Shown here: positions 1 to 64,000 of the stretch, piece by piece
How positions within the stretch are numbered: the first letter of the stretch is position 1
Layout of the letters: the number at the start of each line of letters is the position of its first letter
Assembly: GCA_048885525.1 (NCBI GenBank)
Contig: JBHLLP010000016.1
Span: 1-64,000, forward strand
Direction: 5' to 3'
Source of the DNA: Candidatus Hermodarchaeota archaeon
GTDB taxonomy: Archaea > Asgardarchaeota > Lokiarchaeia > Sigyniarchaeales > SOKP01
DNA: 64,000 nt
Notes under the pieces: model-generated
Database searches by the model: none
Told to the model about the DNA's origin: nothing
What the model saw: the letters and a program-made list of their open reading frames with translations, nothing else
Program-made: the position numbers and the translations under genes

Positions 1-488
1 ATCTTTCTCCAATCAAGTTTAATTTCGCCTTCTTCTTCAATTGTATATTGAGGATTTACATATGATTTAATAACTATTCCAATGATTCCCTCATTACGTT
101 CATAATCAAGGATTTCATGTACTTTACATTCAATATTAACTGGACACTCCCGAATCATTGGAGCAGTTCTTAATTCGCCATAGTAATTATCAAAGAGGGT
201 GCTTTTATCAAAATCTCGTCCAGATTTGCTACCACAGATATTAGTTTTATCTACGAGATCCTCTGAAGGAATATTTATACTAAATGTCATGTTCTCATGA
301 ATTCCGATTGTTGTATAGCGTTTTTTAGATAAACTGAAGAAAACATATTTACCAAAATCAAATGGGCAACTGTAACCAATTACTAGATAATTTGGTTTAT
401 TTTCGACATTTGCTCCAACCAAAATAACGGGCAAAGGACTTAAAAGATTTCCTTCGACAACTTGTTTATTTATATTCTCTCTACTCAT
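1..488 (-). CDS. Flavin reductase/flavoredoxin family protein (3' end outside window)
   Basis: Manual translation from ATG at 488: MSRENINKQVVEGNLLSPLPVILVGANVENKPNYLVIG...FSINIPSEDLVDKTNICGSKSGRDFDK. Paralog of the next ORF; missing from the ORF track because it is truncated. Confidence 0.85.
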   Translation of the reverse strand, partial: MSRENINKQVVEGNLLSPLPVILVGANVENKPNYLVIGYSCPFDFGKYVFFSLSKKRYTTIGIHENMTFSINIPSEDLVDKTNICGSKSGRDFDKSTLFDNYYGELRTAPMIRECPVNIECKVHEILDYERNEGIIGIVIKSYVNPQYTIEEEGEIKLDWRK

Positions 489-518
489 TTTTATTAAAAA
501 AATGTTAACATATTAAAA

Positions 519-1097
519 TTATTTTTTATATTTTTTACCAATCTCAAACGCCGGTGCGAGTTTTTCACCAACTTTCCAATAATTATTGAGTGAGTATGTA
601 TAGGTTTTAAGTTTAGAAATGTCTGGTATCTCATCTGTTAAATATTGCTCATCAGCGTAAGTACTTACTATTTTTCCGATAAAAATTTCATGACCTCCTT
701 GAACCTCTACAATGTCTGATATTTTAAAGGTTTTAACGACTTCACATTCTAAATTTAGTGGTGATAGACTTACCATTGGTGCTGTTTCAAGATCTCCATA
801 AAAAACATCAAATACTTCTGACTTGTCTACTTCATTTCCTGAAACAATACCACAATAATCAATCAATTCTGATAAATCCTCTGAAGGTGTATTAACACTA
901 AAAGTTCTATTTTCCTTAATTCCGATATTTGTATAATGAGTGACCCAAGAAGCTATCGAAATTAATGGGGGGTCATGCTCGACAATACCAACATAAGCGA
1001 GGGTCTCAAAGTTAGGTCTTCCATTCACATTTGCCCCAATAAGAACAACTGGCATAGGAAATAAATAAGCACTGGGAGTAATTTTTTTTTTATTCAT
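519..1097 (-). CDS. Flavin reductase/flavoredoxin family protein
   Basis: PMPVVLIGA, FSVN.PS, CG..SG...DK, PLNLECEV and GHEIFIGKIV motifs. Confidence 0.9.
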   Translation of the reverse strand: MNKKKITPSAYLFPMPVVLIGANVNGRPNFETLAYVGIVEHDPPLISIASWVTHYTNIGIKENRTFSVNTPSEDLSELIDYCGIVSGNEVDKSEVFDVFYGDLETAPMVSLSPLNLECEVVKTFKISDIVEVQGGHEIFIGKIVSTYADEQYLTDEIPDISKLKTYTYSLNNYWKVGEKLAPAFEIGKKYKK

Positions 1098-1318
1098 TAT
1101 ATTTTCCTTTTAAGATCTATACATATGATAGGATTTGATTATATAAATAGGTGAAATTCTTGAACTTTGAATGAACGTTGAACTAATTTAATTATTCTAT
1201 ATTTTCCATTATCTCATCCTTTATCAGAAAAAATAATGCTTTGATAGTGGATTTTAAAAACTTTCCGGGAAAATAAGTATTGACCAAAAATATTATTTTT
1301 AGTCTAAAATTATAAATA

Positions 1319-1990
1319 TTGGATATTGATAAATTATCAATTATTGAGCAAAAACTTAACATGACTGAAACTAATGAATTAATGGTTAATGGAGAGACAA
1401 AGAGAATTTTGTTTCGTTCTATGGAATTGATTATGAATAATATTAAAGCTAACATTGATCATTTAGACAAGAATTTCAAATACACCAGTAAATTCATTGA
1501 ATTAGTATATGATGGTTTGATTAATAAACGTAAATTTTTCTTATTAGCTTCTGGTAGAAGTGCTTTCATATTACAATGCTTTGCAACTCGATTAGTGCAT
1601 TTAGGTGCTGAAGTATATATGGTAACGAATCTAGCAAGTATGCCTGCGTTAGATAAATCTGATATCTTGATTGTACTTTCTGGATCTGGGACTACAGGCA
1701 TAGTAGTTAGCCTTCTTAACAATTATGTAAATACAGTAAAACCATATGGAATTGTAACAATTACTAGCCATCCTGAAACTGTAATTGGACGTATCGGAGA
1801 TATTACTATTAAACTTAAAGGAAGATCAAAACGAGACAAAGCTGTTGGAGACACAGCAGTGCTTGCTCCGGAAGGAACAATGTTTGAAATTGCGGCATTT
1901 TGTTATTTGGACGCTATTATAGCTGAACTAGCAATAAAAATGGGCAAAACAGATAAGGATATGCTACAAAAACATTCGCAAAGCACTTAA
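1319..1990 (+). CDS. hxlB: SIS-domain 6-phospho-3-hexuloisomerase-like protein
   Basis: GRSA..FATRLVHLG, SGSGTT and APEGTMFE motifs; start may be ATG 1361. Confidence 0.8.
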   Translation: MDIDKLSIIEQKLNMTETNELMVNGETKRILFRSMELIMNNIKANIDHLDKNFKYTSKFIELVYDGLINKRKFFLLASGRSAFILQCFATRLVHLGAEVYMVTNLASMPALDKSDILIVLSGSGTTGIVVSLLNNYVNTVKPYGIVTITSHPETVIGRIGDITIKLKGRSKRDKAVGDTAVLAPEGTMFEIAAFCYLDAIIAELAIKMGKTDKDMLQKHSQST

Positions 1991-2245
1991 AATGGAGATT
2001 TTATCATAAGGTAATAATAAGTTGTATTTATTTCATTAATTAAATACTTTTTAACATATTTATAATTACTTTAAACTTATTTTAAGAAAAATTTTCTTAG
2101 CTGTGAAAAATGAAAGAGTTTTATATTATATCAATTAATATTTATTGTGCCCATTTATAGTGTCTTTATGAGATAATTCGATGATTATTGATCTCCAAGT
2201 GGGCACACATATTATCTTAAACTTATCCAATATTTTAACCCAACT

Positions 2246-3115
2246 TTATACTAATAATGCACCAATTCCAGCACAATATTCAGAATACTTTAAAAATATA
2301 GCTTTTTTTTTGTTTACTTTGCATAATAAGGATAAGATTTTCTTCAAAATCTTGTTTTCTTTTAAAAATCCTCCACAAAAGACAATTTTTGTTACATTAT
2401 TATTCTCAGCTACATTGGTAGCAATTGTGCCTAAATTTTCGCCAATAAGACAAATTAAAGAATTAATAAAATCTTCTTTATTTAAAGATTTGATATCAAA
2501 TACCTCATTAATCTTTCCCAATGAAGCTGCAGTGAATTCTCTAAAAAATAAATCAACTCTTTTATCTTCAGGAGAATATATATCAGAAACTTTTAAATCT
2601 ACATTATATCTATTTCCTTTATTTGCAAAATTTAATGCTTTTTGGAAGTCATTCAAATTAAATAGAGCTTTAATTATACCCATAAAAAAACCACCACCGA
2701 GTGCAGAACCACCTAAATGCTTATAACCATTATCATTCAAAACAATTGATGTTCCTGTACCTATAGTTACTATTAACGTTCGGGGTAATTCTTCACTTTT
2801 TTCCCATCTATAGAGAAATTCGATCCCCTTAACATTAGCTTGGAATTCATTTATAAGATTTGCGTTGAAATTTTTTGAATATTCAGTATACAGTTTAAAA
2901 CTTCGTCCTCCTGTAAAATTGAAAATTTTAAACTGTTTTTTCTTTGAACTTAAAAATTCTTTGATAAGTAGGATACTAGTCTGAGTAGGAAAAGAAGATA
3001 AGATTAATTCATTATTTTCTAAATACACAAATTTAGTAAGACTTTGCCCCATATCAATTCCAATTCTATCTGATGGAATTTGAGTAGTATTATTGTTAAA
3101 AGTTATTTTTGACAT
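2246..3115 (-). CDS. coaW: Type II (Fumble/CoaW-like) pantothenate kinase
   Basis: GIDMGQSLTK, FTGG, NEF.AN.KG, TIGTGTS, GGSALGGG, GNR.NVDLKVSDIY and AASLGK motifs; ATG follows AGGAG. Confidence 0.85.
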   Translation of the reverse strand: MSKITFNNNTTQIPSDRIGIDMGQSLTKFVYLENNELILSSFPTQTSILLIKEFLSSKKKQFKIFNFTGGRSFKLYTEYSKNFNANLINEFQANVKGIEFLYRWEKSEELPRTLIVTIGTGTSIVLNDNGYKHLGGSALGGGFFMGIIKALFNLNDFQKALNFANKGNRYNVDLKVSDIYSPEDKRVDLFFREFTAASLGKINEVFDIKSLNKEDFINSLICLIGENLGTIATNVAENNNVTKIVFCGGFLKENKILKKILSLLCKVNKKKAIFLKYSEYCAGIGALLV

Positions 3116-3198
3116 TCTCCTTATCACTTAACTTAAAATTCAATACGTTCATTATTTTATATTATTAATTTAATAAATGAATTTTGTAAAACTTTTTT

Positions 3199-4671
3199 AT
3201 GCTAAGTCAATTAAAATCGAAGAAAACTGAAGTCGCCATTAGTAAAGGTGATACTCCAAAAGAAAGTTTGATAAAAGGAATTGAAAAACTTGGAGGAATT
3301 TCTAAATTTATTGATGATGGTGACCAAATTTTTATAAAATTCAATTTAAATTTACCTGGGGGTTTTCCTACAAACACTAATAATGAAGTGTTAGAAGAAC
3401 TTATTAAAACTTGTAAAGAGGCAGGAGCTAGTAAAATCTATTTAGGTAGCTTTCCTGTTAAAGACATTCCAATAAAAATTGTTTCAGATTTATTAGAATT
3501 GGATGATTATTTTAAATCTTTAGGAGCAGAGTTAGCATTTTTAGATAATAGTAATTATTATGATAGGAAAGATATTGGCATAGATCAGTTGAAGCAAATT
3601 AAGAGAAATTCATTTACTAATATTAAAGTAAATGGGAATGAATATCCTGTGCCAAATGCCATCCTTAATTCAAATAAATATATAATTGTTAATCAGGTAA
3701 ATGTAAATCCATTATTCAAATTCAATCTATCTTTATTAAATTCATATTCCATTATCCCTTCAAAATATCAAGAAATTAGAAATAAGGAAGAAAAGGGTAT
3801 TGACTATATTTCCTTAGATCAATACAAAAAAGATTTAATTTCAAGTATTTTAGATGTTTTTACAGTTAAGAAACCTAACTTAGTGATTAATGATTTATTT
3901 TACATATTAGAAAGCGCTGGCCCATTTATTTATAGCGATTCCAATGTAAAAAAAACTAATTTAATGATTATGGGAGAAGAAGCGATTGCGGTCGATATTA
4001 TTACATTAAAAACTTTAAACCTTGAAGTTAATGACAACGAGTTAATAAAGCAAGCACAAAACAAAATTTCTAGTATATCTAATATCTCAAACATTAAAGT
4101 ACTTGGAGAAAATCTAAATGATATTAAAACTAACGTTGAATTATGTGTTTCTAAACTTGAAAATGTCAAAATACAAAATTTTTCCATAAAATCGGGTAAA
4201 TTTTGTTCTGGATGTTTCAAAATGGCTTATCATTTATTAAATTTCATGAAAACTTATATGTTAAAGGATTTGAAATATAACCCTAATAATTCTTTATTAG
4301 TTGGTGAAAATCCGTTAGAACCAGAAAAAATTAATCATGTTATTCTATTAGGAGATTGTGCTATAAAAAGCACAAAAAACTATAAATTTAGAAAAATAAT
4401 AATTGAGAAAAAAAAAGATATTACAAAGGGAAAAAAAAGAAAGGTTTCAAAAGAATCCAAGTTAAAAAAAAAACCTAAAATCAAAGAAAAACCAAACAAA
4501 AATATTTTAGAATTACCTGGGTGTCCTCCTGATATTTTCAATTGTTTAAAATTAATATTAAAATACTATGGAAAGAAAAATGTTCCCAATTTAAACTTAC
4601 TTATAAAAGTAAACGATTTTTGGATAAATGGGAAATTGAATGAGAAATTAAAGGATTGGGAGGCGCTCTAG
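3199..4671 (+). CDS. DUF362 family Fe-S protein
   Basis: DUF362-type N-terminus (IEKLGGISKFI..GD.IFIKFN); CSGC, GDCA and LPGCPP motifs. Confidence 0.75.
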   Translation: MLSQLKSKKTEVAISKGDTPKESLIKGIEKLGGISKFIDDGDQIFIKFNLNLPGGFPTNTNNEVLEELIKTCKEAGASKIYLGSFPVKDIPIKIVSDLLELDDYFKSLGAELAFLDNSNYYDRKDIGIDQLKQIKRNSFTNIKVNGNEYPVPNAILNSNKYIIVNQVNVNPLFKFNLSLLNSYSIIPSKYQEIRNKEEKGIDYISLDQYKKDLISSILDVFTVKKPNLVINDLFYILESAGPFIYSDSNVKKTNLMIMGEEAIAVDIITLKTLNLEVNDNELIKQAQNKISSISNISNIKVLGENLNDIKTNVELCVSKLENVKIQNFSIKSGKFCSGCFKMAYHLLNFMKTYMLKDLKYNPNNSLLVGENPLEPEKINHVILLGDCAIKSTKNYKFRKIIIEKKKDITKGKKRKVSKESKLKKKPKIKEKPNKNILELPGCPPDIFNCLKLILKYYGKKNVPNLNLLIKVNDFWINGKLNEKLKDWEAL

Positions 4672-4674
4672 TGA

Positions 4675-6258
4675 ATGTTTAACAAAAAATTCAAGGAAAA
4701 CTGGTTAAAAATATTAAGCTTCAATAAAAATCGAGATATATTGGAAGATCCAGAAAAAGCTAAGGAGCTTGTGAGAATACCATTAAGTCCTATAGAGTTA
4801 GATGCAAATATTTTATTCCACTTTTTTAGTCTTTTATATCCTAAATTCATAAATGACCAACAAAATATTCTTGATATTATTATAACTGAGACTGATAAAA
4901 AAAATAAAATATTAGGGTTGTATTTGTATAAAACTAAAAAAGCGGGGATTCATGAGACTGTAGAATCTTTACCTGAGGATCTATTTCGGATTAAAAGTTT
5001 TGAAATTGAAAAGTTTGAGGATATATTTAGTAAAGCCCAAACCGTAATAATGAAAGAAAAAGGTATACAAATTTCATCCATTCGGTTATTTAAGAAAGAA
5101 GCGATTGATATAGTTAATAAACATTGCGAAAAAGTTGAGGAAATCTCCCTTTATGAGTTTTTGAGTCGAATTATGGATTTAATACAAAAAATTTTCGAAA
5201 AAGATTTATTTTTAATCTATCCTGAGCCCCTCGTATTTGAATTTTTTAGGAGAGCTATAAAACTATTAAATAAAATGAGACTTCAAAATGTATATAAATT
5301 CATTGAAGCATTATTACCTGAATTTAATATTTCTCTACTAATAGGTTTAAATAACACAAAAATAATTTTACTTTTACAAAAAACAGTTTTAAAATCTGGG
5401 AAATCAGAGTTATTATTAAAATTCTTTACATTGCAAGAATTAGGGATAAAACCCGATGAATTAAAGATAAAATTAAATTTAAATTCAATCCAGCAAAAAT
5501 TAAAAACTGAGAGAGCATACAATCTAAACCAGAATGACATAGTTTCTTTCGTTTTAGATTTTTTCGAGTTCTTACTTCCTATAACAAAAGAAAAATTTAA
5601 ATTTTTACTTCAAAAAGCTCTTTTTATTTACCGTGATTTTGAGAATCACTGGGATATGGTTCCCAGACCTGTTATTTATAATAACCTGGTAAGATTTTTA
5701 GTCCGTCTTTTTGGATTTAATTTAAATCTTAAGAAAATCTCTCACTGGGCAATACCAGAATTAATCTTTAATTATATTGATTTTTATTTTGGATTAAATT
5801 CTAAAATCTTAATTATTATTACAGATCTAAGAAGAACTAAATTGATTAGAGGATCTCAAGATAAACTTTTAAAGAACACATGTAAACACACATTAATATT
5901 AGAATTCGAAGAGTGTACATTGAAAAAAATGAGCTTAATTAACAAAGAAGAATTGTTTTCTGCATCTAATTCCAATTCATTTTCTTCTATTCGGAATGTA
6001 ATATCAGAAAAATTTGGAACCATTTCAAGTATTATGACTATTGATATGTTTTTACTTAAGAATATAATCAAAAATTTCATTTTCAACCACTCAAAATTAT
6101 CTTTTTTCCCTCGTTTCAAAACATTAAAGTTATTGAGGAATGAGAATTATTTTAGAATTTTTCCTGAGGTTCCTTTCTATAAATTAATTAAAAGTAAGAA
6201 GCTAATCTCGCAATTTAAACTTCTACTACCAATTCTGATTGATAGATTTGAATTTTAA
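4675..6258 (+). CDS. Hypothetical protein
   Basis: 527-aa ORF starting 3 nt after the DUF362 gene; no recognised motif. Confidence 0.7.
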   Translation: MFNKKFKENWLKILSFNKNRDILEDPEKAKELVRIPLSPIELDANILFHFFSLLYPKFINDQQNILDIIITETDKKNKILGLYLYKTKKAGIHETVESLPEDLFRIKSFEIEKFEDIFSKAQTVIMKEKGIQISSIRLFKKEAIDIVNKHCEKVEEISLYEFLSRIMDLIQKIFEKDLFLIYPEPLVFEFFRRAIKLLNKMRLQNVYKFIEALLPEFNISLLIGLNNTKIILLLQKTVLKSGKSELLLKFFTLQELGIKPDELKIKLNLNSIQQKLKTERAYNLNQNDIVSFVLDFFEFLLPITKEKFKFLLQKALFIYRDFENHWDMVPRPVIYNNLVRFLVRLFGFNLNLKKISHWAIPELIFNYIDFYFGLNSKILIIITDLRRTKLIRGSQDKLLKNTCKHTLILEFEECTLKKMSLINKEELFSASNSNSFSSIRNVISEKFGTISSIMTIDMFLLKNIIKNFIFNHSKLSFFPRFKTLKLLRNENYFRIFPEVPFYKLIKSKKLISQFKLLLPILIDRFEF

Positions 6259-6300
6259 GAGGTTTAGAAAATACTTTAAAAAAACAACTAATTTATACTT

Positions 6301-7389
6301 CTATTTAATAAATCCTTTAGATACTAATAATTCTGCATTCAAAATAGCTCCCCCTGCAGCGCCTCTTACTGTATTATGACTTAATGATACAAATTTATAA
6401 TCAAAGACGTTATCCTCTCTAAGTCTGCCTATTGATACAGCCATTCCTTTATCATTATCCCTATCCTTCTTTGGTTGCGGTCTATCAATAGTCTCTAAAT
6501 ATATTATTGGTTGTTTTGGAGCAAATGGTAATTCTAATTCCTGAGGTAATGATTTGAAATTTTTCCATATTTTAATAATTTCATCTTTTTCAGGTATATC
6601 TTCTTTGAATTTCATATTAACTGATGCAGTATGGCCATCAATTACAGGGACTCTAGTACAAGTTGCACTAATTTGAATTGAATCGTAATTAATGATACCT
6701 TCTTCGCCAACTTTTCCTAAAATTTTTAAAGGTTCTCTTTCTGTTTTTTCTTCTTCTCCATTAATAAATGGAACAATATTATCGATTATATCCATAGATG
6801 ATACTCCTGGAAGTCCTGCCCCGGAAACTGCTTGAAGCGTAGTAATTATCAATTTTTCTAATTTATATCCTGCTTTTTCTAACGCATAAATTGGGGTAAG
6901 ATAACTTTGGAGTGAGCAATTAGGTTTCACTACAACGAATCCATTTTGAAATCCCCTTCGTTTTTGCTGGATTGGAATCACTCTTATATGATCATGGTTA
7001 ATTTCTCCAATAATCATAGGTACATCAGGAGTCCACCTATGTGCTGAATTATTTGAGATAACTGGGATCCCTTTCTCTGCATATTTAAATTCAAGACTTT
7101 TTAATTCATTTTTATTAGGAAGAGTAATTGCAGAAAACACAAAATCCACCTCAGTACTTAATGAATCAAAATCTTGAGCGTCTCTAACGATTATATCTTG
7201 TAAGTTATGAGGAATAGAGAATGCCATTTGCCATTTTTCTTTAACGGCTACTTCATAAGATTTTCCAGCTGATCTTGGAGAAGCTGCAACATCTATAATT
7301 TCAAACCATGGATGGTTATGCAATAATTTAATGTAATTTTGACCTACAATTCCAGTTGCTCCTAATATCCCTACTTTAAACTTTTTCAT
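6301..7389 (-). CDS. asd: Aspartate-semialdehyde dehydrogenase
   Basis: GILGATGIVG, NNSAHR, KPNCS, QAVSGAG, RVPVIDGH and HNTVRGAAG motifs. Confidence 0.97.
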   Translation of the reverse strand: MKKFKVGILGATGIVGQNYIKLLHNHPWFEIIDVAASPRSAGKSYEVAVKEKWQMAFSIPHNLQDIIVRDAQDFDSLSTEVDFVFSAITLPNKNELKSLEFKYAEKGIPVISNNSAHRWTPDVPMIIGEINHDHIRVIPIQQKRRGFQNGFVVVKPNCSLQSYLTPIYALEKAGYKLEKLIITTLQAVSGAGLPGVSSMDIIDNIVPFINGEEEKTEREPLKILGKVGEEGIINYDSIQISATCTRVPVIDGHTASVNMKFKEDIPEKDEIIKIWKNFKSLPQELELPFAPKQPIIYLETIDRPQPKKDRDNDKGMAVSIGRLREDNVFDYKFVSLSHNTVRGAAGGAILNAELLVSKGFIK

Positions 7390-7517
7390 AATAAACTCTA
7401 TTCTTAATTATATTTAATATAGATTTAAAATGTTTTCTACTTAAATTTCAAACTTTATTTATTTTTTAGTAACTTTAATTTTTATTTATTCTTAAGTAAA
7501 TATTTTAAAATAGATCC

Positions 7518-8963
7518 TTATACAAGTCTTTCTCGTCTCCAATCAGCATTGTCACTAGTTTTTAAGTACCATCTTAATAATTTTTCTTTTAATTCTGTTT
7601 TAACTTTTGTATGGTTAGATGAATCAATTAAATTGTTGAGTTCTTTTGAGTCATTCTTTAAATCATAAAGTTCTTCTTTTCCAATATCCCTAATAATTAG
7701 TTTCCATGAAGTCGTCCTTATCATAGCAGCTCGTGCTACTGTGGAGGGATTATCTTTAGGGATATTTGTCTTATCAAAATAAATTCCCCATCCAAAAGCA
7801 TCAGGATCTTTTATTACTGGCTCAAAACATTGTGGTTCACGAACATTATAGCCTCCTTCAGCAAACACAGCATCTCTATGAACTTTTGTTTCACCATTTA
7901 AAAGTGGTATTAAATTTTGTCCAAAATGCGTGTATTTTGTTTCTATTTCAGCTAATTCCATAATTGTAGGAAAAATATCTATTGATTCAATCAATTGATC
8001 AAATATTTTGTTAGTTATCTGGATCTTTGGTATTTTTACGACTAGTGGAATATTAATAAGACAGTCTTGAAAGGCATTTGGCCATTTTTCTGATAATCCA
8101 TAATTTCCCGCGTAATCTCCATGATCAGAAAAAAAGAAAATTGCACTATTATCATATTCCCCAATTTCTTTAAGTTTATTAATTATTTTTCCTAATTGAT
8201 AATCTAACCTTGTAATCATCCCATAATACGTTGCGATAATTTCTCTAAAGTCATCTTCATTTAATTTATCTAATTTATATCGCTTATGTATTAATTGCAT
8301 AAATTTGGGCTTATCATCTAAATTTGCAGGAATTGGTGAGGGTATTTGATCTCTTTTGTACATTGAGAAATAAGGTTCCTCAATAGTATATGGGGGGTGA
8401 GGAAAATTAAATCCAATAAATAAACAAAAGGGTCTTTTTGGTAATGTTCCTATATATTCTATAGCTTTTTTCGTTATAAAGTAGTCGATATCTTTTGCTT
8501 GTTCTTGAGTTCTTTCTCCATAGTAAAACGACTTTCTTAAAGAATGTGTTTTAGGAAAAGGATTTGTTTTCCATTTACGAGATAATTTAATAGGTATTCT
8601 TTGGGAAACACTTACTTCAAAAGCATCCTTGGAAAATGCATCATTTCTTCCAATGTAAATCACTTCATATCCTTTATCCTTGAGAAATTTAAAAAGATTT
8701 TCTTCATGAGTTTTTAATAGTTGATACAAGCTTCTATGTCCACTAGAATGGGCATATTGTCCTGTAAATACAGCAATCCGCGAAGGGACACATACGGGGT
8801 TTACAGTGAAACAATTCGTGAATGCAAATCCATCTTTAGCGAGATTATCTATATTTGGTGTTTTTATGACATGATTCCTTTTTCCTCCTAATGAAACACA
8901 ATCTCCACGCATTTCATCAGCTACAAAAATGATAATGTTAGGAATTCGTTCTATTTTTTCCAT
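7518..8963 (-). CDS. Sulfatase (choline-sulfatase/arylsulfatase-like)
   Basis: CVPSR formylglycine motif, PHPPY, SDHGD, ELYDL..D..E..NL. Confidence 0.92.
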   Translation of the reverse strand: MEKIERIPNIIIFVADEMRGDCVSLGGKRNHVIKTPNIDNLAKDGFAFTNCFTVNPVCVPSRIAVFTGQYAHSSGHRSLYQLLKTHEENLFKFLKDKGYEVIYIGRNDAFSKDAFEVSVSQRIPIKLSRKWKTNPFPKTHSLRKSFYYGERTQEQAKDIDYFITKKAIEYIGTLPKRPFCLFIGFNFPHPPYTIEEPYFSMYKRDQIPSPIPANLDDKPKFMQLIHKRYKLDKLNEDDFREIIATYYGMITRLDYQLGKIINKLKEIGEYDNSAIFFFSDHGDYAGNYGLSEKWPNAFQDCLINIPLVVKIPKIQITNKIFDQLIESIDIFPTIMELAEIETKYTHFGQNLIPLLNGETKVHRDAVFAEGGYNVREPQCFEPVIKDPDAFGWGIYFDKTNIPKDNPSTVARAAMIRTTSWKLIIRDIGKEELYDLKNDSKELNNLIDSSNHTKVKTELKEKLLRWYLKTSDNADWRRERLV

Positions 8964-9093
8964 AATTACCTTCTCAAAAAATCTAAATTTGATAAATTTT
9001 TATTTTTTAAAATCTTAAAGTAAATTGAAATCATGAACTTATTTGAGAAAATATAGTATTATAAATTATTATTATTATTATTATATGATATAT

Positions 9094-9624
9094 ATGCCGG
9101 GACCTTTTGATGAACTAGAAAAAGAAGCAGAAAACTTAGAGAAACAGTCAAGGGAAGAGTTTATTAAGAAAAATTTTGTTTTAGCAATTACATTATTAGA
9201 ACAAGCAAAAGAATTATATTCAAAATTAAGTTATCAAGGTAAGATTGGAATGATTAATAAACGAATAGCACAGTTGAAAAACCTAGTCAAATTTGAGAAG
9301 CATGATACACCGATGATGACAAAAAGTGAAATAGATTTTCAAAAACGTGTCGATAAAGTCATAAAAGAAAAAGAACGATATAGCGAAAAAAAGCAGGCAG
9401 AAGCAAGAATTCCATCTCCAGAAATAAAAAAACAACTTGAAAAGATCAATTTAATAGTTGAAAAAGCCGATAAAGAAGAGAAATTAGGTAAATATCAAAG
9501 GGTACTAGGTCGATATGAATATCTTTTAGAATTATATAAATCTATCCCAAAAGACGTAAAGAATTTCTCTAAAGAAATTTATGAACTTGAGAAAAAAATC
9601 GCAGTTTTGCATGAAAAGATCTAA
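9094..9624 (+). CDS. Helical-repeat (TPR/MIT-like) hypothetical protein
   Basis: Two A..(E)..(G).Y/F..A...LE/YE helical hairpin units; start moved to ATG 9094. Confidence 0.6.
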   Translation: MPGPFDELEKEAENLEKQSREEFIKKNFVLAITLLEQAKELYSKLSYQGKIGMINKRIAQLKNLVKFEKHDTPMMTKSEIDFQKRVDKVIKEKERYSEKKQAEARIPSPEIKKQLEKINLIVEKADKEEKLGKYQRVLGRYEYLLELYKSIPKDVKNFSKEIYELEKKIAVLHEKI

Positions 9625-9672
9625 ATAAATTTGCCTTTCTTTATCCTAAAATAATATAAATATTGAACCTTT

Positions 9673-10704
9673 ATGAAAAATCCCTTTGATGAGTTCTATC
9701 ATGTTCCAAATTCAAAAGAACTATTAGATAGTGCTTTTAAAAGAAGTATGAAGAGTTCTGCTCAAGTTTCAAAAAACGCTCCTATACTTATCAAGGCAAA
9801 AAAGAAAGAATCCAAGCGTATAAAAGTTGCGATTGAAGAACTCATAAACAGAATTCTAAAAATAATTAAAATGGTTCCGATGATTGATGATCTACCAGAT
9901 TTTTATAGAGAATTGGCGTCTATTTTAGTCAATATTGATGAATTAAAATTAACCTTAGGTAAGTTAAATGGAATTTTACCTGTTCTTAGTAAAATTGAAA
10001 GGGAACACCTAAATAAAGTGAACAGGATAGAGACTCCTAAAGAGGGTGACCAATTAAGAAGAGCTGCTTTTGGAAGGATTTCATCTATTATTAATAAACA
10101 AAATGAGAATCTTGAATATTTAAATAAGATTAGAGGAAGCTTGAGAGAAATACCTTCAATTGATTACACGATGCCCTGCATAGTTGTTGCAGGATATCCA
10201 AATGTGGGGAAGAGCAGCATTGTAAAGAATATCTCTACAAATAAAAAGATTGAAGTTAAAGAATATCCTTTTACAACAAAAAAATTGAATATGGGTCATT
10301 TAGAAATTGAAAAACGTTTTCAAAAAATTAAGATACAATGTTTAGATACTCCCGGAATTTTAGATCGCCCTATGATCGAAAGAAACAAAATAGAATTACA
10401 AGCTATATTAGCATTAAGATTGATATCTGATTTAATTCTTTTTGTGTTTGATCCAACTCCTGCTTCTGGATATAATGTTGAATCCCAAATTGAACTATTC
10501 AATGAAATAAAATATAATTTTTCTAAAGGAGGGCAAATAGAAATTATCATTATATTTAATAAAATAGATTTAGCTAAAGATTCAGAAATTCAATATTTAA
10601 AGGATAAATTAGATCTTAAAGATAATGAATTTTATTTAACTAATGCCCAAACAGGAGAAAATCTAGATAAATTGATTAAGGATCTAAAAAATCGCTACAT
10701 TTAG
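9673..10704 (+). CDS. nog1: NOG1-family ribosome biogenesis GTPase
   Basis: GYPNVGKSS, YPFTT, DTPGILDRP and NKID motifs; N-terminal helical domain. Confidence 0.93.
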   Translation: MKNPFDEFYHVPNSKELLDSAFKRSMKSSAQVSKNAPILIKAKKKESKRIKVAIEELINRILKIIKMVPMIDDLPDFYRELASILVNIDELKLTLGKLNGILPVLSKIEREHLNKVNRIETPKEGDQLRRAAFGRISSIINKQNENLEYLNKIRGSLREIPSIDYTMPCIVVAGYPNVGKSSIVKNISTNKKIEVKEYPFTTKKLNMGHLEIEKRFQKIKIQCLDTPGILDRPMIERNKIELQAILALRLISDLILFVFDPTPASGYNVESQIELFNEIKYNFSKGGQIEIIIIFNKIDLAKDSEIQYLKDKLDLKDNEFYLTNAQTGENLDKLIKDLKNRYI

Positions 10705-10752
10705 AAATTTAATATCAATAAGGAAAGTTAATATTTATAAATCAATAAAAAG

Positions 10753-11547
10753 ATGGTACATATGAAATCCTTTGAGATTGTAGCACATCGAGGTGCTTCA
10801 AATATCGCACCAGAAAATACAATAGAAGCTTTTCAACATGCTATCGAATATGGTGCTGATGCGATTGAATTTGATGTTCGATTGACCTCAGATGGCGTTC
10901 CTGTAATCTATCACTATTTCTATCTTGAAGAAATAACGAATACTTCTGGACCAATATTCAATATCACATGCGACCAACTACAAAAAGTAAAAGTTTTGGG
11001 GAGAAACAATCAAAAAAACAATAATTATAGAATATTGACCCTTAATAAACTTCTAGAAATCATTGGAAACCAGATTGCTCTCGAAATTGAGATCAAAGGT
11101 CCAGAGCCAGAATCTTCAGAGATAATAGGAGAAGTTCTGCGTCGTTTTAAGCATTTATGGAAAAATATAGAAGTAACTTCCTATGAACCTATATTGCTTA
11201 ATGCTATACGAAAACAATGTCCCGGGATAGTCACTGATTTACTCTTTCCATTGTCGGAAAATTGGATGAAACCGGATGTAATTACATATTTAGCCATCCA
11301 ACGAGCCAGATTAGCACAAGTAAGAGCGATTCATTTACATCCAACTCAATTATCATCAAAAACAGTATCTACTATTCGAAAATATGGTATTGAGATCCAT
11401 AGTTGGGATGTAAATGATAAAAAGTCTCTAGAAACGATAAATGAATTAAAAATACCACGAATATGCACTGATAACCTTCAGAAAGCACTAAATTTTCGGC
11501 AAGCAACTTTAAAATCTCGTAACAAAAAAAATAATATGGATAAATAA
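10753..11547 (+). CDS. Glycerophosphodiester phosphodiesterase
   Basis: AHRGAS..APENT..AF, EFDVRLTSDG, IEIK. Confidence 0.92.
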   Translation: MVHMKSFEIVAHRGASNIAPENTIEAFQHAIEYGADAIEFDVRLTSDGVPVIYHYFYLEEITNTSGPIFNITCDQLQKVKVLGRNNQKNNNYRILTLNKLLEIIGNQIALEIEIKGPEPESSEIIGEVLRRFKHLWKNIEVTSYEPILLNAIRKQCPGIVTDLLFPLSENWMKPDVITYLAIQRARLAQVRAIHLHPTQLSSKTVSTIRKYGIEIHSWDVNDKKSLETINELKIPRICTDNLQKALNFRQATLKSRNKKNNMDK

Positions 11548-11605
11548 TATAAAATACATTTTAAATGGATTAAATTGTGATTTAAAAAAGATATAGGGGT
11601 AATAA

Positions 11606-12679
11606 ATTATAATCATTTTAGGAATGGATATTGGTGGTGCAAATACTAAAGCAGCATTACTAGAATTTAAAGATAAAAAAATAATACAATCTTTTTCATA
11701 TATAGAATACTTCCCATTCTGGGAAAAAACAATAACAGAAATCCCAGATATGCTAAGAAGAGTTGTAAAAAATTTAGTTCAAAAAAACAAGTATACACTT
11801 AAAAATGTTAATTATTTTGCTATTACTATTACTGCAGAACTTTCTGATGCATTTCAAACAAAAAGAGAAGGAATTTATACAATTTTGAACGCACTTGAGA
11901 AAGTTTTTGATACGAATAGATTAAAATTCATTACGATTAATAATAAATTTGTTGATTTTAAAACTGCTAAATCTGATTATTTATCAGTCGCAGCAGCTAA
12001 TTGGGCATCTACAGCTTTATTTTTAGGAAACTTTATCCCTCAAACTATTTTAATTGACGCAGGATCAACAACTATTGATATAATTCCAATTCTAAATTCA
12101 ATACCAGTACCACAAGGAAAGGATGATATATCACGTTTAAGTAATCATGAATTAATTTATACAGGAGGTTTGAGAGCAACAATTCCGTCCATTACTCATC
12201 ATATTCCTTATAAAAACAAAAAAGTACGTGTTTCCTTTGAAAAATTTGCTTTAATTTCTGATGTTCATAGAATTTTGAATAATATCTCACAAGAAGATTA
12301 TATTAACGAAACCGCTGATAATCGGTCAAAATCCTTAGAAAATTGTTATGCTAGACTTTCTAGGGTAATTTGTATGGACATTGAAACAATTTCAAGGGAG
12401 GATTTAGACCTTATAGCTAATTATATTTATCAAAAACAATTAGATATTATTACAAAAGAAATTAGAGCATTCATGAACAATCTTACTTTGAGACACAAAG
12501 AATTTGATATTAATTCCAAATTTGTAATAACTGGTTTATCTGCGAATTTTCTAATAAAAAAACCACTTCAAGATTTAGGATTTGTCAATATTCTTAGTTA
12601 TGAGGAAATAACTTCTATTCCTAACCACATAAGCTCATCAGCTTTTGCTGTTGCAGGAGCATTTTATTATCAACTATAA
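11606..12679 (+). CDS. mfnF: MfnF-like methanofuran biosynthesis protein (hydantoinase A family); probable non-AUG start
   Basis: (II)IILGMDIGGANTK, TAELSDAF..K.EG, AAANW, DAGSTTIDIIPI; conserved first strand lies upstream of the first ATG (11624). Confidence 0.8.
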   Translation: MIIILGMDIGGANTKAALLEFKDKKIIQSFSYIEYFPFWEKTITEIPDMLRRVVKNLVQKNKYTLKNVNYFAITITAELSDAFQTKREGIYTILNALEKVFDTNRLKFITINNKFVDFKTAKSDYLSVAAANWASTALFLGNFIPQTILIDAGSTTIDIIPILNSIPVPQGKDDISRLSNHELIYTGGLRATIPSITHHIPYKNKKVRVSFEKFALISDVHRILNNISQEDYINETADNRSKSLENCYARLSRVICMDIETISREDLDLIANYIYQKQLDIITKEIRAFMNNLTLRHKEFDINSKFVITGLSANFLIKKPLQDLGFVNILSYEEITSIPNHISSSAFAVAGAFYYQL

Positions 12680-12685
12680 TTAACA

Positions 12686-13417
12686 TTGAATAATATGAAG
12701 CACAAAATTGTATTATTTAAAATTGGAGGAAAAATTTTAGAGGATTTTGATAATCTAAATTCTACTATCTCCCAATTAAGACAAATTTTAAAGGAAAAAC
12801 TGGTTCAAAAGATTATTTTAATACCCGGAGGTGGTTCATTCGCTAATTTTATTAGAAAAGTGTATTCCGAATTAAAGTTTACTGAAGAACTTGCACATTG
12901 GATGGGAATAATTTCTATGAATTATAATGGAATAGAATTAAGTAAAAAGTTTCCTGAATTAGAAGTGGTTGAAGATTTTAATGAGTTGAAAAAATCTCAT
13001 AAAAATTTCTGTTTATTTTTACCCTTTCAGTTTTTAAAAGAGAAGGATAAGTTACCGCACAATTGGGATGCAACTTCTGATTCAATCACTTTATACTTAG
13101 CAAAGGAATTAGGATTAAAGGAATGTTTTTTAGTTAAAGATGTCGATGGTGTAATAAGTGATAAAAATCAAGTAATAAAAGAAATCTCAACTTCAGAATT
13201 CAAGAAGATGAAAAATTTGGGGAAATTAGCTAAACTGCCTCCTAATAGTGAAGAATTAAAGGAGAGATCAAAACCAATTGATTCATATTTACTAACTTTA
13301 ATTAATAAGCATAAAATTTCGTGTATTATTCTAAATGGTTCAAAAATTAACACTAGAATTCTAAATTACTTTCAATCGGTTAACCCAGAAGAAAAGGTTT
13401 TTACTAGAATTACATAA
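12686..13417 (+). CDS. mfnE: MfnE-like amino-acid-kinase family protein
   Basis: KIGG, PGGGSFAN..R, AHWM...M, LPHNWDATSDSI and KDVDG motifs; adjacent to mfnF. Confidence 0.78.
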   Translation: MNNMKHKIVLFKIGGKILEDFDNLNSTISQLRQILKEKLVQKIILIPGGGSFANFIRKVYSELKFTEELAHWMGIISMNYNGIELSKKFPELEVVEDFNELKKSHKNFCLFLPFQFLKEKDKLPHNWDATSDSITLYLAKELGLKECFLVKDVDGVISDKNQVIKEISTSEFKKMKNLGKLAKLPPNSEELKERSKPIDSYLLTLINKHKISCIILNGSKINTRILNYFQSVNPEEKVFTRIT

Positions 13418-13553
13418 AAAGCTGTTCAAGTAAGTCTTCTTAGACTTAATTATAATCTTATTAAAAATTTTAATTAAAATTAAAGTTTTAATTAAATTAT
13501 TACTAAATTATAATAATATTCAAAGTTGATTTTTCTTTATTAGTGATATTAAA

Positions 13554-14060
13554 ATGAATGAGAAAGAAAATGAAATGAAAAAAAGTGCGGAATTTCTAAT
13601 TAAGACATTAACGGATACAGACATACCAGGTAACGCAAAATTTAAATGTAGATACAATAAAATGGTTAATTTTGCAAAAATTTATGGGATAACGGATCCA
13701 AAATATATTGGACCAGAAGAAGAGGGAATTATTGCATGTCATGGTTTTGCAAATTCATTTGCAGTGAATGCTTTTTATATTCTTGTACCAAGTTTAAAAG
13801 TAACTCAAAATGGAGAAGAACGCTCCTTGGTTAAAAATCCAAATAAATTTCTCCATGCTGGAAACAAATACAATTGGGAGCGATGCGTTGATATAAAAAA
13901 TGGAGACCTATTAACAGCAACAGCTAAGATATCTAAAGTGTGGTTAATTGAAGATAGTATGATCTTGTTTGCTGAATTATTATTGAACGTAAAAAATCAG
14001 AATGATGAATTGGTATGTAATGTTACATCTAGTGTAGCAATTAGACCTGGAGGTTATTAA
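13554..14060 (+). CDS. MaoC-like hot-dog dehydratase, N-terminal-type subunit
   Basis: FA..YG.TDPKY, LHAG..YNW, I..GD.LT and NQNDELV motifs. Confidence 0.8.
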   Translation: MNEKENEMKKSAEFLIKTLTDTDIPGNAKFKCRYNKMVNFAKIYGITDPKYIGPEEEGIIACHGFANSFAVNAFYILVPSLKVTQNGEERSLVKNPNKFLHAGNKYNWERCVDIKNGDLLTATAKISKVWLIEDSMILFAELLLNVKNQNDELVCNVTSSVAIRPGGY

Positions 14061-14063
14061 AAA

Positions 14064-14612
14064 ATGGTAAAAATAACAGATTTAAATGTTGGACAAGTTA
14101 TAAAAAATGAATTTAGTGGTATCACTCGAGATCTTTTAAAACGTTATGCTAAAGCTAGTGGAGATACAAATCCTATTCATACAAATGATGCTGTTGCTGA
14201 AAGAGCAGGTTTAAAAGGAGTGATTGCTCATGGATTATTCTCATATGGTTTCATCAGTAAATTGTTTGAAGATTTTCTGGAACAGAGTAAATATGGAAAG
14301 ATAAATGAAATAGGTGTTGAGATGCGTGGAATGGTTAGGGTTGGAGATCTTCTAATTACCGAGGCAACAATATCAAAAATTGAGGGAAAAAAAGTATATT
14401 TTGATGTAAAACAGACAACTATAACAAGTGTGGATATTAAAGATAAAGAAGGTAATATAATAAAACAATTCGAAGCTGGTGAAAGAGGCTATATATCTGA
14501 AAAAGATATTGAAAGAGGCTTAGTAAAGACCAAAGAAGTCCCAGAGGGGATTTTAACTTATCGAGAAAGAATCGCTACTCCTGGGCAAGCAATAATTGAA
14601 CTATTTGAATAA
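14064..14612 (+). CDS. MaoC-family (R)-enoyl-CoA hydratase, catalytic subunit
   Basis: YA.ASGD.NPIH...A...G..GVIAHG hydratase motif. Confidence 0.9.
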   Translation: MVKITDLNVGQVIKNEFSGITRDLLKRYAKASGDTNPIHTNDAVAERAGLKGVIAHGLFSYGFISKLFEDFLEQSKYGKINEIGVEMRGMVRVGDLLITEATISKIEGKKVYFDVKQTTITSVDIKDKEGNIIKQFEAGERGYISEKDIERGLVKTKEVPEGILTYRERIATPGQAIIELFE

Positions 14613-14643
14613 AGTCCAAAAAATTTTTTAAAACTCTAATACC

Positions 14644-15615
14644 TTATTCTTTTTTTAATAATTCCTTAATTTTTAATTCAATTTCTTCTAATGCTTCGAA
14701 ATCCTCTAATTTTTCAGCAGCTTTTTTTATAAGACCATAATATTGTATAGCAGTTTCTAAATCTATCTCGCTTACAATTTCTTCACCTCGTCTAAAAATG
14801 AGGGCCTTTAAAGCCTCAATACGACTAACATTTATAGCAGCTAAATATGCTTTTGTAAAATAATTTTTAGCATTTTCCAGGTCTTTTTTTAGAAAATAAA
14901 CAAAGGCTTCAGCAAAATAGGCAAATTGTAAAGAAAATATGAATCCAATCTCCTCTCTTAATTGTGTTGATTTCTTAAAATATTCTAAACCTTTATCTAA
15001 ATCCTGTTTAATATAAGCATAGATGCCGGCAAGATGGCGAAAAAGATAGGATTGTTCAAGTTTAAAATCTTCCTCTTCAGCTATTTTCAATCCTTTTTGA
15101 AAATACTCGAAAGCTGTTTGATGATCGTTTTCATCAGCATCTTTTTTATTCTCATGGTAAAGTCCTAGATGAAAATAAGATTTAGTTAATCCTAACTTGT
15201 CTTTTATTTTAGTTCTTATAGATAGTGCTTTATTATAATAATTAATTGCTTCTTTAAAATCTCCCTCGAGAATTCCTATACCATAGATGCAATTTCCAAT
15301 AAGATCCAGAGCATCAGCTTGAATATCATTCGCATTTGAATCCTCTACTAATTTTTGAGCTTCTTGAAGAGTTCTTATCTCATCATCATAATTAAAATCT
15401 TTAAGGAATTTATGATCCATTCTAATTTTAGTGAATTGTATTAAAGTTCTAGCTTGATCTTCCTTCTTCACTTCAAGTGAATCTAATATCAATTTGATTG
15501 AATCAAAAAGTAACATTGCCTCATCAAACTTACCTTCAAAACGATAGACTTCAGAGATTTTACATGCGATATCTATAAATTCGGTAAAATATTTTTCAAG
15601 AATATCATTCGCCAA
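14644..15615 (-). CDS. Tetratricopeptide repeat protein
   Basis: Repeated LG..Y...G....A..YY.KAL units. Confidence 0.85.
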   Translation of the reverse strand: MANDILEKYFTEFIDIACKISEVYRFEGKFDEAMLLFDSIKLILDSLEVKKEDQARTLIQFTKIRMDHKFLKDFNYDDEIRTLQEAQKLVEDSNANDIQADALDLIGNCIYGIGILEGDFKEAINYYNKALSIRTKIKDKLGLTKSYFHLGLYHENKKDADENDHQTAFEYFQKGLKIAEEEDFKLEQSYLFRHLAGIYAYIKQDLDKGLEYFKKSTQLREEIGFIFSLQFAYFAEAFVYFLKKDLENAKNYFTKAYLAAINVSRIEALKALIFRRGEEIVSEIDLETAIQYYGLIKKAAEKLEDFEALEEIELKIKELLKKE

Positions 15616-15833
15616 GAGACAAAACCATTTAAAATAATTTTAAAAAGATTAAGGAAGTATTTCTATTAATAGATTTATTTAACGAACTTTATTAAGAGTT
15701 TGAACCATATTTGAAGTAAATATCAAAAATTTTCTTAAATTCCAGATATATTTTTAATTAAATCTTTTTATATTAGTTAATAGAAGAGATATTTGAAAGA
15801 ATAAATTAAACAAAATTTTTTTTTTCTACCACC

Positions 15834-18806
15834 TTGACAACTCAAGACCCATTAGATCATCAAGAATCATTAGACACTGAAAAAATTGAGAGCTTAATTT
15901 TAAATGGGTATAATGAAAAAGCTGCTGAAGAAATTTTTACTATTGTAGAAAATTATGATAATCATTCTGATAAAGAACTTATTTATCGAAGCCTTAGTTT
16001 ATTAAATCTGATTTGTGATAAATCTCCAGCAATTTCATTGAGAGCAATCAAAAATATAATTCATTTTATAAATGATTCTGATTCTTGGATAAGATTAGTT
16101 TCATTAGAAATATCATATCAAATAAGTTTGTTTAGACCTAACTTGTTACTTGAGTTATTACCTAAAATTCGAGGAAGATTATATGATCAAGACCCCGCCG
16201 TGAGGAGATTAACTGTAAAGATCATTGGTAATCTGATTTTATCCTTACATATCGATTTGGGAGAAATACAGGAAATTATTGAAGAATATACAGAAAAATT
16301 AATGGATAATGATTGGAAAGTAAAGCTCAATGTAATCAAAACTATTCAGAAGATCTTAAATCAGGATTATAAAAAAATTAGGAATTTAGAACCATTATTA
16401 TCAATGGTGATCATTAATTTAAGAGACGAAGATGATGATGTTGCTAGAGCTGCAGCAGAACTTTTAAAGATTCATGGGACATACTTTTTGACAAAGGAAA
16501 AGATCCTTTATATTTTATTAAATCTTCTCTATAACGAGGAAAATAGGGTTAAAGAGCTAATTATTTGGTTATTTGGAGAAATTGGAAAGGAAAAATCTCC
16601 AGAAATTATATCAATAATTCCAAAATTAATTAATTTACTAAAAGAAAAAGATTATCGTATTCAATTAAAAGTAATTGAAGCACTTGTTAATATTGGTGAA
16701 AATAATTTTGATCAAATTTGGGCAAATCTTATACATTCCATTTTAGAAGCCAGTGATTACAATTATAGAAATTCATTAATAAATGCAATATTTCATCTAT
16801 CCCGGAAGAATATAACTGAAATATTTCCTTATTTATTTGAAGAACTGGAAAATCCATCTGAAAACATCAGAGAAGGTATTGCTCTTGTATTTCAACGCTT
16901 ATTCGAAGAGTACCAGATTGAATTAGAAAATGAAATTACTAAAATTTTATATCAATTAGATTCACGTTTTTGGAGAGAAAGAAAAAAAACTATAAATCTC
17001 CTCCAACATATTTGTTTCATTTTGGAAAATAAAAAGATTGCTGTCTGGATTACAATTGAATTAAACAATACTTTAAATATTGAAAAGGATCCAGAAGTGA
17101 AAGCAGAAATTATTTATACACTAAAGAATATTAAATCTAATTTTCCAGATATTGATGGAGCTATCGAAAGAATCAATAATGAATTATCACTATTTCAGAA
17201 AAGAATTAACGAGTTCCAGAAGATTCCTGCCCAATTTAGAGAAAAACTGAATTCTTATATAGAAAATTTCAAATTTAATGATACAGAGATTCAGTTAAAT
17301 GAAAAATACAATAAAATATTGAAAAAAATCAAAAAATTCTCATTATTAATTAATAGATTTGAATACAAAAGGTTAGCTTTTGATTTAATCGAAGAATGGG
17401 AAGAAACTAGGGTTCAAATAATTGAAGAATTAAGTATTATTAAAGGCTTCATCTCTGAAATATGTGAAGAGAAAAAAGCCGAATTTGTTTCTAATTTAAA
17501 AGAAAATATTAAGAAAATAAATAATCGTATTGATGTTCTAAAAGCAGAATTTGATTATGTGAAAGAAACTAAGTTTGAAGTTAATCTAGGCAAACGTTTG
17601 TCTACACTTGGATCTGATTATATTCAAGAAGATAACCTGGACAATATCACCCAAATTAGAAAAAAACTGTTCAAAATGGATGGTGATATCAGAGAAATAT
17701 TGATAGCAAATGTAGAGTTTAATGAGATATTTAAAAACCTATTACAAAAATGGGTTGCAACTAAAATTGAAATCCAAGAATATTTGAATGATTTAGATCA
17801 TCAAATTAGATTAATGAAAGATAAATTAATTGAATATAAAGAAGTAGAACCTATAAGTAATATTCAGATTAGATCGAAAATGATTAATGGGATTAGTTCT
17901 GAACTTAATTTTCAACTCCTTCAAAGTCATATTCAGACTATTATTACAGAGAGAATTGAAGGAATGAAAAAATACAATGATGAATTTAGTGATCTTATTT
18001 CTAAACTAGACCTTTTATTAAAAAAAGATGAATTTTCAGATGTTAAGAAATTAGTAGAAATGAATTCAACACAAATTCAAAATTATATTGAAGATACTGA
18101 AAAACAAATTAATAATATCATAGGAAATGAAAAATTATTTGAAGATAATAATATTTTTAATTTATATATAAGACCTTATATCAATAAGTTTAATTCATCT
18201 AAAGAATTATTGATAAATCGATTAAAAACATTCAATAGAAAAGCTAAAAATAAACTTTACCTAAATCAGTTAAAATACTACGCGAAAATTCTGAATCCGA
18301 TTAAACTTGATTTATTATCATCTTATATTGACTTAGATATTGAGCGATTAAAAGATCTTATTCTAAAATTTATAAATAAAAATAAAATCAGTGCAAAAGT
18401 AATTAATGACAAACTTTACTTTCAGCAGATAGAATCTGAAATGCCAGATTCAAAAGAAATTCTCTTTTTTAAAAATATAAAGACGATAGGTAACGAAATT
18501 TACCTAAACTTTAAATTATCTAATCCATCAAATTTTGATTTCAAGGATTTACAAATATCTCTTAAGATACCCTCTTATCTTAATTTTCAAAGAAAAGAAA
18601 GCTTTCCAAAATATCTACAAATAAATGAGTTAAAACCAGGGAAAAATTTCCAATTCAATTATGTGCTTAAAGTAGATAAACAAAAAGAACTTAAAAAAAA
18701 TCTTTTTGATCCTTCAGCTGATGAAATTAAGCTTGACTTGTATTATAGAGATCAATTCAATATTGCTCGGAAGACGACTAAACATATTGATCTCTTCATT
18801 CCTTAA
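15834..18806 (+). CDS. HEAT-repeat protein with coiled coil, PCI-like winged helix and C-terminal Ig-like domain
   Basis: D.D..VR/IR HEAT repeats in the first ~430 aa; IKLDLLSSYIDLDIERLKDLILKFINKNKISAKVINDKLYF; FKLSNPSN...ELKPG beta-sandwich pattern. Confidence 0.75.
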   Translation: MTTQDPLDHQESLDTEKIESLILNGYNEKAAEEIFTIVENYDNHSDKELIYRSLSLLNLICDKSPAISLRAIKNIIHFINDSDSWIRLVSLEISYQISLFRPNLLLELLPKIRGRLYDQDPAVRRLTVKIIGNLILSLHIDLGEIQEIIEEYTEKLMDNDWKVKLNVIKTIQKILNQDYKKIRNLEPLLSMVIINLRDEDDDVARAAAELLKIHGTYFLTKEKILYILLNLLYNEENRVKELIIWLFGEIGKEKSPEIISIIPKLINLLKEKDYRIQLKVIEALVNIGENNFDQIWANLIHSILEASDYNYRNSLINAIFHLSRKNITEIFPYLFEELENPSENIREGIALVFQRLFEEYQIELENEITKILYQLDSRFWRERKKTINLLQHICFILENKKIAVWITIELNNTLNIEKDPEVKAEIIYTLKNIKSNFPDIDGAIERINNELSLFQKRINEFQKIPAQFREKLNSYIENFKFNDTEIQLNEKYNKILKKIKKFSLLINRFEYKRLAFDLIEEWEETRVQIIEELSIIKGFISEICEEKKAEFVSNLKENIKKINNRIDVLKAEFDYVKETKFEVNLGKRLSTLGSDYIQEDNLDNITQIRKKLFKMDGDIREILIANVEFNEIFKNLLQKWVATKIEIQEYLNDLDHQIRLMKDKLIEYKEVEPISNIQIRSKMINGISSELNFQLLQSHIQTIITERIEGMKKYNDEFSDLISKLDLLLKKDEFSDVKKLVEMNSTQIQNYIEDTEKQINNIIGNEKLFEDNNIFNLYIRPYINKFNSSKELLINRLKTFNRKAKNKLYLNQLKYYAKILNPIKLDLLSSYIDLDIERLKDLILKFINKNKISAKVINDKLYFQQIESEMPDSKEILFFKNIKTIGNEIYLNFKLSNPSNFDFKDLQISLKIPSYLNFQRKESFPKYLQINELKPGKNFQFNYVLKVDKQKELKKNLFDPSADEIKLDLYYRDQFNIARKTTKHIDLFIP

Positions 18807-18944
18807 AATAACAAGATTTTTGATTGAATTTTTTCATTAATTAATCTCAAATATTCAAAAATTTAATAATTTATATGGAAAAGATTAATATATCCATCTA
18901 TACTATTTAAAACTACTTAAATTGATTAATATAATTACAAGAAT

Positions 18945-18950
18945 GAGGTG
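18945..18950 (+). promoter_or_regulatory. Shine-Dalgarno site GAGGTG of selD1
   Basis: GAGGTG 4 nt before ATG 18955; the same motif precedes selD2. Confidence 0.75.
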
Positions 18951-18954
18951 AAGA

Positions 18955-20020
18955 ATGCAAGAATTAGAGAGTTATCGATTGACACTGCAAACGAAACTTT
19001 TTGGTTGAAACTGTCTCAGTTACACTTGCGACGGCAACATACTGTAAGCTTTTTAGCGAGAAATTAGAGAAACTACTTGCCAATACAGGATTAAATGGTG
19101 ATATTGAAGATTCCGCAATTATTCCTGTACCAAATACTAATCTTGTCATGGCTAAAAATATAGATATCTTTACTCCAATTATAGATGAACCAGATATCAT
19201 GGGAGAAATTGCCGCAGCTAATGTTACTAACGATATTTCCGCGCTAAATGTTCCCGAAATTTCTGGAATGCTTGTTTTCCTAGGATTAAAGAAAAAAATG
19301 CCTATGTACATAGCAGAAGGAATACTAAAGGGAATCAAAAACTTTATGGAAAACAAGTTAAATTCTAAAATTCTTGGAGGTCATACTATTTTCAGCCAAT
19401 GGCCATTGATTGGGGGCGAAGCCTCTGGTTTCGTTGAAAAGGATAAAATTATCAAAAAAGATTATGTAGAAGAAGGAGATAAAATAATTCTAACAAAACC
19501 AATTGGAAATCAAGCAATAATGGCAGCATACAGACTTCAAAAAAACAATCCTGACCTTTTAGAATCTTATTCTACAACCGAAATTGACACTTCTATCGAT
19601 ATAGCTGTGAAATTAATGATATCACCCCTTCAAGATGTTGTAAAGACCATTCACACTTACAAAGATATGTCATTCATTCATTCGATGACAGATGTTAGTG
19701 GTTTTGGTCTTGCTGGGCATCTGAGAGAAATGCTTCAAAATTCAGGTCTTTCTGCTATAATTGAGAAGATCCCTAGTATTAGACTGACAAGCGACTTAGC
19801 TTATGAATTTGGTTATAAATATGATGAATGTGAAATGCCTGAAACTGCTGGGGGGATGCTTTTATCTGTTGATCACGAATATGCTGAGGAATTCTCACAG
19901 AGACTTAATAGTAAATATGGCGTAAAAAATTGGACTGTAGGTACGATCGATAACATCAATAAGCCCAAATATGTTCGTGTTTCTGAAAATGTTGAACATA
20001 TTGAAATAACTAAAATTTAA
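18955..20020 (+). CDS. selD: Selenophosphate synthetase 1, selenoprotein (UGA 19006-19008); join(18955..19009,19041..20020), 344 aa
   Basis: MQELESYRLTLQTKLFG-U-NC|KLFSEK... after removal of 31 nt; EDSA, IDIF, NVTND, GGHT, LTKPIG, TDVSGFGL and ETAGGML motifs intact; SECIS downstream. Confidence 0.88.
19010..19040 (+). other. Putative 31-nt BHB (tRNA-type) intron in selD1 mRNA
   Basis: Central helix GUUG(19004-07)/CAAC(19035-38); bulges AA^A(19008-10) and AU^A(19039-41); inner helix CUGUC/GACGG; excision restores the frame. Confidence 0.8.
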
Positions 20021-20092
20021 CGATGTCAATGAAATAAGCAAAAACACATTATTGTGGTAGTTTATTGAGAATACTGTTGCAAAACAGCATCG
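20021..20092 (+). promoter_or_regulatory. Eukaryote-type SECIS element of selD1
   Basis: AUGA...GA core, helix AAUAAGC/GUUUAUU, apical AAAAA with mini-stem CACA/UGUG, basal CGAUG/CAUCG, side hairpin CUGUU-GCAA-AACAG. Confidence 0.85.
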
Positions 20093-20297
20093 AAAATATT
20101 TGAAAATATTATGAATTATCTTATTTTTAAAAAAATTTCCTATTCTGTGTGAAATACTAAGTTATATCTTTATTATTAATTATCGATATTTTCGATAAAA
20201 AATATCGAAAAGATTAATAAATTAGAAATATTCCCTCTTATACCATAAAAATTAAAATGAGAACTTAAGAAAAAAAATAACAGAAGAACAACCCGAT

Positions 20298-20456
20298 TGG
20301 TACCATCCTTATTAAGTAGAAGTGATTCAATTAGAAAAAGAGTTTAAAAAGGAGAGATTACCAGTATTATCAATATCTAACGAATATTCCTAAGAGCATA
20401 AAGCATCTCTGATAACCAGAATTGAAGCATTCTTAGAAATGTTAAAAAAAATTTAA
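20298..20456 (+). pseudogene. Remnant of 2-hydroxyacyl-CoA dehydratase subunit C-terminus
   Basis: WYHPY*VEVIQLEKEFKKERLPVLSISNEYS*EHKASLITRIEAFLEMLKKI*; TRIEAFLEML is the family C-terminal signature; two internal TAA. Confidence 0.65.
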
Positions 20457-20526
20457 TTAAAAAAAACAGTATAATATTATATACTGAAATATTTGAATCA
20501 GATTTAATTATTAATGTGAGGTGAAA

Positions 20527-21552
20527 ATGGAAAAACCAGAGTATAGGCTGACCCTAGACGTTAAGATACACGGATGATCATGTAAGCTTGGACAAAACGA
20601 TTTGAATGACTTATTAGTTAGAGTAGGATTAGCAGGAGACATTGAAGATGCTGCTATTATACCAATACCTAATAGCGATCTGGTTCTTGTTAAAAATATC
20701 GATGTTTTCACACCAATTATTGATGAACCCGAACTCGCTGGTGAAATTGCGGCATGCAATGTAACTAATGACATTTTTGCGATGAATGTGCCTGAGATTT
20801 CAGGTATGCTTGTATTTCTTGCAATTAGTACAAGAACACCCATGGAAGTTGCCGAAGGTATTTTAAGAGGAATAAAGTATTTTATGGAGAAAAAAATTAA
20901 TTCTCGAGTGGTTGGTGGACACACGATTTATAGTGAATGGCCATTAATAGGAGGAGAAGCATCTGGATATGTCGAAAAAAGTGCTATTATCCAAAAGCAA
21001 GGTGTAAAAAAAGGAGATAAATTAGTTTTAACCAAACCGATAGGATTGCAAGCAATAATGGCATCATATAGGATTCTGAAAGATTTTCCAGAAATGTTAG
21101 AACACTATTCAGCTGAAGAACTTCAAAAGTCAATTGATCTTGCCATAAAAATTATGACAACTCCAAATCAAGATGTTGTAAAAACTATTCATTCTTACAA
21201 GGATTTTTCATTCATTCATGCCCTAAGTGATATCACTGGATTTGGCTTAGGGGGACATACGGCTGAAATGCTGCAAAACTCAAATCTATCAGCTATAATT
21301 GAGACTGTTCCATCAATTAAGTTTTCTGAACAGTTATCGCATGAGTTAGGGTATGCTTTTGATGATTGTAAGTGCCATGAAACTGCAGGGGGTATGCTCC
21401 TGGCTGTTGATCCTACAAAAGTTGAAGAATTTACAAATAGGCTTACAATTAATAAAATATCAAACTGGATTATTGGTACAATTAATCAACAAAAACCAGG
21501 TTTGGTTCAGATTTCAGAGCAAGTTCAAAACATTGAAATTACAGAAATTTAA
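20527..21552 (+). CDS. selD: Selenophosphate synthetase 2, selenoprotein (UGA 20575-20577), 341 aa
   Basis: GAGGTG SD; MEKPEYRLTLDVKIHG-U-SCKLG continues in frame into ORF 20602; SelD motifs; SECIS downstream. Confidence 0.93.
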
Positions 21553-21553
21553 A

Positions 21554-21623
21554 GATGTTAATGATATAAGCTTAAACATTTCATATGGCTGCTTATTGAA
21601 AATTCCACTTGCGAAGTGGCATC
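21554..21623 (+). promoter_or_regulatory. Eukaryote-type SECIS element of selD2
   Basis: AUGA...GA core, helix AUAAGC/GCUUAU, apical AAA with CAU/AUG mini-stem, basal GAUG/CAUC, side hairpin CCACUU/AAGUGG. Confidence 0.85.
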
Positions 21624-21636
21624 AAAAATGAAACTA

Positions 21637-22428
21637 TTATCTTTCTTTAATTTTTCCATTAAGTTTTGTGATAATTTCTCTAATTTCATTAAGAGCGTTA
21701 TCTATTAATTTTTCACCGTGTTCTACATTAAAGGCGGTTATTGAAACCTCTACCTCTACTGATAAGCCAATTCTAGGATGGGTTTTAATCCAAAGTTGAG
21801 GATACTTTTTCTCTAATTCATTTGTATATGCTGCAATCTGGCTCTCTCCAACACCTGAAAAAAGAAAACCTTTCTCAATAAAATTTCCTTGTTGTTCTTT
21901 TAGAATTGGTATAATAATATTTCTAAACATAGCTTTTAACTCAGCAGGTACACCAGGTAAAATAAAAATTGTAATATTTTTTTCAGTAAGCTTAACGCCT
22001 GGAGCAGTTCCTACTGTATTAGGTAGCGGAATAGAACCTTTCGGAAGATATGCCATTTTTTCTCGTTCTTTAGTCATACCTTCGAGTTGTAATAGTCCTT
22101 TTTTATGAGCTCGTTTGTAAGTCTTCTCAATAGTTTTATACGCATGATGATCTAGCTCTAAATTCCTATTTAATCCATATGCTATTCCCTGCAAAGTCAT
22201 ATCGTCAAATGTGGGACCGAGTCCTCCAGATGTTATAATAATATCTGGTTTACGTTGTAAAATTTGTTTTAATGTCGTCGAAATTACTTCAAGCTCATCT
22301 CCAATAGTAATAATCCTTTTAACTTGATGTCCATACTTAGTAATTCTTTTTGCCATCCAATTAGAATTTGTATCTTGAGTCTTTCCAATAAGGATTTCAT
22401 TTCCAATCATTAATAATTCAATTATCAT
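21637..22428 (-). CDS. CinA-like molybdopterin-binding domain protein
   Basis: IGNEILIG...DTNS, SGGLGPTFDDMT, N..GTAPG and LPGVP.E motifs. Confidence 0.9.
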   Translation of the reverse strand: MIIELLMIGNEILIGKTQDTNSNWMAKRITKYGHQVKRIITIGDELEVISTTLKQILQRKPDIIITSGGLGPTFDDMTLQGIAYGLNRNLELDHHAYKTIEKTYKRAHKKGLLQLEGMTKEREKMAYLPKGSIPLPNTVGTAPGVKLTEKNITIFILPGVPAELKAMFRNIIIPILKEQQGNFIEKGFLFSGVGESQIAAYTNELEKKYPQLWIKTHPRIGLSVEVEVSITAFNVEHGEKLIDNALNEIREIITKLNGKIKER

Positions 22429-22534
22429 GAAAAAATCCCCAAAAAATTCTAGTTATATAATATTTTATAAAACTTGATATTTTTTAATTAATTTACTCAA
22501 TTACTTGTAGAAAAAATAACGTGTTTTTAAATAT

Positions 22535-23092
22535 ATGACAATCGAAATAGACGATAGTGGCACGGGTGACCTTGTAGGAGATGCGTTTATAGGTCTTTTA
22601 AGGAAAGAAACTGGAGAGTTGGTTTTTAAAACATTGCCTGTCAAGCTTTTTCAAGGAAAAAACTGGAAAAATAAAAAACCTTTAAAGGTTGCTGTGGAAC
22701 TTATACGAGAAGGATTACAGGAACTAAATTTCCAGAATCAAACTGAAAAAGTAGAACTCTGTAGAGGCAACATTTTCGATTATGTAAGGAATTATTTTGT
22801 AGAGGAAGGCATCAATTACGAAGATGCTATAGTTGAAGGAAAACTACAAGATGCAGTTGAGGGGAAATTGTTAGAACACCTCAGAAATGATTTAGGTGTG
22901 AGATCCAAACGTTTAACTAAGAAAAGTGGAGCTAAACGGTTTTTTGTATTATTTAATTGGGTTTGTTCTGATATTTTTAAAAGAGAGAAGTATGTTAAAT
23001 CAGGATTTAAAAAATGGAACACAGTCTGGCGTGATCGTGCCATTGAAAAGTATAATAAAATTAAATCTTCATATAAAAATAATAAATCATGA
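22535..23092 (+). CDS. Conserved hypothetical protein with RNase H-like acidic motif
   Basis: IEIDDSGTGDLVG and CRGNIFD motifs. Confidence 0.65.
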   Translation: MTIEIDDSGTGDLVGDAFIGLLRKETGELVFKTLPVKLFQGKNWKNKKPLKVAVELIREGLQELNFQNQTEKVELCRGNIFDYVRNYFVEEGINYEDAIVEGKLQDAVEGKLLEHLRNDLGVRSKRLTKKSGAKRFFVLFNWVCSDIFKREKYVKSGFKKWNTVWRDRAIEKYNKIKSSYKNNKS

Positions 23093-23775
23093 AAATTGTT
23101 GTGTTTGCACCCCATCCTGATGATGAAATTTTTGGATGTGGTGGTAGCATCTTAAAATGGTTAGAAGAAGGACATGATGTACACATTGTATATGTTACAG
23201 ATAATAGAGTATTAATTGCCTGGGGATTAGGACATGATGTACTCTTATTGGAAGAAGCAGAAGAGTTCATCAATCTTAGTGAGGATGAAATTGCTAAAAT
23301 CGCGTTGAAAGAAGCAGAGCAAGTATCACAGGATTTTGGATTAAAAAGAGAAAATGTACATTTATTTAAGTTTCATGACCAAGATGCTATGAACAATATT
23401 GAAGCTGGGGTAACTTTAGCTAAACAAATAATAAAGGATGCAGATCGGATTGTTCTCTCAAGTGATAATAATAATCATGTAGATCACCAAGCTACTCATA
23501 CTATAGCCAAAAGAGCAGCAAAGGAACTTAACTTAAGAAAAAGTGAGTTCTATGTCTATGCTTTATATAATGTTTTAAAGTCACCTAAAGAAAAACAAAT
23601 CAAGATAAAAATGGAACAATATAGAAAGAAACTATATGAATTAATGAAAGGTTATAAAACCCAGCTCTGTTTAAAAGATACTAGATTGGGATGGGAATAC
23701 GTATTAAAAAGGAAGAGATTTGAAAGGTTTGGAGTTTTCAGATTTGAAGATATGAATAAATTTGAAAACTTTTAA
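23089..23775 (+). CDS. PIG-L/LmbE family deacetylase
   Basis: APHPDDE..GCGG and H.DH motifs. Confidence 0.9.
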   Translation: MKIVVFAPHPDDEIFGCGGSILKWLEEGHDVHIVYVTDNRVLIAWGLGHDVLLLEEAEEFINLSEDEIAKIALKEAEQVSQDFGLKRENVHLFKFHDQDAMNNIEAGVTLAKQIIKDADRIVLSSDNNNHVDHQATHTIAKRAAKELNLRKSEFYVYALYNVLKSPKEKQIKIKMEQYRKKLYELMKGYKTQLCLKDTRLGWEYVLKRKRFERFGVFRFEDMNKFENF

Positions 23776-24461
23776 TCCAATTCTGTTCCACAATTTTTAC
23801 AAACTTTATCATTTAGTGCATTTTTATCATAGCCACAGGCAAAACAAATAAGATTTTTCCCATTTTTAGGTAGCTCAAATTCTACCCCTTCAATAGGTTC
23901 AATTACTTCTTCTGATGGTTCTTGTTTTTTTCGCTTAAGCATTTCAATTTCCTCTGCTTTAACACGCTGTTTTTCAACAAAATCTTTATCATGGGGAGTA
24001 ATTATTGTAAAATCTTCTGATGGTTGAATTTCTTTGAATCCTTTTGGTAAATTTCTAAATTCAGAATCTTCAATAATCTTAGAATTGATATTTACAGTTG
24101 AATTTGAAATGTTATTTTGAATTGTTTCTTCATTCTGCATAATTTTTTCCTTGTTCAGAATAATTTCTGGTGATCCTTCTGGTTTAGGTTCTTCTTCTTG
24201 ATATCTCAAGTCATCTTTATATACTTCTTCTTTTAATTGCCCTGCTTTTAGCTCTTTAATGTGGTTAAAAATACCTTTAGTTCTATTAATAATCATATTC
24301 TTAAATGAAGCATCTACCTTCGAAGATTTTGAGAAATTAAGTGCCAACTCGGATATTTCTACCCATTCTTGGATCGCAGCTTTAATATCACCTTTTCTTT
24401 CAAATCTTTTTGCTATTGCAATTTTAACTCCAAGTTCTTTATTAAATTGTGTTATATCCAT
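23772..24461 (-). CDS. MIT-like three-helix protein with C-terminal zinc ribbon
   Basis: AKRFERKGDIKAAIQEW...HIKELK; CFAC..CKNC; start moved to ATG 24461 (MDITQ). Confidence 0.65.
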   Translation of the reverse strand: MDITQFNKELGVKIAIAKRFERKGDIKAAIQEWVEISELALNFSKSSKVDASFKNMIINRTKGIFNHIKELKAGQLKEEVYKDDLRYQEEEPKPEGSPEIILNKEKIMQNEETIQNNISNSTVNINSKIIEDSEFRNLPKGFKEIQPSEDFTIITPHDKDFVEKQRVKAEEIEMLKRKKQEPSEEVIEPIEGVEFELPKNGKNLICFACGYDKNALNDKVCKNCGTELD

Positions 24462-24626
24462 GATAGATTTTTTTTTCCTAACTTTAGATACAATCTTTAC
24501 AAATAAATTCAAATATAAATTCTTTTTTCGAATGTTGATACAAAATTTAATATTTAAAATCACTACTATTTATATAAAAGTATATAATATCTCTGAGAAC
24601 ATTAACTACTTAAGAGCAATTAATTT

Positions 24627-26516
24627 ATGTCAATTAATCCTCTTTCTTCAAATGAAATAAAAAATTTAAGAAACGTCATAGAGAAAAATGGATGGAAGAT
24701 CGAAGGAACTACTGAGAATTATTTTCGTTATAGTCTAAAGAAGAATAAATTACTCTTATTTACAATAAAATTTCCGGTAACTTTTCCGATTAGGATTAAT
24801 ATTCCTTTTGAAGTTGTAAATTTTCGAGTTTCAGTAGCTTTTCAATTCTGGAATTTAGAAAAAAACACATATAGTGTAATTCTTTATCTTATGAAAGCAT
24901 TGAGAAATTTGGCAATATCAATAACTCTTGAACATAATTTTCCTATAGAAGATAAGAAACAACAAGTTGGAGATTTATTAAATTTAATTATTCCAGAACA
25001 TATCAATAATGAAAAAGAGAATTCATGGTTAAATCGTATAAGGATTTCACTTATGAATAAAAGAGATAGATTCAATGAGTTTTCTGATAAGGATTTGAAT
25101 ATAATCATAGAATCTCTTCAAAAAACGGGATTAAATCCCAGCTTTAAAATACCTTGGGAATTAAAATATGGAATACCTAAGCTAAGAACCTCTGAAACTT
25201 TGCTTTTTTCAAATGAAAGTGCTTTAGATGAATTTTTTATTTTAGAGAAAGGATATTTCACCTATTTCAAAGATTTAGAAAATAATAAATTTCATCTCAG
25301 AGGTTTTTTTGATAGTTATACACCGTATATTTTAAATGAATTATTTAAAGATAATCCAGAATTTAGATTAGAATCGTTTATTGTAAATTGGATTCAATTT
25401 ATTCGTATGATTTTAAATTCCCTAGTAGAAATCATTCAAAAAGGAAATATAAACCAAACTGAACTTATTAATTTTCGCCCAGTTAAAGAACTTATCTATG
25501 GAGATCAAAATTTCATAGAAGATCACAATAATTTCCCCTTTTCTGCCTTAAGTTATGAATCTGTAATAACAAAAGAATTATTTAGCATTCATAATGACTT
25601 ATTCAATAAACCACCAACTAATTTTGAAGTATTTGAATCAATAAATCAATATACTGAAGCTGAAGAATTAGTAAAAAACTATAGATTCGAAGAAGCAGCT
25701 AAAATTTTAAACGAAGCTTTAATAGTATTTAATAAAAATCAACAACGCAAGATTGTTGTATCTATCTTATTAAAATTAAGAAAAATAGCAAAACTCTTAA
25801 ATCATGAAGATACTGCTCTTAATTATTTACAAAATGCATTAGGAGTAGCTAAATCTGGAGATATTCCAATAAATTTTATTATAAAGGTTCATTATAAACT
25901 CGGTATTATATATTATAAAAGAAAGGATTTTCAAGAAGCATTAAATCATTTTAAAATTATTGTAAATTTTTTAGAAAATGAAGAGCTTTCCTTTAATAAA
26001 GAAGAATATATAGGCTTGGCTTATCTTTACATTGGAATGATTTATTTAGAACAAAAAAATATTGAAGAATCTAAAATTTTCTTTAAAAATGCTTTTCAAA
26101 TTGGAGAAGATAATTTATGCATAAAACTAAAATATTTTCTATTACGTGGTATTTTTTATAAAAACCAAGGTAATATATCACTCACTCAAAAATTTTTAAA
26201 AGCTGGTTTTGATGCTATTGGCTTAAATTTTGAAAATGAGAAGATTTTTAAAGTTCTACTAGACCTTATGCTTGAGTTATCTGAATTCTATATCCATCAT
26301 AAGAAAGATGCACGAAAGGCCTATTATTTACTTAAAAATCTTGAGAATCAAATAAGAATAAAGGAAATAAGTAATATGAAAAGAGGAATACGCTGGAATT
26401 TATTAATGGTTGATTTTTATAATACATTTGAAGAAAATCATGAGAAATCTCAATTTTATTTTAAGCAGAGTCAGAAATTAAGGAATCAACTTCAGACAAT
26501 AGGAATAAATATTTAG
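24627..26516 (+). CDS. TPR-containing protein
   Basis: C-terminal TPRs (HYKLGIIYY...EALNHF; YLYIGMIYL). Confidence 0.8.
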   Translation: MSINPLSSNEIKNLRNVIEKNGWKIEGTTENYFRYSLKKNKLLLFTIKFPVTFPIRINIPFEVVNFRVSVAFQFWNLEKNTYSVILYLMKALRNLAISITLEHNFPIEDKKQQVGDLLNLIIPEHINNEKENSWLNRIRISLMNKRDRFNEFSDKDLNIIIESLQKTGLNPSFKIPWELKYGIPKLRTSETLLFSNESALDEFFILEKGYFTYFKDLENNKFHLRGFFDSYTPYILNELFKDNPEFRLESFIVNWIQFIRMILNSLVEIIQKGNINQTELINFRPVKELIYGDQNFIEDHNNFPFSALSYESVITKELFSIHNDLFNKPPTNFEVFESINQYTEAEELVKNYRFEEAAKILNEALIVFNKNQQRKIVVSILLKLRKIAKLLNHEDTALNYLQNALGVAKSGDIPINFIIKVHYKLGIIYYKRKDFQEALNHFKIIVNFLENEELSFNKEEYIGLAYLYIGMIYLEQKNIEESKIFFKNAFQIGEDNLCIKLKYFLLRGIFYKNQGNISLTQKFLKAGFDAIGLNFENEKIFKVLLDLMLELSEFYIHHKKDARKAYYLLKNLENQIRIKEISNMKRGIRWNLLMVDFYNTFEENHEKSQFYFKQSQKLRNQLQTIGINI

Positions 26517-26530
26517 AATAAAAAAATTTT

Positions 26531-26737
26531 TTAACTTCTTGAAAATTGAGTTCTTTTAGCTCCAAGACTATCTTGTTGGCCACCAAACCTGCCTTTTATA
26601 ACTCTCTCCAAATACAATTCTCTAAATCGCATTCTTGGAGGTTTTTTCTTTTTAGCATTCACTCCAGTTCGATCAATTTTCGGAGTTTGCATTTTCACTT
26701 TTCCTGCTTTTGTTAAAGAACCATGAGAACCGGGCAT
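26531..26737 (-). CDS. rps30e: 30S ribosomal protein S30e (eS30)
   Basis: SHGSLTKAGKVK.QTPK signature. Confidence 0.95.
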   Translation of the reverse strand: MPGSHGSLTKAGKVKMQTPKIDRTGVNAKKKKPPRMRFRELYLERVIKGRFGGQQDSLGAKRTQFSRS

Positions 26738-26901
26738 TTTATTAGTATCTTCTCGTTTTTATAATTATATTATGAATATATAAATTAATTCAAACTCTTA
26801 AATTTTATTATATTCTGCAAATCTTAAAGATTGGACTCCAATTTTTTATCAAATTCTCTCTACATTTCTTATTTACATTAATTCAATTTCAAATAAATAC
26901 A

Positions 26902-27060
26902 ATGTCTAATAGAAAAATAAATACATCCAAAATCGCTAATTTTAAAAATAATAAAGAAAAGATTTCATTTAAAGTTGAGAAAATAGTATGTTTTGCATGT
27001 GGAGAAAAAGTTAATTTGAACACTGAAATTTGCCCTTATTGCAGAACAACAATTAAATAA
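26902..27060 (+). CDS. Small zinc-ribbon protein (52 aa)
   Basis: Manual translation MSNRKINTSKIANFKNNKEKISFKVEKIVCFACGEKVNLNTEICPYCRTTIK; below the ORF-track cut-off. Confidence 0.75.
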   Translation: MSNRKINTSKIANFKNNKEKISFKVEKIVCFACGEKVNLNTEICPYCRTTIK

Positions 27061-27640
27061 TGTCTTTTTCGTCGGTTTTTTTAGCTTTAAAAAGAAATGA
27101 TAAAGAAATCCATAAAATTAAATATATAACAATATTTCCTAAGAAGATTACTAAATCTTGATTAAAATATGCCAATTTTAGGATATACACTATAAATAAC
27201 CAGCTAACATTAAATACAATAAAATAAAAACCAATTTTTTGAGATAGTGTCTCCCTTTTCTTCCATATCAAATAAATACTGACAATAAAAGGAAATACAT
27301 GAATATAATCATAATAAAGGAATAATATAAAGAACTCATAGATAGTAATTATTCCTAATGGTACAATAGAATAGATTAAGAAATTATTTATATAAGGATT
27401 ATCACGATAAATAAACCATACTAATGAAAATGAGAAATACCATTGACTTAATGTGAATATAACTAAATTTACTCCCGGATCTCCATGAGATCTAGGTCCA
27501 TAAAGAAATGTATCTAATGGTTGCCATGAAAAAGGTATCCAAAATTGAAAGATTAAAGAAATTATAGTTGCAATCGATATTTGAATTAACGTTATAGTTA
27601 TTAGACTTAGTCTTTTCAAATTGAATTTCGATTTAATCAT
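27053..27640 (-). CDS. Integral membrane hypothetical protein
   Basis: About 6 hydrophobic segments. Confidence 0.75.
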   Translation of the reverse strand: MIKSKFNLKRLSLITITLIQISIATIISLIFQFWIPFSWQPLDTFLYGPRSHGDPGVNLVIFTLSQWYFSFSLVWFIYRDNPYINNFLIYSIVPLGIITIYEFFILFLYYDYIHVFPFIVSIYLIWKKRETLSQKIGFYFIVFNVSWLFIVYILKLAYFNQDLVIFLGNIVIYLILWISLSFLFKAKKTDEKDII

Positions 27641-27837
27641 TAAAATTTCAAGTCTTTATCTCAATTTTACTTTTACTAATTATTAGACTTACATAGTTAT
27701 TTTTTAATTTCATGAAGTTTAAAGAACTTTCAATTAGTCTATACACTTTTAGTAAATTTTAGTCCAATAACTATCTAAAGATCCAATATCAGTTCCGGAC
27801 TAGAAACTAGAAATATAGTCTTGATCTAATTATTATT

Positions 27838-28842
27838 ATGATTAAATCTGGACGTTTGTTTAATTATGGCCATTTTGTTACTCCATACTCAATAAAGGAG
27901 AGTATTGGGAGGATTAGGCGAACTATTTTCGGACCAAAAAAAACTAATACTTATAGAGTAAATTATATTTCTAAAAACCATCAATTAAACGAAATCACCC
28001 CTAAATGTACAATCTCATTTATAGGGGATATTATGGCTATGAATTCAAAACAATTAATAATTGAACATAGCGTTAAACAATTCATTAAAGGATCTGACTT
28101 TCTTGTTGGAAATTTTGAGGGTACAATCACTTCAGAGAAAAAAAAGTTGATGGATAAGAGACATAAACCCCTGATAATGGATTCACTTGAAAATTTATTC
28201 GCACCAAAAAAGACATTTTTATCAGTAGCAAACAATCACAGTGGTGATTTTGGGTTAGACAGATTTTCACAATCGGTAGAACAATTAAATAAACGAGGCT
28301 TTAATGTGTTTGGTACAGAAAAAAACCCATACATTGATTTATCAGATAATATAAGAGTAGTAGGAAGTACTCGATGGTCAAACAGACCATGTAATTATTT
28401 AATCGAGTTAGAGGATTCTAACCGTTATCTTAAAGAAGGTTCGTTTAATATTCTTTTTCCACACTGGGGCTACGAATTGGAATTATATCCGCGTATAGAA
28501 ACAGTTAATCACGGTAGGATAATTTTAGACAAATTTGATGCACTGATTGGCCATCATTCACACTGTCCACAACCAATATCATTTTTTCCCATTGATAACA
28601 GGAATAAATTAATCGCATATTCTTTAGGTGATTTTTGTCTCGGTTCAGAATCCAAGAAACGTGAAGCGATGGAATATGGAGTTGTAATAAAAGCTGAAGT
28701 TGGAACAAATCCAGAGGGTGAATGGCTAATTGGCAAAGTAGAATGGAATTTCCTTAAAAGTGCTTCTTTATCAAAAAAGAAGACAGTTGTAAAAATAGTA
28801 GACATTGAATCAAATTTCTTTCTTTCAGAACCAATGAAATAA
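27838..28842 (+). CDS. CapA/PgsA-family metallophosphoesterase
   Basis: GDIM, GNFEG, ANNHSGDFG, HWGYE, GHHSH.PQ and YSLG motifs. Confidence 0.9.
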   Translation: MIKSGRLFNYGHFVTPYSIKESIGRIRRTIFGPKKTNTYRVNYISKNHQLNEITPKCTISFIGDIMAMNSKQLIIEHSVKQFIKGSDFLVGNFEGTITSEKKKLMDKRHKPLIMDSLENLFAPKKTFLSVANNHSGDFGLDRFSQSVEQLNKRGFNVFGTEKNPYIDLSDNIRVVGSTRWSNRPCNYLIELEDSNRYLKEGSFNILFPHWGYELELYPRIETVNHGRIILDKFDALIGHHSHCPQPISFFPIDNRNKLIAYSLGDFCLGSESKKREAMEYGVVIKAEVGTNPEGEWLIGKVEWNFLKSASLSKKKTVVKIVDIESNFFLSEPMK

Positions 28843-28951
28843 AAAAACTCGAAATTGATTCACATTACTAGTGTTAATTTTTCAAATTTACTTTTTATGG
28901 TTAGAAAAAAATATAAATTTCATACATTCTTTAATAAATTAACTTTTCTAT

Positions 28952-29115
28952 GGGGACTTGGTGTAGCCCGGTAGATTAAGAAGCAAATTATGCTCCAATA
29001 CCGAACACAGCAGGCTCCAGATCCTACAAGCAAAAGCTGTTCCGCGGACACCTGTCGGTCGGGGGTTCAAATTTGAGCTTAATGTCTAAGCTTTTCGAGA
29101 TTCCCTCAGTCCCCA
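28952..29115 (+). tRNA. trnW: tRNA-Trp(CCA) with three introns (D-loop ~28975-29003; 37/38 29021-29049; 59/60 29072-29101)
   Basis: Acceptor GGGGACT/AGTCCCC, D stem GTGT/ACAC, anticodon stem GCAGG/CCTGT with CT-CCA-G, T stem GGGGG/CCCTC. Confidence 0.88.
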
Positions 29116-29447
29116 CATTTCTTTTAGTCTAAATGATGATAAATTCGCCCTTGGATTAAAATGGAATAACATTATCTAATTTAATTAGCATAAGAATCTA
29201 TAACTTCCAATTTTTCTGAAAATCCTTAAATAGATCATTTTCGTGAAAGCCCGATTTCACGATCTTTTTCACATTTCTTATTCAAATTATATTATTTTTT
29301 GATGAAACCTTTTGAAAGTAAGTTAAAACACGGAAATCTTTCATTCTTGTAATTAAACAATTGTTTTTTTTTATAAAACTTAATGAATTGATTAATTAGG
29401 GTAGGTTTTCTAACTCTTCATGAGGAATCTATAATCGGAGGTGTTGT

Positions 29448-29648
29448 ATAATTAAAATCGAATGGGATTTATTTAAAAGAACATATCCATATGTTTGTGA
29501 TAGCTGTGGATATTTTCATTGGGAAAAAAAACTTTTTTGTGAGGGATGTGGCAGTAAAAACACAGTAAGGAAAATTACTAAAAAAGATTGGAAGAGATAT
29601 AAATTAAATGAAACATTAGCCATTAAAAATGCTTCAATTTCCGGATAA
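29448..29648 (+). CDS. Unannotated 66-aa zinc-ribbon protein, probable AUA start
   Basis: GGAGGTG + 4 nt + ATA; (M)IKIEWDLFKRTYPYVCDSCGYFHWEKKLFCEGCGSKNTVRKITKKDW...SG*; in-frame TGA at 29421 upstream and no NTG start. Confidence 0.7.
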   Translation: MIKIEWDLFKRTYPYVCDSCGYFHWEKKLFCEGCGSKNTVRKITKKDWKRYKLNETLAIKNASISG

Positions 29649-29893
29649 AACACCGTATATAATTATATATAAAATATTTTTTTCAATAAAGATATTTTTT
29701 TTGAAATTTTCTCTATAGAATCCTTGTCTAATTTTTCCATTTCCAGTATGCATGATTATTTCATTAAATCATATTTTAATATGATTTTGTAATCCTATAA
29801 TCAGAAGAAATCACTGAATATACAGATATTTGACAAATCTGTAAGTATTATTGATATAAGTGTTAAATCCCAACTCCACCACCCCCTATTCCA

Positions 29894-29927
29894 GGATATG
29901 ATATTATTTTGGATATGATATTATTTT
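29894..29927. repeat. Perfect 17-bp tandem duplication GGATATGATATTATTTT x2
   Basis: Seen directly. Confidence 0.9.
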
Positions 29928-30056
29928 AATAATTGGAGTGATTTTTGTAGTATCGATAATTTTAGTGAAAAAACAAAAACATTAATATTCTTTTTTTTTT
30001 ATTTTAAGAACAAATAATTATTTTATTTTAAACCTGAATAAATCGAATTTTATAAA

Positions 30057-30434
30057 ATGTATCAGATTGAAAAAATTGGGAAGTATCACCTTTATATTAA
30101 AGTATTAGGTACTTTTCCTCCATCTATTGCTAAACAATTTATCAACCACTTTAATGAAAAGATAAAAGGTTTAAAAGAATTCTCTGTTATAGTTGATGGT
30201 ATAGATCTTATAATATTGAATCTTAAATCATTCGAAATTGTTTTAGATCTCCTTAAAAAAAATAATCAAAAGCTAGTAAAATCTGCTTATATCATTGCAG
30301 GGAATCCTGTTTTGGATAAAGAAGCTCAAATTTTACTGGATAGGGCAGATTCTCCAAAAAGAAAAATTGTATCAACCCTAAAAGAAGCAAAAGAATGGAT
30401 CGGTTTAAGTGAAATTATTATCCACAAAGATTAG
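30057..30434 (+). CDS. SpoIIAA/STAS-SEC14-like small protein
   Basis: VIVD, SAYII and ..T.KEAKEWI pattern. Confidence 0.6.
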   Translation: MYQIEKIGKYHLYIKVLGTFPPSIAKQFINHFNEKIKGLKEFSVIVDGIDLIILNLKSFEIVLDLLKKNNQKLVKSAYIIAGNPVLDKEAQILLDRADSPKRKIVSTLKEAKEWIGLSEIIIHKD

Positions 30435-30446
30435 TGGGAGACATTA

Positions 30447-31247
30447 TTACGTTATTTTTAACCTTTTTCTACATAAATCTATTGCTTTTGGATTATTATC
30501 AACACCAATCCATTTTCTATTTAATCTACTTGCAACAGCCAAAGTTGTACCCGTTCCACAAAAAAAATCAGCAACAAGATCTCCCTTGTTTGATGACGCT
30601 AATATAATCCGTTCTAATAATCCTTCTGGTTTCTGAGTAGGATATGCTAAATATTCTTTTGATCTTGTAGTGGTTTGAAAAGAATAAATATCATTCCAGA
30701 CATCACCCACTGCATTACCTGGCTTTTCATCCAAATATTGTTTCCCTCCTCGACGTTTTCTATAAAGACGGCCATCTTCATCCCGGTACCGAAACATTTT
30801 TTTGATATATTCCTCTTTATATGGTGTATATTGCTTGTTAAAGGTATAATTATCTGATTTTGTATAATACAAAATTGTATCATGCTGTCTTACCCAACCT
30901 CTTACTTGACTTTTAAATCCTGATACACTACCTACATTCCAAATAACTTCTCTTCTAAAACAACTTCGTCCAAAAACTTTATCACATAAAATTTTTAATT
31001 CAAAAACGGCATTTGGATCACAATGACAATAAAAACTTCCAGTTTCTTTAAGAATTCTATGCATTTCTTTAATCCGTATCTTCATAAAATTCAAATATTC
31101 CTCTAAAGAGTTCCATGAGTCAGAAAATTCCTTATAATCTACTCCACTATAAAAAGGGGGATCAATGTAAATCAAATCAACAAATTTGGAACTTAATTTT
31201 CTTAAAAATTCTAGATTCTCTGCTAGGTATACCGTGTTTAATTTCAT
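30447..31247 (-). CDS. Beta-class N6A/N4C DNA methyltransferase (orphan)
   Basis: IDPPF (motif IV) before DFFCGTGTT (motif I); YPTQKPE.LL.RII. Confidence 0.92.
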   Translation of the reverse strand: MKLNTVYLAENLEFLRKLSSKFVDLIYIDPPFYSGVDYKEFSDSWNSLEEYLNFMKIRIKEMHRILKETGSFYCHCDPNAVFELKILCDKVFGRSCFRREVIWNVGSVSGFKSQVRGWVRQHDTILYYTKSDNYTFNKQYTPYKEEYIKKMFRYRDEDGRLYRKRRGGKQYLDEKPGNAVGDVWNDIYSFQTTTRSKEYLAYPTQKPEGLLERIILASSNKGDLVADFFCGTGTTLAVASRLNRKWIGVDNNPKAIDLCRKRLKIT

Positions 31248-31283
31248 ATAAAGATTAAAAAATTATTGAGATAAAAATATAAT

Positions 31284-31670
31284 ATGGAAAAAGAACGATT
31301 AAATAAGAATTTCTTGCAAGAATTTAATAAATTTGACTTTTCGAGAATTAAGGAATCAAAAATATTTCTTGTTGGATCTATAAAGTTTAAAGACTATTTT
31401 ATCAAAATTGAATCTATTCTGCAAATTAAATATAATAAATTAGTCTCAATTTGTTCTGTTGACGGTCTCCTAAACAAAAACAATTTTGCTCCAAAAGAAT
31501 GGGAAAAATTACAAGAAGTCGCTTTAAGAAAATTACAATATCAAGAAGCTATTCTGGTTTTGGATGTGAATAATTATGTCGGAGATCAATCACAAGAAGA
31601 GATAGACTATTTTAAAATGAAGTTGAAAAGGCCCATTTATTATTTATCAAAAATAAAAAAATCCGGATAG
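31284..31670 (+). CDS. Hypothetical protein (nucleoside deoxyribosyltransferase-like fold)
   Basis: IFLVGSIKF...ILVLDV.NYVG.....EI.Y pattern. Confidence 0.55.
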   Translation: MEKERLNKNFLQEFNKFDFSRIKESKIFLVGSIKFKDYFIKIESILQIKYNKLVSICSVDGLLNKNNFAPKEWEKLQEVALRKLQYQEAILVLDVNNYVGDQSQEEIDYFKMKLKRPIYYLSKIKKSG

Positions 31671-31825
31671 TGATATTATTAACATTTTTTACTTTTTTTA
31701 GTGGTTTAGTTGAAGTAAATTAATAAATTGATTAACTCACAATATTTTAAATTAAAGGTTGAATTTAAGTTGTAGATATATCAAATTGTATGTAATAATC
31801 AAAAATTTTAAGGTACCAGCTCAAA

Positions 31826-32794
31826 ATGGAATTGTTCCAGATTTTTTGGGACGATCATAATAAATTATTTTTAGAATTTAAAAAGAATCAAGAAGAACAA
31901 CTTTTATTTGTTCCAGAAAAAATAAAACGATTAATATTACAATTTGAAATTTCTAAACAAGAATTTCATCAAAATCAACCCCCCTATCTAATTGCTATTA
32001 AAAGATTATATCATTCATCTGAAACTTTATCATTCTCAATTGAGTTAGATGAGTTAATTAATACTGAAGGATTACTAATTAAAATTTTGCGGTTATCAAT
32101 TTTTCTTTATTCTGGTCGAAGATTTCAATATTTTTTTGAAGAAGCTTTCAAAATCTCTGATATTTGGATTAATGATGATTGTTATAATGGTTTTGAATTA
32201 GAGGATTTACAATTAAAAAAAAGAATTAAAGGTAAAATCACACAAGAAAAAATATTCCAAGAAATAAAAACTAGCATCCATGAAAATAAAGAAGAAAGGA
32301 CTTTACTTTATCAAAAGAGCAAAATAGAAAAATCTTCAGAAGAAGATTCTCTAGCATTATTGATAAGTGAAGGTAATAAAACATTGAAAAGAATAGAAAA
32401 TGCTTTACAGAACTTATCTTTATCATTTCAAAATATGCCAAATACAAATATTCAATATATTCCTCCAATTCCTGGTAAAAGAGATTCTGAACCAGGAATT
32501 GAGAGAATTAAGCTCCCTAAAAAGCCTGCTTTTATTCAAGGACAGATATCTTCTAATAAATTAATGGTCATCAAAGAGATGAAATCAATCTTTAAAGAAA
32601 ACATAGAAAAAAATACAGAATTCAATATTAAAGCCATATTAAAACCGCTATCTGAAGAGGAATTAAAAGCAATAATGCTTAATGATGAGGAATTAATTAA
32701 AAAAGAAGAAAAAGCCATTAAAAACCAAATTAAAAGACTTAAAAAACAAAAAGATAAAGAAATTCATTTAGAAAAATTGAAACCACCAAAATAA
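31826..32794 (+). CDS. Hypothetical protein
   Basis: 322-aa ORF, charged C-terminus. Confidence 0.7.
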   Translation: MELFQIFWDDHNKLFLEFKKNQEEQLLFVPEKIKRLILQFEISKQEFHQNQPPYLIAIKRLYHSSETLSFSIELDELINTEGLLIKILRLSIFLYSGRRFQYFFEEAFKISDIWINDDCYNGFELEDLQLKKRIKGKITQEKIFQEIKTSIHENKEERTLLYQKSKIEKSSEEDSLALLISEGNKTLKRIENALQNLSLSFQNMPNTNIQYIPPIPGKRDSEPGIERIKLPKKPAFIQGQISSNKLMVIKEMKSIFKENIEKNTEFNIKAILKPLSEEELKAIMLNDEELIKKEEKAIKNQIKRLKKQKDKEIHLEKLKPPK

Positions 32795-32931
32795 GTAATA
32801 AAATTTTATTTAATCACAAAAACTATAATTATCATCAAATCTATAATAGTTAAAAGATTTTACTTTATGAGAAATTTTTAATAATTTTCAAATATTCGTA
32901 TATCAAAAATACAATTAAATCGAGGTTAATA

Positions 32932-33711
32932 ATAATTTTACTGAATTATTTCATAGGTACAGCTGGAAGTGGGAAAAGTACACTAACTGGAATAATGAAA
33001 GATTATGTTGTGAATAGAGATTCAGAAATTTCCGCTATAACTTTAAATTTGGATCCAGGTGTAAGAGCTATGCTTTATCAACCTGATATTGATATAAGAG
33101 ATTATATTTTACTCGAGGAAATTATGGAAAAATACAGTTTAGGACCAAATGGAGCAATGATTTTAGCCTCTGATTTAATGGTAAATTATCTTGATGACTT
33201 AAAAAACGAAATTGATGATTACAATCCTGATTGGATTTTTGTAGATACAGCAGGACAGCTTGAACTTTTTGCATTTAGAGAAACGGGTCCATTAATTGCA
33301 AGTACCTTAGGTTTTGGTTCAATTCAAAGGGCTGTTACCTTTCTGTTTGACTCAAATTTTGTGCTTAGGCCAAATGGCTTTATTTCAACCTTATTATTAG
33401 CCGCTTCTGTTCAATTTAGATTCAAAAATATTTCTCAAATAAATGTACTGTCTAAAGTAGATCTATTAGATGAAGACCAAATAGAGATGATTCTTAATTG
33501 GAGTCAAGATTTTCAAGCTTTAGAGGATTCAACTAATGAACGTGAAAAAGGTTTAATTAGAGAATTATCAATGTTAATCTCAGAAGTATTCGTCCAATTA
33601 GGATCAACTTCAGAATTAATTCCTTGCTCAATTAAAGAAGAAGATGGTCTCGATTTATTATTTGGATATCTACAACGGATTTTTGATTCGGATAAATCTA
33701 AATTTTATTAG
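32932..33711 (+). CDS. GPN-loop GTPase; probable AUA start
   Basis: Walker A GTAGSGKST lies upstream of the first ATG (32995); LNLDPG, LGPNG and DTAGQLE motifs; GAGGT SD at 32922. Confidence 0.88.
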   Translation: MILLNYFIGTAGSGKSTLTGIMKDYVVNRDSEISAITLNLDPGVRAMLYQPDIDIRDYILLEEIMEKYSLGPNGAMILASDLMVNYLDDLKNEIDDYNPDWIFVDTAGQLELFAFRETGPLIASTLGFGSIQRAVTFLFDSNFVLRPNGFISTLLLAASVQFRFKNISQINVLSKVDLLDEDQIEMILNWSQDFQALEDSTNEREKGLIRELSMLISEVFVQLGSTSELIPCSIKEEDGLDLLFGYLQRIFDSDKSKFY

Positions 33712-33732
33712 AATTAACAAATGTAAGAAAAA

Positions 33733-34830
33733 ATGAAAATAATTGGACCTATTGCAGGGATGGGGAGCAGATTAAAACCATTTACTTTAAGTAAACCTAA
33801 AGCATTCTTAAAAGTTGCCGGAAAAACAGTTTTAGACCATATTCTTATTAAATTTTGTAAGACATTTGATAATAATACAGAATTAATTTTAATTGTAGGT
33901 TATAAAAAGCGGCAGATAATAGAATATATAAAAAATCATTATAGTGAAAAATTTAAATTAACATTTATTGAACAGCTTCCAAGAGGATACAAAGAAGGCA
34001 TACCATATTATTGGGGTTTAGGGGAAGCGGTCTATTTGGCGCATTCAAGATTTAAAAAATCAAAATCGAAAAGTATAGAAGAAGATAAACGAGAAGGATC
34101 TCTGATTTTCCTAAGTGATATGATACCAATTGATGAATTTTCTTATCTTTTATATAAATATTGGGAATCCGATGTAGACGGAATAATAACCGTTATGAAA
34201 GTACCAAAAGTGGATGCAAGTTCTTATGGAATTGTTACTATTGATAAGGATAATTTGATTCAAAAATTGGTTGAAAAACCAAAGAAATTTATATCAAATC
34301 TAGCTATTGCAGGTCCATATGCTTTTTCAAATACAGCTACTTGTGCATTGTTTAAAAATCTTAAGCAATATCTGGATCAGAGGACGAAGGATTCTACAGA
34401 AGTCTATATGACAGAAAGTTTACAAGATCTGGTAGATCAAGGTTACAAAATCGCTGCTGTTGAATTAAAGCAAGGAATCTTGGATTTTGGAAGGCCTTCT
34501 GAGCTTTTAAATGGAAATAAGTATCTTTTAAAACAAAATTCTATTGGAGTTCAAGACTTTCAAAATTTAGGAATATTAGTCGAGAGGTCCTTTTTAAAGA
34601 ATCCTATTTATCTAGGAAAGAATACGAAAATAATGAACTCTGTAATTGGACCATACGTTTCCATAGGTGATGATTCATATATTGAGAGTTGTATTTTAGA
34701 AAATTGTGTTATTGAAGAGAAAGTTCATCTTAATAATATTATATCACAAAATTCAATTATAGGGAATAATGTAAAAGTTGAAAATATTAGCAAAGATAAT
34801 TTAATAATTGGCGATAAAAGTGTTTATTAA
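33733..34830 (+). CDS. Sugar-1-phosphate nucleotidyltransferase with C-terminal LbH domain
   Basis: AGMGSRLKPFT..KPK, VEKP, hexapeptide repeats. Confidence 0.9.
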   Translation: MKIIGPIAGMGSRLKPFTLSKPKAFLKVAGKTVLDHILIKFCKTFDNNTELILIVGYKKRQIIEYIKNHYSEKFKLTFIEQLPRGYKEGIPYYWGLGEAVYLAHSRFKKSKSKSIEEDKREGSLIFLSDMIPIDEFSYLLYKYWESDVDGIITVMKVPKVDASSYGIVTIDKDNLIQKLVEKPKKFISNLAIAGPYAFSNTATCALFKNLKQYLDQRTKDSTEVYMTESLQDLVDQGYKIAAVELKQGILDFGRPSELLNGNKYLLKQNSIGVQDFQNLGILVERSFLKNPIYLGKNTKIMNSVIGPYVSIGDDSYIESCILENCVIEEKVHLNNIISQNSIIGNNVKVENISKDNLIIGDKSVY

Positions 34831-34984
34831 ATAATTATGCTTTTGTTTTAAAACTCGAAAATAAGAAGTTTTAACTCCGATATATTATAGTTAAATATTA
34901 ATTATAGAAATATTAAAATACTACATAATAATAACAAGAAATTAGTTAACTAAAAAATAAAAAAACTATTTTAAATGATTCGAA

Positions 34985-36361
34985 ATGTCATATCATGTCG
35001 CTTTTGATGTTTCTCATAAACCAAGAGGGAGAATTGATGAAAATCTAACTGAACTCCGAGATTATTTAAATTCAAATAACTTTATTTGTTATAATTATTT
35101 GGAAGTACCAATTACAGAAGAAACCCTAGCGCCTTATGATATTCTAGTTTTTGTGTGCCCCGATTTTGCCAGAATCTCTGCTTTTGAAATTTCTGCTATT
35201 GTAAATTGGGTTAAGAATTCTGGTGGAGGTTTATTATTATTATCTCATGCAGGTGGAGATAAAGGTCGTGGAAGTAATTTAACTGAAATTTCAGAACAAT
35301 TTGGAATTGCTTTTGAAAATGATCAAGTGTTGGATGAAACAACTAACCTAGGAGTAGAGAATATTCCATTAATCTCTGCCTTTAATATACCTCATCCAAT
35401 TACCGCAGAAATAGGTTCCCTCTGTTATAGATCAGGATGTTCGCTAACAATAATCGGAAGTGGTGCTTTCTCAATCGCAGATTCAAATGAAACTTCTGAA
35501 CCTTTCTCTTGTCCTCTCATTTGTGTTTCAGAACCAGAAAATGGAAGAGTATGTTGCATTGGCAGTTATGAGATGTTTAGAGATAAGATTGGAGGGGGTT
35601 TTGAATGTAGTGAACATCCACAATTAATATTAAATATTTTTAAATGGCTTATCTCTGACTATCGAATGGAATTAAGATCTAACGTTGATCTTCCCGCACC
35701 TATTGCTCAATCAGTTGCAAGTTCTATAAAAATACCAGATGAAAAGGAAATTCCTATACCATCAGTTCAAACTGATAAAAGATCAATAGATATTGATTTT
35801 TCAATGAAAATCTCTAAAAAAAGTGAGTTAGTAGAGTTATTGAAAATTTTTCAAAAACAAATTAATACAATTAAATCCACAATTGATAGGTTAGTAGAGA
35901 AGTCACTAGCCTCAGAGAATGAAATTTTTGAGCAAGAAACCTTAAAAACACCACAATCACCAGATTCATATCAGACACTTAAAAAAAGTGAACAAGAGGA
36001 TATAGATGAAAGTACTGAAAAAATAAGTAAAGGAATTTATGAAGAACTAGGAGTTCCAGAAGAACCTACCTTAACCGCTTTACCGCCAAAACCAGAAAGT
36101 TTGAAAAAAGACGAACAGGAATTAAAACCTCCACCAAAACTTAAAACGAAATCTAAATCGAAAAAGGATTTAAAAAATGAAAAAGAAGGTTTAAAAACAA
36201 AATTAAGCTCAGTTCAAGATTTATTGAAATTTCTTGATAAAAAACATTCATCGGGAAAATTAAATGACGATGAATACGTTAAACGCTCAAAAAAACTTCA
36301 AAATGATTTGAAAAAGACAAAAAAAAGAATAGATATAATTGACAAGCTTTTAGAAAAATAA
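34985..36361 (+). CDS. GIFT/IFT52-like (DUF4350-type) domain protein with C-terminal coiled coil
   Basis: FDVSH, YDILVFVCP, EI.AI..WV..GGGLLLL, FGI.FEND.VLD, HPIT, GRV...G. Confidence 0.7.
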   Translation: MSYHVAFDVSHKPRGRIDENLTELRDYLNSNNFICYNYLEVPITEETLAPYDILVFVCPDFARISAFEISAIVNWVKNSGGGLLLLSHAGGDKGRGSNLTEISEQFGIAFENDQVLDETTNLGVENIPLISAFNIPHPITAEIGSLCYRSGCSLTIIGSGAFSIADSNETSEPFSCPLICVSEPENGRVCCIGSYEMFRDKIGGGFECSEHPQLILNIFKWLISDYRMELRSNVDLPAPIAQSVASSIKIPDEKEIPIPSVQTDKRSIDIDFSMKISKKSELVELLKIFQKQINTIKSTIDRLVEKSLASENEIFEQETLKTPQSPDSYQTLKKSEQEDIDESTEKISKGIYEELGVPEEPTLTALPPKPESLKKDEQELKPPPKLKTKSKSKKDLKNEKEGLKTKLSSVQDLLKFLDKKHSSGKLNDDEYVKRSKKLQNDLKKTKKRIDIIDKLLEK

Positions 36362-36460
36362 ATTGAATACAACATTCATTTTTTATTCTTTTTTAATAAT
36401 TTCACTTTTTTCTGGATAGTCTACAATAAAAGGAAAAACTAGGTACTAATATTAAAAAAC

Positions 36461-36880
36461 TTATTTAATTACGTCCGTAATAAAGCAAGTTTCCACGATT
36501 TTAACTCCTTTAATCTGAGAAATCTTTTCTTCTATTAATGGATTGAAATTTTCGATTGAGGGGATTTCTACTCTCATAAATAATCCGCAATCTCCTGAAA
36601 GTCTCCATATATCAGTGATTTCTTCAATTTCTAAGAGTTCTTTTAAAATTCGTTTAATTTCTTTGAAATCTGGTTCAACTTTTACAGTAGCTCTCGTACG
36701 AGGTTTATTATCTACTGTATATTCAATAGTAAATCTTTTTATAATGCCATCATCAGTCAATTTTTTGACCCTTCTTCTTATAGTTGCCTCAGTTTTTCCT
36801 ACATTTTGAGAAATATCATTAAATGACATTCTACTATTCTCTTTTAATAATTCCAAAATCTTTAGATCAACTATATCCAT
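36461..36880 (-). CDS. Lrp/AsnC transcriptional regulator
   Basis: MDIVDLKILELLKENSRMSF..I....G..EATIRRRVKKL. Confidence 0.92.
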   Translation of the reverse strand: MDIVDLKILELLKENSRMSFNDISQNVGKTEATIRRRVKKLTDDGIIKRFTIEYTVDNKPRTRATVKVEPDFKEIKRILKELLEIEEITDIWRLSGDCGLFMRVEIPSIENFNPLIEEKISQIKGVKIVETCFITDVIK

Positions 36881-37151
36881 AATATTGAAACCACGAATAT
36901 TTATATCCTTTTTATACAAATAATTTAACTTTATTATTAAATGTGACGAATAACATATATAAAAACTTTCATTTCATTCTCAAGTTCATAAATTTTTTTC
37001 TCATTCGAAAATACTTTTGTATGAAAATGTTTATCACTCTATTAATAAAAAATAAACTAAATATAATATTGTAAAAAATAATTAAAATTCAGATTTTATG
37101 TTATAATTATTAATATATAAAATAAAAACAAAAAAACAGAAAATAAATTTT

Positions 37152-40076
37152 TTATTTTCTTTTAAGTAATACCAGTAAAATTACTCCAAGACAACCAAGT
37201 GCCAGTAAAATACCACCAGCTAAAGCGAATCCTAAGAACAAATTATTTGCATACGTATATATATCAGTCGGCAAATTCATTTTTTCCTGTATGGCAGGAA
37301 AAGAATATTCTGAGTTAACTTTCGATAACCATACCAGAACTGCATCCATTTGAGTGTCAGTTAAAGAATAAAGATTTTGTAGATAAATGTATACACTCCC
37401 ATTTTGCATTGCAGCAAACCAGTTTGAAATTCCCTTAGTATGTATTAGGCAATTTTCTCTCTTTTCTATTTCAATCTCTCTAACAGGTACGGAAAAAGGT
37501 GTCTCCCCCCATAAATCTACAGATTCAGATTGAGTAATATAACTCTTAACAGGAATCCCTAACTCCCAATCTGATAGAATAGGTAAACCGAAAGTAGGAT
37601 CAAGATCAATGCCATCAATAAAGAGCGTGCCATTAGTCCATTGGCGATGGAATTCAAATCCTGCCAGATCAGTTAAAGTTTCTCCAGTTAAATCAAATAC
37701 AACATTCGGAACAACATTTTGTTTAAATGAAATAAACAACCAGTCAAGAATCAAATCAATTTGATCTGTGCTTAAATCAAATAATGCGATTAATTCATTT
37801 TCTGCAACTGAATCACCTTCAAAAGCATCAATCCATTTTAAAATTCCAATATTATGAATAAATGAAGACGAATTAATTACATTAAATAAATCCCATACAA
37901 TATTCGATGAAATATTAGATTTAATAGGAATTCCCACTTCAAATCCAGTGAGGCCATCCCCCAGATCAAGTCCTGTCGGGACAATAGTTCCATTTGCCCA
38001 TTGTTCTAAAAATAACATTTCAGCATACTCCCGTGTAGTTAATCTAAATCCTAGAGGTTCCTGAACAATGAAAACAATTGGAACGAGAGTCTCTTTTATT
38101 ATCGTCGTTAACCAAGTATATAACTTATCAAATTGAACCTGTGTTAAATTTAAAGTTGTATTTAGCTCATTTTGTTTTGCTTGATCCCCGTTTGCAGCTT
38201 TATACCATTTAACAATGCCAGTCTCATTTACAATACCATCTGGATTTATAGGATCCCAGAGATCAACAGTTGTTTCTATTAAAATATCTGATCTTGTTGG
38301 CCTACCTACTTCTAAGCCTGTTTGTCCAGCTCCAGCAAGTTGATCCTCTATTATGTAATCATTAATATATCTGCCCAAATAATCTAGATGAACATCCCAA
38401 GTTGCATTATATACCGTTTCCATTAAAGTCCTGTTTGTACCAATATTTAAGCGTGCTGATTCATAGAATTTAAGCCAATCAAGTAGACCAAAACCAGTTT
38501 CAATTTGAGTTAATATGCCTGGATAACCTTCATATCCATCCAAAAGTCTATTCTGTGCTTCTTGTGTATATCCAAGACTGATGTTAGCTCCAAAAAATGT
38601 ATATTCTGTCACCCCCTTTAATGGAGTAGTAAAGTTAATTCGAAACATCCAGTTATTGAAAAATGCCTCTCTAACCTCTTCTTCATCAAATAGAGGTCTG
38701 GCTATTACTTTATCAAGTTCAGTTTTAATTAGATTTGCAGCTAGCCTTGTTTTTAACATGTCTCCAATTAGGATATGTAGTTCATTAAGTTGGATTCCAG
38801 TAGGGAAAATTGAGGCATTTGCCCATTGAGAGTAAAAATCTCTTAATCCTGCAGTCTCTAACGTTAGTCCTTCTAAAGCGAGTTGGTCAGGAATTATAAC
38901 TTCAAAAATATATTGAGTGAGGTAAGATGTAAGGTTGCTAAGTTGATAAAATGTAGCATTATATTGTGCTTGCATAGCAGCATCCCCTGATGTTTCTGAG
39001 TAATACTCTAGATAATCCAAAACACCCTCACCATAGAAAATGTTTTCTAATAATCCTGGAGCGGTAGAATAACCATATAACAATCTTTGCTGAGCTGTTG
39101 AGGTATAATTGAAGCTATTCGATCCTGTTGTTCCATATTCTGAGATACCTTCAATTAATGAAGTAACATTAATGGTTGACGTCCAATTAGGATCATTAAA
39201 GAACAGTTCTCTTGTTCTCCAAGGGGCATATTCAGAGGGTATCATGCCATAAATTGCATTAAAGATGTCAGGAACGATAGAATTCCACAAATAGTTGGAA
39301 ATATAGTTAGCTACCGCTGTTAATTGATTCCAAGTCGAATCATAAACTGTTTGCATCGTACTATTGTAAGTAATAGGATCAATTGTTGCATTTTGGTAAA
39401 ATTCCATATAATCTAAAATACCAGTACCATTCTCAATCTCTTTAATTAGACCGGGATTATTAAGATATCCATATAATAATCTCTGTTGAGCAGTTGCAGT
39501 AAAATCGAGCGAGCTATTGCTCCCTGTTGCAAATTCTGATACACCCATTATAACAGTAGAATAATCAACCTGAAATGTATAATTATTGAAAAATTCATTA
39601 ATTGCATAAGGTTGAGTAGTTGAATTTCCAGTAATAACTTGAACTAATGTATTGTTAATGATTTCTGCTGAGTATTTACCATTGATATGATCAAGAATAT
39701 CAGATGATACCGCCTCAAGACTATCCTGTATCAAATTGGCTGTCATCGATCCATTTATTCTTTCTAAAAACAATGGTATAGAAAGATTCTGAAGATATTG
39801 AAGCGTACTAGGAATAGCTCTGACTTCAACAATTTCATCCTTTATAAATTCAGTTTCCTCTTCCTGAATTCGTGGTAAGACCTCTGTTATTCCTAAACCA
39901 AGATATTGAGCTTCAATTTCTTCTATTGCTTCTTGTTGAATTGTTAACAGAGTATTTGGAACATTTGCTGCGACTTGATCTCTCAGATATCCATTTAAAA
40001 TATATCCAGTTGGTATTAAACCAATACCAATTGTCAATAAAATGACTGAAATATTTATTTTTGATTTATTTAACAT
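37152..40076 (-). CDS. Large membrane glycoprotein-like protein with N- and C-terminal TM helices and internal repeats
   Basis: Terminal hydrophobic helices; 3x AQ.RLL.GY...PG; 3x QW.N.(T/S)....G; many N-x-S/T sites. Confidence 0.75.
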   Translation of the reverse strand: MLNKSKINISVILLTIGIGLIPTGYILNGYLRDQVAANVPNTLLTIQQEAIEEIEAQYLGLGITEVLPRIQEEETEFIKDEIVEVRAIPSTLQYLQNLSIPLFLERINGSMTANLIQDSLEAVSSDILDHINGKYSAEIINNTLVQVITGNSTTQPYAINEFFNNYTFQVDYSTVIMGVSEFATGSNSSLDFTATAQQRLLYGYLNNPGLIKEIENGTGILDYMEFYQNATIDPITYNSTMQTVYDSTWNQLTAVANYISNYLWNSIVPDIFNAIYGMIPSEYAPWRTRELFFNDPNWTSTINVTSLIEGISEYGTTGSNSFNYTSTAQQRLLYGYSTAPGLLENIFYGEGVLDYLEYYSETSGDAAMQAQYNATFYQLSNLTSYLTQYIFEVIIPDQLALEGLTLETAGLRDFYSQWANASIFPTGIQLNELHILIGDMLKTRLAANLIKTELDKVIARPLFDEEEVREAFFNNWMFRINFTTPLKGVTEYTFFGANISLGYTQEAQNRLLDGYEGYPGILTQIETGFGLLDWLKFYESARLNIGTNRTLMETVYNATWDVHLDYLGRYINDYIIEDQLAGAGQTGLEVGRPTRSDILIETTVDLWDPINPDGIVNETGIVKWYKAANGDQAKQNELNTTLNLTQVQFDKLYTWLTTIIKETLVPIVFIVQEPLGFRLTTREYAEMLFLEQWANGTIVPTGLDLGDGLTGFEVGIPIKSNISSNIVWDLFNVINSSSFIHNIGILKWIDAFEGDSVAENELIALFDLSTDQIDLILDWLFISFKQNVVPNVVFDLTGETLTDLAGFEFHRQWTNGTLFIDGIDLDPTFGLPILSDWELGIPVKSYITQSESVDLWGETPFSVPVREIEIEKRENCLIHTKGISNWFAAMQNGSVYIYLQNLYSLTDTQMDAVLVWLSKVNSEYSFPAIQEKMNLPTDIYTYANNLFLGFALAGGILLALGCLGVILLVLLKRK

Positions 40077-40324
40077 AATAAATATTTTGTAGTGTCTAAT
40101 TTAAAATTTTCCAATAAAAATACTATAATATCCTTTATTATAATTCTTAATTTAAAATAGTAGAATAATTCAAAACTAAATTAGATTTCAGATTGTAATA
40201 AAAGAAAAAATAAAATCACTCTTAAAAATAATAAAATGTTGAAATATTTTGACAGATCAACAATAATAATATTACAAATACTCTTTCAATAAAAAAAAAA
40301 CTTTTTTATAGAGTTTATATTAAA

Positions 40325-40894
40325 ATGATTAATATGGAAAATCGAACAATATTAAATTTTTTTATACCTTTTGCTGTTATAAGTAGTGTTTTCTGTGGAC
40401 AAGTTTATAATTTTCTATTATTTTACCAAGCTACTACACTTGAATCTCATTGGTCAATTTTCACAACTGATTTTACTTTTGCAAACTTAATGGCTATTAC
40501 GTTTATCCTTTTCGCTCTAACTTTCTTAATTTCATTTTATTTCCAAAAGAAAGTTGCTAAAGAATCAATGATTATTGCAGCAATAATATTAATTGGGTTT
40601 AGTTGTATATATGCTAGTCTAATTTGGACATGGGAAGTAGTAATTTTAGTATTTCTTTTAACAGCTATAGCTACAGCTTATCTAATTCCTGTATTTGCAA
40701 GGTTAATTTCAGACAAAATATCTCGTGAGAAGTTAAACCAACGATCTGCACTAATTTTACCGGTAAGTGCACTAATCTGGATATTAATTTCACTTGTTCT
40801 TTTTCGGTTTTTTGGAGCATCCTCTTGGCGAATGCTTTATTTCATTACAGGAGTCATTAACATTTCATCATCATTCTTAATTTTCATGATTTAA
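40325..40894 (+). CDS. Six-TM membrane protein (half-MFS-like)
   Basis: Six hydrophobic helices; SWRMLYFITG resembles the MFS TM6 motif. Confidence 0.6.
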   Translation: MINMENRTILNFFIPFAVISSVFCGQVYNFLLFYQATTLESHWSIFTTDFTFANLMAITFILFALTFLISFYFQKKVAKESMIIAAIILIGFSCIYASLIWTWEVVILVFLLTAIATAYLIPVFARLISDKISREKLNQRSALILPVSALIWILISLVLFRFFGASSWRMLYFITGVINISSSFLIFMI

Positions 40895-41119
40895 TTGCCT
40901 CTCTAGGCGAATTTGCTAGTAATCTTCAAGAAAAGTTTATAACGGTCAATGGTAATATGGGAATTTAGTAAATTGATAATGATAATAATTCTTTAGCAAA
41001 TTACTGATGAATAAAATATAATTTCTTATTTTGAAAAATAATATTAATTTTATTATTAATATTATAATTAATACATAAAATCTTCTAATACTATTAGAAA
41101 GATTAGAACAGGTAGAATC

Positions 41120-41920
41120 ATGTCAAATGAAATCCCGGATAATGTAAAAGATTCTTTAAGATCGATTGGACTTACTGACTATGAGATTTCGATATATCTT
41201 ACCTTGATAAGCAAAGGACCTATGGATGCTAGAGAACTTTCTGAAGCCTCAGGAGTACCATATTCAAGAATTTATAATATTCTTACTCAACTTGAGAAAG
41301 AGAAAATGTGGATAATTAAAGAAGAAGAAAGTAGACCTAGCAGGTATTTTGCTAAAAGCCCAGATGAGGCATTAATTATAGCTAAGAAGCAATATAATAC
41401 AAATTTTGATGGTCATTCTAATAAAATTATTCATACTTTAACTCCAATTTACCAATCTCATGATACTCCTATTAAGATAGCTTTGTACATTCATCGTGGA
41501 AGGGATGTATGCATTAATAAAGCTTTATCATTGATCAATTTAGCAAGAACATCAATTTATCTAGTTTCTACTAAATATGAATTTCTTGAAGTATTTTATG
41601 ATGATATAAAAAAAGCAAGAGCACGAGGTGTCACTGATTTGCGACTTTTAGTAGAAGCGGAAGCATTTGAAGATAAAAAATTTCGAAATATGATTAAAAA
41701 ATATAATTCTCTATGCGAAATAAGATGGAGAGACCAAATATTCGGAAGCGCAGTGATAATAGATGAAGGAGAAGATGCGTTTATTGTACTTTCTGAGAGC
41801 TTTTTTCCCAAAAAAATGTCCTATTTTGGAGTTTTAACTGATCACGTGGCTTTTGGGCCCGCTTCCTTGTATTACTTCGATTATCTTTATAAATCAGCAA
41901 AAGAAGCGGATCTCGATTAG
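41120..41920 (+). CDS. TrmB family transcriptional regulator
   Basis: GLTDYE..IY..L...G...A.ELSE.SGVP.SRIY.IL; RP..Y.A..P. Confidence 0.92.
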   Translation: MSNEIPDNVKDSLRSIGLTDYEISIYLTLISKGPMDARELSEASGVPYSRIYNILTQLEKEKMWIIKEEESRPSRYFAKSPDEALIIAKKQYNTNFDGHSNKIIHTLTPIYQSHDTPIKIALYIHRGRDVCINKALSLINLARTSIYLVSTKYEFLEVFYDDIKKARARGVTDLRLLVEAEAFEDKKFRNMIKKYNSLCEIRWRDQIFGSAVIIDEGEDAFIVLSESFFPKKMSYFGVLTDHVAFGPASLYYFDYLYKSAKEADLD

Positions 41921-41989
41921 ACTTTTCGAAACTTTCTTTTTAAAGTGTAATCTTATTCTTTAATTAAAAATTTTTAAAAAGCAAAATTT

Positions 41990-42244
41990 TCACCATTTAA
42001 TAGTTATTGCATGTTCTGGACAGATATCAATGCATTTAAAACAACGTGTACAAACCGATGGCCAAATTGCTGTAATCTTCCAATGTTGTGGATCATATAT
42101 ATTTTCTTCTTTAAATTTTAAATCCTCATGTCTTAAAAACACACAAGGATCACAGACATTAAGACATTTTGCGCAATCTCTCGGATCAACATTGCCATTA
42201 GGACCACATTTCGAATAATCAATTCTTATTTTTGTTCTACCCAT
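41990..42244 (-). CDS. 4Fe-4S ferredoxin-like protein
   Basis: C..C...C and CTRCFKCIDICP motifs. Confidence 0.85.
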   Translation of the reverse strand: MGRTKIRIDYSKCGPNGNVDPRDCAKCLNVCDPCVFLRHEDLKFKEENIYDPQHWKITAIWPSVCTRCFKCIDICPEHAITIKW

Positions 42245-42252
42245 AAAACCAC

Positions 42253-43122
42253 CTAAAAATGTCCATTGAATCCATGAAATTCTTGTCTTGGTATTAGTTT
42301 TAGAGCGTCATGTTTACAAGCATGACGGCACACTCCACATCCAAAACATTTATTGTAATCAATTATAACCCTCTTAATAGATGGAATATAACGTATAGCA
42401 TTCCATTGGCACATAGATACACAAGTCTTACAACCTTGACAATTATCCTGATTTAAATCAATTATATACTCTGCTTTAGACATGATCATAAGATCAAAGT
42501 CATTTCTTAAACGTAAAGCACCACATTCAGGACTTTCACAATTACAAATCGCATTAATATATGGAAAAGGTTGATACCAAACCGTAGCTACTAATCCATT
42601 CTTATTATGTTGCCCCATCCTCTCTACAGCTTCTTCTCTGGATATTCTATGTGTCCTCTCTTTTGGAATAAACCTTGGAAGTTTTTCCAAAACTTCAGAA
42701 AGTACTCCAAAATTAATACAAGATTGATAATTAATGCTACGTTGCATCTTACGACACATACAATATGTTTCAACAATAGGTTCAGCTGCTAGTTCAGAAA
42801 GAATAATCTGAGCATCTTCCATAGGAATAACCTGTCCAATATGACCATCCGCTCTTATAGGATTCGGATGTCTAATAGTCCCATGTATCATTCGTTCAAC
42901 GCTCCATCGAAGTATTTTTCCTATTATTGGCATTTTTAATTTGTAACCCAAACCTTTTGAAGACATTCCGGCAATTTTACGGATGTATACCGCTTCAAAA
43001 TTCATCCACTGCTCAGTTAAATAATCTTTAAGATTTCTTTCATCAGCAAGCTGGTTTGAATATTTTTTTGCATTCATATACCATTTTTTGCCTATTCCAT
43101 GTTTCATACACCATTTGCACAT
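42253..43122 (-). CDS. 4Fe-4S binding protein
   Basis: CMCR, ICNC...C, and two C-terminal CxxCxxCxxxC motifs. Confidence 0.88.
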   Translation of the reverse strand: MCKWCMKHGIGKKWYMNAKKYSNQLADERNLKDYLTEQWMNFEAVYIRKIAGMSSKGLGYKLKMPIIGKILRWSVERMIHGTIRHPNPIRADGHIGQVIPMEDAQIILSELAAEPIVETYCMCRKMQRSINYQSCINFGVLSEVLEKLPRFIPKERTHRISREEAVERMGQHNKNGLVATVWYQPFPYINAICNCESPECGALRLRNDFDLMIMSKAEYIIDLNQDNCQGCKTCVSMCQWNAIRYIPSIKRVIIDYNKCFGCGVCRHACKHDALKLIPRQEFHGFNGHF

Positions 43123-43423
43123 TTCTATTTTCCCCTTAACTTCTTATCATATTCAAATAATTTAGTATAGATTAAATGTAAAATAATATAAAACTTTTAA
43201 TTTTAAAATTTCATTTAGGAAGTCCAAAAAGTTCTCAAATGTTCCATCATCCCCGACCCTATTTCACCTGTATTTAAATTTTTCATAAATACCATCTGTT
43301 CAAAAATTTTAGTATATCTACCTAAAAATAGAAGATTATATACTCTATATTTTACAAAATAGACCGATTACAACTTTAAATGAAAGAAAAATGGATAGAA
43401 TTTAAAAAAAGATAAAAAATTGA

Positions 43424-43876
43424 TTATTTTAAAAAAGTTCGCTTTCCTAAATAAATGAAAAGCTCAGATAATTCAAAAAGCGTTAAAGGCATTATTAATT
43501 GAGCCATACTTGTACGAAGTTCTTCTTTATCCTTACCTGCGAGCATTAACTTTCTAATGTCTTCGACGTAATCATCCATGTTCAAAAATAATATCTCAAT
43601 TTTATCTACTCCCGTTAGTTCTTCTATATCTTTATCTAAATGTTCTTCAACATCATTAAGTAATCCTAATTTTAACTTGGGGTTTAAATCATACTTTTTT
43701 ATAAGGCGATTCATTTCTTCAATGATAATGTTTAAACTTAAATTCCAATCTGCATTTTCCTTATATTTTGGAATCAATATTTCACTAATTATTAGCTCAT
43801 AAAGAGTAGTTGGTGCTTTTTTATCAAAATCTATTTCTGTACCTGTACTTAATTGGATCTTTTTTATATCTGACAT
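43424..43876 (-). CDS. Hypothetical protein
   Basis: 150-aa helical ORF. Confidence 0.65.
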   Translation of the reverse strand: MSDIKKIQLSTGTEIDFDKKAPTTLYELIISEILIPKYKENADWNLSLNIIIEEMNRLIKKYDLNPKLKLGLLNDVEEHLDKDIEELTGVDKIEILFLNMDDYVEDIRKLMLAGKDKEELRTSMAQLIMPLTLFELSELFIYLGKRTFLK

Positions 43877-44123
43877 TTAAATTTTCAACTTAATTGAATA
43901 ATTTTGTTAATCCTTATTAATTAATGGACTTAGCAATAATAAATATTTTTATTCTTCAATATACTAATAAATAAAAAATGGTAAAAACATTTTCTTCTTA
44001 TTTTTAACAATTTAAACTATTATTCCCAATAAAATAGATTTTTTTAAATAGAGTTTTTGCAAAATCTAATCAAGCATATTAATTTTAATAAAATTAATTA
44101 AAAATTATTTAATGATTTGAAAT

Positions 44124-45263
44124 ATGAATAAATTTGAAAAAGCACAGCAAATTCTTCAAGATGAAGATTTAGATGCGTGGCTAATAATTGGATATGAACG
44201 TAATGATATAAACTCCCCTTTCATGCTTGGTGTTGAAGCCCCTTCTCTCCATTGTATCTATATATCTGCAAGTGGAGATCATCATATAATTGCCGTCGAG
44301 ATGGAAGCTAACATGATCAAACAAACGCTTGATAAAAAGGGAGTTAAAGCGAAGGTATCTTCTTATGCAAGTGATGAAGAGTTCATTTCTTTACTCAAGT
44401 CAACAGTTACTAAACCAAGAATAGCATTAAATTATGGAGAAAATCTCTTTACACAAGAAAGTACAAAATATGCTGACTTTCTTCCCACCGGTCAATTTTT
44501 TGCTTTAAAAAAGTTCATACCCAAAACTGGATTCTTTTCAGCAGCTCCGATTATTTATAGATTAAGGAGTATAAAATCCAAAGAAGAACAAAAAGACTTA
44601 CGAACTGCATGCAAAGCCACAATTGAAATTTTAGAGACAATACCTGATATTGTAAAACTTGGAATGACTGAAAACGAAATTAAAGCAGAAATTGAATATA
44701 GGTATTTAAAAATAGGAAAACCATTATTCCCCACGATTGTAGGAACAGGAGCTCATTCCGCTGACCCACATCATAATACTTCTAATAAAAAAATCGAACC
44801 AGGTCCATTACTAATCGACTCTGGACTGATTCTTGATGAAATTGGTTCTGATATTACTTGGACTTTCTGGGTTGGTAAGAATCCTTCAAAAGAGTTTATA
44901 GATGCTTATGAAGTTCTCTATGAATCAAAAGAAGTTGCTAATAAATATTATACTGATGGAACTCTAAGTATTTTACCTGCTCAAAAATGCCGTGAATATT
45001 TAGCGGAAAAAGGTTTTGACCATAAAAAACTCTTCATTCATGGATTAGGCCATGCTTTAGGTTTTGTTCCTCACGATGTTGGTCCAAGAATTAACATGTC
45101 AGCATCAGTAGATTCCATTCTTAAAGAGAATATGATCTATACAAATGAACCAGGATTTTATTGGACCGGAAAATGGGGAATTCGGCTAGAAGATGATATT
45201 ATTATAGGGAAAGAAAAATGTGAACAAGTCACTTACAATCCTAAAGATCCAATTGTGATTTAA
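44124..45263 (+). CDS. M24 Xaa-Pro peptidase
   Basis: PHH, D.G....SDIT.T, HGLGH..G...HD, EPG.Y..G.WGIRLEDD. Confidence 0.93.
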   Translation: MNKFEKAQQILQDEDLDAWLIIGYERNDINSPFMLGVEAPSLHCIYISASGDHHIIAVEMEANMIKQTLDKKGVKAKVSSYASDEEFISLLKSTVTKPRIALNYGENLFTQESTKYADFLPTGQFFALKKFIPKTGFFSAAPIIYRLRSIKSKEEQKDLRTACKATIEILETIPDIVKLGMTENEIKAEIEYRYLKIGKPLFPTIVGTGAHSADPHHNTSNKKIEPGPLLIDSGLILDEIGSDITWTFWVGKNPSKEFIDAYEVLYESKEVANKYYTDGTLSILPAQKCREYLAEKGFDHKKLFIHGLGHALGFVPHDVGPRINMSASVDSILKENMIYTNEPGFYWTGKWGIRLEDDIIIGKEKCEQVTYNPKDPIVI

Positions 45264-45371
45264 TAACAATTATTCTTGCTTAGGATCTAATCTATTCACA
45301 TATCTTACTTTAAATCTAACATTTCAAAAATATTTTTTATCAATCTTAATAATAACATTATTGATAAATCT

Positions 45372-45884
45372 TTGACAAAACAAAATAAAATAAAAAAATC
45401 ACCACTTTCTCGTCTTAGAGGCGATAAATCACCTAAAGTCAAAGATAATGGAATTTTAAACCGTGATGAAGTAATTAAAAGTTTAAACGGTCGTACTCTT
45501 ATGGTCTATTTTGTTTTGTTAAACAAGAAATCAATTGGAGTACGCGAATTGCAACGTCACTTAGATCTTTCTAGTCCTAGCGTTGCAAAGTATCATCTTG
45601 AGAAATTAGTTAATTTACACCTCATTGAAAATAGAAATGGTATATATCATCTTGATAGAAAAGCTGATTTACCAGTATTAACTTCATGGGTATTAATCGG
45701 CAAAAATCTTCTCCCAAAAGCTATTTTCGTTGCCATATTCTTCACTTTTCTTTTCATTGGGTACTTATTCTTTATTTATTCTAATTGGAATAAAGATAGC
45801 TTATTTGTTATATTGTTTGGTGTTGCCATTATTGTTTATGTTTGGTTGGATGTGATTTTTCAATTCAAACGTAAACCAATATAA
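45372..45884 (+). CDS. Membrane-anchored winged-HTH regulator
   Basis: GVRELQRHL.LSSPSVAKYHLEKL followed by two TM helices. Confidence 0.82.
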   Translation: MTKQNKIKKSPLSRLRGDKSPKVKDNGILNRDEVIKSLNGRTLMVYFVLLNKKSIGVRELQRHLDLSSPSVAKYHLEKLVNLHLIENRNGIYHLDRKADLPVLTSWVLIGKNLLPKAIFVAIFFTFLFIGYLFFIYSNWNKDSLFVILFGVAIIVYVWLDVIFQFKRKPI

Positions 45885-45915
45885 AGCTCTGATTTATTTT
45901 CTTTGAAATTTTTGA

Positions 45916-45944
45916 AGTGTTCTACAAAATAAAACAGTGTTCTA
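45916..45944 (+). promoter_or_regulatory. Direct repeat AGTGTTCTA x2 (20-bp period) upstream of the A2M gene
   Basis: Copies at 45916-45924 and 45936-45944, directly before an AT-rich TATA-like region. Confidence 0.45.
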
Positions 45945-46007
45945 AACTTTAGTATAATAAGTTTAGGTATTATAAAGTGACATATAAGATGATTTCATTA
46001 TAGGAGA

Positions 46008-49000
46008 ATGAAAATGAAAAGACGAATAAAGGGATCGGTTTTTTTATTGTTGATTTGTATTCAATTCATGCTATTAGGTTTTAGTGTAATGGGCTTCAAT
46101 CCCTTAAATATTGATGATCCAGAAGAAGAGGGTGAAAAATTGAATGATGGTACATCACACTCATCTCCTTATTATTTTCCTATTAATAAGTCATCCCCTT
46201 TAATGACAGAAGAGTATTTAGGTAATGATTTAAATAACAGTCCCAAAATGGCTTATAATTATTATTATAATGATTATGTTCTTACACTTAATCTTGATAA
46301 GTATGTTCTTACTCCTTCTGAAAATCTTGCAATTAATTTAGGTTTAACCTGCAATTTAACGGCTTCACCGGGAAAAGTAATTTCGGTCGAAGTTTATCAG
46401 GGATTCTACCGGAATTATTATTATTATTACCCATATTATTATGAGACTAAAATACCAATTTATAAAGAAAATCATACAACTAATTCTAATGGTCAAGTTT
46501 ATATTTATTTCGAATCCTTCTTTTCAGAAGGAATTTATACAGTTTGCGCTTATTCTGAAGGCTATCGAACTTATAAGGAATTTACAGTAGGAGAAGTTGG
46601 CATTTTTTATAAAGGGCCACGATATTATAAGGCAAATCAAATTTATACTGCTGCCGTTCATGTAGTTAACCTAACGGGTTTCTCTGGTATCCCATTTGCT
46701 GATTTTAATTATACTATTTCTTATTATGATTATTCCTGTACAAATTGGTATATTTTAACCACAGATCAAGGTCAAACTGATGATTCTGGATACAGTATAT
46801 TTAATACAAATATTCCTTTAGAGTTGGATGATTATCATTTACTTAGATTGACAATATGTACAATCGATGGAAAAGCCGAATTCCAAACCTTTTTGTATGA
46901 ATCTTGGGATTATTACTATTATTGTTTGTGGGGAGGACAACAAAAGACAAGTCAAGAAAGATTTCAATATATCGTAACAACGGATAAAACAATCTACAGC
47001 CCCGGTGATTCTATATTTCTAAGAGTTTTAGTGTTAGAATATTCATTTATGAATGAAACTAAAACTCTAATGCAAAATATCCCAATTTCTTTAATTATCT
47101 ATAATCCAGATGAATTTGCGGTTTTTTGGGCAACACTTACCACTGATGAATATGGTATATTAACCTTTACTTTTCCTTTAGATGAAGATTGTGAACTAGG
47201 CTCTTATGGATTTGAATTTAGTCAATCAGGTGAAAAATTTAGATATAATGTTAAGGTAGATCATTATGTTAAACCAGTTTTCAGAGTAAAAATTGATACA
47301 AATGGAAAAGATTTTTATCCTTATAACGAAAAATCGTTTGAAGGCTTTGTTTTTGTTTCATATTATTTTGGCCAACCAGTGGTAGGAGCCTCTGTAAATC
47401 TTACAATTTTTAACTATTGGGGAGAACTAAAATACACAATAGAGGGATTTACTAATAGTGAAGGACGATTTTACTTTTCAATTTCTTTAAGTTCAATAAG
47501 AGATTTGGAATATTCTTTTAGTGTAGAAGCGATTGTAATAGACATTTATGGAAGGAGTGCATCTACAAAAAAAATATATACTCGTATTGATGAATTATTC
47601 GCATATGGTTACTTAACTAACTGGGCACCTCATCCTGCTGAAACCTTAGAATATTATTTTTATGTATACCAATACGTAATGTCAGAGGATCTATACGGTT
47701 ATGGATATTGGTATTGGCAATATAACCCTTTATCTAACGTCCCAGTAGATATTGAGGTTTTTGGAATAAAAGACTATCCGATATACTCGTTAATAATAAA
47801 AGATAGAACATTGCTTGCGACCTATTCTAAATTCACTAATAAATTTGGAGCTGGTAACTTAGAATTTAAATTACCAATAGAACAAATTAAACTTTATGAT
47901 TTTTATGAAATCCGATTATCAGTTAACCTCGAAGATGGCCGATCTACCACATCCTCTTATTATTTCCGCTATAAAAAATATAGTTTAGATATTAATATTA
48001 TTGACTCCTCTTTGGATCTGGGTAATACCCTTGAATTCGATGTTACTTTTAAAGATATTCTAAGAGACTCCCCTTGTACAGGAGAAGGGAGAATTTATAT
48101 TTACGATTCAAATTATCAATTAATAGGACGAGTAAGTGACATAATTTCAGGGAGTAAGACTTATTATTTTGACATCCCGAATTTTTATCCTGAAGGTAAA
48201 TATTATATATATTCCTATGTTTATTCACGTTCTAATGATTACTATGGGGGATATAGTTATCATTCTGCTCATGAATTTTTTAGAGTGGGTAATTACCATA
48301 CAATATCATTTATAACTAATTACACTAGTACTGGAACTTATTACGACGAAATTACTGTTCAAATTGATGATACAATTGAAATTAATGGCTTCTCAAATGT
48401 ATCAACCAATTTACCAGTTTATCTTGAAATATACAAGCGTGGCCTTCTTTTCTCAATTCCATTGGAAATATATAACAACAGTTTTAATTATACATTTCCT
48501 GTGAATGCAGATTTAGCTCCTAAGTTTACAATAATTGTATATTCGATTTCCGAATTTGGTAAATTATATGAAAGTATTCTTGTTGTTCAAGTTGATTATT
48601 CTTATGACATAAGCTTATCAACTGATAAAGAAGTTTATGAGCCTGGAGATTTAATAACTTTAACTATTACTCCATCAGCTAACATTACATCAGTTTTAGC
48701 ACTTTCTTTTATTGATAGTGCCGTATTAGATGTAGAACAAGAAGATGATTCAGAATTAGCCTATTTTACAATGAATGTTTATTCAGCTTATATAAGATCA
48801 GGAAGTTCATGGGGTTCTGGTTTTGGTGCTGAAAGTTATTGGTGGTTCGGTTATGGGATCCCCACAGGAGGGGTTTATTATTTAGCAGTTGAAGAACCGA
48901 TTCCTTACCCAGAATATTATTATATTATGTTCACAGAAGAAGATCTGGGAGGTTTTACACGCGATATACCTTCTTTTGATGAGTTACTATCTAGTTTTGA

Positions 49001-52000
49001 TGTCGAAATCCGGAAAAATATTACAGAATCTGCAAATTGGATACCAAGATTGATCATTTCGGAACCTACAAATATTACATTCAAACTGCCAGACAATATT
49101 GGTGAATGGACTATTAGGGCTGTGTGTAATAACATATTAGAGGATTCTACCAAAATTGTGTTATGGGGAGAAATAGAAACAAGGCAAATTAAAACTTTTT
49201 TACCATTTTTCGTTGAATTTGATATACCTCAACCAGTAGTTCAAGATGACATTCTAAGTGTAAAGGGTTATATTTATAATTATATTGGAACTGATGTTTA
49301 TGCAACTGTAGCTATTGATGCCCCTGACCTTGTTATATTAAATAAAGATGTACAAGAATTATTTATTCCAAATAATTTTGTCTCAGAAGTAGAGTTTTCT
49401 GTATATTGTACAGAGCCTTATTTGCATAATATTACACTTTTGGCCGCTACGGAAGTTTCTGAAATAATGTATTCAGATGCAAAGCAACTAACTATCTATA
49501 TAAAACCGAATGGCATTGAAGTAATAAATAGAACTATTGGATTTTTAAATGCTAGTGATGGCTCTTTGCTTCTACATTACTCACTAGATCCACTCGCAAT
49601 TTACCATAAAGAAACATTAGCACTCTATACTGATTTAATGGATATTTCAATTGATAGCTGGCAATCTTTAATAGGTTATCCTTATGGTTGTATAGAGCAA
49701 ACAATATCCAAAACACTCCCAACAGCCTTGATATTTCACTATTTAAATCAAACAGAACAGCTTACAACAAGTCTGAATCTAGAGATGACTTTAATGATAT
49801 TAGAAGGCCTCCATCGAATTTATAATTTCCAGCATAGTGATGGAGGTTGGGGTTGGTGGAGAGATGATAATTCAAAAATTTTAATGACATCTATAGTGAT
49901 ATCAGCTTTAAACCAAATTCAAGAAGTTGGTTTTCCAGTTAATCCAATTATATTACAAAAAGGCATTGATTATTTAATCGCACATCAATATCCCAATGGT
50001 GCTTGGGATTTTCAAGAATATTCTTCAAATACTTTAGAAGCAACAGCATTTATTCTTAATGCATTAATGAATTCTGATAATATCACTACTGAAATGGATG
50101 TAGCTATCAGTAAAGCTGTAAACGAGTTCCAGATTATATGGAACACTCAAGATATGAAGAGTAGCTATGCTGCTTCTTTATTTTATATCGCAGTATTAGG
50201 AACCCTTTATGAAAATAACACATTTACTAGTGACTTAATTAATTTTATCAAGATTGATAAAAAAGTAGAAGGTGAAATGATATTTTGGGATTCTGATTCT
50301 AATAATATGTGGTATTGGCGAAAGTTAGGTCACATTGTAGAGATAACGTCTTATGCTGTATGGGCTCTTGCTCTTGAAGATTATATGGGAAATTATGCCC
50401 TAATCCAAAGAGCCGTACGATATTTATTGAATCGACGTAACCGTTGGGGATGGGGGTCAACTGCTGATACGGCAGCAGCAATCACTGGGTTAACAGCAAT
50501 TAAAGCTATTATGTTTACTGAAGAAATTATAGACTTCAATGGAACAATTTCTATTATAATTAATAATAATGAACCTCCACAATATGAGTTAAACTGTACA
50601 GAAAATAGCAATAACCCAGATGAAATTCAATTAACTCTTAGTGATTTCATGACAGAAGATATTAATACAATAAATATTTCTTTGAATGGATTGGGCCAAA
50701 TTTGCTACATTTTTGAAAGTATACAGATTTTACGATCAAATCCAAGAATCGAAATTCCCGAGATAATCGAAGTTTCTAAAAATGAACATTTTTACATACC
50801 CGTTAAATATTCAGAAATTGATAGCAGGATGCCAATCGCAGACACTACAATATCATTACTTAATGTTCCTCTAAACTTACAGGATCCTGAAGCTAATTAC
50901 ACTATTTATCCACCAGGCTTAATTAACGGAAGTGAGATTTTCTTTACTTTAATTGCTCCAAATATAGAAGGTGATTACATAATAGATGGTGTTTCCACTT
51001 TAGGATTTGTTCAATATATTGATTCGCATAATTCTTCAAGGTATCAACTTTTTCAACGTACAGTTGGACCCATCAATATTAAAGTAGGAACACAATCACA
51101 ATCATTAAATCCTGTAATTAAAATATACAATAGTTCAACAATACAAGTTTCTGAAACTCTAACTCTTAAAAAGCAAGTTTCTAAACAAGATTTTCTTATT
51201 CCCGGAGAAATTATTTCTATTACATTAAGAATTTCAAATGATGGAGATCTACGCCAATTTTATGTTCTTGAAGACCATTTACCAACTGGAACAATATTTT
51301 TAACTGATTCAGTCGAAATTTCAGGAGATTATGCCGAATCGGAAATTACATATGATCTTTTCTCATCAGGTGTTCACTTCTTTTTTCCAATGTTGGCTAA
51401 AGGAATTACTGAAATTACTTATCAACTTCAAGTTAATAATGTAAAAAATTCATACGCAGGGCAATGCAAATTATGGGGTATGTATGATGATTTTGCTATT
51501 ACTGCCACTTCAGTTGTGTTTGAAAACGTTCCGCGAAAATATCATACTAATCATTCTATTTACCAAGATTTATTACTTCCCTCTATATTTAATCTAGGTA
51601 TCAAAGAAAATACTAATACACCTTATAAAAAACTTTTAATTAATTTGGACGCGATTGATAATAATGAAATTAGTAAAATTCGGATAGTATTCTTGCAAAA
51701 CTCTGGTTGGAGGGCTCAAACTTATTATTCAATAAGAAATCAGAGTCATTTCTCAATTATTGTATCCGATATTAAAAATATTAATTCCATTGTGAAAATT
51801 TATTTAGAAGTTTCAGACATTTATGGTAATGTAGCCACCTCAAATTTAAAATCAGTAATAATCCATGCTTATGAACTTATTCCTTACATTATTATAGGAA
51901 TAATTATAGGTTTTTCAGTAGGATTAGCGAGTATATCTTCGATACTCTTTAAAAAATATGAAGAAAAAAAGCGAAACATCCCAGATGCGAGAATTGAAGA

Positions 52001-52034
52001 TAGAAATATTTCTTTTTTAAGTGAATCTGAGTAA
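46008..52034 (+). CDS. Alpha-2-macroglobulin family thioester protein, membrane anchored
   Basis: TDKTIYSPGD (MG2), LPDNIGEW.IRA, YPYGCIEQ thioester (49686-49700), FQHSDGGWGWW, WGSTADT; N-terminal signal/TM and C-terminal TM. Confidence 0.93.
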   Translation: MKMKRRIKGSVFLLLICIQFMLLGFSVMGFNPLNIDDPEEEGEKLNDGTSHSSPYYFPINKSSPLMTEEYLGNDLNNSPKMAYNYYYNDYVLTLNLDKYVLTPSENLAINLGLTCNLTASPGKVISVEVYQGFYRNYYYYYPYYYETKIPIYKENHTTNSNGQVYIYFESFFSEGIYTVCAYSEGYRTYKEFTVGEVGIFYKGPRYYKANQIYTAAVHVVNLTGFSGIPFADFNYTISYYDYSCTNWYILTTDQGQTDDSGYSIFNTNIPLELDDYHLLRLTICTIDGKAEFQTFLYESWDYYYYCLWGGQQKTSQERFQYIVTTDKTIYSPGDSIFLRVLVLEYSFMNETKTLMQNIPISLIIYNPDEFAVFWATLTTDEYGILTFTFPLDEDCELGSYGFEFSQSGEKFRYNVKVDHYVKPVFRVKIDTNGKDFYPYNEKSFEGFVFVSYYFGQPVVGASVNLTIFNYWGELKYTIEGFTNSEGRFYFSISLSSIRDLEYSFSVEAIVIDIYGRSASTKKIYTRIDELFAYGYLTNWAPHPAETLEYYFYVYQYVMSEDLYGYGYWYWQYNPLSNVPVDIEVFGIKDYPIYSLIIKDRTLLATYSKFTNKFGAGNLEFKLPIEQIKLYDFYEIRLSVNLEDGRSTTSSYYFRYKKYSLDINIIDSSLDLGNTLEFDVTFKDILRDSPCTGEGRIYIYDSNYQLIGRVSDIISGSKTYYFDIPNFYPEGKYYIYSYVYSRSNDYYGGYSYHSAHEFFRVGNYHTISFITNYTSTGTYYDEITVQIDDTIEINGFSNVSTNLPVYLEIYKRGLLFSIPLEIYNNSFNYTFPVNADLAPKFTIIVYSISEFGKLYESILVVQVDYSYDISLSTDKEVYEPGDLITLTITPSANITSVLALSFIDSAVLDVEQEDDSELAYFTMNVYSAYIRSGSSWGSGFGAESYWWFGYGIPTGGVYYLAVEEPIPYPEYYYIMFTEEDLGGFTRDIPSFDELLSSFDVEIRKNITESANWIPRLIISEPTNITFKLPDNIGEWTIRAVCNNILEDSTKIVLWGEIETRQIKTFLPFFVEFDIPQPVVQDDILSVKGYIYNYIGTDVYATVAIDAPDLVILNKDVQELFIPNNFVSEVEFSVYCTEPYLHNITLLAATEVSEIMYSDAKQLTIYIKPNGIEVINRTIGFLNASDGSLLLHYSLDPLAIYHKETLALYTDLMDISIDSWQSLIGYPYGCIEQTISKTLPTALIFHYLNQTEQLTTSLNLEMTLMILEGLHRIYNFQHSDGGWGWWRDDNSKILMTSIVISALNQIQEVGFPVNPIILQKGIDYLIAHQYPNGAWDFQEYSSNTLEATAFILNALMNSDNITTEMDVAISKAVNEFQIIWNTQDMKSSYAASLFYIAVLGTLYENNTFTSDLINFIKIDKKVEGEMIFWDSDSNNMWYWRKLGHIVEITSYAVWALALEDYMGNYALIQRAVRYLLNRRNRWGWGSTADTAAAITGLTAIKAIMFTEEIIDFNGTISIIINNNEPPQYELNCTENSNNPDEIQLTLSDFMTEDINTINISLNGLGQICYIFESIQILRSNPRIEIPEIIEVSKNEHFYIPVKYSEIDSRMPIADTTISLLNVPLNLQDPEANYTIYPPGLINGSEIFFTLIAPNIEGDYIIDGVSTLGFVQYIDSHNSSRYQLFQRTVGPINIKVGTQSQSLNPVIKIYNSSTIQVSETLTLKKQVSKQDFLIPGEIISITLRISNDGDLRQFYVLEDHLPTGTIFLTDSVEISGDYAESEITYDLFSSGVHFFFPMLAKGITEITYQLQVNNVKNSYAGQCKLWGMYDDFAITATSVVFENVPRKYHTNHSIYQDLLLPSIFNLGIKENTNTPYKKLLINLDAIDNNEISKIRIVFLQNSGWRAQTYYSIRNQSHFSIIVSDIKNINSIVKIYLEVSDIYGNVATSNLKSVIIHAYELIPYIIIGIIIGFSVGLASISSILFKKYEEKKRNIPDARIEDRNISFLSESE

Positions 52035-52195
52035 GACATAGAAAACTAGGAGGACATCAGATTCAGTTTTACAATTATTAAGAGAATAGGAGTTCCTTAA
52101 AATTACCAGCCTTAACATTTATATATAGATAATCCATCTCTTTTCATGACTTAAATCTAAAAAAATTAGGAAGAATATTAAGAATAAGAGGGATT

Positions 52196-52567
52196 TTGGT
52201 GGATAAATTAGATATTGGAAATAAGCTAATAGTTATTGGTCTTATATTGTATATCGGAGCAGTACCTTTATATATAATTTCTGCCATGATATGGGAGATA
52301 ACTCCAATAGGTTTTATTATAGATTGCATTCTGATTATTACAGGACTTACTTGTATTATAATGGGTGGTAATTGGGCAAAAAAGAGCAGAGATTATTGGT
52401 TGGTGCTTATAGGATTAATTTTAATACTTGGAGGTTTATTTTTAGAGGCAATCAATATTTCAGCTAATATCTCAGGTATTTTCATATATATTCCTTATCC
52501 AACTTCGACGGTGCTCTTGATTATAGGAATCACACTCGCCATTATAGGAGGACTAATGAAAGAATAG
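52196..52567 (+). CDS. Four-TM membrane protein
   Basis: Hydrophobic 123-aa ORF with two similar halves. Confidence 0.6.
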   Translation: MVDKLDIGNKLIVIGLILYIGAVPLYIISAMIWEITPIGFIIDCILIITGLTCIIMGGNWAKKSRDYWLVLIGLILILGGLFLEAINISANISGIFIYIPYPTSTVLLIIGITLAIIGGLMKE

Positions 52568-53093
52568 AAAATAGAACCTTAAATCAAGAGAATTTTCGTT
52601 TTTAGAAGAATCTGAAGAAGACGCGAAACATTAACTCGAGTACAGATTTATTTATATATCTAATTTAAACTTTTCAGATCTCTCCCTGGGAAAATTACAA
52701 GGAAAAAGAGAAAAAATCGGAAAACATGATATTCAAAATTGCAAAAAGAGGAGACGTATTTATCTAATAACAGGGTTAAGGGTTGAGGTATTTAGCCGAT
52801 TCAACGGCATTAGGTATAAGAATATATTTTAGTATCATGATATTCCGATCTTTTTATTTACTTACATTTAATGTTCATCAAAAACTAGTATTTAAGGATT
52901 TCCTTTTTTTCTCACGACAAAGCTGACTTTTAAATAAAGAGTCAATTTTAGCAGATTTTAAAAAATGATGTTTGTTTTAAATACAATAATAGAAATTTAG
53001 TATGATATATTAAAATAGGTTTTAAATTGTAAACTTTTTATATAAAACAGTTTCTTAATAAAGAATTTTTTTTTCTTTGTAATTTTATATACA

Positions 53094-53915
53094 CTAATGT
53101 ACTTTTTTTTGAATGTTATAAATAATTCTGTGATTTAATTCGATTTTTTTCTCTTTAGCTAATTCTAAAAGACATTGGAGTATCATGAATAACCCATATT
53201 TTTGTTTGAAATGTTTTCTGATTACTTTAATCAATGTCTTTTTACTTTTGTAATTTTTAGAACTTTTTTTATAAAATTTGATTATTTTATTTCTTAAAAC
53301 TCGCTTTATATTTTTATCGTAGAATCTAGCTAATTTAAACTCATTAAATTCTACACATAGCAAGTTCCAGCTTGGTATTTTAGTAAAATTAACATTTTTG
53401 ATATAAAAATTCTCATATTTTGTTCAGAACATCTTTCTATTCTTTTTTTTTAAAGAAAACGAAAAGTGTAGAGCAAATGGAGTAGAGATTGTTGTTTTAT
53501 TTTCATAGAATTTAAAATTAACGTAATATACTCTTCCACCATACATTCTATGTAAAAAATTTTCAACCGTACTAATTTTAACATTCTTTTTATCCTCAGG
53601 ATATTTCGGGGAAGCCACGCAATAGCCATTTCCATAGAGGATCCATAAAACATATATTCCATTTGAGTTATAATTTTTAGTTCGTTCAATAATCTCTTTT
53701 ACTTGGATTTTAGAGTTCTGAACTTCTACAACTATTTGTTCACCAGAATTTAATCTAAAATAAACATCTGCTCTTCGATTATTGATATATTTTTCAAGAG
53801 ATTTCTCAACAATTTTTTTTTTGTTTTCTGAGATATAGTTAAAAATCAATCGTTTGATAGCTTTATGATAAAATGACTCCGATCTATCACTTTTGGTTGA
53901 TAGTAAATTTGTCAT
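53094..53915 (-). pseudogene. CoiA-like PD-(D/E)xK nuclease gene interrupted by an in-frame TGA (53424-53426)
   Basis: SES..H...K, RRADVY, VVEVQNS, ERT..Y...GIYVLW; frame continues MF*TKYENFYIKNVNF...LLCVEF into ORF 53094-53363. Confidence 0.65.
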
Positions 53916-54021
53916 TTTGTCCTTATTTTTTTTAAAATCTCTATTTAATTAGGTAATTTTTAGGATTAATAATAAAATTAGACAGTTTTAAGATTTAATA
54001 AATTCTTATTGAAATTTTTTC

Positions 54022-55215
54022 TTAAGTTTTAGATAAATTAGGAAGATATATATTATTGGAAATTTCAATAAGAGATTTTGTATATTCAATAATTTTTTTT
54101 GCAATTTCTGGGTGAGAGAGCATTTCAACTTCTATTTTTTCGCCTCTATCCCATAATAGATAGGGTGTATCTTCAAAGGGTACATTCGCTTTAACTTCTT
54201 GTATCCAACTATCTGGTAATTCGTTTTTTAACTCGATATCAAGCATCCTTGCTAAGAAAATGGACCATGCTCTAGGAACCACATTTATTAGATAACCTCC
54301 TCCTCCTAGTGCCATCCATTTATTTTGACAATATTCTCGAGCTGATGTTTTCATAGTTTGAGCAATATCTCTATATACTGATAAAGAAAAACCCATTTGA
54401 GTTAATGGGTCATCAAAATAAGTATCTACGCCTAGTTGGGTTATTAAAATGTCTGGGGAATATGCTTCTAATAATTGTGGCGCGGTTTTTCTGAACAAAT
54501 TTATGAAAGATTTGTTATATGTTCCAGGTAATAATGGAAAATTAATAGAAAATCCCTTCCCTTTCCCCTCCCCTGTTTCATTAATGCTTCCTGTACCTGG
54601 AAATAGAAATCTTCCATCCTGGTGATAGGATATGGTTAATACATTAGGATCATCATAAAATAACCATTGAACTCCATCTCCATGGTGACAATCGATATCT
54701 AAATAAGCAATTCTAATATCTTCATTTAGTTTCTTAAGGTGTTTAATTGCTACTCCAATGTCATTGAAAATACAGAATCCCGAAGCTTTATCCTTCATAG
54801 CATGATGTAAACCTCCTGCGGGATTAAATGCAATTTTAAATTCTTCCTCATTCCAAACTGTTTCTGCTGCTATAATAGAAGCTCCACATACTAAAGCAGA
54901 TGCTTCATACATTCCTTTAAATATAGGATTATCTCCTGGACCTAATCCGTATCGGTAAGGAATTATAGTATTATCTGCAGGATTTTTACTTAATTTCTTG
55001 ACAACTTCTACATATTGCGGCGAGTGTAATCTTTCAATTTCCTCTTGTGTAGCTAATCGAGGTTTCATAATTGTAAGCCTCTCATGATCTAAGAGATTCA
55101 ATTTTTCCATTAAGCTGTATGTTAATTTAAGTCTTAAGGGTCTTAGAGGGTGATCTTTGCCAAAATCGTATTTCTGATAATCCTCAGTGTAAATTAAACC
55201 GACTTTATCAACCAT
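54022..55215 (-). CDS. acuC: AcuC/class I histone deacetylase family protein
   Basis: HPLRP.R, GGLHHA...ASGFCIFND, DIDCHHGDG, FPGTG, GGGGY. Confidence 0.93.
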   Translation of the reverse strand: MVDKVGLIYTEDYQKYDFGKDHPLRPLRLKLTYSLMEKLNLLDHERLTIMKPRLATQEEIERLHSPQYVEVVKKLSKNPADNTIIPYRYGLGPGDNPIFKGMYEASALVCGASIIAAETVWNEEEFKIAFNPAGGLHHAMKDKASGFCIFNDIGVAIKHLKKLNEDIRIAYLDIDCHHGDGVQWLFYDDPNVLTISYHQDGRFLFPGTGSINETGEGKGKGFSINFPLLPGTYNKSFINLFRKTAPQLLEAYSPDILITQLGVDTYFDDPLTQMGFSLSVYRDIAQTMKTSAREYCQNKWMALGGGGYLINVVPRAWSIFLARMLDIELKNELPDSWIQEVKANVPFEDTPYLLWDRGEKIEVEMLSHPEIAKKIIEYTKSLIEISNNIYLPNLSKT

Positions 55216-55412
55216 AAGTGTTATATTAAAAAAAATTCCTTAATTTTTATTATTGTGAATTACATTTCTCTTTTATTGTTCTTGTTAATAATTGATAAGT
55301 TTTAAAAAAAAAATTAGTAATAAATATGAGAACTTGTATTATCAAAATATCATAGAAAAAAATAAATGTATTATTAGATAGTTCATATAAAATTAATTTT
55401 CATCTTAAGAGA

Positions 55413-55967
55413 ATGAGCCAGAATTTTCGAAAATTCATCACTCGCGTTGGTGAACAATCAGAGTTTAAACCTCTCAAGAACCAATTACTTAATTATTTGA
55501 AAAAAGAGAGCGAAAATAAATATAAAAATTACCCTCGACTTTTGAAATTAATGGAAAGTTATTGGCCTCAATATAAAGAACGTTCTCGCATCTCTCATCT
55601 CTTAATAGATCATCATGAGGAAATTTTTACTTTTTATTTGAATTCACTTTTCCATTTTCGGAAGAGAGGTTTGACATTCTCAGACCCAGAAGCTCCAACT
55701 CCAGTTGATTTTAAATTAGTTTTTAAATATCATTATAACAATAAGGAAATCGAAATAGTTGAAGATGTGATAAAAGAATTAAAAATTCAAACTACTACTG
55801 AGTCAATTTTAAAGAGGATTTTTATTTTTACAATAAGCTCTTTTGGTTTTATAGTTGAACAAATATTTGGAAGACCTTTTGCTTTTCAATTTTTTGATAT
55901 AAATGCAAATTCTTTGCCTAATAATGAATGGGAAGTGATTGCAATTATTTCTGGGAGAGAACAATAG
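55413..55967 (+). CDS. Hypothetical protein
   Basis: 184-aa ORF. Confidence 0.65.
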   Translation: MSQNFRKFITRVGEQSEFKPLKNQLLNYLKKESENKYKNYPRLLKLMESYWPQYKERSRISHLLIDHHEEIFTFYLNSLFHFRKRGLTFSDPEAPTPVDFKLVFKYHYNNKEIEIVEDVIKELKIQTTTESILKRIFIFTISSFGFIVEQIFGRPFAFQFFDINANSLPNNEWEVIAIISGREQ

Positions 55968-55980
55968 GTAATTTCTACAC

Positions 55981-56409
55981 TTAACCTTTACTAAGAAATG
56001 AACTTAAATCCATCATATCGTCCCCTCGTTTTACTTGAATCTTAGATTTTATCCCTTTAGCTTTCCGTTCTAAATATATAATAGCGTCTAAAGGAATCTT
56101 TCTTGGCACGCCTCCTCTCTGTTGTATAATCGCAAGTAAATAATCAATATTTTGTACCACATCTGGACTTATTAACTCATTATAGATAGCTTGATAAACG
56201 TAAGGTTCATTTTTCCTTATATGGTTCAAATGGCTGTAAGCCTCTGGAGCTAAAACAACTTTTAAGACAAAATCTATTTTTTCAGAAACAGAAACTATTC
56301 TCTCTTGAGCTTCTTCTTTTCTTTTTTTAGCTTCCATCATTGCTCTCATCTTTTTCATTCGAATTTTTTCTAATTCATATTCTTCAATGTTATGATCATT
56401 TTCGCTCAT
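55981..56409 (-). CDS. PDCD5-related DNA-binding protein
   Basis: ELE.IR.K.M..., LKVVLAPEAY..L..IR...P, C-terminal KIQVKR. Confidence 0.75.
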   Translation of the reverse strand: MSENDHNIEEYELEKIRMKKMRAMMEAKKRKEEAQERIVSVSEKIDFVLKVVLAPEAYSHLNHIRKNEPYVYQAIYNELISPDVVQNIDYLLAIIQQRGGVPRKIPLDAIIYLERKAKGIKSKIQVKRGDDMMDLSSFLSKG

Positions 56410-56697
56410 ATATTTTTTATCTCCTTGATATTTCTTAGTTTTCTGCGTTTTTTATAGATTTATAATATACATAATTCGTTTGTATCTTTTATAATTATAA
56501 TAGTACTGTTCTAAATAAGAAGTTTGTGAAGTTTCATAAAGAAAGATTAGAATTTTATCAATTTATTATCATTCTGAATATCTCTTTACAGAATCAGCAT
56601 AAACTGAATGATAGGAATAATAAAACATGACTGTTAATTGAACTCAAACTTTAAATTAAATAAAATCAGTTTAATTTTTATTTAATTATTATACTGT

Positions 56698-58659
56698 ATG
56701 GTGTTTAGTATTAAGTTTAAGGTTTATCTATACTTTTTAATCATTTTCAGTTTTTTTAATTTTAACGGCGTCTTATGTTTAGAACAAATTCCAGAATTTT
56801 TGGATAATGATGCACAGACTTTGAATCATACTGAATGGAATATTTTAAAGCATCCTAGTTTATCTAATAATGCAGAACAATTCTCTCGTTATAACCTATC
56901 TGTTATTTTTCATGAAGCAACATCGAGTGTCACAGGTGTCTTAAGCGTTGATTATTACAATAACGATCCTATTCCCTTTACACAAATTCCCTTTCATCTC
57001 TTTTTATCAGGAATGCAATATGAAAACAGAATTGGTGATATTGATATTGTAAGCGTTACTACTATAACTGAGCCAAAAACTTCTTTAACATTTCAAGTAA
57101 ATGATGCAGCTCAATTATTATGGGTTAATTTAGAATCGACTTTAGAACCCAATCAGCGTACATTTTTTGAGATTGAATTTTATTCTGTTCTTCCAAATGG
57201 ACCTCTTGATAGAGCGAATTCTCATGGTTCAAATTTTTCTGAATCTCGAATATATAAATTCACAAGTTTTTATCCAATGCCCTGTGTTTATGACAGTTTT
57301 GATGGATGGAATACTGATCCATATTTAGGTTCATGTGATCCATTTTACCATGATATGGCGTATTACAATTTTACTATTGAAGCCCCAAATGGTGTAATTA
57401 TAACTGCAACTGGAGAGCTAATTGAAAAAGAGGATAAAGGACCAACCACCGTTTACCATTTTGATCCAAAACATCCCGTCAGAGAAGTTACTTTTGCTGC
57501 TTCTCGTTATTATCAAATCCAATCTACTATTATTGACGGTGTTAACATTTCTACGTATTACATTCCTAAATCTGGTTATTTATGGGAAAATGATGCATTG
57601 AACTATGCAGTTAATGCTTTTGATCTTTTTAATGATACATTTGGTTTTTATCCCTATTCAACTCTTAATATAGTTGAAGAATATGCTCCTTATTTAGGCA
57701 TGGAATATCCACTTCAAGTTTATGTCTCAGAAGCAATTGATCATTATACTTATACAATACCAGAGAAGAAGAAAATTTTAGAAAAAGCTATCGTTCATGA
57801 AATTGCGCACCAATGGTGGTATAATTTAGTCGGCTTTGATCAAATAGACTGGGGTTTCTTAGATGAAGGCTTAACCTGTTGGTCAACAGATTATTATGGG
57901 AGAATTTATTATAGTAATTGGGAGTATTTTCAATATACACGTTACTTTGAAAGAGTAAGAACATATTATGTAGACTATCACCTTCCCTCAAAATTGAATC
58001 AATCTGCATATGACATCATACAAAATAACTATGACTGGGTATATCTTTCATATTATAAATCTCCTTTAATCTTTGAGAAGATCAGTAGAACCTTAGGGCA
58101 AGATAATTTTATACAAGGATTAAAAACTTTTTTTGAACTGTATCATTTTAAAATTGCTTTATTACCTGATTTACAAAGAGTTTTTGAGAATTTATTTAAT
58201 CCTTCATTAGATTGGTTGTTTTATCCTTGGTTTGATAATCCTTTTCTTCCAAAATATAATTTTCATAAATATAGGTATAATGAAGTTACACGAACGTTAA
58301 AACTTACAATTAATGATCTCAATGAATATCTAAATGTTTATCCCTACTCTCAACAACTAGAACTTCAAATTTATGATCATAATGGAATATTATTATATAA
58401 TGAATGGGTATGGATAAATGGGACGACAGTACTTAATATACCATTGAGTCTTAGACCAGGCAAATTAAGATTGGAATACTGGAATGAAGTTATAGTTCAA
58501 TTATCTTCATCTGATGTGACATATTTGGAAAAAATTTTAGATGAACCACGATTAATTTCAGGATATGAAATATGTAGCATTTTAATCTTCTTTATGTTAC
58601 CATTAATTTTTCTTATCTCAAAGATATTACTTAAATTGAAAAAAATTTCTAAAATTTAG
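56698..58659 (+). CDS. Secreted M1-family metallo-aminopeptidase with Loki-CTERM-like tail
   Basis: GMEYP, HEIAHQWW, LDEG, YYK; C-terminal ISGY + TM + basic tail. Confidence 0.9.
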   Translation: MVFSIKFKVYLYFLIIFSFFNFNGVLCLEQIPEFLDNDAQTLNHTEWNILKHPSLSNNAEQFSRYNLSVIFHEATSSVTGVLSVDYYNNDPIPFTQIPFHLFLSGMQYENRIGDIDIVSVTTITEPKTSLTFQVNDAAQLLWVNLESTLEPNQRTFFEIEFYSVLPNGPLDRANSHGSNFSESRIYKFTSFYPMPCVYDSFDGWNTDPYLGSCDPFYHDMAYYNFTIEAPNGVIITATGELIEKEDKGPTTVYHFDPKHPVREVTFAASRYYQIQSTIIDGVNISTYYIPKSGYLWENDALNYAVNAFDLFNDTFGFYPYSTLNIVEEYAPYLGMEYPLQVYVSEAIDHYTYTIPEKKKILEKAIVHEIAHQWWYNLVGFDQIDWGFLDEGLTCWSTDYYGRIYYSNWEYFQYTRYFERVRTYYVDYHLPSKLNQSAYDIIQNNYDWVYLSYYKSPLIFEKISRTLGQDNFIQGLKTFFELYHFKIALLPDLQRVFENLFNPSLDWLFYPWFDNPFLPKYNFHKYRYNEVTRTLKLTINDLNEYLNVYPYSQQLELQIYDHNGILLYNEWVWINGTTVLNIPLSLRPGKLRLEYWNEVIVQLSSSDVTYLEKILDEPRLISGYEICSILIFFMLPLIFLISKILLKLKKISKI

Positions 58660-58699
58660 GTTTTATTTATTTTATATATACTTTAATAATTAGAAAAAG

Positions 58700-58853
58700 T
58701 GGTCCCTCCCCCCGGAATCTGGTTGGATTCGATTCAAATCCATATTTCGAGCCGGGGACCGCTCGGTTACGGCTGACGTAACTTCATTAGCTACAAGCTT
58801 TGGTACGCGATATTATCTACAGCCGAGCACTCTGACCACTGAGTTAGGGAGGG
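58700..58853 (-). tRNA. trnY: tRNA-Tyr(GTA) with two introns (37/38: 58768-58816; 59/60: 58717-58745), CCA encoded
   Basis: CCCTCCC/GGGAGGG acceptor (C1:G72, archaeal Tyr identity), ACTC/GAGT D stem, CTCGG-CT-GTA-G..A-CCGAG, CCCGG/CCGGG T stem. Confidence 0.9.
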
Positions 58854-59130
58854 ATTATTTTTTATATAAATTAATTATAGGATTTATATATTTTTTACGC
58901 TTTTTTGGATTAGGACTAGAATTAATACAAATTTAAGTATAAGATAACATTGATTTTTAGTTTGACAAAACTTAAAAATTGCTTACATTATAAGAATATT
59001 AACACAAAATTTTTACAAATAAAAATCGCAAATTACTTTTGTTTTGAAAAATTTTTAATATATTAATGTATAATTTTATAAAATCAAACCAATTTATCAA
59101 TTAGAAATTAAATGCAAAATTAAAAAATAG

Positions 59131-59649
59131 GTGATAATCATCAGAGAAGAAACAGACTATACCGAAGCAATCGAAGCATACAAAAATGATCCACTCGTGA
59201 TCTTAGAACCATGGGGTAGAAGTATCGATCATTTAAGACTTACCATCATTGGTAAAAAAGGAACGCCTTACTCAGATGGAAAGTTTGTTTTTGAGATAAA
59301 ATTTCCCGAGAATTACCCTTTTGCACCTCCCTATGCTTATGCAGTTACTTTAATGTGGCATCCTAATATTGATTCCTCAATTCCTCCAGGAAAATTAAAT
59401 ATTTGTTTAGATTTAATTAATCCAGATTTAGTAGGAAAAGTAGATGCTAGTACTGGAGCTTCTGGTTGGACACCAAGTAAAACTCTTACTAATATAATTG
59501 AGGCTTTAAAAGGTATGATGCATATTGAACCTCCTTTCTTTAATCCAGGAGACCCCTTAAATCATGAAGCGGGGGAGCAATATTTTAGAGCTCAAAAAAA
59601 GTTCGAAGCAAAAGCAGCTGCTTGGACTAAGAAATATGCTATGGATTAA
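59131..59649 (+). CDS. Ubiquitin-conjugating enzyme E2
   Basis: G..GTPY..G.F, FP.NYPF.PP, WHPNI......NICLD, W.PS..L, PLN.EA. Confidence 0.93.
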   Translation: MIIIREETDYTEAIEAYKNDPLVILEPWGRSIDHLRLTIIGKKGTPYSDGKFVFEIKFPENYPFAPPYAYAVTLMWHPNIDSSIPPGKLNICLDLINPDLVGKVDASTGASGWTPSKTLTNIIEALKGMMHIEPPFFNPGDPLNHEAGEQYFRAQKKFEAKAAAWTKKYAMD

Positions 59650-59741
59650 ATGATTTTAATTACTTTTTATCTTTCATTTTTAATGTTAATGCTTTAGGAA
59701 TTTTAATTCAAGAGGATTATGATATCATCTTAGAGATCATT

Positions 59742-60359
59742 ATGAATGTTACATTTAAAAATAAAAAGGTCATAATCTTCGACTTAGATGGGACTATAGT
59801 TAATTTAACAGCAGATTGGATGTCTTTAAAAGATACTTTAATAGAGAAGTATAAAAAATATTACAAAGAAGAATCTAATTTTGAAAGGGTTTCAACTTGC
59901 CTCTATGAAATAGTAAAAAGAAAAGATGAAAAAGTATTAGAAGACTTTTTTAATATTATTCGAGAATTCGAGCTTAAAAACATAAAAGATACTCAACCTA
60001 TTGATGAAACAATTTTTTTTATTAATAATAAAGAGTTATTTGGTGTTATTGATGGTGTTAAATTTGCTATCTTATCTCTTAATACTAGGAGTTCTATAAT
60101 CAGAGCATTAGAACTTGCAAAAATATATGATAAAATAGATTATATAGTAGGTAGGGAAGATGTAAGAAGATGGAAACCCTCTCCAGAAGGTCTTTTAAAA
60201 ATTAAGAACCATTATAATGTAAATAAAAAGCAAATGATCTTTTTTGGAGATCTAAAAATCGATATGTTAACAGGACAAAATGCTGGTATTGAAGCTTACT
60301 TTATAGATGATTTAATAAAACTTGTAAATAAGATTCAGAGTAAGTTAAAACTCAACTAA
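59742..60359 (+). CDS. HAD-family hydrolase
   Basis: FDLDGT, KPSPEG and GD...D motifs. Confidence 0.9.
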   Translation: MNVTFKNKKVIIFDLDGTIVNLTADWMSLKDTLIEKYKKYYKEESNFERVSTCLYEIVKRKDEKVLEDFFNIIREFELKNIKDTQPIDETIFFINNKELFGVIDGVKFAILSLNTRSSIIRALELAKIYDKIDYIVGREDVRRWKPSPEGLLKIKNHYNVNKKQMIFFGDLKIDMLTGQNAGIEAYFIDDLIKLVNKIQSKLKLN

Positions 60360-60379
60360 AAAAATTATTTAATCTATTT

Positions 60380-60937
60380 CTAAATTTTCGTAAAACTAAA
60401 CAGCTCATCATTCCTTTCAAAAAACTTAAATAATCCTGTGCTAGTTATTTTACTAATAAGTTCTTCATCCTTAAGATGATGATCATCAACAGAGAGCCAT
60501 CCATCTGTTTTTAAAACGCGGTGCAGCTCTTTTAAAATACTCTTGGGATCAGATAGGTCATGATAAATATCTAAAAGTAAAACATTATCAATACTATTAC
60601 TTCCTAATTTTGTATCACAATCAGTTAATATTGTTTCGATGTTCTTTAATCCCTTTTCTCTTGCTCTTCTTTCAACTTCTTTGATAGCTAAAGGATGAAT
60701 ATCAGCAGCATAGACTTTTCCTATATTACCAACTACCTCGGCAGCCGCAATTGAATAACTACCAGGACCACAACCATAATCTAGTACAATGCTTCCATAT
60801 TTAATGCTAGTTTTTGCAATTTTGTTAGAAGGGGGATAATTTTTATCACGCTTTTGAAAATGTTTTACCATAAATTTAAAATGAGCTTTACTCATAGTTT
60901 CATCTTTTTTTACTTTTTTGGGAACTGCTCTCACCAA
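60380..60937 (-). CDS. Class I SAM-dependent methyltransferase
   Basis: VLDYGCGPG and ELHRVLK..G motifs. Confidence 0.9.
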   Translation of the reverse strand: MVRAVPKKVKKDETMSKAHFKFMVKHFQKRDKNYPPSNKIAKTSIKYGSIVLDYGCGPGSYSIAAAEVVGNIGKVYAADIHPLAIKEVERRAREKGLKNIETILTDCDTKLGSNSIDNVLLLDIYHDLSDPKSILKELHRVLKTDGWLSVDDHHLKDEELISKITSTGLFKFFERNDELFSFTKI

Positions 60938-60971
60938 TCTTTATTCTACTAATATAAAAAAAAATAAAATT

Positions 60972-62555
60972 TCACATATATGTAATTATAACGTTATATT
61001 TTTTGATTTCTGATTCTGTTAATGCTTTACCTAGTGGTGTTAAAGATATAATATCATTACTTATTATTTTCAATGATGTCAATTTAATATCAGGGTCTTT
61101 TAGAGAAGGCATATATGGATTCCAATAAATTTCTTTAGTCATTGGGTTTGTTATCATCCAAAATTCTGGGTCTAATTCATATCCAGTTATTTTCATGGCT
61201 TTAAAAATATATCCAACATCTGCATCAAATGGTACTACTATTTGTACGTTCTCTTCTCCCTCAACTTTTCCACAAGCTAAACAATCCTCTCTTTTAATGA
61301 TGTTTAAATGATCAAATTGACCATATATCCCATTATAATTTACATAAGGAGGATCCATTGGAGGCCCTATATTTCTACCTTTTACTCTGAATAAGAGTTT
61401 TAGAGCCTCTTGAGATTGTATACTAGCAATAACAGAGCTTACAGACTGTATAGCTGCAATTTTATTACCTAATATATTTTCCATTTCTTCGAACTTATAA
61501 TCTGGGCCGAATGTTTCTTTAATATTTTTTTTCCATTCTTCAATTTCTCCTTCTGTTAAGCTTTCTCTTTTTTCAGGTGGAACATTTTCGTCAAATACTC
61601 TTTCCCGTAGCTTCTTTAATTCCTCTTGAGCTAATTCTTTTAGCTTTATTACTTCATCGTTAAGATTTAAATCGGGTTTGTGACCATATTTCTTTTCGAA
61701 GTCTACTTCTGCCTTTATAACGCAGTGATTCCTATTCCGTGGTAAACCTTTTAAAGTACATGCCGCAACAAGCTTATCATCAGCAGGTGGGATAGGTACT
61801 AAACACCTATAACAAGGTGTTTGATCTAATAATGCGGGTGCATGTTTCCAATCGAATACCATCTCTATTTCTTTTCGAATTTTATTAATTATAGGTGTTA
61901 TTTTTTCTGTTTTTATTTCTTCAATTTCTTCTTCTAATTCTTCAATTCTTCTTTGAGCTTGCATATATTCTGGATAATCCATTTCGGTTATTTCCCAAAG
62001 CCTAGCTTCAACTAACTTATCAATTTCTCTTTCTTTATCTTTATATTGTAATCCAGAACCTTCAGGAATTACAATTTGACAATGTCCTTCAAATCCTACG
62101 GTTCCAGCTTCGACCATTGGTTTCTTCAATCTTAAACATATTTTGTTTAAATCAAGTCTCGCATTAAAATTATCTAAAGCAGCAACTATAACATCAGATT
62201 CTTCATATACAGACATTGGCAGTTTCTGGAGTTTTTCGAAATAAAAATCAACCTTTAAATAAGGATTCATTTCCTTCAATCTTTCTGCAGCAACTTCAGC
62301 TTTAGGTCGCCCTTCATCGCCTGGTTTAAACAGCATTTGTCGTGATAAATTAGAGGTTTCTATTGTATCTAGATCAACAAGAATTAATTTACCAATTCCC
62401 ATTAAAGCAAAATCTTTAGCTATTTCACACCCGAGAGCGCCTACTCCAATGATCATCATTGTTCCATTATCTATAGTTTCTTGATCCCAACCTTCAATTA
62501 ATTGTTGCCTCGCATACATACGAGATTTGACAATATCCTCAGTTTTTTCAGTCAT
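60972..62555 (-). CDS. Ubiquitin-activating enzyme E1 (UBA3/ThiF-like)
   Basis: YARQ, GVGALG, D.DTIETSNLSRQ, PCYRC, catalytic CTLKGLPRNRNHC, CLAC. Confidence 0.9.
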   Translation of the reverse strand: MTEKTEDIVKSRMYARQQLIEGWDQETIDNGTMMIIGVGALGCEIAKDFALMGIGKLILVDLDTIETSNLSRQMLFKPGDEGRPKAEVAAERLKEMNPYLKVDFYFEKLQKLPMSVYEESDVIVAALDNFNARLDLNKICLRLKKPMVEAGTVGFEGHCQIVIPEGSGLQYKDKEREIDKLVEARLWEITEMDYPEYMQAQRRIEELEEEIEEIKTEKITPIINKIRKEIEMVFDWKHAPALLDQTPCYRCLVPIPPADDKLVAACTLKGLPRNRNHCVIKAEVDFEKKYGHKPDLNLNDEVIKLKELAQEELKKLRERVFDENVPPEKRESLTEGEIEEWKKNIKETFGPDYKFEEMENILGNKIAAIQSVSSVIASIQSQEALKLLFRVKGRNIGPPMDPPYVNYNGIYGQFDHLNIIKREDCLACGKVEGEENVQIVVPFDADVGYIFKAMKITGYELDPEFWMITNPMTKEIYWNPYMPSLKDPDIKLTSLKIISNDIISLTPLGKALTESEIKKYNVIITYM

Positions 62556-62692
62556 TTTAAAAAACGCTATTTTTAATTTTTATAATATTTATATTTAAAG
62601 ATCTAAATTTAAACTCTTTTAGTTGCTTTTTTTCTAATAATAAGAAAAAAAATTTGGATAAATAGATTATATAGTTGTTTAAATGATGATTT

Positions 62693-64000
62693 TTAACTTC
62701 TTTTCTTTTTCGTTTTTTCTTTAATCATTCTTTTAAGATTATCAATTTCTTCTCTTTGCTTAGCTTTCTGCAGTTCTTCTTCAAATTTACTTTTTTCTTT
62801 CTCCTTCTTTCTAATTTCTTCTGTAAGTTCTTGCTTGATCTTTATTAATTCTCCCATTTCTTTACGAAACTCTTTAGCTTCGTATTCTAATTTCTCTTTT
62901 TTCTTATTTTCACTTAACTTTTGTTCTTGTCGTCTTTTTTCGATTAAATTTAATACTTCATCTGTAAGTTCAGATACTTCACTAATTGTATCTTTTAATT
63001 TTAATTCTTCAGCTTTTCTACGTTCTTTTTCTAAAGCTCTCTGTTCTTCTAATTGCTTTTGTATAGATTGGATCCTGAGTTCCTCTTTTTTAACCCTCTC
63101 TTCTAAAATTTTTGTGTTTTTTATTTCAGTCTCAATATATTTAACTTCTTCCTCCCAACCAATTTCCTTGAACTTCGAAATTGCAGAGTTAAAATTTTGA
63201 TAAGCCTTTTCAAAATTATGATATGCAGACCACTTTTTACCCTCATCAATAAGTTTTAAGCCATCATCTCTTAGCTTATCAATTTGCTGTCTTTTGAGAA
63301 TTAAATTTCTATATTGCTTTTCTTGTTCTCCTTTTAACTTTTCTTGTTCTAAACGTCTTTTCTTCACCTCATCTTGAAATAAGGCAAGTTCATTTTGTCT
63401 TTGTAATTGAGCTTGCTCCTCTAATCTTTTCTTTTCAAGATAATTCGACTGTTCTTGTTGTAAATCCTTAATTAATGCATTTAAGTTATTTATCTCTGGT
63501 TCCCAACCAATATTTTCCTCTAAGATATGTTTTGCTTGAATATATAAAGAGATTGCTTCATTATAATTTGGGATACGATGTTTCAGATACTTACCTGCTT
63601 CTTCTAATAGAGAATATGCTGATTCTCTAACATTCATCTGCTCTTGAATAAGTCTTTCTCGTTCTTTAAGCGCTAATTGTTGAGCCTCCCTTTTTTCCCG
63701 TTCCTGCCTTTTTCGTTCTTCAATAAGGGCTTCAAGTGCTTTTTCCTCTTCAAATCTTTCTAGCTCTTTTTGATATTTTAACTTTTCTTCTTCTATTTTT
63801 TGATTGCTTAATTTTTTTATTTTAAATATAGTATTATTTATAGAATCAGTAGGAAATTGTAGTTCATTCAAAATAATTCCAGCTTTTCTATAGCACACCA
63901 AAGCATTATCATATTTTTTTTCTTTAAGAAAGAGTTCTCCTTCATCCAAAATCTTGAATGCTTGTTCTTTCCTTTTTTCTAGTTTTAATTTTAATTCTTC
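62693..64000 (-). CDS. Large coiled-coil/TPR-like protein (5' end outside window)
   Basis: Frame stays open to the window edge; repeated A...Y..A...L....W/F units between E/K/Q coils. Confidence 0.75.
   Translation of the reverse strand, partial: EELKLKLEKRKEQAFKILDEGELFLKEKKYDNALVCYRKAGIILNELQFPTDSINNTIFKIKKLSNQKIEEEKLKYQKELERFEEEKALEALIEERKRQEREKREAQQLALKERERLIQEQMNVRESAYSLLEEAGKYLKHRIPNYNEAISLYIQAKHILEENIGWEPEINNLNALIKDLQQEQSNYLEKKRLEEQAQLQRQNELALFQDEVKKRRLEQEKLKGEQEKQYRNLILKRQQIDKLRDDGLKLIDEGKKWSAYHNFEKAYQNFNSAISKFKEIGWEEEVKYIETEIKNTKILEERVKKEELRIQSIQKQLEEQRALEKERRKAEELKLKDTISEVSELTDEVLNLIEKRRQEQKLSENKKKEKLEYEAKEFRKEMGELIKIKQELTEEIRKKEKEKSKFEEELQKAKQREEIDNLKRMIKEKTKKKRS

What the first reader, a model, noticed from the sequence alone, without database searches (positions are those of the whole stretch)
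18955..19060. Candidate BHB-spliced mRNA intron immediately after the Sec codon of selD1
Seen: selD1 (SD + ATG 18955) reads ...KLFG-UGA-NC, then goes out of frame and stops at TAA 19045, while the SelD body is in the +1 frame. The paralog reads GUSCKLGQNDLNDLLVRVGLAGDIEDAA. Removing exactly 31 nt gives GUNCKLFSEKLEKLLANTGLNGDIEDSA, a gap-free alignment. The insertion folds as a bulge-helix-bulge: central helix G19004-C19038, U-A, U-A, G19007-C19035; bulges A-A^A (19008-10) and A-U^A (19039-41); inner helix CUGUC(19011-15)/GACGG(19030-34); outer helix G19003-C19042 plus an imperfect CUU/AAG extension. Cutting after the second bulge nucleotide on each strand (the EndA rule) excises 19010-19040 and restores the frame. 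Established: archaeal splicing endonuclease cuts BHB motifs, and archaeal protein-coding introns are rare (cbf5 is the classic case). Inference: this is a spliced selenoprotein mRNA in an Asgard archaeon. I am not aware of a description, but novelty needs a literature check.
Basis: partly seen in the sequence, partly recalled or inferred. Interest (0 to 1): 0.97.

Follow-up and report, generated by a model that had tools for sequence, protein, structure and literature searches.

The report
tRNA-type intron splits Asgard selD gene
One of two selenophosphate synthetase genes of this Asgard (Lokiarchaeia-type) archaeon is broken, one base after its selenocysteine codon, by a 31-base insert with the RNA shape that the tRNA-splicing enzymes cut. 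Its messenger RNA is therefore very probably spliced, which published work documents for only one archaeal coding gene (cbf5).

Summary
selD1 starts at ATG 18955 and has its Sec codon at 19006-08. A 31-nt insert (19010-19040) throws the SelD body (19041-20020) out of frame. Removing the insert gives G-U-N-C-K, as in about 40 uninterrupted orthologues.

The insert is real DNA: two independent read-derived contigs carry it without a difference.

Two further selD1 genes carry an insert at the same site. One is from another species of the genus and one from a JGI metagenome contig. Both inserts are also exactly 31 nt but have different sequences. All three form a 4-bp helix flanked by two 3-nt bulges plus an 8-9-bp inner hairpin, in the register that restores GUNCK. 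Fewer than about 1 in 10,000 shuffled inserts do as well. One central-helix pair covaries (U-A to C-G).

The interrupted genes show normal purifying selection and keep their SD, UGA and SECIS. The genome has two EndA paralogues and RtcB.

The same genus carries 29-30-nt inserts in the P-loop codon of its single-copy aIF2-gamma gene, so mRNA splicing must work there.

Caveats:
- No RNA data were available.
- The outer helix is a single G-C pair, so this is a relaxed BHB.
- Most orthologues lack the intron.

No paper describing this was found. This scan has already noted similar 30-31-nt mRNA introns in other Asgard genomes.

The parts
18945..18951 (+). Shine-Dalgarno-like GAGGTGA upstream of the selD1 start codon
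   Evidence: Read from the sequence. The same GAGGTG plus spacer plus ATG is conserved in all orthologues.
18955..19009 (+). selD1 exon 1: MQELESYRLTLQTKLFG-U plus the first base of the Asn codon
   Evidence: It aligns with the N-terminus of selD2 and of about 40 uninterrupted orthologues.
19006..19008 (+). Sec codon UGA. U and G lie in the central BHB helix, and A is the first bulge base.
   Evidence: It sits at the position of the Sec/Cys of the G-U/C-x-C-K motif in all orthologues.
19003..19042 (+). Relaxed bulge-helix-bulge motif. Outer pair G19003-C19042; central helix 19004-07/19035-38; bulges 19008-10 and 19039-41; inner helix 19011-15/19030-34 plus 19017-19/19026-28; loop 19020-25.
   Evidence: Pair check. 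Shuffle test 4.5e-5. The local 52-nt MFE equals the central helix, 5' bulge and inner helix. The same geometry occurs in two other sequences.
19010..19040 (+). 31-nt intron, cut after the second nucleotide of each bulge. In this genome any register up to 19015-19045 gives the same product.
   Evidence: The same cut rule reproduces the tRNA-Met intron i(41,32) of this genome. DNA contigs support the insert.
19041..20020 (+). selD1 exon 2: (A)AC TGT AAG ..., i.e. N-C-K plus the SelD body of 324 aa, ending at stop TAA 20018-20
   Evidence: TIGR00476 selD scores 155 bits against a cut-off of 125. There are no stops or frameshifts. dN/dS is 0.08-0.10 against the nearest orthologues, and there are 0 unique departures at 153 near-invariant columns.
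20021..20092 (+). 3'-UTR SECIS-like element (CGATG-tca-ATGA ... GA ... extra hairpin ... CATCG)
   Evidence: Read from the sequence. It is nearly identical in intron-less orthologues (reverse-strand loci). It fits the description of the SPS lokiSECIS with an additional stem in PMC4989117. No Rfam match. Not tested further.
20521..21552 (+). selD2, an uninterrupted Sec-containing paralogue (HGUSCK), 62% identical to selD1
   Evidence: TIGR00476 scores 181.9 bits.

Best explanation
The 31 nt at 19010-19040 are an archaeal bulge-helix-bulge intron inside the coding sequence of selD1, a Sec-containing selenophosphate synthetase.

Proposed mechanism:
1. In the primary transcript, exon bases G-GUUG-AA pair with the intron's 3' end CAAC-AU and exon base C19042.
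2. This forms a 4-bp helix flanked by two 3-nt bulges and stacked on an 8-bp intron hairpin.
3. The heteromeric (alpha-beta)2-type splicing endonuclease EndA cuts after the second nucleotide of each bulge.
4. RtcB joins the exons, and probably circularises the intron.
5. The mature mRNA reads GGU UGA AAC UGU AAG and encodes ...LFG-U-N-C-K..., the active-site loop of SelD. The Sec codon is decoded with the 3'-UTR SECIS.

Shown here: the geometry, its recurrence with different sequences at the same site, the intactness of the gene and the selection on it, and the presence of the enzymes.

Inferred: cleavage, ligation and translation of the spliced product.
For: 1. The geometry and the frame restoration are exact.
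2. Three independent assemblies carry a 31-nt insert at the identical site: G000, G021 (L010/L042) and the JGI contig (L068). Only about 48% of intron positions are shared, yet in all three the central helix is 4/4 paired, the bulges are AA^N and AU^A, and the inner helices are 8-9 bp built from different bases.
3. Central-helix pair 16-48 changes U-A to C-G together with the synonymous third base of the Gly codon.
4. In G021 and the metagenome contig there is no flanking repeat. Only the BHB-predicted cut gives the conserved Asn-Cys.
5. Shuffled introns reach the observed BHB in the exact register in 3.5e-5 to 1.1e-4 of trials.
6. The insert is supported by read-derived contigs of two runs with 0 differences.
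7. The interrupted genes have no other defect. dN/dS is 0.05-0.10 against 0.048-0.133 for intron-less pairs. There are 0 and 2 unique departures at 153 near-invariant columns, within the range 0-4. SD, ATG, UGA and SECIS are kept.
8. The genome has two EndA paralogues, both over the TIGR00324 cut-off, and one RtcB. Asgard EndA is reported as the broad-specificity (alpha-beta)2 type with the L1 loop (PMC5829648).
9. The same cut rule reproduces a tRNA intron of this genome.
10. The genus's single-copy aIF2-gamma gene carries 30-nt or 29-nt inserts, with stops or a frameshift, in its P-loop Lys codon in 6 of 52 species, G000 included. Two more G000 genes are split inside conserved motifs by 30-31-nt BHB inserts. 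An essential gene cannot be dead in six species, so this splicing must operate in the genus.
Against: No RNA evidence was available: no RNA run holds the locus.

The outer helix is one G-C pair plus a U.G after a mismatch, so the 3' bulge is not closed by a stable helix. The fold is not more stable than shuffles (z about -0.1), and the 71-nt MFE of G000 and G021 is a different structure.

About 40 of 43 distinct selD1 genes lack the intron, as do all 20 selD genes checked in other families. The nearest relatives of each carrier are intron-less. If each gain is recent, the selection test says little about the time since insertion.

An intact paralogue (selD2) lies 500 bp downstream, so loss of selD1 could be tolerated.
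Confidence: 0.82

Rival explanations
1. selD1 is a recently inactivated pseudogene. The 31 nt are a disabling insertion, tolerated because selD2 supplies selenophosphate.
For: An intact Sec-containing paralogue lies next door. Most orthologues lack the insert, and each carrier's closest relatives are intron-less. A recent insertion would not yet show relaxed selection.
Against: Three lineages carry an insert of the same length at the same nucleotide, and each forms a BHB in the exact restoring register (about 1e-4 per insert by shuffling). There is no second lesion in 344 codons in any carrier. dN/dS and departures at conserved sites are normal. Similar inserts sit in the essential single-copy aIF2-gamma gene.
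Confidence: 0.06
2. EndA does cut the BHB, but as a regulatory or decay device rather than constitutive splicing. Cleavage without efficient ligation would down-regulate selD1, or splicing would be conditional, for example on ribosome occupancy at the adjacent UGA or on selenium status.
For: The Sec codon is part of the central helix and first bulge. The intron lies only 54 nt from the start codon, so ribosomes and EndA must compete for it. A spliced and an unspliced paralogue sit in tandem. BHB cleavage in an mRNA 5' UTR is reported for Haloferax (PMC7714728, title and abstract only).
Against: Nothing in the sequence calls for regulation. The exact restoration of the active-site loop and the purifying selection on both exons argue that the ligated product is what selection sees. 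Comparable introns in aIF2-gamma and other genes have no UGA nearby.
Confidence: 0.08
3. The insert is crossed during translation, either by ribosomal bypassing from the TGT at 19012 to the TGT at 19043 (as in T4 gene 60) or by a +1 frameshift, without RNA processing.
For: In G000 the pentamer ACTGT flanks the insert on both sides, giving matching take-off and landing codons. A hairpin follows the take-off site.
Against: G021 and the metagenome contig have no matching codons at the 5' side: TGA ATC TAT... and TGA ACC TGT T.... No stop codon follows the putative take-off codon. A frameshift inside the insert would place 10 foreign residues between Cys and the essential Lys. Neither model explains the two 3-nt bulges spaced by exactly 4 bp, nor the covarying helix.
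Confidence: 0.02
4. The insert is an assembly or sequencing artefact.
For: The source is a metagenome-assembled genome. Related species without the insert occur in the same samples (joints that skip 31 nt in contigs with 9-13% other differences).
Against: Logan contigs of two runs span the insert with 0 differences at depth 16-22. Two other assemblies from other projects carry an insert of the same kind.
Confidence: 0.01

Closest known systems
BHB intron of the cbf5 (pseudouridine synthase) pre-mRNA in Crenarchaeota (Watanabe 2002; Yoshinari 2006; Yokobori 2009, PMC2738675)
   Same: Both are short introns (16-44 bp in cbf5, 31 nt here) inside a coding sequence. Both have a BHB-like, not fully canonical, motif, linked in cbf5 to a heteromeric splicing endonuclease. 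Both disrupt an active-site codon or loop. Both are distributed patchily among close relatives, implying gain and loss. Both are too short to encode a homing endonuclease.
   Different: The gene family differs (selD/SPS, a selenoprotein) and so does the phylum (Asgard, Lokiarchaeia-type). The intron sits one base after a recoded UGA. Its length is fixed at 31 nt in all three instances. There is no experimental proof of splicing here, whereas cbf5 splicing was shown by RT-PCR and in vitro cleavage.
Non-canonical archaeal tRNA introns with relaxed BHB (HBh') motifs, cut by (alpha-beta)2 or epsilon2 EndA (Marck and Grosjean 2003; PMC5829648). Asgard tRNA genes are heavily interrupted (bioRxiv 10.64898/2026.10.13.758758).
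   Same: The central 4-bp helix, the 3-nt bulges, the cut after the second bulge nucleotide and the strong intron hairpin are the same. The size is similar to several tRNA introns of this genome (30-33 nt). Repeated appearance at sites whose exon sequence can supply half of the motif is also shared.
   Different: The host RNA is an mRNA, with no tRNA body to supply an outer helix, and the outer helix here is a single G-C pair. Splicing has to restore a reading frame and competes with ribosomes.
Unconventional cytoplasmic splicing of HAC1/XBP1 mRNA in eukaryotes (IRE1 cleavage; RtcB ligation in metazoa)
   Same: Both involve a small frame-changing intron (26 nt in XBP1, from my own knowledge) removed from an mRNA by an endonuclease that recognises RNA structure. 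Ligation is by a tRNA-type ligase; RtcB can splice HAC1 (reference list of PMC5829648).
   Different: The endonuclease is IRE1, not the tRNA-splicing endonuclease. It recognises twin stem-loops, not a BHB. Splicing there is a stress-regulated switch. No homology is implied.

Membership tests
Archaeal BHB intron (EndA/RtcB substrate) | Central 4-bp helix flanked by two 3-nt bulges on opposite strands | tested here: met
   4/4 pairs and 3-nt bulges in G000, G021 and the metagenome contig.
Archaeal BHB intron (EndA/RtcB substrate) | Inner helix h' closing the 5' bulge | tested here: met
   8, 9 and 8 bp with one defect, built from different sequences. It is the local MFE in all three.
Archaeal BHB intron (EndA/RtcB substrate) | Outer helix h of at least 2 bp closing the 3' bulge (strict hBHBh') | tested here: not met
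   Only G-C, then a U/U mismatch, then U.G. The motif is therefore the relaxed HBh' class, known for substrates of (alpha-beta)2 and epsilon2 enzymes.
Archaeal BHB intron (EndA/RtcB substrate) | Cutting after the second nucleotide of each bulge yields a functional product | tested here: met
   It gives GGN UGA AAC UGU AAR = G-U-N-C-K, identical to the uninterrupted orthologues. The rule reproduces the tRNA-Met intron of the same genome.
Archaeal BHB intron (EndA/RtcB substrate) | Structure kept through sequence change (covariation) | tested here: met
   Central-helix pair U-A to C-G, and G-C to G.U; the inner helices are entirely different. With only three sequences the shuffle statistics are weak.
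Archaeal BHB intron (EndA/RtcB substrate) | The host encodes a splicing endonuclease able to cut relaxed motifs, and an RtcB ligase | tested here: met
   Two EndA paralogues (C2:50308-50904 and C9:105770-106387), both over the TIGR00324 cut-off, and RtcB at C56:14072-15379. The (alpha-beta)2 assignment rests on PMC5829648 and was not tested here.
Archaeal BHB intron (EndA/RtcB substrate) | Spliced junction and excised (circular) intron present in RNA | not testable with these tools
   No RNA run holds the locus. The one read-laying run showed DNA contigs only.
SelD / selenophosphate synthetase (Sec form) | AIR-synthase-related SelD body | tested here: met
   TIGR00476 scores 155 bits against a cut-off of 125 for exon 2 alone.
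SelD / selenophosphate synthetase (Sec form) | N-terminal G-(U/C)-x-C-K loop with in-frame UGA, plus a SECIS | tested here: met
   The loop is present only after removal of the 31 nt. The SECIS-like 3' UTR is conserved with the orthologues, judged by inspection only.

The most novel reading that the evidence does not exclude
The selD1 intron is one member of a genus-wide population of 29-33-nt BHB micro-introns in protein-coding genes. These include the essential single-copy aIF2-gamma gene and genes for an AMP-phosphorylase-like enzyme and a JAMM protease. They appear and disappear recurrently at the same 'proto-splice' nucleotides in different species.

On this reading, EndA/RtcB splicing of messenger RNAs would be routine in these Asgard archaea, and some still unknown mechanism would spread introns of a fixed size to sites whose exon sequence can supply half of a BHB.
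Probability: 0.5. Interest if true: 0.88.

Novelty: new member of a known kind. Interest (0 to 1): 0.78.

Why it matters
Published work documents endonuclease-dependent splicing of an archaeal coding sequence for one gene, cbf5, in Crenarchaeota. Here the same mechanism is needed to make a selenoprotein that is itself part of the selenocysteine machinery, in the archaeal group closest to eukaryotes.

Standard annotation truncates this gene twice over, at the UGA and at the intron, so surveys of Asgard selenoproteomes would miscall it. Neither paper read here mentions an intron (PMC4989117, PMC11227280).

The recurrence of a 31-nt intron at one nucleotide in three separate selD1 lineages, together with the parallel case in aIF2-gamma, offers a tractable system. 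It can be used to ask how BHB introns arrive in and leave protein genes, and how splicing is reconciled with coupled translation.

Tried and rejected
- **Fold stability.** Thermodynamic significance of the fold was z -0.07 and -0.12, so this measure was not informative.
- **RNA evidence.** No RNA holder was listed for the locus, and read laying returned DNA contigs only.
- **Rfam.** Nothing at E up to 1 over 18800-21750.
- **tRNASec link.** Mariotti 2016 reported a 31-nt T-loop intron in Loki tRNASec. The tRNASec of this genome (C8 c66342-66434) has no intron, so no relation could be examined.
- **Pair counts.** The count of structure pairs on three sequences is underpowered, and G021's inner helix is in a shifted register.
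- **Genome-wide search.** A de novo search for further mRNA introns (BHB motif plus ORF rescue) gave as many hits at shifted control positions as at BHB candidates: 530 against about 500, with no peak at 30-32 nt. It cannot count introns.
- **Alternative start.** A start at TTG 19001, giving a Sec-less SelD, was rejected. It has no SD, and in G021 the frame is closed by TAA four codons before the Cys-Lys.
- **Bypassing.** Rejected because the flanking ACTGT repeat exists only in G000.
- **Other families.** selD in 20 genomes of other families all read uninterrupted HGUSCK-type loops.

Full report
**What is in the sequence**

selD1 begins with SD GAGGTGA (18945-51) and ATG 18955. It reads MQELESYRLTLQTKLFG, then UGA (19006-08), then AAC UGU. 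It then runs out of register into TAA 19045-47. The SelD body is open in the +1 frame from 19046 to TAA 20018-20. It scores 155 bits on TIGR00476, above the cut-off of 125. The paralogue selD2 (20521-21552) reads ...HGUSCKLGQ... without a break. Deleting 31 nt from selD1 gives a gap-free alignment to it.

The pentamer ACTGT occurs at both ends of the insert. In this genome the deletion can therefore be placed in six registers with the same result.

**The insert is real DNA**

Read-derived Logan contigs of two sediment runs span it with no difference: X1 record 3 at depth 22 and X3 record 10 at depth 15.8. Contigs in the same runs that 'skip 31' differ at 9-13% of their other positions. They belong to related species that lack the insert, not to an intron-less allele of this organism.

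**Comparative evidence**

The genome belongs to a genus of 54 GTDB species of Promethearchaeota (Lokiarchaeia-type) MAGs. In about 40 distinct selD1 orthologues the sequence GGN TGA AAY TGY AAR is contiguous. Twenty selD genes from other families of the order and class also read an uninterrupted HGUSCK-type loop.

Two more genes are interrupted at exactly the same nucleotide:
- G021 (JBHLRA010000136.1): GGCTGAA|TCTATGCGCATAATTCATGCGTAAGCAGTAT|ACTGTAAA
- JGI contig Ga0114923_10015540: GGCTGAA|CCTGTTGCAGATTGAACTGTACCAGCAGTAT|ACTGTAAA

Both inserts are exactly 31 nt. Neither has the flanking repeat, so only one cut pair gives the conserved Asn-Cys, and it is the pair the BHB predicts.

**Structure**

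All three sequences form the following:
- a central helix G(U/C)UG with CA(A/G)(C/U);
- a 5' bulge AA^N and a 3' bulge AU^A;
- an inner helix of 8-9 bp with one defect, built from unrelated sequences.

In the central helix the second pair is U-A in G000 and C-G in the other two. The exon side of that pair is the synonymous third base of the Gly codon. The first pair is G-C against G.U.

In a 52-nt local window the minimum-energy fold of each sequence is exactly the central helix, the 5' bulge and the inner helix, at -9.1 to -10.5 kcal/mol. The outer helix is only one G-C pair followed by a mismatch and a U.G pair. The motif therefore belongs to the relaxed HBh' class, and whole-region folds are not more stable than shuffles.

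With the exons held fixed, shuffled inserts match the observed BHB in the exact register in 3.5e-5 to 1.1e-4 of 200,000 trials. A much laxer definition is met in 0.12-0.17% of trials.

The cut rule (after the second bulge nucleotide) reproduces ARAGORN's intron i(41,32) in tRNA-Met of this genome.

**State of the gene**

Each interrupted gene keeps its SD, ATG and UGA, an otherwise open 344-codon frame, and the SECIS-like 3' UTR shared with intron-less orthologues.
- G000's protein has no unique departure at 153 near-invariant columns, and G021's has two. Intron-less genes range from 0 to 4.
- Pairwise dN/dS to the nearest intron-less genes is 0.05-0.10. Intron-less pairs of similar divergence give 0.048-0.133.

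**Evolutionary pattern**

On the selD1 tree the three carriers fall in three separate well-supported clades (SH-aLRT 98-99), each with intron-less sisters. Either the intron is old and was lost precisely many times, or 31-nt introns were gained three times at one site. I cannot decide between these.

If the intron is old, the gene has been under purifying selection while interrupted, so it must be spliced. If the gains are recent, three random insertions that each form a BHB in register are not credible. Either way the insert behaves as an intron.

**Machinery and context**

The genome encodes two EndA paralogues of about 200 aa and one RtcB. Asgard EndA has been classed as the (alpha-beta)2 type with the L1 loop that confers broad specificity (PMC5829648).

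Following leads from other first-stage notes on this genome, I confirmed two further splits in G000:
- An AMP-phosphorylase-like gene is split within DKHST|GGVPGNK by a 30-nt BHB insert (C6:109044-109073).
- A JAMM gene is split within HSHPGF|KVMMSHID by a 31-nt one (C7:62562-62592).

More telling is the only aIF2-gamma gene of this 99%-complete genome, which has a 30-nt insert with an in-frame stop in the P-loop Lys codon. Across the genus the same nucleotide carries a 30-nt insert in G000, G003, G025 and G001, and a frame-shifting 29-nt insert of another sequence in G030 and G063. An essential single-copy gene cannot be dead in six species. Removal of such inserts from mRNA must therefore work in this genus. 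This is inference, but strong.

**Rivals**

- A pseudogene is possible in principle, because selD2 is intact. It does not explain the recurrence, the register or the covariation.
- Bypassing or frameshifting fails in G021 and the metagenome contig, and does not explain the bulge geometry.
- An assembly artefact is excluded.
- A regulatory use remains open and untested. The UGA is part of the motif, and the intron lies 54 nt from the start codon.

**Literature**

Searches of the held library found no paper joining BHB introns with selenophosphate synthetase, and none on mRNA BHB introns in Asgard archaea. The two Asgard selenoproteome papers do not mention an intron in selD. Yokobori 2009 states that pre-mRNA splicing had been confirmed for no archaeal gene other than cbf5. 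Subscription journals are not covered, so this is absence in what I could search.

This scan has already noted similar 30-31-nt BHB inserts in protein genes of other Asgard genomes. I did not test those.

**Verdict**

This is a genuine, very probably spliced, BHB intron in a selenoprotein mRNA. It is a new member of the kind represented by cbf5, in a lineage and gene where it has not been described. It still lacks RNA proof.

Noticed in passing
G000:C19:33102-33131 (minus strand); also G003:C5, G025:C68, G001:C204, G030:C39 and G063:C63 (loci L092, L110-L114): The single-copy aIF2-gamma gene is interrupted in the P-loop Lys codon (GHVDHG|K|TTL). The insert is 30 nt with in-frame stops in four species, G000 included. 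In two others it is a frame-shifting 29-nt insert of a different sequence. The other 46 species with a match are uninterrupted. The central helix is AUGG/ACAU (3 of 4 pairs) in the 30-nt type and AUGG/CCAU (4 of 4) in the 29-nt type.
   Followed up: partly
G000:C6:109044-109073 (+): A 30-nt BHB insert with an in-frame stop splits the DKHST|GGVPGNK phosphate-binding motif of an AMP-phosphorylase-like gene. The central helix is UAGC/GUUA, the inner helix is 9 bp, and there is no outer pair.
   Followed up: partly
G000:C7:62562-62592 (+): A 31-nt frame-shifting BHB insert splits the JAMM motif HSHPGF|KVMMSHID of an MPN-family protease gene. An uninterrupted paralogue lies on C37.
   Followed up: partly
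L010 (G021) and L068 against their nearest intron-less relatives L041, L015, L028 and L054: the last 20 nt of exon 1: The last 20 nt of exon 1 (AACGAAACTATTTGGCTGAA) are identical in G021 and the metagenome contig. G021's closest relatives differ there at four synonymous positions, while its exon 2 matches its own clade. This could be a short co-conversion tract from lateral transfer of the intron, or chance.
   Followed up: no
window 20021-20092 and 21553-21625: Both selD genes are followed by a SECIS-like element with a GATG/CATC closing helix, an AUGA...GA core and an extra 3' hairpin. This resembles the distinct 'SPS lokiSECIS' described in PMC4989117. No Rfam family matches it.
   Followed up: no
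window 15834-18806 (+): A 990-aa ORF directly upstream of selD1 is rich in HEAT-like repeats and coiled coil. Another first-stage note flagged it as adaptin/coatomer-like.
   Followed up: no
G000 genome, ARAGORN output: Several tRNA genes carry introns of 30-33 nt (Met 32, Thr 30, Ala 30, Ser 33), the same size class as the mRNA inserts. ARAGORN found no tRNA in the 64-kb window, although another first-stage note mentions T-loop introns there.
   Followed up: no
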